From Bigelowiella natans CCMP2755 (lineage: Eukaryota > Protista > Cercozoa), in the NCBI GenBank assembly GCA_000320545.1, contig ADNK01002378.1, positions 12,123-76,122 on the forward strand: 64,000 nucleotides of DNA, given 5' to 3'. Numbering within the stretch: the stretch's first letter is position 1; the number at the start of each line of letters is the position of its first letter. Of this stretch, positions 1 to 64,000 are shown piece after piece. The notes below the pieces were generated by a model. It saw only the letters and a program-made list of their open reading frames with translations, did no database searches and was not told where the DNA came from. Made by a program: the position numbers and the translations under genes.

Positions 1-377
1 CATGTTACACATGATCGTGATATAGGCATCGAACGTTACTTTTTGATTAGCATTAGTCGATTTTAAATTTTAGAATAAATTATGTCAGGAATCGGAGCAC
101 ACCCAGCAGCCGCATTTTACAATTTATACGAGTCAACTTTGTAGTCGACCACCTATCTTGTGCGGCGCTATAATGAAGATTAACGAAGTTGGTAGCTCAA
201 AACGTCTTGACTATATACCTTGACTATATGGAGGCGAGGAGGAACTCTTCTATCATTGGAAATGGACTGTACGTGTTTGACGAATAATTAATAGCGGTTC
301 TAAAATCAATGCTCTCCAATCCATTTTATCGCCAGATTCTTATTTCTATTAAAAGTTTTTCTTCATGTGCGTTATCA

Positions 378-1839
378 TTATTTTCTGCCTCTACGGCCCC
401 TATTTAAGGCTTCTCTCTCCGACGCTTCGGCTGCCACTGATTGAAAAATAGTAGTAAGTTAACGAATCAGTATGAAGCCATCATTCATCTTCAGAGCGTT
501 TAAAGACTAGATGTGGCGTAAACTTACGTCTTGCTTTCTTCAGTTCCTTCTTTCGTCTACGCATTTCTTTCCGCTTCTCAATTATTCGCTTGTAGAGGCT
601 TTTTCGGTACTCTGATGAGAACACACAGTCAGAAGTTATAATTTATGTTGGATATTACGAAATTGGAATATTTATTTGTGTGTGTGTGTGTGTGTGCGTG
701 TGTGTGTGCATGTATAAGATTAAAAATATACATTGTTAAAGAGAAATAGATTGAGCCACTAACCGTCAATGGTAAATCTTTTATTGTCATCGAAAGATAT
801 CTTGATGGGGTTGGGTAATGTTGGTTCGTCTTTGGGGTTGTGAAACTGCTTTAAGTAGGGATGTTTCAAGGTCTCTTCCGCTGAAAGGCGTCTCTTAGGA
901 TTGAATTGCAACAACCCTTCCAACAGATCGATAGCTTCTTCGGGCGCATCAGGGTACATGTCTTCTAGTAAGACCTTTTTTTTTATTTCTATCGAGCTGA
1001 GCATGCTCTTCGCAAACTTGGATTTGATGGACTTCACCTCTTCCTCCGAAGGGAAGCCAGTGAGCTGAACTATTCTCTCTAATTGGTTGATTGTAGACTC
1101 CCCGGGGAACATAGGTTTTCCTCCAAGAAGCTCCCCCATAATGCATCCAACGGACCACATGTCGACGGCCTTGGTATACTTTGGGGATCCGAGGAGAATC
1201 TCAGGCGCCCTGTACCATCGAGTGGCCACGTAGTCGGTTAACGCATCCTGCTCACTGGTCTCCGCAACAGATCGCGCGAGACCAAAGTCGATAAGTTTAA
1301 CGTGGCAGTCTGAGTTGAGGAGTACATTAGAGGGCTTCATGTCCCGGTGTATCAGCTCCCCAGAATGTAGGTACTTCAGCGCCTTTACAGATTGGTACAG
1401 CACGAAACGTTTGTGGATATCGACCAAGATTCCTGCTCGAATAACTGCGTGAAGGTTTATTTCCATGTGCTCAAAGACAAGGTAAATATCACGATTGTTG
1501 TCCGCTTTCAGTACGTTAAGCAACTTGATAATATTTTCGTGCGGAACCATATTGAGTTCCTGAAGAAACATAATTTCACGGAAGGTCCTCTGTGCGTCCG
1601 TTGAGTTCTGGAAAGCGTCGAAAATCTTCTTCAAAGCAACTGTTCTCTGCAGAAATGTACAAGGAATCATCTCGTCTAAGGAAAAGAAATAGCACATGAT
1701 TTAAGATATAGTCTAAAATATTAGCTTCAACCCTTGTCTTCTTGTCTCGAGACTTCCAAACAATGCCATAAGCACCTTTCCCGACCCTTTCACCGCGATC
1801 ATACTTTCTCAACACATGCGCATCGACTTCGTCGCTCAT
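378..1839 (-). CDS. MAPK15: MAP kinase, ERK7/8 (MAPK15) subfamily; 4 exons
   Basis: Spliced GT-AG model: MSDEVDAHVLRKY..GKGAYGIVWK / VALKKIFDAFQNSTDAQRTFREI, HRDMKPSN, DFGLAR, TDY activation motif (LTDYVATRWYRAPE). C-terminal exons EYRKSLYKRIIEKRK.. and ..RRGRK*. Confidence 0.95.
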
Positions 1840-3048
1840 CCTTGCCAACCTGATCCGTAGTGTATCAAACCATGTTAAAAAATTGTTATCAACAACATCA
1901 ATTCTGATCACGATTGTGTTCATAATCGAAGACAGCTTGGATGCTACAGTGGAAGCCATGCTAGTGATTATTTTCCAACTTGTTCTCAAAATCATAAATG
2001 CGATTACCCTTTCGTTGCAGAAGGTAAGCAACAGGTAGTCAGTCAGCTCGTGGGAATGGGGGTCAAGTCGAATGAGGGCAGAAATTTAGGAGCTGGTGTT
2101 CAGTCTTCAGGAAAATGTAAAGGCGAATTATGAGATGCGGTACGAAAATTGGGATGACGCATCTAAATTTACCAAAAGATGTTAAGTCATCGTAGCAGAC
2201 CAAGAAACAATTTCTTAATTTGGATTCTGCACGAGTCCCTTTTTCAGCACGAGAGTTACATTTTAATTCGATGTTTGATTGAATAATTTAAAATAAGTAA
2301 CGATGAATGCTTTGTCTCAATGTAGTAACGGAATGTATTACATACAAATAGCGACAGCAATGGTAGAATACCATGTACCAATGTGCTTTGTGGGTTGCCG
2401 TTTCCATTCGGTTCTTCGATCCGAAATTCATTAAATTACACCTTCGCGACATCATCACTTCATAAAATATTTTTCATAATTTTACTTAAATTTCTGGAGG
2501 CTTGACTATTTTTGGAGAATTCGAAAATCTTGCGTGTTTGAGGCTGGCGACATAGTATTCATGTTTGCTCTAAACGAGTTACCGGAGAGGCCTTATCTTT
2601 CTCGGTGACGACCGCGTTTTTCTTTTTTGCGGTGTATTCTGGCAAGATCCACAGAGTAAGACAAAAATATTGATATATTGTAAAATATTTGCTTAGATCA
2701 TATTTACGTCATCCCGAAAGGATCATTTTATTTTAAAAAGGCCTTTGTTAGGGGAGTGAAATTTGGAGCTGGATCTGAAAATTGCTTGCACCACTCATAC
2801 CCAAGTGAGGTACGATAATGGCCCCCCCCCTCGGTTGCGTTTTGCGTCTGTGTTTCCAAATCTAGCAATAAATTGGTGATATGCATATCGAAATATTCTG
2901 TTTGTTGGGGCGGGTAAATGGGCAACGGTACCTCTGTTTTACCATTTGTCAATCGTGCGATTACGCAGTGCACCTCGCTTCACATGTTCGTAGTTCGACG
3001 TTTATTGGGTATGAATTCACGAAGTGAATCAAACAATATTTCAGGCGA

Positions 3049-4051
3049 GATGATGGGCCGTAGCTCTTCATTTGCAATGAAGTCGTCCCTGCTCCTGAAT
3101 GCCCTCCTCGCACTTATCGCTCTCGGAGCGTTAGTTTCATTTCGCACTTCGACAACTGGAGGGGAGAATTTGGAGGCAGTTATGTCGACAATTTCTAGAA
3201 ATGGTATACTACTCTTTTGAAGAGCACAGTTGTCACTGGCTAATAGATTTTTTGGTTTAGTCGCAGTCAATGGAAGGAGGAACCAGATTGCATCTGGACG
3301 CCGCTGTGGACTCACTGGCAAGAGCGGAACTACAGCTTACAAATATTGCTTCTCCCACAAGTGTGTATACTCACGACTTCGAAACACGAATTCGAAACCT
3401 ACTTTTCATGCACATATTAATGGAATTTGCCTTTTTTATTACTAGGCGTGCAACCAAGCGTCAGCACCCAAACATTCAGCAGAAGTATGTATTCTGGCCA
3501 GAGGGGCAGAGGATGGTGAAAATTAAGCTAAGTACATCAGCTCTCAAGAGTATAGATAAGAAGGGGTTGCAAGTGATGGCTAAAGAAGCAGGAATCGACT
3601 TGAACAAGCTCCCATTTAAGGACATGAGACCTGAGAGACAAGAATACAAAGAAAAGCATAAGATGGAAGTTCCGGTTTCTAAGAAATGGGTATCTGGTTA
3701 TTACAAGAAGCAACACAGAATGAAGAATGCAGAGAAGCTAGCTGCTTCGAAGAAAACTCCTCTTGAAGGAAAATACTACCACGGAAGAGTTCTATTCGGA
3801 CGCTTTAATGAAGACCAGATGAGACAGATCAACGGTATTAATATATCCCTAAATTCAAATCGTATTTATTTGATAGAAACATATTCAATATGAGTTGTGG
3901 ACTCAAAAAGATCATTGGAAGACATATAAATCTGATTTAAGTTGCTTGAAATTGCGTCTTGTTTTCAGATGTTCCGCTTGAAGATACCGCTGAGAAAGTC
4001 TATGAAGAAGGTCTTGAAGTAGAGGATACATCCGCACCGGCATCGGCATAA
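3049..4051 (+). CDS. rpl28: Plastid-targeted 50S ribosomal protein L28 with bipartite leader and C-terminal extension; 4 exons
   Basis: Signal peptide (LLLNALLALIALGALVSF) and transit-like segment, then GRRCGLTGKSGTTAYKYCFSHK/RATKRQHPNIQQKYVFWPEGQRMVKIKLSTSALKSIDKKGL (bL28 signature). Three GT-AG introns keep the frame; TAA at 4049-4051. Confidence 0.93.
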
Positions 4052-4299
4052 ACTAAATTATTATGTATAACCATGAGAGCACAAGGCTTCTATCTGTATA
4101 AAGCTTGGGTGCGCATTTAACAGTGCTGCAGATGCTGCGGGAACAGCAGTAGCCTAACAGCGACGATTTTGACGGGTTGTTAATTGGATGTGTACGTATG
4201 TACCTTGCTGTGCTGTAATGACGTTGAATTATTATGAAGTTAGTGGTCTTCGAAAATACTTCAAATTCACCCAGCGGCAGTGATCATGAAAGAATCCAT

Positions 4300-5200
4300 C
4301 GTTATGTGTTTCACGTGAACAATATCCATTGCATGTCACCAGCGTAGCGGACCAGTGTGATGACATTGTTAGCAGCGTGATGAGGCATCGCACAGCTAGA
4401 CTGGCGTATTTTTGTGTAGATCGTCGCCAGAGCTAGCAGACAGTCTAGCAGCGGGCATGGCACACGCAATGAAGCAGCATCACTAGATCAATGCAGAACA
4501 AGCATGGCTCATGCTAGCATGGCTGATGGCCGAGATGCATGCATGAAGCGTGCTAGCGTGGCTTGCACAAATTATAATTCGATCTAGCTAGACAACGCAA
4601 TGCGCACCAGCTAGCCAGCTAGCCTAGCAGCGCACATCTCTAGATCTGCGTGCACACATGCGATGCCACATGCGCATTGTTGATGCATTCAATGCACATG
4701 CAACAGCATTGCACAGCTGTTCACAGATGGACACTAGCAGCAGCACGCGCATGGTGGCATGTGTCACATGCTAGCATGGCTGCCATGCTAGCACAGCTGA
4801 ACCTAGAGACGTTGCAGTTGTTCACTAGTTCAGTTCACAACATGGGCACGCGTTCACACATTCTGGCATCGCATTGCTAGATTCTAGGATTGGCTGATCG
4901 ACAGCATTGTTCTGTTTTGCGCATCTACATCTTGACGTCTAGATGTGGACCTAGCTAGCTAGGGACCTAGGGACGTGCAACAAATCGTCGCAAATTGAAG
5001 ATGACAAAACCAATTCTTGATCAATTTCTCACTACATCAACGTGACGAGCAAGTCTAGATGGAAGCTAGTGCAAGCCTTCATTTCGTGACAATCATGCAA
5101 TTGTAGCGTGCATGCACACCTAGATGCACCATGCACACATTCACAACATGTGTGCACATGAGTGCATGCAATGTGTGCAGCAGCACATGCGTAACACAAG
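4300..5200. other. Palindrome-rich (CATG/TGCA/CTAG) intergenic island 1, convergent junction
   Basis: Dense GCTAGC, GCATGC, TGCA; CATGCTAGCATG at 4510-4521 and 4767-4778; no credible coding frame. Confidence 0.7.
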
Positions 5201-5222
5201 AATGCCGCGTCTTAAGGTTGTG

Positions 5223-6799
5223 CTATTCGAACTTCCATGTCACATGAGATCTGTTTATGGTCTCTCCTTCATCGGGATACCACAAACTACATGAACAAAA
5301 GAAGGTGTGTTAGTGCTACCGACCAACTTGAACTTTGCATGATGTTCCTACCTCATGAACGATGATTGGAGGTCAATTTGCTCTCCCTCTACCTTCTCTT
5401 TCGGATCACTTTCTTTTGTGCTTCCTCTAAGAATTCTCATGATGGTTTGTACTCGGATTCCCTAAACATCATCATTCTTAAAAATGTGACAGAATTTCGA
5501 ATGAAATTATTTGAAGTTTCTTAGAACTTTGATTCTGTGATTCTCAGATATTGTCATTAAGGCAGCCAAAATCTTCACTTCACCAGAACCCTCATTCATG
5601 ATCGTTGCATTCCAGCCTCGAAGTTCTTGTTCCTTTGACACAAAAGCCTGGAGAATAGTCCCACTGATGTTTCTTTTCTGACATTGCTCGGGAGAAGAAA
5701 CAGTCATCCAAGCATCATTTGTCGATTTGTCCTGATAAAAACTCACAGGCTCTGCAAATGCCGAAAGCCTCGATAGCAAGTGACGGAGAGCCAGCATCCC
5801 TTCCATGTTTTTTTGCATACTCTTGCAGTGTTCATTTACATTTTTTCCATGCAATATCACACCATCGCGAGCTTGCTCAAATTTGCACATGTGCTTGAAA
5901 ACTCTTCGTTGAATTCCCTCTATGCACACATCGATGTGATCTCGGCTTAGCTTGGGCATTTTTTCAGACAATGATTGAATCCTATCCATCGTTCTCAAGA
6001 TGCAAGAGCTTGTCTCACACATTTTTTCCTGTTGAAAATTAGAATTCAAACATCCATTAAGTAAGTCGTAGCCGGTGGATGGATACATGTCTACCTGTAA
6101 TTTGGCGACTATTTCAATTTCTTTAGGTATGGACAGTGAATGCTCACTGTGTAAGCGAAGTCTTGCCTTCACATCTAGTGTGTCAGAGTAATTAAGCCTC
6201 ATTGTTAAGCGAAAGTTCAAATCGAATAGATATGCATCAGTGCATCAGAGTGCCACTTTTTAACTTGGTCCTCATCAAATTAGCTGAATATGTCTTTCTC
6301 AAACGACAGAATGACAATGAACAATGAATGCATGTGTGAAAATTCACATGAAATTTTAAGCATTGCACGACCTTCATCCAATTTTATTGCCTTAGAGCCA
6401 TCATCCCACATTGTGCTTTTCAATGAATCTTCGAAAAACAAAGTAATTAGTAACATGCCCTGCACCGCTAAGCTTCATCTATACCCATCTCCAACTTAAA
6501 CGATTGATCAATTGATTGGTTCATCATGTTCTCAAAGAGTGTAGAAGTTACTGTCATTGTCGCTTAAATATGATGATAGAACGCTGAACAACTGCGTCAA
6601 CAAAAATTGAGAGAAAGGAACAACAAAACGCGGTGAGCATACTACTGACAATTTGCAGGCCAATTAGTCGTTCAGAACTCATCCTCTGTCCCACCTCCCA
6701 AACACAGTCATGGGCAATTGTGGGTATGCGATCAATGATGTACTCGATTACTTCTATATGATGCTCCCCGAATCGCCAAGATTCGCCAAAGTTTTTCAT
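5223..6799 (-). CDS. Hypothetical multi-exon protein, no recognisable domain
   Basis: 237-aa ORF 5507-6220 plus flanking minus-strand ORFs. 3' exons splice in frame (GIRVQTIMRILRG..FMS/LWYPDEGETINRSHVTWKFE*). 5' end uncertain. Confidence 0.55.
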
Positions 6800-7273
6800 T
6801 CAATGTCTTCGCTTAGTGTTACCCTTATCCACTGGGACACGCATGTCATGTGTACTTTTTAGCGCGACTTTGAGCACTGGACTTGTTTGTAAGGTCTCAA
6901 CTGTGTGGGACACCCACCCGGCCTCAACCAAAAAACGAGGAGCGTCATATCATTCGTGGGACAAACCGTTATCTACGACGTAGATTTTCTGCAACTGAAA
7001 ATGAATTTCCCTCCGGGTAAAATGTGAGGCGTTTGTACAAAAGATCTCGCTTTAATTGAATGTTTGCAGCCTACACGTCCGAGATGTAGATCTTTCCAAA
7101 CATAAGAGATCTTTTACATACCTTATCGATAAAGAAGAAAAGAAAAGAAATTTGGAAGGAGAAGACTCTCGGTCAACGAAGCCAAATACCTTATTCTAAT
7201 CCTATTCTAATCGAGATAATCACCACAGGTTTCCTGCAATTTCGCAGATTCGACATTTAAATATTCCATCTTC

Positions 7274-9710
7274 AATGAATATATTTGCTGAAGGCCTAGG
7301 AACTAATGTAAATTACAAATGTTAGTCTCGGTTGATCATATTAGAGGCTTACATCTCAGGACGGATATCATTACGTGACTGTTCATGTGAATCCGACATG
7401 GGGCAAGAAGAAAAATGGGCCAGGCAACCGCAACCTCGGTAGACGTTAACGCATAATTCTGACATGGAGTGTTTTCACTTCGGTTAAAATACTCAACAAG
7501 TTATAAATTATATGTCGTTATGTTGATACAAATAGGAATCGAATACAGAGCCAATCGAATTGTCCACGTAAAATAATTTCCTTATTATGCATCCACTGGT
7601 AACGATGATATACATAGGTTGCTCCAAGAAGTCAAGCGGCGAAACTTGGTATAAGAGTTGGGTTTATTATCATTGGTTTCAGTGGTGTAGCGCTTATTGA
7701 AAAGGTCAGAAAGGCATACCTTAAAGTCAAGCGAGTAGACCTTCTAGATTCTTGATCATAAATTCTCTTTCTAGGATGCAAAAGATGCTAAAGTCATTCA
7801 TGGTGGCTGTCTCAACTCTTTTATTAAAAACAAATCTAATCAGAGTTGGGTTGCTCAGGAAAATTAAAAAGTAAGCTAATTGGAAGCCTGCCCTTCACCA
7901 TCGAGTTTGCCTATCGTTGGGATATTGCAGTCAGGTTATCCAAACTGCATAATATGCTATCATATCGTAATTATGGAAGTTTATTCAGGGCCTACCAACC
8001 AGGACTTTACAAGTCCACGAGGCCAATTTATTATTGTTGTTTTGAATTAAGAATTCAGAAAAGTGATCAGTGCAAGGTCCCTTATTATTTGTCTAATTCA
8101 ATTTAGCTGAATCTACTGGTGATTTGGATGACGAACGAAGTGACCTCAAGGGGAAAAGGGAAGATATCCCAATAGGTACAGAGTTTTCTATTGTAGAAAC
8201 AGCGCTGGTACATTCAACAAAAAAAGGTACTGGATGGATAAGGTATATTTGCAGTAATCTATTGTTCATGCGCACTGAGAGATGTTACAGGGGCAGGCTC
8301 AACACAAGACGTCACCATGATTCAAGAGAACATTGGATCATTCTCACAAGAACTGATCTCATCTCGCCGTTTGTCAGGGTATACATATAATCTTCGTATT
8401 AGCATCGACTAGTATTTATAACAGATGACTTCAGGTCACTTCAGCCGAACATCACCGCTTGTTCTTGGAATCAGCAAAACTGCGGAGGTGAATATAATCA
8501 AAGCCATCGCTTGCACATATTTATTCTCTTTTAGGGTGGTCATTTTCTTTTGGGGAGGCCACTTATGTGAAGTTATAGTATTTAACGGTAGGCGATGTGC
8601 ATTGAATGAATCTCATGCTGAATTTCTTTGGTGGACCTTCCTCGACCTAGCTAGTGGCATGAATTCTTCAGATAAATGGCAAACCAGTTTACGAGTATCA
8701 GCAAGGGAGGTTGCGACCACCTGCCATTGCGAATTGAATGTTGACGTATTCTGAAAAATGGAAACGCACCTTTACTGTTTCCATTTAAATATTACCAATA
8801 TATCTCTAAAGTATAAATTATATTAGATTCGAATGTCTGGTTCTATGAAGAACTCCCGTAGCAAATCAGTATACGAAGACCTTGGTTATAATGATGTGTT
8901 GCATATAAACCATGATAAACTTATTAATGATTATTATTCCAGAAAATAGATCGGAAGAAATACTTTTGAGCATTGCAGGCCTGACATCAAAAAATGTAAA
9001 ATATACTGCAGAAACAGTTTTTATCTAGGCTTAATAGCTCAATACTGACCAGAAAGTGCTTGGTTACTTCCGAACAACCATTGGAGAGTTGCTTCATGCA
9101 AGGTCAACGATATATGAATATATCCAGTCGATATTTAGAGTTGGTAACCTTACCTTAGAGTAAGTCCCAAAATCAAAGCAAAGAACACAGATGCTTTATC
9201 CTGGCTGGGGAGATTGGCCTCTGAACAAACATTAAAGTTGGTTAACATAATATAGGGAAACTCGTGCGTATATGTGATCTTTACACCGTTTTGAACATAA
9301 TAGGAATGTTATGCCGAAACAAATCGAGGGACTTTCAATGATTGGACTATCGATCCCAAAAGAAAAAGTATTATCGTTAATATCGTTTTTCAAGTCTCAT
9401 TTTAATTTTTAAAATAGCATACATGCCCTTCCTAACAGTTACAAGCTATAGAATGCATCCGTGTGAGACTAATAGATACTACACCTTTACGCAAAAATTG
9501 TGGATCCAGACTCGTCAAATGGTTCCATTTTCTCAACATAGAAATGAAATAACTTGTTTAAAGCTGAAATTAATAGGAGATCATTCGCCAGAGTCGGATC
9601 AATTAGAACAGACGACTTTGACGAAAATGAGAAAAACAAGATAGCGGAAGAAGAGAGCGGGAAGTGGAGAATTATAGCAGAGGTATTGAAAGATTTCCCG
9701 CTCACATCTA

Positions 9711-9755
<45 letters not shown>

Positions 9756-11945
9756 ATGTTATCATGTCATTCTGTCATTCTTGTTATGGTTTGTAGACAA
9801 AAATAAAGGTTAGTGAGAAAATCCGAACGGAGGGTGTGAAACTCACTAAATGGTTTCCACTTGCATTAATGGAGCCTAGCGAACAAAAGCAAACCTACAG
9901 CGCTGAGGTATAAGTGGTATACAGGAATACTGCGACTTTAATTTCAATGTGCCTACAGTGTCTTTTGGATCTCAATTTTCTGAACAAGAAAAAATCAGAG
10001 GAGCAGAAAAGGAAGGTAAGAAGACAGTTGCTTATCATATTATTTATCCTCTCACTTCTCGAATACTTCTCAGGTTTCTGCATTTGCCGATGAAGTAAGT
10101 TAGCCAGCTGCAAATATTGATACTGGAATTACTATTTCACATATTTATGACAGATTCTAAAGAAGTTTAAAGAAATATGGAATTCAGAAGCTTTTCAGGT
10201 CTTATCAATTTCAACATTCAACATTCGTAAAATAAGCTATCTTCAGAAAAGACGCGAAATCCTTCGACTAGCTATTGAAAGGGCTGAGGCAGCAAGACGA
10301 AATTTTCTACTTCAGTTTGTTACTAATTATTGTTGCTTGGCAATGTCTTCATAATATTATTTGTTTCTATTAATTAGAAACCTGTATATCCATGGCCCAA
10401 TGTCATCAGTTATCCCATTTATTCAAATTGGGTACAGAAGGCACTTGAAGTCTGGATATTTTTGATCATTTAGATTGAATAGTTATAACTAACAGCTCCG
10501 GATGGAGAGGCATTCGCATATGGGATAAAGAGGATGAAGAAAAGTCTAAAGCACCATACACCTGGCTTATCACTGGTCAAAGTGAGACAGAGTATAAAGT
10601 TCAGGTGTGGTAAAAAGTAGCAACTAGTGAAAGTTTCCTATTAACGTCATATATCTATAAATTAGCATTCCACGGGATTTATTTCGGATGAAGTAGTTGT
10701 GAAGCTCGCACTTGTGGATCGAAGTGTCTTTGACGAGTTGACACAGAGTAGCAGTGGAACCAACCCTGATGCATATACGAGCCAGCTATCTTTGTCTATC
10801 GATTCTCCATAGTAAGAGCAGAACATTATTCAATATTCTGAACTCTCATATGATAATTTCACCAGTTGTTCGGCCGAAGATGACAACGGATATACTATCG
10901 AAAGTTCCCAGGATCGAGAGAAAAGTGATGATAAAACGTAAAGTTCATTCTTGCAAACTCTAGTCTGCCCAGTGTTGATATCTTGAAATTTTCCCAGAAA
11001 CCACAAAAATTTCGGAAGTCCCAGCACTATTAATTGCTCTCAAACTGTAGAACATTTTTGTTTGTTCGACGAACCTCCGTCATATTTTTCAATGATGGAA
11101 TTAGGTTTTAATGTTTGAATATGAGGACAGAACTACGCGATACATAGGATGCTTTTCTAACAAAACCAAAAAAATTGAAGGGTAGCGAATGATTGACGCA
11201 GGGACATATTTGTTGATATGGTCATCATCCATTTTAGAACGTGGAGTAAATGGAATGAATCAGGAGTATTCTACCTTGAAGTACTTGAATGATTAATCAT
11301 GATACCATGATAAGTCTCCTTTGACTGAATCAGCATTAATTACTAGGTTGTGCCAGATAATGAACTCCGGCTTTTCCAAAGTGTTGAGAAAGAAAAGGTA
11401 TTTTAGTAAAATTTTACTTTGTATCTAGTTGAAGAATATAATTGCATGATGCAATATTAGGTATTTGAAATCCAATCCATATCGAAGTTGATTCGCGGAG
11501 TAGGCCTCTTGCATTATCTTGAGGAGATCAGGCAGCTTAGCTTAAAAGCAAAGCAACTGGTACGCTAAGCAATTTAACAATTGAAGTCTAAATAGCTCTA
11601 TTTCAGATGGCTGCAAGTATGAGCACTTGGCTCGATATATGTAAAAAGGTAGTGAATCGCAAAAGTCACGTAAATAGCACTGAGCATCCAAATTTTAGAT
11701 CGAATTACCGGAGCAAAAGGTTGCTTTAATTTGGAGGGTATCTTCTCAATTATCATTTTGGCTCATTCCATTCCGATAAAGAAGATCATGATACAGAGGT
11801 TGCAATGTGATGTGATAACTAGAAAATTGGAAGCCTCAGGGACAAATTTGAAGATGCGGCCAGCAAGCGCATTCTCAAAATTCAGAGAAGGAATAACGCA
11901 TTGAAAAAGAATTAAATGCACAGTAGCAAAGGCAAAAATGTCTAA
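7274..11945 (+). CDS. Large gene with many short exons: N-terminal PDZ-like domain, possible PH/C2-like segments
   Basis: First exons splice to MNIFAEGLGTN/DGYHYVTVHV..RNL/GIEYRANRIVH/VAPRSQAAKLGIRVGFIIIGFSG (PDZ pattern). Later exons KVLGYFRTTIGELL and LTKWFPL are C2-like. Many short AT-rich GT-AG introns; the 3' end is approximate. Confidence 0.6.
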
Positions 11946-11949
11946 AATT

Positions 11950-12700
11950 TTAGTTGTTCATGTCTCGCATTCATTCCTGACTTCGCCACATCATCGCATG
12001 CTGAGTAGGAGCGCAAGCATCGTCCATGAGTGCTTTCTGGTGCGGCCACAGCATTGATGGAGCTTGCATGCCCCTGCGCTAATCTTGATGCAATAGACAC
12101 AGTGTACGTTAAATATGTTCGTATGTCCATAGTTCATGACAAAAATGAGCAGTAGCTAGCAGCAGGCGCATGCGTTGCACACAGCTAGACAGGCGCACCC
12201 ATGACAACACACGTGTCGAGAACCATGCAATGCATTTCTGTGAATGACTGAATGAGACATGCTTCCTGTCAATGCGCTGTTCGTGGCATGCAGTTAGCGC
12301 TACAAATGCTGGACAACAGACACATGCAGCAATGCATGCACACGTCATTGCACATGTCATTGCATGTCTGTCATGAGCTGTGGGGACCACAGAGCATCTC
12401 ACTTGCAACAGACACAGTGCACACACACACACACACACACGTCACACACATCATTGCACGTCTGTCACCTGGAATGGCTCAGACCTGCACACATGCCACA
12501 CTGCTAGCTAGCTAGACTGGCACAACTGGCAAGCTAGCCGCGAATCTGCAAACAGCTAGACAGCGCTGCGACCACAAACAGACCCAGCTGACACCAGTCC
12601 CATTCCAGCATTGATGGGTGGCACGTGCCAGCGTGCAATGACACGTGAAAGGCTCGTGCGTGCAGTGTCAATCACAATCCAAATCGTCCAACAGCAACGT
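11950..12700. other. Palindrome-rich intergenic island 2
   Basis: Same composition as island 1. CACAGCTAGACAGGCG (~12180) matches CACAGCTAGACTGGCG (4391); contains a (CA)n tract. Confidence 0.7.
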
Positions 12701-13398
12701 TTGGAACATGGTCATGGCTGGGACGCCCTCCATGATTCCCCGGAGAAAGAAAGAAAGAAAGAAAGAAACAATGATGATGAGCTAGATTTCCAAAATTTGC
12801 AAGGCATTTGCAGTGTGCGAAACGCAGAGCCTCGAACTAGCCCAGAGAATGATGAGGGGAACAAACACATCTTCGTTCGAGAGGGATTGTGCTTGTCGCA
12901 GGAAAAAAAATCTGAAATTTTGCATAATTTCATTTTAATTTTCCTAATTACATTGCTATTATTCCTATGCGACATGCAAAAAACAGACTTTATTTTGCAC
13001 TTATTACGGTTGCCGGTAGTCGTCTACGACGTTGCTAACGTGCGCGGTGTCAATAGCTACTGTGATAGTTACTGAAGTTACATGACCATGGAGGAGATAG
13101 CAGAAATCTCAACACCCCCGGCCCTCCTTCACGACCTCTTCTTGAGTTTGAGGAGATTCGATGAGAATACAGAATTCTCTTGTGACTAGGTCGCCATGTC
13201 CGAGAGAAATTGTTTTTCTCCCATCCAAACGCGTCAGCATGGCCAGAGAGCGCAACGACGACGATTTCGATTGGAGGAATCCCCAACGAAGCCGTCTGTC
13301 TCACCGTCTTATAGTAAGTTGTTTCTACTTTTACGAGATTGACAGGATAATTAAACTGATCCTTCGCGTGTAATGCAAAAGGATTTCTGCATGGCTCC

Positions 13399-14015
13399 AT
13401 GCCTTTAACTAAGCGTGGACTTCCTCCGCTCCAGCTGTCCGTTTCGCCTTCTAGGCTGCATCGTCAAATTCCTAAATCAGGATTGAGATCGTTACCGACA
13501 AGTCCAAAAACAGCAAGAGTGTCGATGAAGACGACTTCCTCATCCTTCCCAAATCTCGAAAGTCAGCGCCTGCGAGAGTCAAGTTCGGACGAACTACACG
13601 TTACTAATGTTCCTTTAAAGCGAAGTTGCTCACCAACGCTTATTCCCGATGAAAATAGTAATTTGGTGACCAGATTTCAATCAAATAGGCTACAAGGGAG
13701 AGGGAGATATTTCCCAAATGCTGCAGGGAGAGGAATGGAGACATTCCGCAGGAAAACCTTGCAGCGCCTGCGGAAAAAGGCAGCTATGAATAATGCCATA
13801 ATTAAACAGAAGAAAAAGGATCAACGGAAGATATTAGAGGAGAAGTGCAGGCGCGAGGCTGATATCAAAAGGAGTCGGAAAGCAGCTATTGCACGTGTGA
13901 AAAAATGGGAACGGGAGCTCAATCGGCTTGAGCGAAAAGCCAAGGTAAAAGCTGGTGAATACAACATTCTGAAAATTGTTGAGAATAATGAGAATCTCTC
14001 TCTCTCTCCCTCCCT

Positions 14016-14050
<35 letters not shown>

Positions 14051-14073
14051 TTCCTGGTTCCTCTCTTTCCCTG

Positions 14074-14110
<37 letters not shown>

Positions 14111-14411
14111 TGTGCTTTCCACACTCATTGTAATACGGTTTTAGATTGCAGCGAGTAAGGAGTATAAGAGAGGAAAAGATGTAGACGTCGAGAAATTTCG
14201 CAAATTCTGTGCAGCTCCGACAACTCCGCGTTCAAAGAAAGATCTTAAGAATATAGCTATTATAGGTGGTGGGCCAGTTGGCCTTTGGATTGGCCTTCTC
14301 ATACTACAAAAGTAATTTGAATATCATGGTGCACATTTGCAAGCAAACTCAAATGGAAGGAAAAATCTGAACTAAAATCATTGTGTGTGTGTGTGTGTGT
14401 ATGTGTGTGTA

Positions 14412-14455
<44 letters not shown>

Positions 14456-15518
14456 ACCGTCTCTCTTTTTTGGAAATAGGTACTCTCGGAGGCGGATTGG
14501 CAATGATGTAGCCCCTGAGTTGACACGGCCGTATGTGACTGTGTTTGAGAAACGGGACGACGAAAGCTATATGTCGCGCACATTCACGCTGGCAATCAAA
14601 AGCTGGACTGACAAGCTTATCAACCGCTATCTGCTACAACCTGAGACATTCGCTCCCGTATGTTCGCTTAATAAGCTCGAGAAAGCCCTCCGTACAGCTT
14701 TTGAGCAGCACGGAGGGAGAATGGAGTTCAAAGAAATACACGATCCTAACGAGCTGTGCGCCAATGGCTTTGACTATATTTTCTGGTGCGGAGGCCGGCG
14801 ATCTCTCTCACCTAGTGTCCGATCACAACTAAACATGGAACAAATCGAGGGTCATTTCGAAGAGGTGATGTTGCTGGACTTCACACAGCATGAGCGTGTG
14901 CGTCGGCCAGTAAATGATGTGCTCACATCTGGTTTCAACGCACAAAAGCCGGGCCTCCGTGTGATGCTGCGTCCCGGAGACTCTCTCCTCGAAGGGCATA
15001 TTTGGGTCTTTGGGGTATCGACTGAAATTGCTGCTGCGTGCAACCACTCGTGCATCGCCGGTAAGGAGTTCGAAAGCATTAATAAATGTCTCATGGAGGT
15101 GTTTGAAGTATGTAACGAAGAAGGGAATAAGAAGGAGACCATGTCTTCAAGTCAGGAAACCCTTGAAAACCTGCTCGCTTCGTATGAGGCCATCTTAGTT
15201 CCTGTAAAAGTCCGCATTCACTCCACGCGCGCCGCGTTCTTTCATAGCAAAACCATCTTTTCTATGCTTGATAAGGCCGATGGGAGCAAAATTCCCTTTG
15301 TCCTTGCTGGAGATGCGGCTTATGGGAAACCATTTTGGACAGGATCGACACTGAATCACCATTTGCTTGATGTCCATCAAGAATTATCTAAATTAAAGAT
15401 AGATCGAAATCATCAGGACGGAATGTTTAAGGGCTTCATCGAGCAGAATACATTTCGCACGAGCACACCGGGATTTGATACGAGGAAGGAAAAGCCAAAA
15501 TTTGTCTATGAAAAATAA
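13399..15518 (+). CDS. FAD-dependent monooxygenase (MICAL-like MO domain) with basic low-complexity/coiled-coil N-terminus; 3 exons
   Basis: Exon 2 NIAIIGGGPVGLWIGLL (GxGxxG Rossmann); exon 3 VTVFEKR..SRTFTLAI, FDYIFWCGG (DG-motif position), LAGDAAYGKPFWTGSTLNHHLLD (GD motif). Confidence 0.8.
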
Positions 15519-15589
15519 TGATGAATGAATTATTTATTTATACTTGAGTATGTATACGTGTGTGTGTGTGCTGTGTGCCGTAGTACACA

Positions 15590-15980
15590 CACGTACGAAT
15601 CTGTAAGCATAACGCGTATAGAGAATGAGTCCATTGTTGTTGTTCTTATTTGCAGCGCGATGACTAACGCGACATGTGACACCAGCTAGCCAGGCATAGC
15701 ACTGCGTAAATTACAAGCGATGCGATGTGCAACGCAAGTGTTCTAGATATCTCGGCTTAGTAAACAATTTAGAGTGTATCTAGTCTATCATTTGCCTTGA
15801 TGATATTGCTGTGTCTATTATCTTGTTCTTATTGCATGGAACGCAAACACTAGTATTTTCAGACAATGCGCTGCCACATATTGATGTTCTAAATGTAATA
15901 AATGTCAGAGAAATAAAAGGACAATTTGTTTGGTCATTTCATGTGAGGATGCTCAACAACTAGTTGTGTGCACCACTCCC
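15590..15980. other. Palindrome-rich intergenic island 3 (weaker)
   Basis: CAGCTAGCC, CATG, TGCA, TCTAGA cluster directly after the monooxygenase stop codon. Confidence 0.45.
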
Positions 15981-16585
15981 ACATTTTGCAGTTCATTCAG
16001 TCTCTCGACCGAAGAAGGTTTTCTCTAAACTCCGTTTCATTCTGCTCCGAACGGCCCAACCTAGGAGAGGGTAGGTTCGGTGGTTTGAACGTAAAAGGGC
16101 AGTTTGATTGAACATTGCAGTGTGAAACTCATTCGCAGTTAGTTTGAGGGGGGGGGGAATGGGACGCCACAGCTCCGCATTGAACTGAAATGTGAAAATT
16201 CACTTGTGGACATTCGATCCGAGGCAGCGGAGTGTATGCTCGATCAGAGCTGTGCATATGATGTGTGACATCGGCATGGCACCGGTGCTGGGAAGAATTG
16301 CTGTCATCCTGACCTCGGTAGTTCAAGAGGAGGAGAAGGAATTCCAACGTTGAGGTTAAGATTAGTAAGATCATTTCCCCGAAGGAAATATTATATTCGG
16401 ATGCAAAAATAATGCCATTTGTAGTGTGCGACATTCACGTTGCTACTTATTTCAAGGAAAAATTAACGGCCAAGAATTTTTATAGGATTTCCAAAATCGT
16501 TCGGGCCTGCAACAAAGAAAGACCCCTACCTACCCCACCCCACAAACCTTCCGAACGTACATCCCTCTCCCTTTGGAGATCATCC

Positions 16586-18177
16586 ATGAACGTTCAAAGC
16601 ATCATTGCTCTGGTATTATTGGGGACTCATTTAGTCGCTCCAGCACCTTTAGTTTCCAAAGTTCGTTCTCCTTTGATCCTGAGTAAGCATGCGCCGTCCA
16701 GGCGTGCAAGCGTGGATCTTGTGCGGCGGTAAGTTTTCATCGAATCTTCACGTACGTGAAAACAGCAAGTCTGATATTCTTTGATTCCTTTCTCCAATAT
16801 ACAATTTGTAGATCTCGTGAACCTAAGCACACAACGAAAATACGCCGTGCTGCTCCGAACGTACAGTCAGCGATAAACCCTGCATCGGGCATTGAGCAGC
16901 CTAAGTCTACCTCTAAAAAGACCGTTGTGGGACTTACTTCTTTCCTTGCCGCCGACACCATACTAAAAATTGCCTTCGAGAAGGCTTCTGTCACTTCGTT
17001 CCCATCCTCTCTTGCTGGAATGATAATTGCTTTCACTAGTCTGCAGGGAGTTAGGATGTTCAGACCAGTTGCGGCTGCGAAAATTGTTGCTTTTATGGGA
17101 CCGGCTGTAGCTCTATTGAAAGTGTGGCTGCCATTATTTTTTGTGCCACCCCTCGTCGTGCTTCCTCTAAAGTATAGCCTGGTATTTGACATCGCTGGGC
17201 GTCTAGCCGTGCTCGTTGCAAGTGGATTCATCTTTACCCTACTATCGACAGCTTTCGTGTCTAACTTGCTTCCAGGACCACCGGCTAAAGACCTTGATAC
17301 TATGGTAACTACGGCTGAGAAAGAACAAGCACCAAATCCTGGCCTCCCTGACCCCCGAAAGCCTTTAACAGTTGCATCTACGCTCCTTGTGCTCAACTTG
17401 CTTTTGCATGACAAAGTTGGCGAGATTGGGGGACAGACTATATTGCAGCGAATGTTTGGTGTCTCGTCGACGGCCACTGCATATCTTCTAGGAACAAGAC
17501 TACCGGCAGCAATACGATCCGTTTTCCATCCTGTGCTCGCATGTGCCACAATCGCATCGGTCCTTCAATTTGTGCTCAGTGTGGTCACCGGCAGTTCCTA
17601 CACAGAGACGTTAGCTAAATACTTCGGCGGCGGTTACGTGGGGGCTGGAGACATAATATCTCGCATGCTGGGACCGGTAATTATTAGCTTCGGCTTCCAA
17701 CTCTACGTTTTCCGCGAAGTACTGATGAGTAACTTCCTCCGGGTGCTCGGAACAACACTGTTCGCCGCTGCGGCTAGTTTGCTCTCTTCCGCAAAACTTG
17801 CCTCGATGCTGAAGCTAATGCCCGTCGAAGCTGCTTTAACTCCGCTTACCAGGAGTGTAACCTCTCCTCTTGCATTGGCAGGGGCAGAAATTACGGGTGC
17901 CGATCCTTCATTATCTGCTTTTCTTGTTGCCATAACAGGCGTTCTTGGCGCAGCGCTTGGGAGGACTCTCCTTGAACGTTTCAAAATCACCAATGACGTG
18001 ACCGCCGGCCTGGCAATTGGCGCTTCGGCTCATGGATTGGGTGCAGCATCGGTTTCCAACCAGCCAGTTAAGTTCTCCGCTGCTGCTTTGTCAATGACGT
18101 TGACAGGGTTGTGGACAGTGCTAATTTTAGCTGTCCCGTTGGCTAGAGATTTTTTGATCCGCATGGCAACTTCATAG
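16586..18177 (+). CDS. PLGG1: Plastid glycolate/glycerate translocator PLGG1-like (LrgA-LrgB fusion), bipartite leader; 2 exons
   Basis: Signal peptide MNVQSIIALVLLGTHLVA; FPSSLAGM, WLPLFFVPPLVVLP, FHPVL, LGPVIISFGFQLY, RSVTSPLAL, GLAIGASAHGLG (LrgB motifs). Confidence 0.9.
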
Positions 18178-18199
18178 TGATCAAAATGATAGAGATATG

Positions 18200-18960
18200 C
18201 ACATACATGGGTCGTTGCTTTGATCAACATTGCTGAATCGTGCTGCATTGCAACACGGTTGAATCACATTGTACATTGCATCCAGTGCATGTAGTGATTG
18301 GGCAAAACCGTTTTAGTCAACAAGATTCATGGCTGCAAAACCATCCTTCTTCATGCAAGAGTCAAATTCGTGTGCCATGTTTTGACAGAGGAGCTGTCAT
18401 AGGAGTGTTCGTTGCTAGCAACATGATGGCATTGAGTGCAGACATAGATGGTAACAAGTCAGCAATTTTTAGGATTAAACGATTTGATTTCTAGACATGT
18501 AAGATATGCAGCACGCTAAATTTATGCGCTATTATTTGCCGCTAGCTTGGCTGTGACTTTATTGCACACCATGATAATGCTGATATGATGATCATCTGCT
18601 AAATAATTTGTGAGGGGCATGAAATGCATGCATATGACGATTGTGTCGGATCATGTAGAAGCCTGTCTAAATGTTGATTTACATTAGTTTTTGACATTCG
18701 CGGCTCCTGGCTCCCTTTTCTCTCCACCACAAGCTTCACGATAAACACGATATGTGCTTCATTTTACCTCCATGTACGTAAAACCTAGTCAATACGTACT
18801 AGGAATTCATTGCATTCATAATTTTATGTACTCGAATATGCCGTATGAATTTATCTTCATTGATACTAAACATCCTTTAATGTGCACAACTCTGCACTGT
18901 GATAAAATGTGGCAATGTCACAAAAATGCAGGGTTTGTCCTAGCAGAGGTTGAAATAGCC
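18200..18960. other. Palindrome-rich intergenic island 4, convergent junction
   Basis: TGCA/CATG/GCTAGC-rich non-coding spacer between the PLGG1 3' end and the small minus-strand gene. Confidence 0.6.
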
Positions 18961-18989
18961 CACGGGTTTTGCGTATGACGACTTCATTG

Positions 18990-19454
18990 CTACGAATTCT
19001 CATTTAATTTTTGCTTTGATTTCTCCTGTTGCTCAAGTAATCTTTTTCGTCTCAGATTATTCCGTTTCACAAGCTGTTAAATCCAGCAATAGACAAATTA
19101 TTTGTGTAGAAGAGTAGAATTATTTGGATTATTCTGACCACTCTATAGGTAGTCTCTTTCTCAGTTTCCGTCATCTTGTCCCAATTTGCTATTCGACTAA
19201 TTGTCCCGTCGCTGTTTATCTACAAAACAAGCCTCTCACATACAAACACAACTACGATGTCAAAGTGTTTTAAACATGTATACCACTACGGGTCCAAGCT
19301 TATCAAATTTGACATTTTCTCCGAGCTTGAGAGTGTTGGTTTCTGATCTTTTGGCATCCGAGGGAGCAGGAAGTGCAAGCATCGGTCGCTTGTCCTTTTC
19401 CCCTTCTTCTTCTTCTGGGTCTGCAGCTTTTTCGACGGTCGGTTCGTCCTCCAT
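18990..19454 (-). CDS. Small conserved protein of unknown function (LGPVVINxDGTxSRIxNW family); 3 exons
   Basis: Spliced: ..LALPAP..VKFDKLGPVV/INSDGTISRIANWDKMTETEKETTYRV/LVKRNNLRREKL..NS*. The motif is recognised from small fungal and protist proteins. Confidence 0.8.
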
Positions 19455-20805
19455 ACCGGCCCTATGTTATATCGAGCGATAGGAATGCTCCGAATACTTA
19501 AGGATAACGCATAGGTAAGGTGGTGTTGGGCTATGGGATTCGTAACTTTGTGTGGGCCCCACCTCCTTCGGCCGAGTCTTTTCAAAGATTTGATTTTGAC
19601 TGAATGTATCCCGAAAACTTCGATGATAAGCTGACATCTAATAATAGAGACAAAGTACATAATTCTATAAGATGTTTTCCCGATAAAAGTTGAACATAAA
19701 TGAACTCATCGCGGTGCTGTTGAAAATAAGAGAAACTGTGCGGAGAAATTTCATGGGCTAAAAATTACGGGCTAACAAGAAAAACATGAAATTTCATCTT
19801 AGCGTCAGAGACTTCGGCATGTCGTTAAGAGAATATAGCGTGACAGAACTAGTAATTCATGTAGAAATGTTTTACATTTTGCTTCAGCGACAACAGAACA
19901 CAACAAATAAAGGAAAATTCGAGAATCTACGAGAGCATTTCGAGAACTGGGATTGCCGATAAATTCTCCCTGTAGATCTAGGGGGGCTTTCTTTTTTTAG
20001 TTTTTCTCAATATTCAAGGCTGAATTCTTAACAAAATGCACACTCATTCAAACAGAAATAGGGATGCCTGAGTTCATACATAAAAATTCCATGGTCGGCT
20101 CGAATTTTTTAGGAAAAATGATCGTTTATGAGTGCTTACGACATAAATATTTTGTTGTCGATTCTAAAGAAACCCGATGCATTTTCGCTCAAGAAGCTGC
20201 ATTCAAGTCTGGAAATAGAGAAAGTTATGATTTCAGTATCTAGAGTACAAAAAAACGGTTAGAGGTTCACTCTTTATTCCTTACGACATATAAATTAAAT
20301 TGTCGTATAATATAATTGTATTACATTGGGATAATTTACTTTAAATACATGCTAAATATAAATCTGGACGAAGAATAGTCAGAAGCCGTAGAGCTCCTAG
20401 GGCGGAACCTCCCTCCAAGTTAGGTTTGTTGCCTCCCTCCTTCACTAGAGATAATAGCGGAAATCCCACACTCGTTCATAAAAATTGATTCGTTTCTTTA
20501 TCGAATTTGACCGATCCCACTCCAAAGACCAAGAAATAGTGACAAAATTTGTGAGAGCATGCCTTGTTTCCTGACTCGATGCTGAAAAAAACTTTTGTTG
20601 AGAGACATAGTTTTTGCCTATGTTGCGGGAAGCTCTTAATCGACTTCAATGGCCGACATGAATGATGAATGTCTACTTCAAAAGAAAAATATATAGACGC
20701 TTACCTTCCGATGTTTGTGTGTTTCAGTAGGTACGTGGTTGGTCTTGGCGTACTCGCGTACGGAAACTACCGTTGAATAAGTAAAATATCTTCCTGACGA
20801 CAAGC

Positions 20806-21958
20806 ATGTCGACCGCTCCAACCGAAACAAAGGACAAATCGAAGGCCGACAGCACCTACTACTATTTCAAGAGCACGCCAGCTCATATAGCAAAGAACTA
20901 TGTTCCACAGAAAATCGACAGCAACGGAGTGATGCCGGAGCAGACTCCTCGATTGCCAGTGGTAGAGAACACGCAAGGAAGCGCTTGGAACAGGATGGGA
21001 ACATGGTTATGCATTTTTCTGAGCAGTGTCTGTACAATGTCCACTTAGCGCTGCCTACTACTTGTTGCTGTTTTAGGGAGGAGAAGGATTACTCAAAGTG
21101 GGCTAGGGATCGCCTGAAAGAGCTTCTATTAGAAATGGAATGTCCTGTCTTCTCCACTGGCGAGCTTAAAATCTCAGATGTAGTGACTGCAGAAGGCGAT
21201 GTAAGTCGCAACACTTCCATCTTTGTGCCTCCGTCTTACTGTTTCACTCTCTCCTTACCACTCTCCCGAAAATAATGAAAAATCGATATAGAACGATGAA
21301 AAATATGCTGCATTTCTATTCCCAGGCTACGATACTGTATCTACGTGGTAAGAAACGATTAGGCTTCGAATTGAATCTCAAAGCAAAATGGAAGGGTGGG
21401 TACCTGCTTGTCAAAAGTAGTTCTTGAGAATGATTTATGAGCACAACAACAAGGGTAGTGGTTTGAGAAGAGTATTTGGATGCGAACATTTCCTCTGTGC
21501 GTTCGTCTCGTCTACCCCGTGTTACTTCAGGCAAGGTAAATGATAAAGAAGTCTCCGGGCATATAAGCATTCCTTCGTTGGATTCCGATGATTGGCCCGA
21601 TGATATTGAGGTGTTAATCACAAATCCGTACCCTCCGCCATGCGGTTACTGAAATACTGCATCTGCTCCAAACACTTATTATTTCTTGCAATAACGTCCT
21701 AGATTGATTTCACGGCGGAGAAATCGGACTCACCTCACCTAGAAGCTCGCAGGTGACCTCCCCCCCCCCGGTTGTCGACGAAGAAGTAGGAAATGACTGG
21801 CTTGCTTATCTATGAAATCAGATACGTAAAAAGTATGAAATCAACTGTCATGAAACAGCTTAAGGTTTGGATATTTCTATCTCAAAATCCGGATGAAACT
21901 AATTCGATCCCATGTGTGTTTGGTGTAGACGTTCTACGATGAATTCAACGCTAAATAG
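20806..21958 (+). CDS. Activator of Hsp90 ATPase (Aha1 N-domain) protein; 7 exons
   Basis: GSAWNRMGTW/EEKDYSKWARDRLKELL..EGD/ATILYLRGKKRLGFELNLKAKWKG..VSGHISIP; all introns GT-AG and in frame; TAG at 21956-21958. Confidence 0.88.
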
Positions 21959-22049
21959 ATGAGGTGGTACAATCACTGAGGAAACTTAGCATTATTAGAA
22001 ATTTAGTTACACCTCAGGGCGACTTGCGTGTGAAAAAAGTATGTGCAGA

Positions 22050-22770
22050 ATATGGTTTTATCTAATAAATATCGCAGCCGTCAGTTTCTGCTGCAACACC
22101 TCGTGACTTCATGTGGTCTAGTGGTTGCAATTCATGGATAAATTCCTCGTGTATGTTGTTCGCAGCGAAGCGGTTGTATTGAATTTTTCTCGCGCAAAAA
22201 AACATATGTCTTGTTGCAGTGTCCTAGTGTCTAGGTGTGTTTAACAATTTATTACATGCTGTAGCGTGCATCCCGTCATGTGCGGCATGATCAGCAGCCA
22301 GATGTTCGCGCACGGCTATATGCACATAGCTGGCGGTACGTTACAACGCATGTGCAATCTAGCTGCGCATGAATGAAGTGATTCCACATTGTTTGCACAT
22401 GGGCTTAAGTAGCACTGCAGCATGTTGATGTGTATGTTGCTAGTCATGCAATGTGTAGCTAGCTAGAGCGTCACTGCACATGTGGCGACACGTACGTGCA
22501 GATACAAATTAGAGCAAGCATGCTAGCATGGCTCATGAAACAATGATGTGTCATAGTGTGGCATAGAGGCGTTCTAGCGTTGGCTTGTCTATTTATTTCT
22601 TTACACGTGTTTAGTTCTGCTGACCACTAGACCATGCCATGCGATACCATTGTTATGCTGACGCTGATAAATGCTGGAACGATGCAGAGCACGTGGCATG
22701 TACCATGAGAACGCTAGAACGCGTCAAGAAATGCTACATGACAGCGACGTACCATGGTGTACGTATGTAC
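22050..22770. other. Palindrome-rich intergenic island 5, convergent junction
   Basis: CATGCTAGCATG at 22519-22530, AGCTAGCTAG, TGCACATGTG; non-coding. Confidence 0.7.
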
Positions 22771-23467
22771 GTATGCATCCAAATAAATTGACCTTTCTTA
22801 AAGTATCGGCATTGCCAGTGGTGGTAAATATTTCTCGCCCTCTTCTCTATGAGCATCTTGATTTTCTCTTGCATTGATATGCGAATTGGAAATACACTCG
22901 CCACTTCCCTCCTCAGACGACGGAGATTGTGGAGAACCAATAATCTGGGCCTCCAGCGCCATGTTCTCCCTTTTTGTTGCTTCTATATAGCATCACGTAC
23001 GCACAATATTCGGTTTTTCGAAGTCAAAATCAAAGCTGTGTAGTTATATGAACAGTAGGCCGAACAACCTTCCTTGCGCCTTTTTTCTTCTTTCAACAAG
23101 CCTACACAACGTTGGGCGGGCTCAAAATCATAGATGGTTTGCAAGACCTGAGAAAATAAATTAGTAGCAGTAAATGGCCGACTTGGAAACGACATTGCCG
23201 CTGCTGCAACTTACCTTTATCGTCGCAATCGCCTCCACCACCCATCTCTTATCAAAATCTTTCATGGGTGCCTGAAAGGGATATCGAAAACAACGATCAG
23301 GAGGAGGAAGACACACGCTGCAGCTCGTTAGTCCCTCTCCCTTATTCTTCTTACCGCCTGCGTCTTGAACGCCCAATCTAGAGACTGGTACAGCCGCTTG
23401 AGCATGATGATGCCTGGGATGAGGTGTGATCGTACGTGTGTGGGTCATGGTGAGTTGCTTGTATTCG

Positions 23468-23499
<32 letters not shown>

Positions 23500-25637
23500 T
23501 GTGTGTGTGTGGGTGTGGGTGTGGGTGGGCCGCAGAAAAAATGTACTAAAATCATTCCTCAAGAAGTCCCATCGATGGATGATGAATTATTGCTGTCACG
23601 TTTCCAACAAAAATAATTTTCCCGTCATCACTCCCCCCACCCTCACCTTCCCGTGATGCGATTTCAGGGTACTGGCTCAGAAGCGTGACGACTTCCTGTG
23701 TGGACGCATCATCATTGCACTACACTCAAAACCAATGATGCTCTTTGTCATGGTGAACAGGGTAGTATACGTGCACGCACAAACCAGTCTTCTAGGCCGA
23801 CGAAGAGGCCCGTATGCATGTTGCTTGCAGATAAATCGCGCCACGGCCTGAATGGGTTTATTATTGCATCAGTAACTATTGAAAGCGACATCTCCATCCC
23901 TCAACAACGAAGTCACAGCAGCAGCAGCAGCAGGTAGGTAGAAGCACTTACAGTGAAGTCCGGTGGGTGTGGAGGAAGCGACCTTCTGAGAAATCTGCTC
24001 GAGCGCATGTAGCGAAAATACATGCGAAACCTACACAATGGAGATTGGGCACGTGTTACATGTATCGCTATCGTGGGGAGATGGGAGGGCGGCATCCTTT
24101 TCCCAAACCCCCCCAACCTTTTCTGACCTTTCAACGGCCTTCTCTTCCTGGAGCTCTTCTGTAAGTCGTATAGATCTACATAGATTGTACAATGAGTGTG
24201 TACTGTGCGGCTAGCCACGCTGTGCTTTTCATGTTGGCGATGTATGCACGCTCCTTAGTTACTTTATTCTCCGTTTCGAGCCATTGTTCTCGCCGTAAAA
24301 GTCGCCGAACCCAGTCGCACTCTCATCCCCGCTTTCATCATCTGCGGCATCAGACAGGCCTGGTGATTCCGAGAGCCCGTCTGCGTTGACCCTCATCGCC
24401 TTTGGGAAGACCTAAGGAATACACAGTGATCCAGAGTCCCAAGATATTTCAGCTCGAGACTTTCTCGTGGCCAACCGGTTGTGTGAAGGCGTATATTGTA
24501 CGATGGAGAACATTGCGTGTAAAGGAAAACAGTGTATTACATGAAAACATTGTTTTATGTGCATATATGTACATATCACATCCCCTGATCGATCGACAGA
24601 TTTAAGTCTACTCTACGAAAATAGGCCTGGAGACAGTTTGGTCTAATGTAGTCTCCAAAGCTTTTAATCTCTATGCATATTTGAGCTAGAGCGAGAAATT
24701 GACGACATCGGTGCTGTCGTCGCCAGAAGCCACTATTCCTAGCTGGGACTTCGTTGCACACATACGGAGGGAATAGGTATAGATGGAGGACAACAGCAGA
24801 GAGAACAAATGATGATGGCGATGACGACGACGATGATGATATTGATGATTTTGGCGGAAGGGGAGGAAGGACAAGATGTATACGTATGATGGCAACAATT
24901 GCGATGCGTATTCTTTAGTTGATGATTTGCTTCTTCACATACTCCTTCATTCTTCTTATTAGCATACTGCTGAAGCACAGCTTCTTCGTAAAACCTACCC
25001 GGAATATGACAGGACAGCGTTTATTATTGCTCTTGGCTCATATAGAGTTTCTCCTCCTCCTCCTCCTCCTCCTCCACCTCGCTTCCCCCTTCTCTCTTGA
25101 CTTTCTTTCCTTCTTATCCCCCCTCTCCCCCCATTCTTGTTGAATGACCTTTGGTATTGATGATACTTTTCATCGATGATAAGCTCGTCGGAAAGCACCG
25201 CGGATTCGGAGCTGTGATGGTTGTCTTTATCGGCAACGCTAGTCGAACTGCAGCTCGCAGCCTCGTCCTCTTCCATCTCCTGCCGCTGCTTTAAGGCGTT
25301 CTGGTTCACTAATGCCTGTCGCCTCTTCTGCTCATCCTCCGGGAGCGGAAGCTGAATGCGTGAGAAGAGGACGTTTGTTCCAAAAGAAATATTTGTTGTC
25401 TTTTTCTGTGTCAGTATCTGCTTGCTCTAATTGCCGTTTCTATTTTAAGTTGAAGGCATGTTCATAGCTCAAAGGATGGTGCTTCCGACCTCATCTTCCA
25501 GGTTGTCGTGAGGGTGCCAATTGTACTTCTGGTGGTGGTGGGAGAAGATTCTTGCATTCAGTCCTGCAAAAGATAGCATTTTAAAGTTTATTCGTCCTCC
25601 CCCTTTTCCTTCTCTTCCCCTCCCCCTCCCCCACCCC

Positions 25638-25725
<88 letters not shown>

Positions 25726-27219
25726 ACCCCTTCCTGCCTATCTATATGTATGTCAATATCCTCGTAGAGGCATAGATGTTCTATTCTCAACTGATTTCGG
25801 TACCATAATCGAAGTCGAACCGACGATTCAGCTTCCAGTAGACCTTCCCTTTGATACAGACGCTGCTGCTGCTGCTGCTACTGCTGTTCGCAGTAAATCG
25901 GTATAGCGTCTGCTGCCGCATCCACTTTCGCACATCTAATTTGCGTCAAATAATTTTTGAATAAACCCGTATCGAAGAACAGTCTTCATAAGCAAGGACT
26001 GCGCAATTAGTAGGCACAGGGCTCTTGTATATTCTAACAGTTTAAACGCAAACGGTGATGATTTTGCTCTACAACGAGAGTCGTAGCTTTGGACAAGATT
26101 CGCCATTTTGATTAGTATTTAAAATGTATACGATTTCATAATAACGACCTCTCATGTATAGGCGTTGCAGAAGTGACTCGTTATAGACGGCTGGCTTAAT
26201 TTTCTCTATCGTGTATTTTGTCAAAGCACAACTGCGTATCACATGCGAGTGTTGATGAAGAGCTTTGTCACTGTGATCGTTCATGACTGAAAGACAATAC
26301 CAAAGTGGACAGTAGCTCTATTTCGCTTCCCCGATTCCGGCAGCCCCTCCCCTCTATTTCATTGCATTTCGGAAGAAGAAATTGATTTAAGCGATCGGTG
26401 TAGATAGTTCTCTTTATTACTATCATCATTATTATCATTATTTATTAGTATTTACCTTAGAAAGCACTCCGCGAGCGCCTCCGCATCGTCGACGTCCCAC
26501 ATCTAGATTATTATTGGTATGATGGCGCAAGAAACAGGCATACTAGGTGACAGCGAGAGCTAAAGCTTTAAGACTACTTGTTCGATCACGTCGCATCGCT
26601 TCCAGTTTTCCCAGGCCCGAGAATCTAAATGGTTAATTTTTGGTTATCTACAATTGCTGCAATCGGGCCAATTAGAAGAATACTGCAGCGATTTGCATCA
26701 AGTTGGCGTTGTTTGTGTGAGGTTGAAATTTAGTGTATCTGTTCTCCCACGGTTGCTGGTAAATCCCATCAAGTACTTCCGAGAGTCTACATCGCTAGAT
26801 ACAGAGAGGGTGCCTGGCGCGAGATAGCTTCCCTGCCACAATTGGGTCTGTTCGATGAAGTATTCGCAGGATTCATGGGCATGAAGGAGAAGCTATGTTC
26901 AACTGTCTACATACTTGCTCAACCGTCTTTACTCGCACGAGCTGAAAAGGGGGACAGAGTTAGATGAAATGAAGTGGGAAAGACATCAGTTCGTCGAAAC
27001 TTTGCTGTGTTAATCATCACTTGGTTACCTCCACGTTGTACTTTGGGCGTTCTTTGCTCCCAGGCGGGGATGTGTAGGTCACACGAAGCTTGGTGTGATC
27101 AGATACAATGAAAGCTACCATTATATAAGTAAATGACGCCATAAACACAGCCATAGTCCACACGGATATCCCTCTCCCCCCCCTCATCTTCCTCCAGCTC
27201 CAGCCGGGGTCTCGTATCA
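22734..27219 (-). CDS. Multi-exon hypothetical protein with N-terminal signal anchor (type II membrane topology); may be more than one gene
   Basis: First exon MIRDPGWSWRKMRGGRGISVWTMAVFMASFTYIMVAFIV. Protein-like minus exons flanked by AG/GT, e.g. DVRKWMRQQTLYRF..FDFDYG/LNARIFSHHHQKYNWHPHDNLEDE/LPLPEDEQ.. and RRLRREVASVFPIRISMQEKIK. Splicing only partly resolved. Confidence 0.5.
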
Positions 27220-27900
27220 TGATACTACATGTACTCGATTTTGATGGTGTTTTTTTGTCGAAGCCAAAGTCAAATATTCATGGTTATTCAAAGGTATATT
27301 ACCACCAGTTGAATTTCCCGATCCTTCCATAGAGGGAGTTCTCATAAAATACTGTTCATGGTTTTCCTATCTGTTATACCTAGCTTAAATTTATGCCCAA
27401 ATCATCGAATGCTTTCCGGACACTGTGCTGTGTAGAGTGCTCACAGAAAAAAAACTCTGCCACGAACGAAAAAACCGGGAAAAATATCGGTGAAATTGCT
27501 TCGAACACGTGGAGATTCATCGTTCGCACGAGAGATGACCTTATGTCGCAGATGTAGATTAGGATGGATTCCACCGAGCCTTTTTCTGCTTCGGAGTCAC
27601 GCATGCCTTTTCTTTTCAATTCCATTATTCGTTAGAACACACAAAGCAGCGACTTGGAATGCGATGAAATGAAGGGCGTTTATGGGAAGAGACATCCAAA
27701 AAATCACGGATATGACTGAGGCCGAGCGTCAGGAGCACCGCGATCTGGCCAGCAGTGCCGTAGACGGAGACGCGTACATCAGAGGGGGAGACGCCTTTGG
27801 TCCGAGGTGGAATGCCAACTAGAGATTGTTGTTCCATTCAACGCCCTCTTTGACCAGATTTCGGAACTAGATCCTTGCGGAGCGTCTCTGTCGGGTTAGC

Positions 27901-29679
27901 ATGCGTGGCATGCATCAGTTGGTACACGTGTGCTTGCTGTTCCTGCTCGGGTCGATATCCTCAATCCAAAGTGCCACTGCAGCAGCTACCACGGAGAGAA
28001 AATCAACGGAAGCAAAACATATAATGCTTGTGTCTCTGCATTTGAGAGGTCATATCACGCCATTGGCGCGGTTGGCTCGCGAATTAGTGTCGCGTGGTTA
28101 TCTTGTCACATTTGCTACACCGGATGCAGGCTACGTGCTTGCTGAAACTGTGCTTCATGCATCTGGAGCTCAAATAGAGCTTTTGGGTACAGATCCTCCG
28201 GGTCAAGTTCAGCGATTAAACCATCTTGAAACCGCAGAAGCTTCTCGACAGACTCCTCCCTGGGGGCTGGCCGATTTAATCGATGCAGTATATCTTCCCT
28301 ACTATCTAACAATGTTCGACCCAGTAAGGGAATTGGCAGAGCGGCTACAGCCAGATTTTCTTGTTGTAGATGTGGCCACACTGGCTGGTATAGATGTAGC
28401 ACAGCTGCTAGGTATTCCTTATATTGTAAATAGCCCTACACTTTTATTCCACGGAGACGATGCGCCGTATTACTTACCTGCTCTTGGTTCTGGATTCTCT
28501 TTAGAAATGTCTTCGTGGCAACGTATTTTTAGCTTTTTCCTGCCTAGATATATAGCTTTGTCACTGTCATCGGTGTTCACGGATTTAAACCTGATAAGGC
28601 ACGACCATGGCTTGAAGCCTCATACCACTTTTAATGAAATATTAGGGCAAACCATTCTACTTGTGAATACCGCATTTGGATTTGAATATCCACGTCCTTT
28701 GTCTCCATTTGTAAGGATGACAGGGCCACTCATGCCACCGGAAGAAACTAGTTATGATTATAAAACAGAAGAAAATCCCATGCCTAGAAAACTTCTCAAA
28801 TTTTTGGACTCCAGGTCCAATAGCTCCTCATCATCGATCAGGCCCGTTGTCGCTGTAATGCTTGGAGAGCATAGCATGGCTCCGATAGCACCAGGTTGCA
28901 TACGAAAACTGTCTGAAGCTCTTGCGGTGCGGTTGCGACCAGAAAACTCGACAGATTATAGAATATTATGGGCTTTGCGAAGACGACACCATGATCTGTT
29001 GCCATTTGAGGAAGCAGAAGATGGAACGCCGACCGCAACGGTATGCGTGCAGCCCGACTTCTCTCAAGTAGAAGTATTTCAGCACCCTGCTGTCCGCGTG
29101 GTTGTATCGCCATGTGGACTTCCAACGGTGCAGGAGGCTTTGTACTTCGGGAAAGCGATTTTGTGCCTACCCGTCATTGGTGACCAACATGATGTGGCAG
29201 CACGTGTTGAGTCCTCGGGAACAGGGATATCAGTGCCAAACTGCAAAGACACCCCACCCTCAGTACTGCGTTCCTGTATTGAAGATTTAGTGACAAACAG
29301 AGATTATCGACGTAATTCTCTCAAAATTGCGGTGAGCCTGAGGGAACGAGGAGGCACACCGAAGGCTGCCGATATTGTAGAATCGACTTTGCGGACAGGA
29401 ATTTTAAACTTAGAGGACGTTCCTGCGCATATGCCATGGCACTTACGGACGTCTCTTGATATTCTTTGTGTCATTGTTGCATCACAGTGCCTCATATTAT
29501 TGATAATCAAGTTTTGTTTCAAGAGTCTGTCCTTTACCTTCAAACAATTTGTTCCCGGTTTTAATGGCAAACACCATCATGGATACAATGAGACCTCTTC
29601 TCACAGCGAATCAAAAATTGGAAATGAAATAGATTTGAATGCAAGAACGAAGCTACAAGTTGATCATGGTAAGATGTAG
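27901..29679 (+). CDS. UDP-glucuronosyl/glucosyltransferase (GT1), intronless, signal peptide and C-terminal TM helix
   Basis: 592-aa ORF; catalytic His region LHLRGHITPLARLARELVSRGY; UGT signature FSQVEVFQHPAVRVVVSPCGLPTVQEALYFGKAILCLPVIGDQHDVA; ..MPWH..SLDILCVIV TM segment. Confidence 0.93.
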   Translation: MRGMHQLVHVCLLFLLGSISSIQSATAAATTERKSTEAKHIMLVSLHLRGHITPLARLARELVSRGYLVTFATPDAGYVLAETVLHASGAQIELLGTDPPGQVQRLNHLETAEASRQTPPWGLADLIDAVYLPYYLTMFDPVRELAERLQPDFLVVDVATLAGIDVAQLLGIPYIVNSPTLLFHGDDAPYYLPALGSGFSLEMSSWQRIFSFFLPRYIALSLSSVFTDLNLIRHDHGLKPHTTFNEILGQTILLVNTAFGFEYPRPLSPFVRMTGPLMPPEETSYDYKTEENPMPRKLLKFLDSRSNSSSSSIRPVVAVMLGEHSMAPIAPGCIRKLSEALAVRLRPENSTDYRILWALRRRHHDLLPFEEAEDGTPTATVCVQPDFSQVEVFQHPAVRVVVSPCGLPTVQEALYFGKAILCLPVIGDQHDVAARVESSGTGISVPNCKDTPPSVLRSCIEDLVTNRDYRRNSLKIAVSLRERGGTPKAADIVESTLRTGILNLEDVPAHMPWHLRTSLDILCVIVASQCLILLIIKFCFKSLSFTFKQFVPGFNGKHHHGYNETSSHSESKIGNEIDLNARTKLQVDHGKM

Positions 29680-29894
29680 CTTAGAAACACAAGTTAGTTT
29701 TCGCGTTGTCTGGGGGAAATCTTACAAATTATGAATCTGTGCCTATAATAGGTGAATATTCATCGGTTCGGGCAAATGAAGAAGACGGGCTGTGTAAGCG
29801 TCGCAGAAGAAACGGAATGAAATGAAACCATTAATGTTTCCGCGATCAAGAAGATGCAATCATATTGTGCTATAGCGTACAAGCATTTTTATTA

Positions 29895-29937
<43 letters not shown>

Positions 29938-29949
29938 GATATGAGACGA

Positions 29950-30817
29950 ATGTAATGAATTGATTAAATCTTTTCAATGGTTATCCTGCTGTAGCTATGC
30001 AAAGCAGCGGCTACAGCGCTGATGCTGTGTCGGTTTGTCTCCACTAGATGTATATATATATATATATATATATACATATTTATACATATTACATGCGCGA
30101 CTTGTACAAGCCATGCCGCGATGCCGCGATGCCACATTCCAACAAAGATGACGCTAGCTGAACAACGGCCACACTGCAACTACTAATTAGGTGGCACTCT
30201 GCATGCTCTAGCTGGCGTGCACCGACTACTAACACCATGCAATTAAATGCTGCACACTCTTTAACTCTCCTAGTCGCATAATAGCGTAGTCGCTATGCGT
30301 ACGCCGTAGCAGGCTCGCCTAGCTACATGTAGCTAGCTATGCATGCTTGCTGACATGCACATCAAGCTAGCTAGTAAGCGTAGCTGTAATGTATATAAGA
30401 CGTATGTAACATGCAATGAAATGTTCAAATTTTTTCAATGGTCATCCTAATGTAGCCGTGCAAAGCAGCGGCTACGATACAGCGCTCAAGTTGTGTCCAT
30501 TTGTTTCCAGTCTAGCAGTGTCACATGTTGCATGCATGAGAATAAAGCTGTATAAATATGTAGCAACTGTTACGCGTCGTGCGTTCAGTGCTGCGATGCG
30601 TTCTGAGGTTTCGTTTAAATAAAAGCCTAGCTAGGCAGAAAGTGCGGGCGCGCATGCTAGCATGCACCAGTCTAGCAGTGAAAGCTGTCGAAAAAAAAAA
30701 TGCAAAACAGTGCACTTATTTCAGCTTTCTAGCTTTTATTATTGTTAGCGCCGCTCTCTTGCATCATGCTCGTAGCTCATGTTATTCATGTTTGTACATC
30801 TTGCGGTAAACTCTAGA

Positions 30818-30820
<3 letters not shown>
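29950..30820. other. Palindrome-rich intergenic island 6, bracketed by (AT)n tracts, containing an ~80-bp imperfect direct repeat
   Basis: GCATGCTAGCATGC at 30652-30665; GCCTAGCTAGGC; repeat copies at 29971-30047 and 30432-30515. Confidence 0.7.
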
Positions 30821-30868
<48 letters not shown>

Positions 30869-31139
30869 TACACATATCATACAAGTATAAAATTAGTCAA
30901 TTGGCACGTATTTCTGTTGCCCATGATGTACTGTCAAAAAATAATCTAGGATTGAATAGGAAGAGGAAGGATGTTTATTCATGGAGTACATTTTCAACAT
31001 ATTCTCAACATATTCTCGAAGACCCTTCATTCACTTGGATATAATTACCACAGTGAAGGTATGACTTCGTATAAATGCACCGACTCTCCTCTATCTAGTT
31101 GTTGAATCCATGCCATTTTGATCCTGCAACGTGATTAAA

Positions 31140-31384
31140 CTAGTGACCGTTATCCTTAATGTAGTAGCGCCTGTAGATTGGGGATTCTTTCTTGTCAGCC
31201 TCTGATAATTAGAAACAAAAGCTTAGATCAGGTTTTAAAATTTTTTCCCTCAAATAATAAATCTACCAGAAACTGGGATCATAGCTGCTCCAACGAAGAC
31301 AACTCCCCACCCAATTGCGAAGGGGAAGTTGTATGGCCTCGACCAGATTTTGACAGAGTAGTTGAAAAACGATCTTAGAGGCAT
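31140..31384 (-). CDS. 59-aa single-TM microprotein, probable mitochondrial ATP synthase 6 kDa subunit (i/j family); 2 exons
   Basis: GT-AG intron 31202-31266 gives MPLRSFFNYSVKIWSRPYNFPFAIGWGVVFVGAAMIPVSEADKKESPIYRRYYIKDNGH*. This resembles the plant 6 kDa subunit pattern FF..W...WPFL.GF.....TEED.KNS.F as remembered. Absent from the ORF track. Confidence 0.65.
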
Positions 31385-32596
31385 GATTCCTGTCAAAGCA
31401 TTTCATATTAGATAACGTTTACTATTGTGTTACCCCTGTTATTTCAAAATTTGAATATGTAATGTCATCGACATTAAAGAACAAACTTCCTCCAGTGACG
31501 AAGAAATGAAATCATACCGAAACACAACATCGTATTTGGTTTTGCCGATGTACAAATTTGAAAATGGATTCGTAAAGAGTATTGATTTCTATAGATTACG
31601 GCTGTATTGACCAAACTCCACGTTTGACACGGCAAGGTATAATCTAGTACAGAGGGGGGGCTCACCAGAATTTCAGATTTGTGAGAAAGTGAAAAATTCC
31701 TCGCAATATTTTAGATGGAATATACTTATCTAATGAGACATGTGAAAAAACATGACGCAATACTAATTTTAGCGATACATTTCGCATACGATCCCATAAG
31801 TAATTATCAGATCATTTTGGGTTCTTTTTACAGCTGATTTCCCTACGGAATGAGGTACTAAAGTTCCATTTTGTTGCCTTAATACCATTTATCAATTGAA
31901 AAAGAACGGCTACACAGACTTCTTGCAGATAAATATATCTAAATACCTCATCAAGCTCGCAACGCGATTTCCCAAACCAGCCGATAAATTAATTTGTATT
32001 TGGAATTTGTTGCGACAATTCAGAAGAGATTATTAAAGAAAAATTGTCCTTGTTCTTATCCATACGACATAACTTTAAAGGATCTGTATGATCTGGAATA
32101 TGCAGGCCAGAAAAGGCGGAGGCATGGCAGAATGCAAGTCGCTTCAGTAGAATCTTCGAGCTGAGTTTTTGTCCGGACAGATTGAAAATAATATATTTAC
32201 GACATCAAATATTTTGTGTCGTATATTTAAAAAGAGATGACATAAAGTTTCTCCGTCAGCCTAACTTGCCAGAGTCCACCCCCACTTCGCTTCTACGAGT
32301 AGCTGTAGTAGCTGAGAGGGGGAGACAAGCTTCAGGGAGGCAAATTTTGCAAGGGAAAGAGGAAAAAATTAAAGTACTGAAGTTCCAGGTACGTGAATTT
32401 ATCAAGATTTCAAACAAAGCATAGTTTACACGTAGGGAAATTGTGTTTGAAATTGCTCCGCGCAAGTAGTTGATTTGTGATGGTTTTGCGTATGTCTATG
32501 TTAGGTAAAACTGTGTTGATCCCCGTTTTTTGTCCTAAATCTCAAGGATAGACGTTCACAGAACATTTGCGACTTGGTGAATAGAGAAAGGCAGCA

Positions 32597-34416
32597 ATGG
32601 CAAACAAAAAGAGGCAGTGCTCCCAAGAGGAGGCAGCGATAATAGAGAAGAAGCGCCGTCTAGAGACCCGGCTTCGGTATCTTCAAGCTCACTTACGCCA
32701 CATTGAGTACGGTGAAAATAGGGGGATACGCACTCCAGTGGGGGGAGGCGGCATCAGCTCCCGTACCCCCACATCCACTACTCGCTCTGGCCGGGTCGCC
32801 CAACGACCGCCAAAGTACGATGAAAAACCACAGCCTGTGAAGCTAAGCGGGGCGCTCAGTAAATGCCGAAAGCTTGTGGATGCACTCCTAAATCAGAAGG
32901 GGAGCTGGATCTTCGCTGATCCTGTCGATCCAGTGAAATGGAACATTTCCAACTACTTCAACATCATCAAGAAACCCATGGACCTGGGCACTGTGAAGAA
33001 GAACCTCTCCTCGGGGATGTATCTAGATGTGGATGCTTTCGGCGCGGACATGAGGCTTATCTGGGCAAACGCGATCAAGTATAATGGTGTAGGCACCGAC
33101 ATTGCCAAGGTTGCAAATCAAATGTCTGATTTCTTCGAGGATCGATTCAAGAAAATACAAAAGGTGTCCTTCCGAGTGGGTAGGGACGGAAAGCTCATGA
33201 AACATTCGTCCTTCTCAAGAAAAAGCAAGAAGAAAAAGTCGAAGAAAGCGCCAGTAAATCTTTCCGACCAAAATCTCGAGCTAATCAAGCTGAAAAGAGA
33301 GATGGAGTCAATGCGAAAGACGATATCAAACTTTTCCTCCAAGAAGGGTGTCAGTGGTAAGGTTATGACCGAGAGTGAGAAGCGTACCCTATCTGAGGAC
33401 ATAATGAACTTGCCGCATAGCGAACTCGAATTGATTGTGGATATCGTCTCTCGTTGCATGCCAAACCTAAGGGATGATGATAATGATGAAGGGTATGAGA
33501 TCGACCTCGATGCTCTAGATAATGATACGCTCAGAGAGCTTCAGCAACACGTTAGAAGAAACAAGCGGAGTAGTAAAAAGAGCACATCAAGAACAAAGAC
33601 TCCTACCCGTCCATCGCTTGACCCACCAAACATTTCCCGTCACCACTCTGCTCCAGCACGATCGAGCTATAATGATAGCTCAAGTAGTGAATCATCCTCA
33701 GCAAGTGACTCCGAAAGTAGTAGCGACTCAGAGGTAGGTGGAGGTGGCGGCAGGGGGGGTGGGAAAAAGGGTATGAAGCAACCAAGGAGTAGAGCTTCTG
33801 TAAAGAAACAACAGCCGTCGTATGGTGACCCCTCCCTGTTTTCCGCGACCGATATTGCTCCGGAGCCATCGCCCACCGAGATGAGCCGACAGAACTCGCA
33901 AGACTCAGAGGTAGCAGTACATATCACTTGCTTCACTCTTACCCACTCTAGATGTGTGGATGCTTGTTTTGTTTCTTTCCCGCTCATGTACATTCGCTGT
34001 GTCCTTAGGATGTGAAAGTGAATTCTGATGCATGGAACAACCTGGGTGCGGACACCGAACAAGAAAGGAGGACTAGCAGTAACGGGGATGGCAAGAACAG
34101 GCTGTGGGCTGAATTCCAGCGAAAGAAGCAACAGCAGAAGGAGCAGGAGGAAGAGAAGAAAAAACTCGAGCTAGAGGCTGCGAAGAAGAGGGAAGAAGAG
34201 CTCGAGAGGAGAAAAGAGGAAGAAGAAATGGCTCGAAAATTAGCCGAGGAGCGTGCGAAAGAGGAAATCGAAAGGAAAAAAATGGAGGCTAAAGAAGTAG
34301 AAAGGCAGAAGCAGAAAGATTTGGAAGCTCGTAGGGAAGAAGCCCGGAGAAAGAGGGAGCAATCGGCTAGAAGAGGAAAAGTTGACGATCTTGATAGCGG
34401 AGTGGACCTGTTTTGA
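32597..34416 (+). CDS. BET/GTE-type bromodomain + ET (NET) domain protein with C-terminal coiled coil; 2 exons
   Basis: Bromodomain SWIFADPVDPVKWNISNYFNIIKKPMDLGTVKK..DMRLIWANAIKYN; ET domain MTESEKRTLSEDIMNLP..EIDLDALDNDTLRELQ; Ser-rich tract; intron ~33911-34008. Confidence 0.93.
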
Positions 34417-34499
34417 AAGAAATGTTATTTTCGACCCAGCATTTTCTGTTGAGAACAAAGCCGAATGACATATTTTATACTCGTGTCCATGGTTGAACA

Positions 34500-34990
34500 T
34501 TTAGCATACAACTGTGTGACCCTCCAGCGCAATGGTCATAGACATACACTAGCAAATTTGTATTGCTGAAGTAATAAGCGAAAATCACACCTCGATCACA
34601 CTCCCACAGCTGCAAGCGTACGATGTGCTTTCAGCAAAATTTTCACCGTCGCCATGTTTCTAGTAGAACATGCGATGCGTGGCCTGCTATCCTGCACCGG
34701 AGATTATATTTAGCGTAACGGCATCGAGAATAAGGCGGTATAATGGTTTGGAATCGCTGCATGATATGCATGCATAGCTGTGTGCACGTACGTTGCTATT
34801 TCAACTTTTTTTCTGTGTCTCATCAACCAGATTGTAGTTGCAGCTAAGCTATACATATAATGTATCGTATGTGCCTGACATCTTGCCTGGTATTTGCTTG
34901 CAATATAACAATGCAGAGGCATCATTGATGCGGCAGTATATTTAGTCAATGTGAACGTGCGCGCCGCGCTCGCACGCTGGTTAAGCTACT
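34500..34990. other. Palindrome-rich intergenic island 7, convergent junction
   Basis: TGCATGATATGCATGCA, GTGCACGTACGT and similar words between the BET and RluA stop codons. Confidence 0.6.
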
Positions 34991-34993
34991 AGG

Positions 34994-35993
34994 TCATTGT
35001 TTCCTAATTATGTCATCGGTTCCTAATTGCGTAAAAGGGCAGGGAGGCTGGATCTCGAAATCTATTGTGTCTTCCATTTCCTCCCCATTCTCTCGTAAGC
35101 TGCCATCCTCATTAGTATGATTTATGTCGCTACCACTACTGCCACTGCCCGTGTAGCAGCAACTGCGCGGCACATGAAGCTCGACTGCCCACAGATAAAA
35201 CTCACCACTACGATCATGCTCCTCGTTGTCTGAACTAGAGTCCTTGTTGTGATTTTCCTCCATGTTTCTTCGTCGCCTTGGTTTTAGCATAATCGGCACG
35301 GCACCATAGCGTAGATCCTGCACCAGCGGGTTTCCGATGGACTTCATGTGTCGGCGGATCTGGTGGGTGCGGCCATGCTTCGGCCAAAGATCCACCAAAC
35401 TTGCGCCCTCTGGGAGTCGTTCCCCGGCTTCCACACACCATCGCTCTCTCAGATCAGCAGGCGAGAAGTACTCGACGACTGCGAAATCGGTTCGCGTTTC
35501 CTTTCCTTCCATGGGAGTGTCTATCACACCCTTACTCTCTTTAAGCCTGCCACTCACGAGTGCCCTGTATCGCTTTCGAATTCGCCGCTGTTGGAATGCG
35601 AGCGACAGCTGCTGCAACGGCCTCTGTGTCTTGGCGCATAGCACTAATCCTCCTGGTGGGGTGTATCGTTCCATCATCACCGTCATCGTCATCATCATAA
35701 GCAGCAGCAGCAGCAGCAGGAAAATTGTCATAAAATTTAACAAAATGATACATTCATGCATGCATGCATGCATGTGTGTGTGTGTGTGTGTAAATACACA
35801 AAAGGATGAATTGAGAAATAATAAAAGGACAGGTTAACAAATATCTCCCTTGCTTCTTTGTCTCGCAATATCATTTATTGATACCTGTAGGCTTATCGAG
35901 GCGATGGGTACAGCGTGGCTTACGAAGCACGGCTCTCTGTAGAACGGCAAAACCACTACAGTCAACCAACACGTAGCACATGTAAGCATATTC

Positions 35994-36036
<43 letters not shown>

Positions 36037-37444
36037 CATGTTTGCGTCTGTGTGATACAATGTATTTGTAGAAAATCCTGATGAGCATTTCGTACACATA
36101 CAGTTCTCTCCTCCCCCATCCTCCAGTCCACTTTCTTAATTGTGACAATATAAAGATTATCGTAGTCTTAGGGTCTCTTTAACCGTGGCCGCAGTTGGCT
36201 TGAGTATTCTGCAGATTGCTTTCTGAAGAGTCACCTCAGGTGTTTTCCCGATTGTTTGGATTCCGGGTGGCTTTGATACGACCGCAATATCATCATTCTC
36301 GTAAATTACCTGAATGATGGTGCAAGTAGTAAACGAAGAACGACGACACGAAAACAGCGGCGGCATTCTTGCCAAAAGGAAAAAAGATAGATGTTTTCCC
36401 AACGGGTTCGTCAGCAGCCTAGTATTCAAAAGCGCTGATTTAAGGATTCTTAGCGCTCACGACCGTGACAAAATATGGGCATTCTCGATGTTTTCTTGCC
36501 ACGTTTGATTGCTGCTAATGTCTGAGTTGCGTTGGGTACTGACCAACCTTAACGTCAGGAAGCTCACGGTCAAAGTCATGGGCGAGAAAATTTGAGGGCT
36601 CGTGGCGCTCCCTCCTGCAGATTTTGTCGCCAGCACGACAAACATAAGTCGTCGGCTTCATTTCTCCATTTACAACGACGTGGCCTCTCCGCACAGCCCT
36701 CTTCGCCGATGACACTGAGGGGTACCTGATGAGAATGGGACTTCAGCGGGAGGGGTGGATGGGAAAGAAATGCTGACGCAATATGCCCCTTTCGATACAC
36801 CCCCTACCCCTATCCCTCTCTTTTGATTTCATCTGACATTTCTGGGGCCAAATCATTGAGCGCTTGGGGTAATTTGCATGGATTCATGCCGGAGGTGGGG
36901 AATGTCGCTAGCTCGTACAGTGAATGCCGCGGGGAGCCAACCTTGGCGTCGCTACTATATTTACTGTGATTGCTGCTACTGCTGCTTTCTAGGCTAATCG
37001 AAGAGGCTTGTGTTGAGTTTGGCGAGAGATGAGGCCTCGTTCCTCTTCTTTTCGCTCCACCTCCTCTTCTCCTCGATTGACTACCGATCATCCTCGCCAT
37101 TGAGGGATGATGGCTGCTCCCCACCCTCACGGTCGTTTCTGTAGCCCTTCTACCCCTTGATGTCCTAGCAGCCGGCAGCTGGAAGCGTCGTTTGGATATG
37201 CCTTCTGCTGCAGCTACTCCTCCCCTGACAGCATAGATACCATATCTCAGAAAGATGCTTGACCGAATATATCCGAGAAAGTTGATAACCGTCGGAATCC
37301 GCGTTGATTGTTACTACTCCGTAGTGCTCGGAGGGAGAGGTAGCCCCTCATCATCACCAGAATCAGCAGAGAGAGCAATACCAGAGCCAGCGAATGCCCG
37401 TACGATTTAGACGTCAGAGAGCAAAACTGGAGGCTCGGTAGCAT
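34994..37444 (-). CDS. RluA/RluD-family RNA pseudouridine synthase, S4-like segment, probable organelle (plastid) leader; multi-exon
   Basis: SSAKRAVRRGHVVVNG (S4-like), VIYENDDIAVVSKPPG, catalytic HRLDKPTG/GLVLCAK, KRYRALVSG, GRTHQIRRH..IGNPLVQDLRYG; N-terminal hydrophobic SLALVLLSLLILVMM. Confidence 0.9.
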
Positions 37445-38050
37445 TGGGGGGTTGGGCACCTGAGGGGAGGGGGCGAAGCACTTTGGTGAAAAATGGGGTG
37501 GCTTCAAATGATTTGGAAATGGCTCTATGACTTTCTGTCCCTCTCTGTCCAGAACGGGGAGAGGGATGTATTGTAAGCGATGAGCGCGTTGGAATCCTCG
37601 AGAGAGGTGTGTGGCTCAGCCAGCGTGTACTCGTCTTCCGATGCAGCCAGCCCTCTGTCACAAAGGGCGGAACTTCTAGACACGTAATCATCGGGAAAAC
37701 TTCTGAGGACGCTACTGGAACGCTTATTCTCACGTAGAAAATGAAAAACGCATTGAATCTTCTCTTTGCGACTTGGCGTTATTTTGGTTCTGAAAGCCAA
37801 AAGGGCTGAGCCCTTGAACCCCTTTGGTTTCGGCTAATTATGATCGAGACAACATCCTAGATCTAGTAAATTTTTGATTGCGATAAAAAATGTTCCTTCT
37901 CGGCATATCTTTCTCGGCTATTCACATCGCATTCAAAATTTCAAATCGACAAGGAGCACGGCTGCCAGCTCCCTCATAACCACCATCTCCCGCCCGTCAT
38001 CTCGCCGAAGGGGGGGGTTTGGTGCGAATATGTATCTAGCAGAATGTAAT

Positions 38051-38852
38051 ATGAGGAAGAGGAAGGGCTTCGTTGGCATGCTGAGCATGTCCTGTGTCCT
38101 GATGCTTCTATCCATGCCCGCTGCAGCCCACTCCGGTAACAATTCATACCTCCAGCTCATTTTAAGATTCCAAGTATAAAATATGATACACTCACTGACT
38201 AATAAGGCGAGGGAATGGGACAGAAGATGGCTCCTTCGCTATTGGAGGTGAATAGTAGGCATCATCATCGCCATAAGCGGGAAGCAAAAGGAAATAATCA
38301 GGTCCGTCGCTTCAAGGGGAGTGATAATAGACACAGTCAGGAGTTTGAAGGGGAGCAGGATGATCGTAGAAGCGGGCAACCGGCTGAGCGAGATTCCGAT
38401 AAACAGTACCAGCAGCATCACAGGCAGGGCGCTTCAGTAGTAACACCGGCAGTAAGAACTGATGCAACTAAGAAGGTGGCTCGTGGTACGGTGGAAGATC
38501 TGAAAGCTATGATAGAGGGTGGGAATGGGAACGCCCTCACGTACAATCAGCCCAATAATATCGGCGGAATGGGTTCAGCCTCTTCCTCTCCGTATTCAGT
38601 GGGATTCAACCCTTACCTCTTGAATATGCAGCAGCAGCAGCAACAACAACAACAATCGCCCCTCCCCGCGACACAGCAGTCTGTGGGGAATGGGAATATG
38701 TATCCTGGAGCAGCGTCAATTCAGCCATTTTCATCACCAGGTCTTCCTAAAACATGTATCTATTTTTGCAACAAAGATGAACATGGTGATGTGGCGAAAA
38801 ACGGAAAGAGGACGTTGTTTACAGAAAGATTATGTAGATTTGAAGTACACGG

Positions 38853-38902
<50 letters not shown>

Positions 38903-39082
38903 GACGATCGCATAAGGTGTAGTGTGCTGAAACGATAATCTGGAGAAGATGAAAGTTTTTCAGTTCTTTCTCTTATGTTTGCTGGAAGAAACTGCAACCT
39001 CTGCCAGTCATCCATTGCGTGGAGATGCGAATAGCTCCCACGAATCAAAGAAGAAGATGTTTTTATTGTAAAAGAATAAGTG

Positions 39083-39128
<46 letters not shown>

Positions 39129-39317
39129 TCATAGCTCTTCCTCCATCATCATATCTTTCGCCATCCTCTTGCACTCCTGCTATTTGTAGGAATGATGATG
39201 CAGGGCTCATCGTACCCAGGATCTCTAGCTACGGCTTCTGCTCCGGCTGCGAACAACTACTGGACACAACAGCAGCAGTCTCAAGCTAGCCTACCTAACT
39301 TCAGAAGTGGTAAAAAT

Positions 39318-39356
<39 letters not shown>

Positions 39357-39786
39357 CCAATATGTCGAAATCTACGAATGTTTACATTGATAAAAGAAAA
39401 TCTCCTGATCTCTCGTCGGTACATAATCAAACTTGCTGTGATGATAGGAAACTTCGCGTCGCGTAATGGCGCTGCCTTTTCCTCCTCAGGGGGGCAAATG
39501 TCGCCTACGCAACAGAACTCTGGCATTGGAAATGTCCGTTGGAACACCCCCGGTACCGGCTTCGGTTCCCCACAGCAGCAGCAACGACAAGGAGGAGGAG
39601 GGCGATACGCACCTGTGCAGCAGCAGCAGCAGCAGCAGCGACCCCAACAACAACGCCAGGGCAGCATGCCCTTCTTCTCATTCCGATCGTATGTACTCGA
39701 ATCTCACTGTCTCCCCTCTTTCCCCCACGACTCGTTCCTGCTAATGATCCTGCCCGTTGATGCCGCGAACCCCACTCTATCGCTAT

Positions 39787-39826
<40 letters not shown>

Positions 39827-40203
39827 CATATTCATACTTTTTGCAGGTCACGATCGTCGTCCACCAAAGACCTCTCAGGACACCACGAGGCAGAGGCGCA
39901 TTTCGATAAAGAGTAATTAGTGCTAGTAGCGTGCGATATTCTACACCCCCCTCCTAAACTTGGGGCTTATGGGGAAAGGGGGAAGGTCACTTTTATCACA
40001 AAGGAATTGGAGAGAGAGGGAGAGAGAGAGAGAGCGAGAGAGAGAGAGAGAAAATAGGAATACGGCGATATCCAAGTACTTTTATTGTCTCATCCCCTTT
40101 TCCATTTCTTCTAGGAAACAAGGAAATATGAACCTTGTGCTACGCTTTGAGTACCCCAACAAAACAGTCAACTCACGTGGTCATGGCAATATCTTAATTA
40201 GTT

Positions 40204-40236
<33 letters not shown>

Positions 40237-41276
40237 AGTAGCAGTAGGAGGAGGAGGAGGAGGAGGAGAAAAGAAAGCTGATAGTAGAGCAGGAGCTGCA
40301 GCATCTTAAAGTTGATGCTACTGAATTGATGGATTGACATTGCTCCAAAAGCGAATTTGGGAAGTATCATGTTAGGAGGATTATTGTTACAAGAAAACTG
40401 GCCAACGATGGTGGAATAAGCTTTTTGAACTAACTGCGTATTTGTCATTAGGAGGAGCAGGGGATAGCGGCGACAGGATGTTTCTTCAAGAATCGTACAT
40501 CTACTTCTTTTCTTTCAGCTTCCCCGCCCCCCCAAAAATAGATTTCGATAGAATTTGACCTCTTATTTTGATGCAGTTAGAGGGAGTAAGTAATGGTAGC
40601 ACTGTTTAGAGAATGCACACACTACTCTTTCGGCCAAGCATAAAAAGGCCTACTTTCCCTTCCCCCCCGCCGCCCCCCGCCCCCTCATCATCGTCACACC
40701 TCCCTCTCCTCCTCCTCCCTTTCTTCTTTGCCTCTTCCAATGGGCCTCTCATTAGAGGAAAACAGCGACAGTCAGGAGAAGCAGCATCGGTGCGGAATGG
40801 TGGCAGCGGAAACGGGCAGAACAGTGTGACCATTATCAAAATTCCATTCGGGTATCGATTGCGTTGGTAGCCTTTTTTGGTAGAAGTTATAGTAAATTAG
40901 CCTTTTCCCACCGGGCTGTGATATTATCCTACCCCCCCAGCGATAAGCTTTGGGTACCACTCCACCTATATCCTTGTTTTGCTCACATATATTGACTTCG
41001 TGAATTCATATTCATAAATGTATATGATCGCCCTTCTGGTGGTACCATATTAACTTGGATTGTTTGATAAGGTCGTTGCTCGAGACCAACAGTGACTCGT
41101 GGATAGCTCCAGACTACAATGATAATAACGCTCACAACGAAAGTACACATGATGAAACGATCAGCAGTAAGCAGGCCATTCCTACTGCAGCGGCCGCTTC
41201 ATCGTTACAACTCGATGTCGGCTCGTCTCGTGCGCTTTTGGAGAAGGATTCATGTAAAAAATGTGTCTATGTTTGA
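38051..41276 (+). CDS. Secreted Gln/Gly-rich low-complexity protein, multi-exon, unknown function
   Basis: Signal peptide MRKRKGFVGMLSMSCVLMLLSMPAAAHS; polyQ exons (38215-38740, 39190-39310, 39448-39660); last exon ..SLLETNS..KKCVYV*. Connectivity of the 3' exons is inferred. Confidence 0.6.
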
Positions 41277-41299
41277 TGCAGAAGAGTTGCTACGCTTCT

Positions 41300-41870
41300 T
41301 TTAGGGGCACTTTTACACCAACGATTTTCGCTCTTATACGCATGCATGACCAACCAGCAGATACACTGCTCTCGGTATCACTCTACTGCTGGGAATAAGC
41401 GATTTTTCATCATGCGATATTAAACGTCATAGTTTCAATTGAAGCCATTTTATTGGTAGCCTAGCCAGAAGAGCGCTAACTCAGCAACCACACGCGTCGA
41501 TCGAAACAATTAGCTTGCCTACTTTGTTGCCATGCTAGCACGCGAGCAGCACAGGCATCTAAAAGTGTGGGTGAACTGCATGTACGCTGCTAAGAAAATG
41601 AAAGCATAGTAACTACCGAAATGATCAACGCACATGTGCTGCACCACACATTGCAACCATCATGTGTGGCCCCATAATTAATCCCCGCCAGTGCCACCAC
41701 AACGAGGCGCATCAAAGAAAGGCACATCAAACGAATTGGAGACATGTGATCACAATGGCCATGCTTATCATGCATGCAAAAATTTAGAATTTTAGATTGA
41801 TACCTAAAACACACTATATTTCTGCGAGCGTGCGTGGGGAACGACGAACCGCTAGACATTAATCACTAAC
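41300..41870. other. Palindrome-rich intergenic island 8, convergent junction
   Basis: CATGCTAGCA at 41531, GCATGCATG, GCACATGTGC, TGGCCATGC; followed by an imperfect (ACT/AAT)n tract. Confidence 0.6.
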
Positions 41871-41984
41871 ACAATAACTACAACTACTACTACTGCTATT
41901 AATACCACTACTATTCCTACTACTCTTACTAATAAATACTACAACCGCTGGGCAGTGCTACCACAGTACGTCTCTTTGTGACGC

Positions 41985-43011
41985 CTATTGCGACATGCCG
42001 AGAGCTGTCTCCTCCATGCACATGTTAAACACATCCTCGAAGGCCTCAGCAGCTGACTGCTCTCTTTTTAGGGCGACATCCAGCTCTGATGGCGCGCATG
42101 ATACGAACGTGTCCGCAATATCCGCAGCTCTGAAGTACCTGGGTCAGCACACATGGAAAACGGCGAGCTGTTGACTTTCCTCCTCGACGATTGTTGGAAT
42201 GTGCGTGTCATTTTTCTTACCTTCGGTAGTCGACCCTCTTCGCAGAAGTTGGACTACTTTCCAGCGGATTTCTCTTCGAGATAGCTCCGCCTAGCTCTGC
42301 TGTAAAGTTCGTGCATGTCGTTTATAAAGAAGGCCGAGGAATTTATTTTCGGTTGTGATCAGGTGAAAAACTAGTGTTTTATTTGCATCATAAAATGATC
42401 CCAGGAGGTTTGTTTTTTAATATTCATAAGTGAATCCGTGTCTAGTGCGTTTGTCTTTGCAATCGTCGTTTTAGATTCTGTTTCAATTCTTTCCCAACGG
42501 TGCGTTGGGTTTGTGGATAGATGTAACACCGTCGCTGAGCTTCTTCTTCGGTATCCTGGGATAAGACATGAAGATGATATGAGCATCTTTCCTCCCATAC
42601 ATACGAACACGCAACCACACAAACACGCACTCACACAATGTCATAGAGGTGCAAATGTATAAATATCTGGTATATCGACATTCTCGTTCCGAGCTTCCTA
42701 TTCTCCTTCGATTCCTCTTTGCATGCCGCCAGGTGCTTCAAAACACCCTTACGACCGTCTTGATCCCCATCATAATCCTGACCAACACAACAATTTCACG
42801 GCCGCTCACAAACATGAGATATATCGCTGCAGAGTCACCTGCAAGATCTTGATGCTTTTTCTCCTGGATTTCGGGCTAAGCGCGAAAGATCCTCGCCGAT
42901 TCTTCACAATGCTCGCTCTAAGTTAGGCAGCAACTTATTGTTTGGCGGTGATCGATTGAGGCCGTTCATAATCCAACGGAAAATGTGAGAAGTGTTATCT
43001 CAAAAGCTCTC

Positions 43012-43081
<70 letters not shown>

Positions 43082-44879
43082 CTTCTTGCATATCCCAATG
43101 TGCATACTATACAACTCACGAATACCGTCGCACACTCTGTCGCCGCTTCTTTTGGGCCTTTGATAACATAATTAATTGGAATGAAAACGATGAAATGAGT
43201 GCGAAACTGGAGATGAAACCCCAATCGAAACGTTCCTGCAACCAATAGCTCACAGGAATACCCCGGCCCAAATGAAAAGGCAAAAAGAAAGGCTAGGCGG
43301 AGGAGATCTGGCTTGAGTAAGATATGTTATTTACTGCAGGAATTTACCTGTCGTTTCTCCTTCTCTTTAAGCTCCGTTTCGGCGGAGCGCAGGTCGCGAA
43401 GAAAACCACAGAATGTCATCAACACTGTGTTCCAGTCACGGCTATACACATAGTAGCAACGAGGGAAAAGACGCCAATAACGATGGCGACATCAGTAATG
43501 ATTCGTTTATCGAGGTTACTATGAAAGGCAATACGCAAACAGAATGGCATATTATTATTCCTATTGCGTGCAATGTATCTATCCGACCCTTCTTCTTTGG
43601 TGGATTTCTCCCCAAAAAATGACTGCAGCCGTAAAGACATCTCTTCAATCTCCTCCAATGTCTCCATGAGGCTGTAAAAGGTGGTGGTGTAGCTTTAAAT
43701 AGTATTGTCCCGAACTCCATCCCCCCCCATCAACTCCAACAGAACACTCGTGCACGGGGTTGTATATGATACGGAGCTTTCAACGTAACAGGGTTAAATC
43801 CCGTATTAGACGACAGCACCAAAAATGAAGTCATGAGTGACACATGCTTTCATTTCAATCAGCTTCATCGGCGTTAAATCATTAATGTATTCATGTGAGC
43901 CGGCAAAGGATGTTGGTGCGGAGCAAGGTGACAGAACCTCGAGGCTGCAGATCCCCATTCCTCCACCGCATACTTTACTACGAAATGAAACCTTAGATAA
44001 AGATTGGAGGCAGAAGGGGGGAAACAGCAAGAGAGTGAGGTTTTGCAGCCAGAAACACGAACGAGAGACAGGCCAATCACATGGACAACGAGATCACAAC
44101 AACATGTATTAAACGAGTGAATCAGTAAGCGACCTGTCCTTGCGAGCTTCATCTTCTGCGTAGTCGAATGCTGGCTTGATGCTATCAAAGGCCGCATTGT
44201 CCTCTTCCCCCTCCATTTCCTCATCCTCCTTGCTGACAACTTTGGCGTGCTTCTTTTGGATCGACGCGGAATTCTTCTCCTTCTTCTTCTTTTTATCCAT
44301 CTTCATCTTCTTCTTATTAGTCTCCTCCTTCGTCTGAGAGTTTGTGCTCTTTCCTATGTTTCCATCCAGGAGATCCCGTGCCTTATCTGGATATACCATA
44401 TAGCCCAACGTTAGGATTATCACCCACGAATCTGCACCCCGTAGTATGCATAATACTATCGATCATTTGGCATGTACTAACAACTTTCCATGTCCCGCCC
44501 CCCATCCGAATTCCGAAGGACCCGTGGTGCTCAGTGCTAGGGAGGTGGAGGGGGGATGGGAGGTGGGAGGAGTGACACCTTGGTCATTGGTTTCTTTCCT
44601 TGTCTTCTTCTCAGCCTCGATCTCGTTGCAATTCTGCTGTCCTTCTTTCTTATCTTCTTCATCGCCGTCACCAGCTATTCGTTCCACTTCTAAAGGAATC
44701 CCCGCTATTTCGTACAGCGACTTCGTCTTCAACGTGAAAGCTCCGATCGAGGCTTTGAGGTCGTTATGGTTTGCCTCCAAAGCTCTCTATATTTGCAATG
44801 CAATTGCGTTCAGAGAGAGAGGTGCCGGATTGATACGCAAAATTTGTAAGTAAGCTTTTACCCGTCTTTGTGTTCTTTG

Positions 44880-44921
<42 letters not shown>

Positions 44922-45632
44922 GCGTGTGCGTGTGCGTGTGCGTGTGCAGATGTTACTTCTCGCTTATTCACACCCACCATACGTGTTTGCCGAATTATGA
45001 TGAAGAAAGAGATGCGTACCTCGAAAATCTGCAAATCTTCAAAGACGGACCGAGCACCCTCATGTTCCGGCTGGAGAGAGGAAAGCAAGTAGATGGGGTG
45101 GGGGGGGGGAGGAAGAAATGGCGCAATATATATTCTACAGTTGGTTTTACTTGAATTTGAACGATGTATGCTATCATCAAGACGCCCTCCCCCCCCCCCC
45201 AACCCCGTGATGAAACACACCTGCTGTATCATCTTCGCCAAGAAGTGCAAGAGAGTGATATTGCCCTTACCGCGAATAGACCCTGGTAAGGAGTTGACGG
45301 GCAGAGAGCGGGGGCCAGTATGAGCATGCGTTTCAGAGAGTCTTCGCAACAATACTCATATTGTTGGTGTTTTATCGGTATCATCATCATCATCATCATC
45401 ATCATTACGAACCGAGGCTCGAGAGAATTCCAATTTTAAAGCCGTGAGTACTTCGGCCTAGAAAGAAAAATCGGAGAAACGGTCAGCACTTGACGAGGAG
45501 CCAGCCCCCTTGCCCCCCTGTTCCCCTCTCTCCAGTCGTTCGGTCAGAAACACGACTACGAAGATCCAGAGAGGATAAATCAATCGACACTATTTGCATC
45601 TACGAAATAATCTTGTACAAAGCGATCTATAT

Positions 45633-45693
<61 letters not shown>

Positions 45694-46937
45694 ACACATA
45701 TACATGCCCGCACAAATGCAACTTCTCATTATCCAACATCTCCTAACCATTCATGAAACTGCCGATGATGAGGATCAGCTTGAGCACGTAGCTAAGTGCA
45801 CTGGAATTTTGCAGCCGCGTAAGGGCCTCCCTCACGCACCTTGTTAGGCAAATACAACACAGGCAGAGTCGCGAGTTCTTTAGCGACGATTTTGAGCTGT
45901 GTATCTGTGTTTATATTCACGCGTTTGTTGCGTGCGTGTGTGCAGTACTCGAGCGACGTCCGAAAGATGGCTATCTTCGCAGGGGCAGTTTTTATGAACT
46001 TCATCGTTTCGAGCCTCCTCGAAACCTGGCATAAAAACAATATTAAACAATATACACATTTAATATTTATATTTTTGTGTATATCAACACTTTTATGCGT
46101 GGGCGTTTGTGTCTGAACGCGTGGTCCTAGCAACGAATCACGGTGCAAACGCGTGAAAGCACAGCACATACGTTCGGGATCGTGATCATCGATTTGAAGA
46201 ACTTCTCCGCATCAGTAAGTACGTCTAATTCACCGTTGTATGCTGGATGGGAAAGAAAGGAACTCAGTAGTGTAGATGCCGACTTCATTTTCACAAGGAG
46301 ATAATTAGCAAATATTATAATAATAATACTAGGGATTATCTCTCTCTCCCTCTCCCTCTCCCTCTCCCTCTCCCTCTCCTCTTTCTTTTTTCCCCCCCCC
46401 CCCCCCCCTTCTCTCTCTCTCCATCTCTTTTAATTGCCCGTCTTCCATTTTCATCGCTTTCGATATTCCGACTTTCCAATATATTCGCGGATGCGTGTGT
46501 ATGCGTTTGAGGCGTTTCTACACATACCCTCGAGAAGCTCGGTCTCGGCAGATGTCGGCATGACACGGAGCAAAGTCTCGATCTAAAGGAAGAAAGAACA
46601 TCCGGGGGAAGAAGCAGAGAAAAACGGCCTGAAGTATATTCAAGAAATGAAACAAAAAAAGGCTGCGTGTACTAGGTCGTCCTGTATGCGGTCTATAGCG
46701 TCTGAAGCTCTTATCGAGACCGATAAACCTTCTTCTTCTTCCCCTGCACGTGGATATTGAAATGTAAGTAATTGTCCTCACAAAGCACGTTGCAGTTATG
46801 AAACAACTGTCACCAATAACGGTTTGCATCACCTTCCTTCTTCTGCGGGATGGACCCTTCGTACCTAGTATTTTGTCGTATATAATACATATATACCATT
46901 ATGGCTGAATGAGTGTGTTCAGTAAATATGGGTAAAG

Positions 46938-46979
<42 letters not shown>

Positions 46980-47483
46980 ATCATGCTATCAGTCGATGCG
47001 AGTCGGGCGGAATCATGATCCGACTTATACACAGACATATTTTTCTTACTCGAAGATGATCCTCGCCACTCCCTTCGCCGCAGCAACGTTGCGCCTACGT
47101 TCAATTTCCAAAGTTTTGGGGTCATGTTCTTCTTCTTCCTCCTCCTCCTCATCTGCAGTGGTATCATCGTCGCTTGTCTTCTCGAGCCTCTGCTGCATCA
47201 TTTGGCGCTTCTGCTTTGCTGACAGGCAAACAACTAATCCGAACTGCCTGACAAAGCTCTCCGCCACCGTATGGACAATCCTCTCCACTGATTTAGGCGC
47301 CGGGGGGGGGAAAGAGGCAAGGGAGATAGGTGAGATTTATGTAATAAATATACTTGGTCATTGGTTGAATGGTGTGCTCATTGAATCAGTGTTTCGATAT
47401 TTCATCGCACCGTTGTAGGATGGCGTTGTTGATGTAAGTAGTAAGAGGGCACAGAATCTCCTCTCCCATTTACAGCTCTCATT

Positions 47484-47561
<78 letters not shown>

Positions 47562-47847
47562 ACACACAAACACGCACACACTTTTATCCCCTCCTCCTCC
47601 CCTCTCTCTCCCTCTCCCATCTTTGCATGAATCACGTACGCGGCGTCTCCACTGCGGGCATGGTGAACAGCATTTCGAGCTGAGGGCTAAATGACAAGTA
47701 CCGAGCGAGCGATATCCCTGGGGAAGAGGAAAGAATAGGAGCAATATTAGTAGTAGTAGTTGTTGTTGCAGGTGAGATGGGGAAAGAGTGAATCATCAAT
47801 GAGAGCATGAAAAAGTAATCGAATTTAAGAAAGAATGCTATTTGAAG

Positions 47848-47883
<36 letters not shown>

Positions 47884-48100
47884 GAGGAAAGAACATAAGG
47901 AGGGGGTGAGGAGAGGCGCAGGGGGTTGGAGAAGCGTTTACAAAAGTTGTTAGTCTTGGAAGAACGATGCTCTTTAGTTACGTATCACAACCCAACATCC
48001 CACAACAACTTCGATAAATTATTCTTTTTGGAGAAAGACTCGTGGTGCGACGTAGTACCGGCATTCAGCACGCGTTTGGGGTCGAGGATCATCGCCTGCA

Positions 48101-48136
<36 letters not shown>

Positions 48137-51100
48137 GCGCACAGATGGTGTGCAATGATTGATTAATTTCTTCCGAGTTGTTTCTTAGATACACGCATTC
48201 GACATAGGCCTTTGCTCGTATAACTGTTGTTAAATAGGCTAAATATCTTCTTAAAGTGTAGTTGCTAAGCTAGGGAAGGTGAAGCTTGAGAAAGCAGCAA
48301 AGGTGCATACGCATATGCAACAACAACAATAGCAACTATCGTATTCACGACGTCACCACCTTCTTTTCTTCCTTATCCCCGCCCGACTTTACTGTTGTTG
48401 TTGTCGTTTTGTTATAATATTTTCAAAGAAAAATATTCACGGGATATATGCTACGGATTTATGCTGCTATTTCTTGCTCTCCCTATTTTCTGTTCCGCCC
48501 CACCCCTCTTTTGCTGTGTTAATTCGCAGTGTGGCAGTAAAAACGTGCATCTGTGCACGGATATTTGCGATGACATACCACACCACCTAATCGATCGTCG
48601 CAAAGATGCGTAGCAGGAGCGAAATAATAAAAACAGAAAAGAGAAAGAGAGAAAGACAGAGGACCTCGAGTGCCTCTCCGACCCCGCTTCATTTTGGGAG
48701 CTGAGAAGTGGCCTTCCAAATCTGCCAGTACAGACCCAGGTCAGACAGTTTTTCGATATCATCAAAAGAATTGCATGCCATTTTGTCATCATCATCATCG
48801 TATCCTTGCCTTTACCAGAGAAGTCCACGAAGCTCGTGGCGGAGGTCGTATCGTCGCTTGCAGACACGAGTCGCTCCCAGAGCGTATCAGCAATGTCCAT
48901 TGGGCCCAGCCTCACCCAATGCACCTGAAGAGATGATGATCACCATTTTGGATGCTGCTAATATCTATTAGTTTCTCTGTGCACAACCTTCTTCATTGGC
49001 ACGCTAGGTTTTGGAATATCAAGGGCCTCTTTCCTCGGGGCTGATAGCCCCCCCATCATGGGAGGCGGCGGCAGTCCGGGAGGCGGCGGCACTCCCCCTC
49101 CCATCAAGGGCGGCGGTGGTGGAATCCCGCTCAAACCTGGAGGCGGAGGCAGTGCTAGATCAGGGGGGGGGGGAATGCTACTTGCCTCTTCCTCCTTTTC
49201 GTTTCCAGCTGCTCCTGGTAGTGGTGGGGGAGGAGTAGAAGGAGTCTTCCCTGGCATCGTTGAGGGGGCAAAAGAACCCCTTCCGCCGCTTTGCTGTGCT
49301 TCTCCGTTAGTGAGTGCATCCGGTAGCGTGCCCCTGTCAGGGCGTATTCGGCAACAACAAAAGCACAGTCGCAAAGGTTAGTTGCGTCTATGAGACCGAG
49401 CGCTCGACAAGGGCGTTCCCATTCAATTGCACGTTCATTCATTACGTGAGAAATTATATAATACTAGCTGCCAACCCCTCGCGGACGAATGCGCTGACTT
49501 CCTCTAACTGGACCTCGGTAAGGCCCTGTTGTTATCAGCGAAGAACCGCGAACAACAACACAGGCAGAACAATAGGTAGGGGGGAGGGAGAGAGCCCTCA
49601 TTGAGTGGAAAGAAAAGACGATAGGCGTCCAGATGCAGCACACACATACGCACTCGTATACACACGCAGACGTCCAAGTATTGCAAGAAAGGAGAAATAA
49701 AACAACAGGCGAAGCCGCGTGTGTGATAAAACACGGATGATGCTATCGTGGCACCGATTTTGCCATGATAGAGCATAGCCTGAAAGGCGAGACTCGCTGT
49801 CCTGCACTCATTCCTCCATGAATCGCGCCGAATTTGCCACTGTTTCCACTCCCTCTTCTCGTCGGCGTCTCCAGGCTATCATCAAGAGTGATCACACGAT
49901 GCCTTGGCCCTGTCGTCGTGATAGCACGAAAGATGGTAGTAGTGAGTCGGTGCCAAAAGGGATGAAGAGGAAGAAGAAGAAGAAGATGAGGATAACGAAG
50001 ACACGCATGCATTAACATCACCATCATCATTATCATCATCATCATAACTGCTATTCTACTCATCGCCTCTTTCTCTTTTGCAGGGGATATCGGCTTACGT
50101 GAGACGCCTGCAATCAGTCCCTGCATTGCACGGCCCCTGCGGCTCTGCACCCGCTCCGTTTTCTTCGTGCCCCCCCCTCGATGTTTTCCGGCGGAGGAAA
50201 GGCCCATCTTCTTCCGGAATAATAGTCCTTTATCATAGTGCGAGAATCGCGAAGAGGAGGTGCCGAAACCCGACTTTGGCGTTGCTTTCTTAGTCGATCG
50301 ATTATCCGGCGTTTGGGAAGCATTCGAGTTCCTTCGCCGCCAGTTTTTCCGGCGTAATCGTGGGTCGCTTTGCGTTCCGTGGAGGGGCAAGTGAGTGTGG
50401 CTACGCACGTGGTCTTGCATCTGCCGGAGAGTCATCCTGCCACCTACAATGCGACCTACAATCGCTTTGTTTCTCATTTGTGTTTCATTGTATGTGGAAT
50501 TAGTCGCTACCTTGGATGTATTTACGGTCTCGGCCGTCGCTGCCACCGTCATCAAAGACCTGGGGGCAGCTCCTTGGGCTCGCACTAGTTGAGGACGACG
50601 CGGCTTTTGAAGACCGCGAATACTCGTTAAATATCTGCGATTTGGGGCTGCTTAGATCGCTACCATTGCTGAAAGGGCTTTGCCGGATGCGCGACTGTGG
50701 ATACAATCTATTCCCAGTCGTTGCCGCATGTTCGTTTGTGCTGATCTCATGTGCGAGTTCATGCGAGGGGCTAAAGGAGAACACTTTGGGGGATGTCCGG
50801 TAAGACGATGACAGGCTTTTCGATGGCTGGATAATTGCCTTCTATAAGTTGAACAGTGAAGTAGAGGAGCAAAAACACGTCGTAAGGGGGGCGGGGGGGG
50901 GGGGGGTAAACAGTCTCTTCGAGAAGAAAGCGGAAGACAACACAGAGGGAAGAGAGACAAATACGTGTACATTCAGCCCAACCGCTCGTGCCGACTGTGA
51001 GAGATGCCGTTGATGCCTCCTTTTTGCACCTATACAAGGCATCACGACACGTATTGAAAGCGAAGAAAGAAACGAGTCACTAGCATCCGCGGCGGAGCGC

Positions 51101-51474
51101 TGTAGCTGAGGATATAATTCACCTCTAGAACTCCTTGCCGATAGGTGGGTTGTCACTGAACAGATGGACCACGAATCACTGATGTTCCTCGGCGTACTGT
51201 CAAGTGACGAGGAGGGGCAATGGCTGGAGTCGACCGCTATTGCCAGGCTTTTACCAGCAGATTCTCTCTTTTTCAGCGCCGTGGTTGGCGTGGGACGGGG
51301 CGAAGGAGACGCCCGAAGCTGCAGTCTAAATGGGGGAGAGGGGGCTGATTTTTGAATTGGACTTTCGTTAAAATAGGGATCTGAAGACTTGACTCCAATG
51401 CTAGCGATCGATGTCCTATGAAGTCATTTAAGTGCGTGAGATTCAATGGAAAAGTGAAGAAGGAAACGATGTTA

Positions 51475-51512
<38 letters not shown>

Positions 51513-51584
51513 CACACGCCTGCAACAAACGGGCAAAACTGCACATCGTGTCACTCATGCAATTGCCAATCACAATCGCACGTG

Positions 51585-51620
<36 letters not shown>

Positions 51621-53041
51621 GGAAACATTATCATGAGAATTTCTTGAGGAAGTAGTAGACGACCCGGAATAACAACGAGCCTTCAATAGGGTTGCAGCCG
51701 AATCGATCGCTAATTGCGAGCTCCTCGACGGCAGCTGACCGACAGTGCTATGACTCTCATCGTCCTTATCCCCCATATCCCTTCTCCCATCGTCCTCTTT
51801 GTCTTCAGAAATCAGAATTGGTGAATTGTTATAAACATCATCGTCATCGTCGCTCGGTGGCGAGGGGGGCGGAGTGTCTGGCCTGTGCGGAAGCGTTGAC
51901 TGTTTTTGGAGAGCAGAGGAGGTTGCTGCTGCTTCCCTTTTCTTACCCTTAAAGTTAAAATGGAGAACTTTCCTGGGAGGACTTCGAGATAGGCCACGAG
52001 CATATTTGCTATTGAGTATGCGATGTTTGCGACGCTGGCGGCTGTTTTGAGTCGACCGGCTGTATGCAGGACCGTCATTGTCATTACCAGTTTCGTTGCT
52101 TTGATTGGGATGATACTGCAGACGATGGTTATGATGATGGTGCTGCTTCCATGGAGAGTTGGCGATATCATTGGAATCCTCATTCCTGAGGTATTAGCAA
52201 TGAAAAAACGATAAACATTCGATGAAATCGCCCTCCTCGTGCTTTCAATATGTGTGAGGAAGAATTTGTTGGTTGTATGATTGTAGTGTATCTAAATCTC
52301 TTACGGATTTATCGCTTCGGAAGCATTCAACGTGGTCGCAGTTATCTTGAGGTTATATCGTTTTGGCTTAGGAGACCAAGTTGTTCCCTTCTTTCCATGG
52401 GTGATCGTCCTCCTCTTGGACCTATGGAATCATGAGTTGTGTGTTTCGCGTGCATCCTACTAGTTGTGCATTTTCTTATGTTTCCACGTAGGTTACATGC
52501 ATATATTCTGTGAAAATTTTTGCATTAATGTTGTATTTATCTTCATATCTTCTACTATCTATGCAACAAACTCAAACACACTCCTGCCTCCCGCAACGTC
52601 AGTGTGTGTTTGAGAGAGAGAGAGAGAGAGAAGGGGGGAGGGCGGGGGGAAGGGAAGGAGAAACTACTCGCAGACATTTAATACTGCAGGCCGAAAGATA
52701 ACATTTTGCTCATATGAATCAAGTAACAGCTGTCCACTTTGGGATGACTCCTATGAACTTCTAGTGTTCTTTACCTGCGATTTTTCAGCCCTTCGTCTCT
52801 CTTTTGCACCTTTTTTTCAGTATTCTTATTGCTGTCATCATCCGCAGCCTAAGGAAAGCAAAACTTAAACCGACGGTCACCGATAATTGATAAGCTACAA
52901 GCTCAATAAGCGCAGTTTACAAGTTCCCGCAGGTATTTGAGAGCGTCCTCGGCTTCTATCATCTGGGAGCACCCCTCAATCGGACTGCGTCCTGGGTCTG
53001 TTCAACGTAATGTTACGGTGTGCAGAAGCACTCTCATCCAT
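41985..53041 (-). CDS. Formin (FH1 + FH2) with long low-complexity N-terminus; many exons
   Basis: Polyproline FH1 at 49030-49240; FH2 exons [71 protein letters not shown]. 5' and 3' ends approximate. Confidence 0.88.
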
Positions 53042-53327
53042 TGAACCTTCGCCCTACGAGAAGAAAAGCATATAAATGAGTAAACTCCTGCATGCCGAGA
53101 TGAAGTGTCTACAAGACTACCGTCAAACATCGAAATGCACACACAATTGCTAGATCCCATTTGCAAGTGGAGCAAGACCCCAAGCACTAATATATACAAT
53201 ATAGCTATGGCGCTACCCCTTCATCCCTTCTTTTTCAAGCACTCTATTTCTAACACCCGCATGGATCCCTCTGCAAACCCACTATCCCTTCACCCAGCCC
53301 TGACCCATCAAGCTGTCTGTAATCCAG

Positions 53328-55771
53328 ATGGCGAAGATCAGGAGAGTTGGCAGCCCGTACACTTTCGCAAAAAATATTCCAAATTTTCCCCTGCGACAAG
53401 TACAATTTCAGGTCACGCCTAAAAAACGTACCATCCCGCAAATCCCATTTCCGTTTCCATAAACAACCAGTCCGTTACCTTGTCGCACTTTCTGACCTTC
53501 CGAGGGCGGCGTACCGCCGCCGAGAACCACGGAGATCCAGGCTATTTTTCGCTCGAGATCAAGGATGCTGGGCTGACGAGCGCTCAAAAGCCCTCCGAGC
53601 CCAGGCTCATGAGAGACCGTGGATGTATCCCGCTTGATTTGTTATCCACATCGCCTCGAGTTTTGATCTTCATGAATGCGGGAGTACAGGTGGGACAATG
53701 AATTAGGGAAGGTTGGGTAGGAGGCGAGGAGGCATACGGATGCTGCATACGGATGCTAATAGCGCCACATATTACATTACGTAGGGTTGCCCAATGGCTC
53801 GCACTTCGACGTACTCCCTTAGGTAGTTTGAGTATTCGGTATTGAAACTTATGCCATGAATGTTACCATTTCGGTCCAGATTGCTGTCATTGGCGAGTCG
53901 GATGAAACTACTCAGGCGTTTTCACAGTAAGGCTGGTTGCTTGTCACTTTCCTTTTCCACTAAATCGAAGCGTATCGCATCGAGGAGACCGACGGCGAGA
54001 AGGAACGGTAAGCTTTGAACCAGTGAGTAACCCGCGACTGTTCCGATACGGCTAACCCGATACGACGAATCCGATACATACTTAGCCCTTCCGTTAAACC
54101 AACTATTGAAAGCTACGATCGCAACAACTGCTGTGGGGTGCTGCGGCGTCCTTGGTATGTTCACATTCATAAAAGTGGAACAAAATGCCCGTTCCGACGA
54201 GCATGAGTTTGAATGAACTGGGGAGAGCAACTAGAAGGAATAAACCCCTTTCACCATCTGAAGAAAAAAGCCCGCAACAAAAGACGAAGTGCTATAGTGC
54301 ATGACGTGAACATGATCTCAATGGAGGCTGTGCAAAAAAAAAAAAAACATCGACATCAACATAACTCCTTTATCCACTTGATCAGCAACTGTAGAATGGG
54401 GCTTGTTCGAAAGGGGAGGCGCTTTCGGAAGCGGATGGAGTAGTGTAGATGCCATTGCAACCGCTAAGGAAGCAGACAACTTATACGTAAAACCCTCGCA
54501 GATTCCCAACGCTGGGAGTGGCCTCTATGCAAAGGTAATAGGTTTAACGTTACGTTTTGGGGGATGAGAGATGTGGCTGGCGGTGACAAGACGGTGAAGT
54601 TTCTGTTGAGTGTTTCATTGTACTTCTACATCTTTCCTTGATGACCGACATTCATACTATTAGAAAAATTTTGTTGAGGGCGAGGTCGTCTGTGAATATT
54701 CGGGCGATGTCTACAATATATTCCAGTAAGTTTGAGTGAATCTTAACCAAGTAACAAACGTGTACATCATTTCGGAAACTGCTGATGGTTAAACAAGAAA
54801 ATGCCTACGCAATTAGCACAATGATACGCTCTGATTTTCATTTCACCTCTCTTTCTAGATTCATGAGCAACGATTCGACATATGCGCTTGAATTGAGTGT
54901 AAGTGAAGGAAAGATGAGTTAGCATGCTACGCTACATGTCAATCCAACCCCTTCTTCGTGTACGAGACTTCTGATTCCTCTGTCACTCACGTTTCATCAC
55001 TTTCCATCGCCTTTCTTATCGAGAGGGAAAAATTCACTAACTACATACATCACTGTTGGAAAGAAAATGGGCAGGATCTAGCTCGGTGTAAATGATTTTC
55101 GTACTTTTAGTTACGTAACCATTGTCAATTTTCGACATTTTCCGAAGCACAAAGTCGCTATGATGAGAGGATATTCATTTCTAAATTTCAGCCATTCGTG
55201 TACGTCGACGCCAGACATCACGAGGAAGTCCTCGGCAGGTTTGTGCTAGGCTAAGACGCGCAGCTATAGAACAAGATAGCTATAAAGACCAGGCCGGGCA
55301 GAGGGAGGAAGTGAGTGTTGAGACCCAAGCTTTGGCAAGACTTCTAGCGAAAATGCTTCATGAATTTCTGTTCATGGGAAGTATTGAAGCAACCAATATT
55401 CACAAAACTAAATTACGCTGATGATCCCATTAGGTATATAAATGACCACGGTGACCTAGCGAAGATAAATGTGGTGTGGGAAAAGCACCCATGGCAGGTA
55501 GACAAGCACGAAATGGGCGGATATCCGCTATACATGCATACACTTCCTCAATTTCCCACTCCTTTTTAGTGCTTCCTTTTCAGATTGATAGAAAGATACA
55601 TTGTAGATATTATCTACTCTATTCTACTTACTACGATGATATTTGGCGCAGGGTAAAGCTTTTGTTGTTGCCAGTCGTGATATTCAGAGTGGTGAGGAGC
55701 TCTATGTTAGTTATGGAAGCCGATATTGGAAGCTGGCAGGCAGAGAATTGCGCCAAGGCGCAGAGCATTGA
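53328..55771 (+). CDS. SET-domain protein lysine methyltransferase; multi-exon, 5' exons uncertain
   Basis: LYVKPSQIPNAGSGLYAK/KNFVEGEVVCEYSG../YVDAR..LGR/YINDH../AFVVASRDIQSGEELYVSYGSRYW (all SET motifs, 54390-55771). Confidence 0.85.
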
Positions 55772-55895
55772 AAACGTTTTGACATACTCCATGAACGTCG
55801 TCGACGTTGAATGGTTCACAGTGCTTATCAAATTGTCAGTGTAAGTAGCTTGCAGTGATGATTGAGTATGTTGCACATATTTACGCTAATGCGTA

Positions 55896-56289
55896 GAGTT
55901 GATGACGGATCAGCAGCCCCCATTCCCTCTGATCCTGAGCAACAGCGACTTTGCAATGTGCCAGCACCACGAATTTTCATTTTTTTTTCACGCGGACTTC
56001 GACATTCGCTTCTCCTGCGCCTGCGCAGTGTGAAGTTTTGGGGGACTTGTGCAAGCATTGCTGCATGACATGAAACGAGAGTTCCCGCCACACTTTCATG
56101 AAAATTCAATTTGTCTTGGCTCTTTCAATTTTCAAAGCCTGTGTTGTCCCACAAAGATGGACAATCAGCAGGTGCAGAGCAAGCGAATGCCGAAGTCCGC
56201 ATGAAAAAAGAGTTGAAATTGAACGCGCTGGATTTTTCATGGAAAGTCGTCATCTGCAAAAATGGGGCCTGCTGATCCGTCATCAACTC
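55896..56289. mobile_element. 394-bp non-autonomous fold-back element (MITE) with 29-bp TIRs and 3-bp TSD GTA
   Basis: Left GAGTTGATGACGGATCAGCAGCCCCCATT pairs with right AATGGGGCCTGCTGATCCGTCATCAACTC (28/29). An inner arm at ~55972-56021 pairs with ~56170-56220. GTA flanks both sides (55893-55895, 56290-56292). Confidence 0.8.
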
Positions 56290-56631
56290 GTAGCTGTGCT
56301 GGTGTGGCACCCAATGTAGGCTCTCAGCACCCTCGATTCGCGCACAACAGCACATGTGCAATGAAACACCTGCAATTGCTCTACATGGGCTGTACACTTG
56401 ATTGACATTGCACGCATGCACGTGCATGCATGCTAGTATCTACACAGTTGGATCACACGTGCCGCACCGCACAACAGTGGTTTTTGCTTTTGCGGCTAGG
56501 CAGTGATGTGTGAGACTGATGTAATGAAGTGACAAAATCTTTTCAATGGTGATGTGTGCACGTTGACGTATCCTAACATCTAGCATAGACAAGATGGACC
56601 GAATGATTCATATTTCCCATCCACTCCATCG

Positions 56632-56713
<82 letters not shown>

Positions 56714-56950
56714 CCTCCACCGGACATGCAGCAACGTTGCTTCACGGGTCCAATTAATTCCCCAAAACCAGAACAGAGTGAGATTTGTTCCTGCCTGGAG
56801 GAGGGATTACAAGCTATGCAGAGCAAAAGGTTGATTCTTGCTTGGCTAGAAGAAGTGAAGAGGAGTGCACGCACAACTTTGTCTACACGTGGAGCACGCT
56901 GACATTACCAGAAGCATGCTGCAGGACCTGCTCGTACATCATGGTTTAGA
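56290..56950. other. Palindrome-rich intergenic island 9 (adjoins the MITE)
   Basis: GCATGCACGTGCATGC, GCACATGTGC, CATGCTAG between the SET 3' end and the Piezo-like gene. Confidence 0.6.
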
Positions 56951-57070
56951 GCACATTCAACCCAGACAAATTGATGTCGCGTATCCCCTGGAAACACATC
57001 GATTTGCTCCTGCGTCTTCCCTAAATCGTGTCGATGCAGCGAGGCCCAGATCACCAAAAGCTTCGGAACC

Positions 57071-57109
57071 AAGGAGTAGATCTAAGGAGTAGATCTACGA
57101 AGTAGATCT
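57071..57109 (+). repeat. 13-nt tandem repeat x3 (AAGGAGTAGATCT) upstream of the Piezo-like gene
   Basis: AAGGAGTAGATCT AAGGAGTAGATCT ACGAAGTAGATCT read directly from the sequence. Confidence 0.85.
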
Positions 57110-57136
57110 GGGCGACGAAATCTGGTAATAATCCGC

Positions 57137-59280
57137 ATGAACGGACGAATCACAGGTACTCATACCACACATCGGCAAATTTCCAAGAGAAGACGTTAGC
57201 ATGAATCGGGATATCCCTAAGAAATATTAGTTTTCTCCCAAATTGTGTTGTCGCTATTGCATAATATCACCAGTTATCATGTAAAACTAGGCAAAAACCG
57301 GAAAGGCAAGTTTTAGCAACACAAATCCGTTTATGCTATGCAGGATACCCTCGCAGAATGGACGTCCAATGGCCTCCATTTACGACAATTTGCGATTTTC
57401 CTTCTTTTTTCTTTTAAATAGCCTAATATTATTTGATATAATTTAGAGAAATCATGTCGCGATCAAAAACTGCAAGGTAGTCTCCATTTTGTCGATCAGG
57501 ACATTCAGCTATAAAACACTGAGGTTGCCTTCAATGCCTTCGGAGGAAAAATGTTTGCTGTGTTGAGCCTCTTGGCTCTTGCGGTCCTGCATGTTCTGAA
57601 TGGCGCGTGTGTATTCATAGACATATGTGCAGGACTACCTTACGATGAGCAGACTGCCTCAAAAATTGCAAACATATATTTAGATGTGGCTTTAGTAAAG
57701 ATGTCGGCATTTAACTGTTGCATGTAGACACTTCTTTTTTAAGTCCTTTGCCGAACACACCATTTGTTCTCGAGCACCGCCTACAATTTCTATCTACATT
57801 TGTATCTTTCATAGCGAACTATATCCTTATAACTCGTAAACATTTGCTAATCCAGGACTCTTCCTCCCCAGTGACGTGACCGTTTGAGCCACTTACCCAC
57901 CCACCCACCCACCCACAACGTGAAGCTTCCATACGGGTGGACCACAGGAATTAAACAAAACCTCGGCGCTGACTCGATCGATGGGGAAAGCGCGCACGAT
58001 ATCCAGATAATAGTCGGTGGAGGGGTTTCGCAAGCACAATGCAAGGCCAGAATTGCGGCCTCGAGCTGGTGCGATGGATATTCCCTTATTTTCTGGTAGC
58101 TGCAGCCGCCCTCCGGTGCAACCTGCTGTCTGTGGGGTATACCGTCCTCTGGCTTCTTTACTTCGCCCTCCAACCGATACAAAACAATGCGACGTAAGAA
58201 TTGTAGTTGTAGTTGTAGTTGTAGTTGCAGTTTTGGTAGTCATCTGAAATTAGAGTTCCTAAGATCCCCCCCTCTTATAATTTGCGCACTCTCGTTGACT
58301 TTGAGCGCTCCACTCGTGCCTTTTTATTCGCAAGTCTCACTCCACCATTCGTGTATGTGTACGATCCATATCACCAGAGGCACTTATTTCTCGCCATCGT
58401 ATTGGATCTCCGCTGCAGCCTACACTTCTCTTGCCTGCATTATCCGAGCATCGATTCTCCTGTTCGTATCGCTGCCACCCCCCTCTTCCGAAGTTCCTGG
58501 GGTTTCAGTTCTACGTTGGATTCTGCAGTTGTTAGGAGTTGCGTCCCAGCTAACTGACACAGATGCTGGCAACGGCTCTGGCGACATTGGGGGATATATA
58601 GTAGGCGGGGGGGGGAAAGGAGAAATCTTTGATATACTGCACGCCGTTTCTGAGGTAATACTTGACACTCTCGCTCTCCCTCTCCCTTGAATGTGCGTGG
58701 TGGTGTGCGAATATCTGACATTTCCATGCTCCATCGTATGCAGGTGTGCGTGTGTGTGATATCCGTAGCGATGCTTTGTCGTCTCCTCTGTGAGCAGAAT
58801 CGGTCAGTTATTCGCACATCTCACATTTTCACAAGAACAAATAGTAGGGATAGAGGGCGAAAATGTATGGCTTCCACGCCTTTCCCCTCCGCAATCTAGT
58901 AGGGTTACGGCACTTTCAGGAATGTAGTCTAAGAATAGTCGCGTTTTACGTAATGGAGAGGGTGTTATCGATAGCAGATAATTTCCATAACGTCAAGTAT
59001 GAAGAGAAATTCTGTCAGAATTGGTAGAGTTTCTCATTTCGCTAGCCTCTTCGTCCCTCCTCCTCTCTTACCTTAGAATGGCCCCGTGGCAGCTGAAAGC
59101 ATATCCAGACTTCCATCAAAGGACGATTTTTAGCTCTCTGATAGTCGCAGCGATAGCATGGCCGAGCTTAGGCAGCTTTCCTTACATCATCCTCGCCATG
59201 CTGAACCTCGTCAATTGGAGCATCACTGTAAATATTGTGACACATTAACACAAACATAAACACAAACACACACATACTTA

Positions 59281-59323
<43 letters not shown>

Positions 59324-59497
59324 CAAGTCTACCTAGACACAGCAAATCTCTCATTATTATTTGGCTTGTATCTACTACTTGTGCCACACACACACATACA
59401 AACACACACACACACATCCCTACACAATCAGGAGAGTAATCTGTGGGCATGCTGCAATGGTCTTCCCGTAGCGGTAGTAGCAGTAGTATTATATGTG

Positions 59498-59528
<31 letters not shown>

Positions 59529-60393
59529 AGGGAGGGAGGGAGGGAGAGAGAGAGAGAGAGAGGTGGCGGGGTGGGGGACACAACTGCCCGCATAACAGCT
59601 TTCTTATGTCGTTTGCCGAGGGAGGGGATACTTGTTTTAAATTGCGACCTTATAGACAAGGAAGTTTGATGAATGTGCGAATCTGAAGACGTTGCTTCTT
59701 CGTTGGCTTCGAGTGCCCGTGCACACAACACACGCACGTGCACCGGGAACACACAAACACACAAATCAGTACACATGTGCGCCGTGCGTACAAAGCTCAC
59801 ATGTGTATGGTAATGTATCCTTCCAATTTGAATCTATATCAAGGTTTTGGCCTGGTATTCTGGGATAAGACTTTTCATCCTGCTGCTACTCTCCCTCCCC
59901 ACAACACAAGACGAGGCCCTTTTCCCACGCATTTTGCTGAAAACTTTAGGTGGTGAAACAGACGCAGCTAGCTGCCACTACAAGCTTAACCGAAACGACG
60001 TCATTGCGATTCAAATTGCTTATCTTTAACAACGATCTTTTGATGTTGGTGTCGTTTTCCCATCGTCGCCTTCGTCGTCATCATCATCATCATCATTATC
60101 ACCACCACTATCTTCGTAATCACCACCGAATTCTCATGTTTTCCTTCACGCCGTCTTGCCGTTGGGATCTTCTTCCCCGTTGTTGCATTTCTAGGGCTGC
60201 GCATATACATCACCAGCCCCCGGCTGATCACAGAGGGAATCGCTATTTTAGCCGAGATGGTGGCATACGGGGTAGTAGCTCGCCTGCGTTTGTTTGCCCG
60301 TTTACTTGCTTTGAGGCACTGAACAGGGCGAGGCGACGCGGTGGATCGAGAGAGCACGAATTAGCGCAAAGACTGAACGACTCGTAAAACTGT

Positions 60394-60425
<32 letters not shown>

Positions 60426-61541
60426 TCTGTTAGGCTGCCTGCTTTCACTACCATGAGATCGCGTTCGCGGAGCCAGGGGAAAGGCTGGGGGAAACTGAGC
60501 TCATCCTCCCCGCCTCAGAAAGGTGCTGTGGAGAAGCAGAAATGCGCGCCGTGCGTACGATGTATGGCCATGACACTGCGCCCCTCCTCGCCCCCACTCG
60601 TAATTAACGCCGAAAGGTGAAGCCGACTTGATTGGTTGATTGTGTGCGCGTGCGTGTTCTTGCAGGAAGTTGAACCGGCAATCTTCTCTCGTCACAAAGT
60701 AGGTTTATAGATGTTTCATATAGCAGTGGTACAGATGGTGATGGTGAAAATGGTGATGGTGATGGTGGTACATGCACTGGTATTGAGAGGTTTGTTGCGG
60801 GTTTTATCTCAATTTTCGCTTGTCCTTATTTTGCGCTATTACCCCCCATCCCCCATCCCCCATTCCAAGAACGAGCCAGGGTTTCGAGTCGCTACTGTTT
60901 TCGCTCCGGCCACATGCGTACAAGTGCTGCCTGCTCTCCCTCTTCATTACGTCGATTCAGGTAATAAGTAGGTCTCACGGCAGGGAGGCCAATCAGCATT
61001 TCTCTGCCCATTTCTGCTATCTAGTGAAGATATTATCGATCATACGTCTGATCATTCCCCCCCCAACCCTTTTCCTTCCCCCCCCCACCAATTGTCGCTA
61101 GATTCCGTGCCTCCTCTCCGTACCACTCCTCTGCATGCTGTTCATCGCAATCATGCTGGAGAAAGGCCAGTTTCCTTACCTCTGGACATCGGTGGCATTT
61201 TACCCCCCTCTACTGGCGTTGACGCAGTACGCGTTTGCACTGCCTAACGTGCTGCCGAACACGCACACCCTTTACATAGTAGGCCTTTGGCGCCCGGTAA
61301 GAAAGCAGTGCCTTATTAGTCGGAATTGTTGTTGTTGCTGTTGCCTGCCGTGATGCTTGCGAGTCTCTTATTCTTCAATGTTGCATGATTCTTCTCAGCC
61401 CGTGCCACTCACAACCACCTCATCAGCTTACTAGTTTTCCCATCTCGCCCCCCTCTAACCCCCTTTCCTTAACAATAGACATATCCATGCCTCTATCTGG
61501 CAGTTGCTTTCCTTCCTTCTCTCGGTAAGAGAAGATTTGAA

Positions 61542-61586
<45 letters not shown>

Positions 61587-62054
61587 GGGCGAGGAGAGGA
61601 GGAGGCGGCGGATGATGATGATACATGACGATGGTGTGGCATCTGGCAGCTTTTGGGTTCTACGGCTACATTCTGCGGGGGACTTCTGGTCGCGGATTAC
61701 ACGCATTCACGAAGGAGGGCGCATTTGAAGCTGTGAAGTCGGGAAACATAGAGGTCTTGTGCAGCATCTATAGTTGCTTTCCGTCGCTTGGCGCCGCTGC
61801 TACTAGACAATGAGCAAGTTAATAATAGTGGGAAGCAGTATTCTAAGTGAGCTATGGAGAGGCGAGTTAATAGTGGTTATTGGATGCTGTCATAACATGC
61901 CTTGTCTTACGGATGATTGTTGTCCCCAATGCAGTTAATACTGAAGCTCACGGAAGCAAACTCCTGGGTAGAAAAGCGATGAAGATGACGAAGAAGCTGT
62001 TTACATTCATACCTACCCGCTGTCGCACTCAAATGCAAACCTTTCAATTTCTCC

Positions 62055-62087
<33 letters not shown>

Positions 62088-63019
62088 CCTCCCTCCCTCC
62101 TTCCCTGTGGCCTTTCCTCTTTCATTTTAAAGAGGGGTGAAGACTAACGTCAATGTCATCATCCTGGTCTTTTTTGCTGTAATGGCTAGATACTGGGCGA
62201 AGTTACCGAAGTCGGAAACTCGCTGCTGCACGTACGAGAAGACAAAACGAATTATGCTTTCATAATACATGCAATAGGAAGGAAGGGAGGGAGGGGGAGA
62301 GAAACATCAGAACTAACATTTTAGATAAAAGTAATATGTGTGGAAAAATATTTCATCTACATAGAACTAGAGTGGAAAGCTATTTTTTAAAATTTTGACC
62401 GTGACGGTGACAGTAGCCACTTCGCGACGATTATCATCAGTCATCATGAAATTATCACCATCATCATCATCGTCGTCATCATTATCATCATCGTAATCAG
62501 GTGGCGTGCGGTTATAACCAGCGGAAGATCGTGCGAATACTTCTAGAATACATTCGGGTAGTAAGGAAGGAATGCACGAGAGAAGCATCGATATCAACTG
62601 GCGACTCACGTTTGATGATGATAATAATGACGATTGTTGTTGTTGTTTGTCGTCTTCTTCTCCTTCTTCTTCTTCGTCTTCTTCTTCTTCTTCGTCTATT
62701 CCTTGCCCCCCCCCCCTTTCCCAGAGCTCTCCCGACCCTGCACTCTCAATCAACCTGAAAAATCTCTTCGGCGATACCCCGCTGCACGTTGCGGTTCGGA
62801 ACGGATGCGTGAAGGTCAAACCGTTTTCCAGCATTTCTTTACCACCGCGCCCCCCCCCTTCATATTTGTTCACTTCCCATGCTGCACTGCTGTAGGTTGA
62901 GGAAATTCTAAAGAGGCAGCGTGGAATTGACCTGAACATCAGAAACGAGAAAGTAATACCCCACCCCCCCCCTCCCTTGACGGTGTTCTCGTTCCTCAAA
63001 CGACATTCTTCTGGATGGC

Positions 63020-63057
<38 letters not shown>

Positions 63058-63216
63058 CCATACAGCAGCACATACCCGTGTTGGCTTCTACCTATTCGAT
63101 GAGCTGAATGAAATCAATCTCGTCAAATCAGGGCAAAACAGCTGCATCTCTTTCCGACGGATATGCCGTGCGAGTGCGCCGAGGATTTCGGAATTTCAAC
63201 GACTTTGTAGTCTGGG

Positions 63217-63250
<34 letters not shown>

Positions 63251-63309
63251 TTCTTCCTTCGTGAAATAGACACGCGCTCTACAGCGTAGCACACAGCGAA
63301 CGTCTCCTT

Positions 63310-63347
<38 letters not shown>

Positions 63348-63601
63348 TCTCTCTCTCTCCCTCCCCCCCTCTCACCCTGTATTTCTCTGCCCTCGTGCGC
63401 GCACATTTGCGGTGCTGTTACTGCTGCTGCTGCTGCTGCTATTTTGTTGTTGTTGTTTGTTGTTGTGACTCGTCGTCCGTTTCTCTCTTGTTCTTCAGGT
63501 GTTTCTATCAAATGCCGAGATGCTGACCCTCGTATTCGTATACGCTGTCGGTATGTTCGTGATTGCAGCATCGGCGTGTATTATTACACACACATTGCAT
63601 T

Positions 63602-63673
<72 letters not shown>

Positions 63674-64000
63674 CTCGCGACGAGACATCATCCTAATGCA
63701 TGATCGATTCCTGCAGGAATGGGAGCGGTGAACATCCTCCATTCGCTGTACCTGGTGCTCTTCCTTATCTTCTTCTCGGCGCCACGGCTCTCCAAGACTA
63801 TGTGGCTTGTAGTGGTACATACACGACGACAACAACGGAAGCAGCAGCAGCAGCTCATATCTTCTTCGCAGTTCAAATATGTTTTTCCCCAAAGATGGGG
63901 GGCGGGGAGAGGAGGAGGAGTAGGGGGAGGGGGTGAGTAGCAGCAACCACAACACAAGTATCCTTTGCTTTGCTTTGGCTTCAATATGCTTCCCCACCCC
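57137..64000 (+). CDS. Piezo-like mechanosensitive channel (N-terminal blade repeats) with inserted ankyrin repeats; runs off the window
   Basis: TM exons LIVAAIAWPSLGSFPYIILAMLNLVNW, IPCLLSVPLLCMLFIAIM..FYPPLLALTQYAFALP and GMGAVNILHSLYLVLFLIFFSAPRLSKTMWLVVV match Piezo THU patterns in the expected order. Ankyrin exons GNSLLH/VACGYNQRKIVRILLE and INLKNLFGDTPLHVAVRNGCVK/VEEILK..IDLNIRNEK/GKTA. Start approximate; pore region not in the window. Confidence 0.72.
63602..63673 (+). repeat. (TCATCG)n intronic microsatellite
   Basis: About 12 hexamer units. One of dozens of (AT)n, (CT)n, (GT)n and triplet tracts in introns, e.g. 9713-9752, 25641-25722, 44884-44947. Confidence 0.9.

What the first reader, a model, noticed from the sequence alone, without database searches (positions are those of the whole stretch)
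61620..63215. Piezo-like channel with an ankyrin-repeat module inserted in its blade
Seen in sequence: a + strand chain of multi-TM exons is interrupted by exons spelling about 3-4 ankyrin repeats (AFEAVKSGNIE..; GNSLLH/VACGYNQRKIVRILLE; INLKNLFGDTPLHVAVRNGCVK/VEEILKRQRGIDLNIRNEK/GKTAA). TM exons resume immediately afterwards. Established: the flanking segments follow Piezo THU patterns (AWPSLGSFPY vs human PIEZO1 AHPSALSSVY; KTMWLVVV vs KAFWWLVVAY), and characterised Piezos have no ankyrin domain. Ankyrin tethers are instead typical of TRPN/NOMPC and TRPA. Inference: a hybrid mechanosensor whose blade loop (about THU3-THU4) carries a cytoplasmic protein-binding module that could couple the membrane-curvature channel to the cytoskeleton.
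Basis: partly seen in the sequence, partly recalled or inferred. Interest (0 to 1): 0.82.

Follow-up and report, generated by a model that had tools for sequence, protein, structure and literature searches.

The report
Piezo channel gene with built-in ankyrin repeats
The alga Bigelowiella natans has a Piezo-type mechanosensitive channel gene with three to four ankyrin repeats spliced in frame into an inner loop of its outer blade; relatives in other Cercozoa share this layout, which I found in no paper and whose function nobody has tested.

Summary
On the + strand, 19 GT-AG exons (58039-63814) join in one phase with no stop in 602 codons. Seven of them (61650-63215) spell about 3.5 ankyrin repeats. 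Exon J carries the end of a membrane helix and the start of the first repeat. Exon O carries the last repeat and the lead-in to the next membrane unit. A nested gene is therefore excluded.

The contig ends at 64000. The public JGI model of Bigelowiella natans (P0001) continues onto contig C1358, where the Piezo THU9-anchor (187 bits) and cap are encoded.

A 2611-aa relative (P0002) is one uninterrupted ORF, and 16 of the 19 exons align to it in order. About 680 aa of the blade are missing from the assembly.

Seven long Piezos carry clear ankyrin repeats at the same site, and three more carry degraded ones. They include Paulinella and a Cercozoa MAG, and all fall in one supported clade.

The module follows helix 12 on the cytoplasmic side. 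A further four-helix unit that vertebrate Piezos lack comes after it.

Its function is inferred: most likely a docking site, not a NOMPC-like spring.

An earlier first-reader note in this scan (s1-716251) has almost the same title for another piece of this genome. I found no second such locus.

The parts
58039..58193 (+). Exon A: start codon, helices TM1-TM2 (THU1)
   Evidence: ATG at 58039, GT donor. Aligns to the N-terminus of P0002 extended by the open codons upstream on its contig (21/44 identical, z 15.9).
58378..58654 (+). Exon B: TM3 and a loop (THU1)
   Evidence: AG/GT borders, in phase with A. Aligns to P0002 21-42 (z 3.1).
58744..58802 (+). Exon C: TM4 (THU1)
   Evidence: AG/GT borders and needed for the phase. 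Hydrophobic. Not supported by homology on its own.
59077..59227 (+). Exon D: TM5-TM6 (THU2), holds 'AWPSLGSFPY'
   Evidence: tblastn to P0002 102-145, E 5e-4; z 12.7.
59844..59949 (+). Exon D': TM7 (THU2)
   Evidence: AG/GT borders; supplies the one carried base that exon E needs. Aligns to P0002 159-177 (z 4.1).
60195..60271 (+). Exon E: TM8 (THU2)
   Evidence: Aligns to P0002 194-217 (11/24 identical, z 5.6); tblastn.
60670..60698 (+). Exon F: short cytoplasmic linker
   Evidence: Among the 32 stop-free AG..GT segments between E and G with the length class (3n+2) that G requires, this is the one that matches P0002, at 246-254 next to exon G's match (5/9 identical, 2 of 200 shuffles as high). 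A further phase-neutral exon between E and F cannot be excluded.
60870..60960 (+). Exon G: helix before TM9, and TM9 (THU3)
   Evidence: Aligns to P0002 256-285 (15/30 identical, z 13.8). Also in the JGI model P0001.
61102..61296 (+). Exon H: TM10-TM11 (THU3)
   Evidence: Aligns to P0002 286-350 (31/65 identical, z 22.7). G and H together give tblastn E 2.4e-13.
61479..61524 (+). Exon I: first half of TM12
   Evidence: Aligns to P0002 353-365 (9/13 identical). In P0001.
61650..61753 (+). Exon J: end of TM12 plus the start of ankyrin repeat 1, in one exon
   Evidence: Aligns to P0002 367-378 at its helix end (z 6.6). Its second half reads as the first ankyrin helix. In P0001.
61935..61967 (+).
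   Evidence: AG/GT borders, 33 nt, phase-neutral. It brings repeat 1 to the same length as in P0002 and fits the ankyrin consensus. Not significant on its own, so provisional.
62190..62231 (+). Exon K: hairpin and start of ankyrin repeat 2
   Evidence: Aligns to P0002 410-423 (7/14 identical, z 4.0).
62501..62560 (+). Exon L: helices of ankyrin repeat 2 (the donor may be at 62557 or 62560; both keep the frame)
   Evidence: Pfam Ank_3, 13.8 bits, below threshold. Aligns to P0002 424-440, directly after exon K's match. In P0001.
62725..62814 (+). Exon M: linker and ankyrin repeat 3 with the 'GDTPLH' motif
   Evidence: Pfam Ank 21.5 bits against a cut-off of 21.1. Aligns to P0002 445-468 (15/24 identical, z 17.2).
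62896..62952 (+). Exon N: second helix and hairpin of ankyrin repeat 3
   Evidence: Aligns to P0002 472-489 (z 4.0). In P0001.
63132..63215 (+). Exon O: partial fourth repeat running into the helix that precedes the next membrane unit
   Evidence: In P0001 (96.7% over 30 aa). AG/GT borders and in phase. Not significant against P0002 on its own.
63499..63550 (+). Exon P: first helix of the four-helix unit after the ankyrin module
   Evidence: Aligns to P0002 519-535 (14/17 identical, z 13.4).
63717..63814 (+). Exon Q: second helix and start of the third; the last exon before the contig ends at 64000
   Evidence: Aligns to P0002 537-568 (24/32 identical, z 24.3); tblastn E 8.8e-11. The contig end is shown.

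Best explanation
Window 58039-63814 (+) holds the first 602 codons of a Piezo-family channel gene of Bigelowiella natans (JGI protein 141396). The gene runs off contig C1359, crosses an assembly gap that hides about 680 residues of blade, and continues on contig C1358. There the beam region, the last membrane units, the anchor, the cap and the C-terminal domain are encoded.

Shown: a module of about 110 residues with three full ankyrin repeats and a partial fourth is spliced in frame directly after the twelfth membrane helix (the end of THU3). A further four-helix unit follows it directly.

Follows from the established Piezo topology (N-terminus inside, four helices per unit): the module lies on the cytoplasmic face of the pore-distal blade. 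The layout is inherited, not an accident of this gene. It occurs at the same site in a clade of Piezos that includes Paulinella micropora and a Cercozoa MAG.

Inferred, not shown: the module is a fixed cytoplasmic docking surface. Through it a partner protein, either a cortical or cytoskeletal protein or a regulator, is held at the distal blade, or neighbouring blades are braced. This would tune or localise the channel rather than gate it. Gating itself most likely works as in other Piezos, through the conserved proximal blade, beam, anchor and pore.
For: Gene structure: 19 exons, 18 canonical GT-AG introns, one phase, 0 stops in 602 codons, against 36 and 10 stops in the other two frames. Exons J and O each code for both a membrane helix and an ankyrin part.

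Homolog check: 16 of the 19 exons align one by one, in order and end to end, with the intron-free homolog P0002. P0002 is a single ORF on an 8040-nt contig.

Ankyrin: exon M passes Pfam's Ank cut-off. P0001 scores Ank_2 29.1, Ank 28.3 and Ank_3 30.6 bits, all above their cut-offs. In the AlphaFold model of P0002 245-650, the module has block-mean pLDDT 81-91 (model residues 141-250). It matches ankyrin domains at Z 15-18, rmsd 1.7-2.9 A over about 116 residues, and 4ANK (1n0r) at TM-score 0.80.

Piezo: six-frame hits on C1358 for THU9-anchor (91.6 bits) and cap. P0001 maps to window 60434-63817 and then to C1358 141-7268. It scores THU9_anchor 187, THU_Piezo1 81 and cap 55 bits. P0002 matches solved Piezo chains at E 1e-54 to 1e-44.

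Contig order: the C1588-to-C1587 pair shows that contig numbers descend along scaffolds.

Conservation: ankyrin repeats sit at the same site in P0001, P0002, P0008, P0012, P0024, P0029 (Paulinella) and P0071 (Cercozoa MAG), with degraded ones in P0033, P0043 and P0203. P0001 was too short for the tree. Among the rows in it, all members with clear or degraded repeats fall in one clade with SH-aLRT 96. P0008, P0012, P0024 and P0033 are uninterrupted ORFs on their contigs.
Against: No transcript of B. natans itself was examined. The public model is ab initio (Augustus) and faulty at both ends.

About 680 residues between the two contigs are absent from the assembly. Continuity therefore rests on scaffold order, the JGI model and colinearity with P0002.

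The window's exons taken alone reach no Piezo Pfam model.

Exons C, J' and O are not supported by homology on their own.

Nothing tested here bears on function. The conserved residues of the module are the structural consensus ones, which gives no hint of a binding surface. C. elegans PEZO-1 isoform K shows that the distal blade can be dispensable for mechanical activation (PMC12951647), so the module may have little effect on gating.
Confidence: 0.8

Rival explanations
1. The ankyrin module is a tether or gating spring, as in NOMPC. It links the blade to the cytoskeleton so that filament tension opens the channel.
For: The module is cytoplasmic and joined by short linkers to TM12 and to the helix before the next unit, so force could pass through it. 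NOMPC's ankyrin region is among the sequence and fold matches.
Against: It has only 3-4 repeats (about 110 residues), against 29 in NOMPC. It sits inside the chain, not at a free end. The ankyrin matches are generic: designed DARPins score just as well. No partner is known. The module lies in the pore-distal blade, which is dispensable for activation in PEZO-1 isoform K (PMC12951647).
Confidence: 0.15
2. The module has no outside partner. It is an internal brace that fixes the angle between THU3 and the next unit, or that contacts a neighbouring blade, and so sets blade curvature.
For: The linkers on both sides are short, and the last ankyrin helix runs into the helix that precedes the next unit in the model. 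Inter-blade latches occur in PEZO-1 (PMC12951647). In P0043 and P0203 the ankyrin consensus is degraded while the insert is kept. That fits a spacer role.
Against: Ankyrin repeats are typically binding surfaces for other proteins (established knowledge). The packing of the membrane units in the model is of low confidence (mean pLDDT 67, pTM 0.46), so no contact can be read from it.
Confidence: 0.25
3. The architecture is an artefact: the ankyrin exons belong to a nested or neighbouring gene, or the membrane exons are not Piezo.
For: The window's exons alone hit no Piezo Pfam model. The JGI model is ab initio.
Against: Exons J and O each code for both helix and repeat. The phase is kept through 18 introns. 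Exon-by-exon alignment to a single-ORF homolog is colinear. Four homologs carry both domain types in one uninterrupted ORF. The minus-strand ORFs have no Pfam match above threshold (one chance-level Atrophin-1 hit at 11.9 bits) and there is no Rfam match.
Confidence: 0.02
4. The B. natans copy is a decaying or unexpressed paralog, and only its relatives are functional.
For: The middle of the gene is unassembled. The genome holds at least three other Piezo loci.
Against: There is no stop or frame break in 602 codons here, and none in the C1358 exons that match P0002 up to its residue 2557. The PF..E......W motif is intact on C1358.
Confidence: 0.05

Closest known systems
Vertebrate PIEZO1 / PIEZO2 (solved structures such as 5Z10, 6B3R, 6KG7)
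   Same: The same family. THU9-anchor, cap and C-terminal domain match at high scores. The N-terminal four-helix units align in order with snake Piezo1. The beam region follows the last pre-beam unit.
   Different: Vertebrate Piezos have no ankyrin repeats (Pfam lists). Where they have a linker of about 55 residues between THU3 and THU4 (P0206 538-593), this protein has the ankyrin module plus one extra four-helix unit.
Drosophila NOMPC (TRPN) and TRPA1
   Same: They are cation channels that carry cytoplasmic ankyrin repeats. NOMPC is mechanically gated, and its repeats are among the sequence and fold matches.
   Different: Unrelated channel fold (six-helix TRP tetramer). The ankyrin array is long and N-terminal (29 repeats in NOMPC), not a 3-4 repeat insert inside a blade. 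This is a resemblance in parts, not in kinship.
C. elegans PEZO-1 isoforms (PMC12951647)
   Same: A non-mammalian Piezo in which the distal blade (THU1-THU4) varies and makes contacts of its own. It shows that this region is where Piezos diversify.
   Different: No accessory folded domain. The variation there comes from splicing and from inter-blade latching.
Other protist Piezos with added domains
   Same: Public Piezo proteins with extra Pfam domains exist, for example Bremia lactucae P0209 with FN3 and PH. So Piezos of protists accrete cytoplasmic modules.
   Different: Different domains at different sites. Of these, only for the ankyrin insert was conservation across a clade tested and shown here.

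Membership tests
Piezo mechanosensitive channel family | C-terminal pore module: last four-helix unit, anchor, outer helix, cap, inner helix and C-terminal domain | tested here: met
   Found on the continuing contig C1358: PF24874 at 91.6 bits and PF12166 at 36 and 35 bits in six frames. In the public model P0001, PF24874 scores 187 bits and PF12166 55 bits. Exons matching P0002 run up to its residue 2557.
Piezo mechanosensitive channel family | Conserved P-F-x2-E-x6-W motif in the anchor region (Prole and Taylor 2013, PMC3681921) | tested here: met
   'IPFAFEMQSLLDW' reads directly from C1358, frame 2 ORF 5451-5807.
Piezo mechanosensitive channel family | N-terminal blade built of repeated four-helix units (THUs) | tested here: met
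   Hydropathy and motif reading give 12 helices in three units before the ankyrin module. The window's exons are colinear with P0002, which hits PF24871 at 43.8 bits. Caveat: the window's exons alone hit no Piezo model.
Piezo mechanosensitive channel family | One continuous polypeptide from blade to pore | tested here: inconclusive
   The JGI model spans C1359 to C1358. The contig order is supported by a second contig pair. But about 680 residues (P0002 570-1250) have no match anywhere in the assembly.
Piezo mechanosensitive channel family | Trimeric, mechanically gated cation channel | not testable with these tools
   Needs expression and electrophysiology or cryo-EM.
Ankyrin repeat (Pfam clan Ank) | Profile match above the curated threshold | tested here: met
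   Exon M alone: PF00023 at 21.5 bits against 21.1. P0001 residues 142-226: Ank_2 29.1 against 27.3, Ank 28.3 against 21.1, Ank_3 30.6 against 22.3.
Ankyrin repeat (Pfam clan Ank) | Stacked helix-turn-helix repeats with hairpins | tested here: met
   Tested on the homolog P0002, not on the window's own joined sequence. The AlphaFold module has block-mean pLDDT 81-91, Z 15-18 to ankyrin domains and TM-score 0.80 to 1n0r.
TRPN/NOMPC-type ankyrin tether | Long N-terminal ankyrin array (about 29 repeats) that acts as a spring to microtubules | tested here: not met
   There are 3-4 repeats, inside the chain, between membrane units. Microtubule binding cannot be tested here.

The most novel reading that the evidence does not exclude
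The ankyrin module anchors the distal blade of a Piezo to the cell cortex or to a cytoskeletal partner. This cercozoan clade would then be a natural Piezo that combines force-from-lipid with force-from-filament sensing. It would be a ready-made system for testing whether tethering a blade changes Piezo gating.
Probability: 0.15. Interest if true: 0.8.

Novelty: new variant of a known kind. Interest (0 to 1): 0.5.

Why it matters
How much Piezo channels depend on the membrane alone, and how much on tethers to the cytoskeleton, is still debated. A natural Piezo lineage with a folded protein-binding module fixed to the cytoplasmic side of its outer blade offers a direct test. The test is to compare currents, localisation and partners with and without the module.

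The finding also shows that the distal blade linkers of protist Piezos accept whole domains. In addition, these proteins seem to have ten rather than nine four-helix units, which matters for modelling blade curvature.

For genome annotation, the public B. natans model of this gene is wrong at both ends and lacks two ankyrin exons.

Tried and rejected
Pfam on single exons gave no Piezo hit. A six-frame search of the genome with PF24871 gave no hit on the window's contig. PF15917 gave nothing anywhere, controls included, so that result is uninformative.

tblastx of the window against the paralog loci gave only low-complexity matches.

The word search with P0002 residues 1-900 was swamped by ordinary ankyrin proteins and told nothing about Piezos. 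The search with residues 1700-2560 found only 18 proteins.

An E-INS-i alignment of 26 full-length Piezos timed out. I used a faster MAFFT mode instead.

Alignments A1 and A2 (one fragment against full-length proteins) stretched the fragment's ends and were discarded. A3, made of five fragments taken from uninterrupted ORFs, was used for folding.

My first exon chain through 60195-60960 had two stops. It was repaired by adding exon D' and by moving exon F's acceptor from 60666 to 60670.

Three other places in the genome that matched the ankyrin part of P0002 (contigs C872, C2835, C175) are plain ankyrin genes with no Piezo parts. No ankyrin unit was found in the paralog regions I fetched.

The minus-strand ORFs over the region have no Pfam match above threshold (one chance-level hit, Atrophin-1 at 11.9 bits, E 0.06), and there is no Rfam match.

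The structure search said nothing useful about the membrane units, because the ankyrin domain filled the hit list.

No complex prediction was run, because there is no candidate partner.

Full report
What is in the window. The region is eukaryotic, with short exons between introns rich in simple repeats. On the + strand I built a chain of 19 exons from 58039 to 63814. Every internal border is AG/GT. The exons fit in one phase and give 602 codons without a stop, while the other two frames of the same concatenation hold 36 and 10 stops. I joined the exons inside a script only to count stops and phase. All searches used single exons by reference, the public model P0001, or natural homologs.

The ankyrin part. 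Exons J (61650-61753), J' (61935-61967), K, L, M, N and O (up to 63215) spell three full ankyrin repeats and a partial fourth. Exon M alone passes Pfam's Ank threshold (21.5 bits against 21.1), and exon L gives a weak Ank_3 hit. A home-made ankyrin-unit profile run over all six frames of the 64-kb window hits only these two exons. It is phase-neutral, fits the consensus of the second helix of a repeat, and gives repeat 1 the same length as in the homolog P0002. It is too short to be significant alone.

One transcript or two. Exon J codes for the end of a membrane helix and then for the first ankyrin helix. Exon O codes for the last repeat and then for the amphipathic lead-in to the next membrane unit. 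A nested gene cannot explain that. The minus-strand ORFs over the region have no Pfam match above threshold (one chance-level hit), and there is no Rfam match.

Is it a Piezo. The window's exons alone reach no Piezo model, and the contig ends at window position 64000. The genome holds Piezo pore modules on contigs C1850, C3532, C1358 and C1587/C1588. In the C1588/C1587 pair the anchor lies at the start of C1587 and the cap near the end of C1588, both on the minus strand. Contig numbers therefore run downwards along scaffolds, and C1358 should follow C1359. C1358 does start with + strand exons for the region around the beam. These are followed by the last membrane units, the anchor with its 'IPFAFEMQSLLDW' motif, the cap and the C-terminal helix.

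A search of 1.8 billion representative proteins with one C1358 exon returned a 100% identical public protein, P0001. This is JGI model 141396 (aug1.62_g16104) of Bigelowiella natans. By tblastn its residues 6-307 lie on window 60434-63817, including the ankyrin exons, and its residues 320-1752 lie on C1358 141-7268. Its Pfam content is Ank_2, Ank and Ank_3 at residues 142-226, then THU_Piezo1, Piezo_THU9_anchor (187 bits) and Piezo_cap.

An intron-free witness. The next hit, P0002 (2611 aa, 65% identical in the query exon), is one ORF on an 8040-nt JGI contig. It carries Ank_2 (48 bits), Piezo_TM1-24 (44 bits), THU_Piezo1, THU9_anchor and cap. It matches solved Piezo chains at E 1e-54 to 1e-44, and its residues 390-500 match ankyrin proteins. 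Sixteen of my 19 exons, taken one at a time, align to P0002 in strict order, and neighbouring exons abut on neighbouring residues. For example, G ends at 285 and H starts at 286; K ends at 423 and L starts at 424. Summing the per-exon identity counts gives 211 of 404, about 52% (my arithmetic). This confirms the splice model without relying on gene prediction.

P0002 residues 570-1250 have no match anywhere in the assembly. So about 680 residues of the B. natans blade lie in the gap between the two contigs. The JGI model simply jumps over it. That model also starts with a non-homologous exon, lacks exons A-F, J' and K, and stops about 200 residues early.

Distribution. Among the long Piezos recovered, clear ankyrin repeats lie at the same site in seven proteins:
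- P0001 (B. natans)
- P0002, P0008, P0012 and P0024, which are unnamed
- P0029 (Paulinella micropora)
- P0071 (Cercozoa sp. M6MM MAG)

P0033, P0043 and P0203 have degraded but recognisable repeats there. In a tree of the C-terminal 720 residues of 42 Piezos, these rows (P0001 was too short for the tree) and two N-terminally truncated sequences form one clade with SH-aLRT 96. Vertebrate, oomycete, diplonemid and red-algal Piezos lie elsewhere. All three named members are Cercozoa. P0008, P0012, P0024 and P0033 are uninterrupted ORFs on their contigs, two of them on genomic contigs of 29 and 73 kb. In those organisms ankyrin and Piezo parts are therefore one coding unit beyond doubt. JGI's pipeline already labels P0024 'Piezo ... 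/ Ankyrin repeats (3 copies)'.

Where in the blade. Reading helices and the recurring unit motifs in the window and in P0002 gives three four-helix units before the module. These are A-C, then D, D' and E, then G-J. With the known Piezo topology the module is then cytoplasmic.

In snake Piezo1 (P0206) the Pfam model PF24871 maps almost one to one onto residues 26-712. P0002 670-822 hits positions 520-674 of that model. P0002 729-822 aligns to the matching stretch of human Piezo1. A MAFFT alignment of 26 full-length Piezos puts P0002 380-705 opposite P0206 538-593.

So the ankyrin module, together with one further four-helix unit (P0002 517-636, which exons P and Q begin), occupies what is only a short THU3-THU4 linker in vertebrates. 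That extra unit is also present in the ankyrin-less P0070, and partly so in the diplonemid P0039. It is therefore older than the ankyrin insert. Ten units would give 42 helices, the number Prole and Taylor predicted for several protozoan Piezos (PMC3681921). This point rests on alignments of repeated units and should be checked by a structure.

Structure. I folded P0002 245-650, taken by reference from its contig, with an alignment of five such fragments. The model is middling overall (mean pLDDT 67, pTM 0.46) but good in the module (block means 81-91). It shows four long helices, then the ankyrin helix pairs, then four long helices. About six residues separate helix 12 from the first ankyrin helix, and the last ankyrin helix runs almost directly into the helix before the next unit. 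The module matches ankyrin domains at Z 15-18 (rmsd 1.7-2.9 A over about 116 residues) and the designed 4ANK protein at TM-score 0.80. The packing of the membrane units is not reliable.

How it probably works. Shown: the architecture, its conservation and the fold. Following from established Piezo topology: the cytoplasmic side. Inferred: the role.

Three to four repeats inside the chain, held by short linkers, make a rigid knob on the inner face of the distal blade. The commonest job of such a domain is to bind another protein, so I favour a docking site that localises or tunes the channel. An internal brace between units or blades is a serious rival.

A NOMPC-like spring is unlikely, given the length and position of the module. 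In addition, the distal blade is dispensable for activation in C. elegans PEZO-1 isoform K (PMC12951647). Nothing here tests any of these roles.

Novelty. Five full-text searches found no paper that describes a Piezo with ankyrin repeats, or Piezos of Cercozoa. A blank search is not proof of absence. The proteins themselves are in public databases with machine annotation. Other protist Piezos carry other added domains, such as Bremia with FN3 and PH and the C2-like insert reported by this scan for another B. natans Piezo (s1-739025).

I therefore rate this a new variant of a known kind, of moderate interest. An earlier first-reader note (s1-716251) bears nearly the same title for another piece of this genome. 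I could not tell whether it is this gene seen from a different piece, and I found no second ankyrin-bearing Piezo locus among the loci I read.

Limits. I examined no B. natans transcript data. The middle of the gene is unassembled. Exons C, J' and O and the exact donor of exon L (62557 or 62560) are provisional.

Noticed in passing
window 63499-63814 (exons P, Q); P0002 residues 517-636: The four-helix unit after the ankyrin module has no counterpart in vertebrate Piezo1/2, where only a linker of about 55 residues lies (P0206 538-593). It is present in the ankyrin-less protist Piezo P0070, and partly so in P0039. These Piezos would then have ten units (42 helices) instead of nine, matching the 42 helices predicted for protozoan Piezos in PMC3681921.
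   Followed up: partly
window 60434-63817 and L030 (C1358) 141-7268: The public JGI model aug1.62_g16104 (P0001, 1752 aa) is faulty. It starts with a non-homologous exon at 60434 and lacks exons A-F, J' and K. It jumps the contig gap and ends at C1358 7268, although exons matching P0002 continue to 9597.
   Followed up: partly
end of window (64000 = end of contig C1359) and start of C1358: An assembly gap hides about 680 residues of this gene (P0002 570-1250 has no match in the whole assembly). Contig numbers run downwards along scaffolds, as the C1588/C1587 Piezo pair shows.
   Followed up: yes
G000 contigs C1850 (59.5-62.1 kb), C3532 (about 1.9-8.6 kb), C1587/C1588, with weak hits on C1406 and C3434: B. 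natans has at least four Piezo loci. The C3532 copy has very long exons (open frames of 515, 714 and 545 aa), unlike the intron-rich gene of this window.
   Followed up: partly
P0209 (Bremia lactucae) and P0033 residues 1474-1531: Other protist Piezos show further added domains: FN3 and PH in the Bremia protein (precomputed Pfam), and sub-threshold PAS hits after the beam in P0033.
   Followed up: no
L030 (C1358) 1183-1344; P0002 1446-1489: A conserved segment of unknown fold lies after the beam region of this same gene (48% identical between B. natans and P0002). I did not test whether it relates to the C2-like insert that the scan reported for a B. natans Piezo (s1-739025).
   Followed up: no
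window 59240-59560, 61540-61590, 62030-62090, 63020-63060, 63220-63350, 63600-63670: The introns of this gene are packed with microsatellites: (TA)n, (GT)n, (GA)n, (GAT)n and (CGT)n runs. These give long spurious ORFs on both strands.
   Followed up: no
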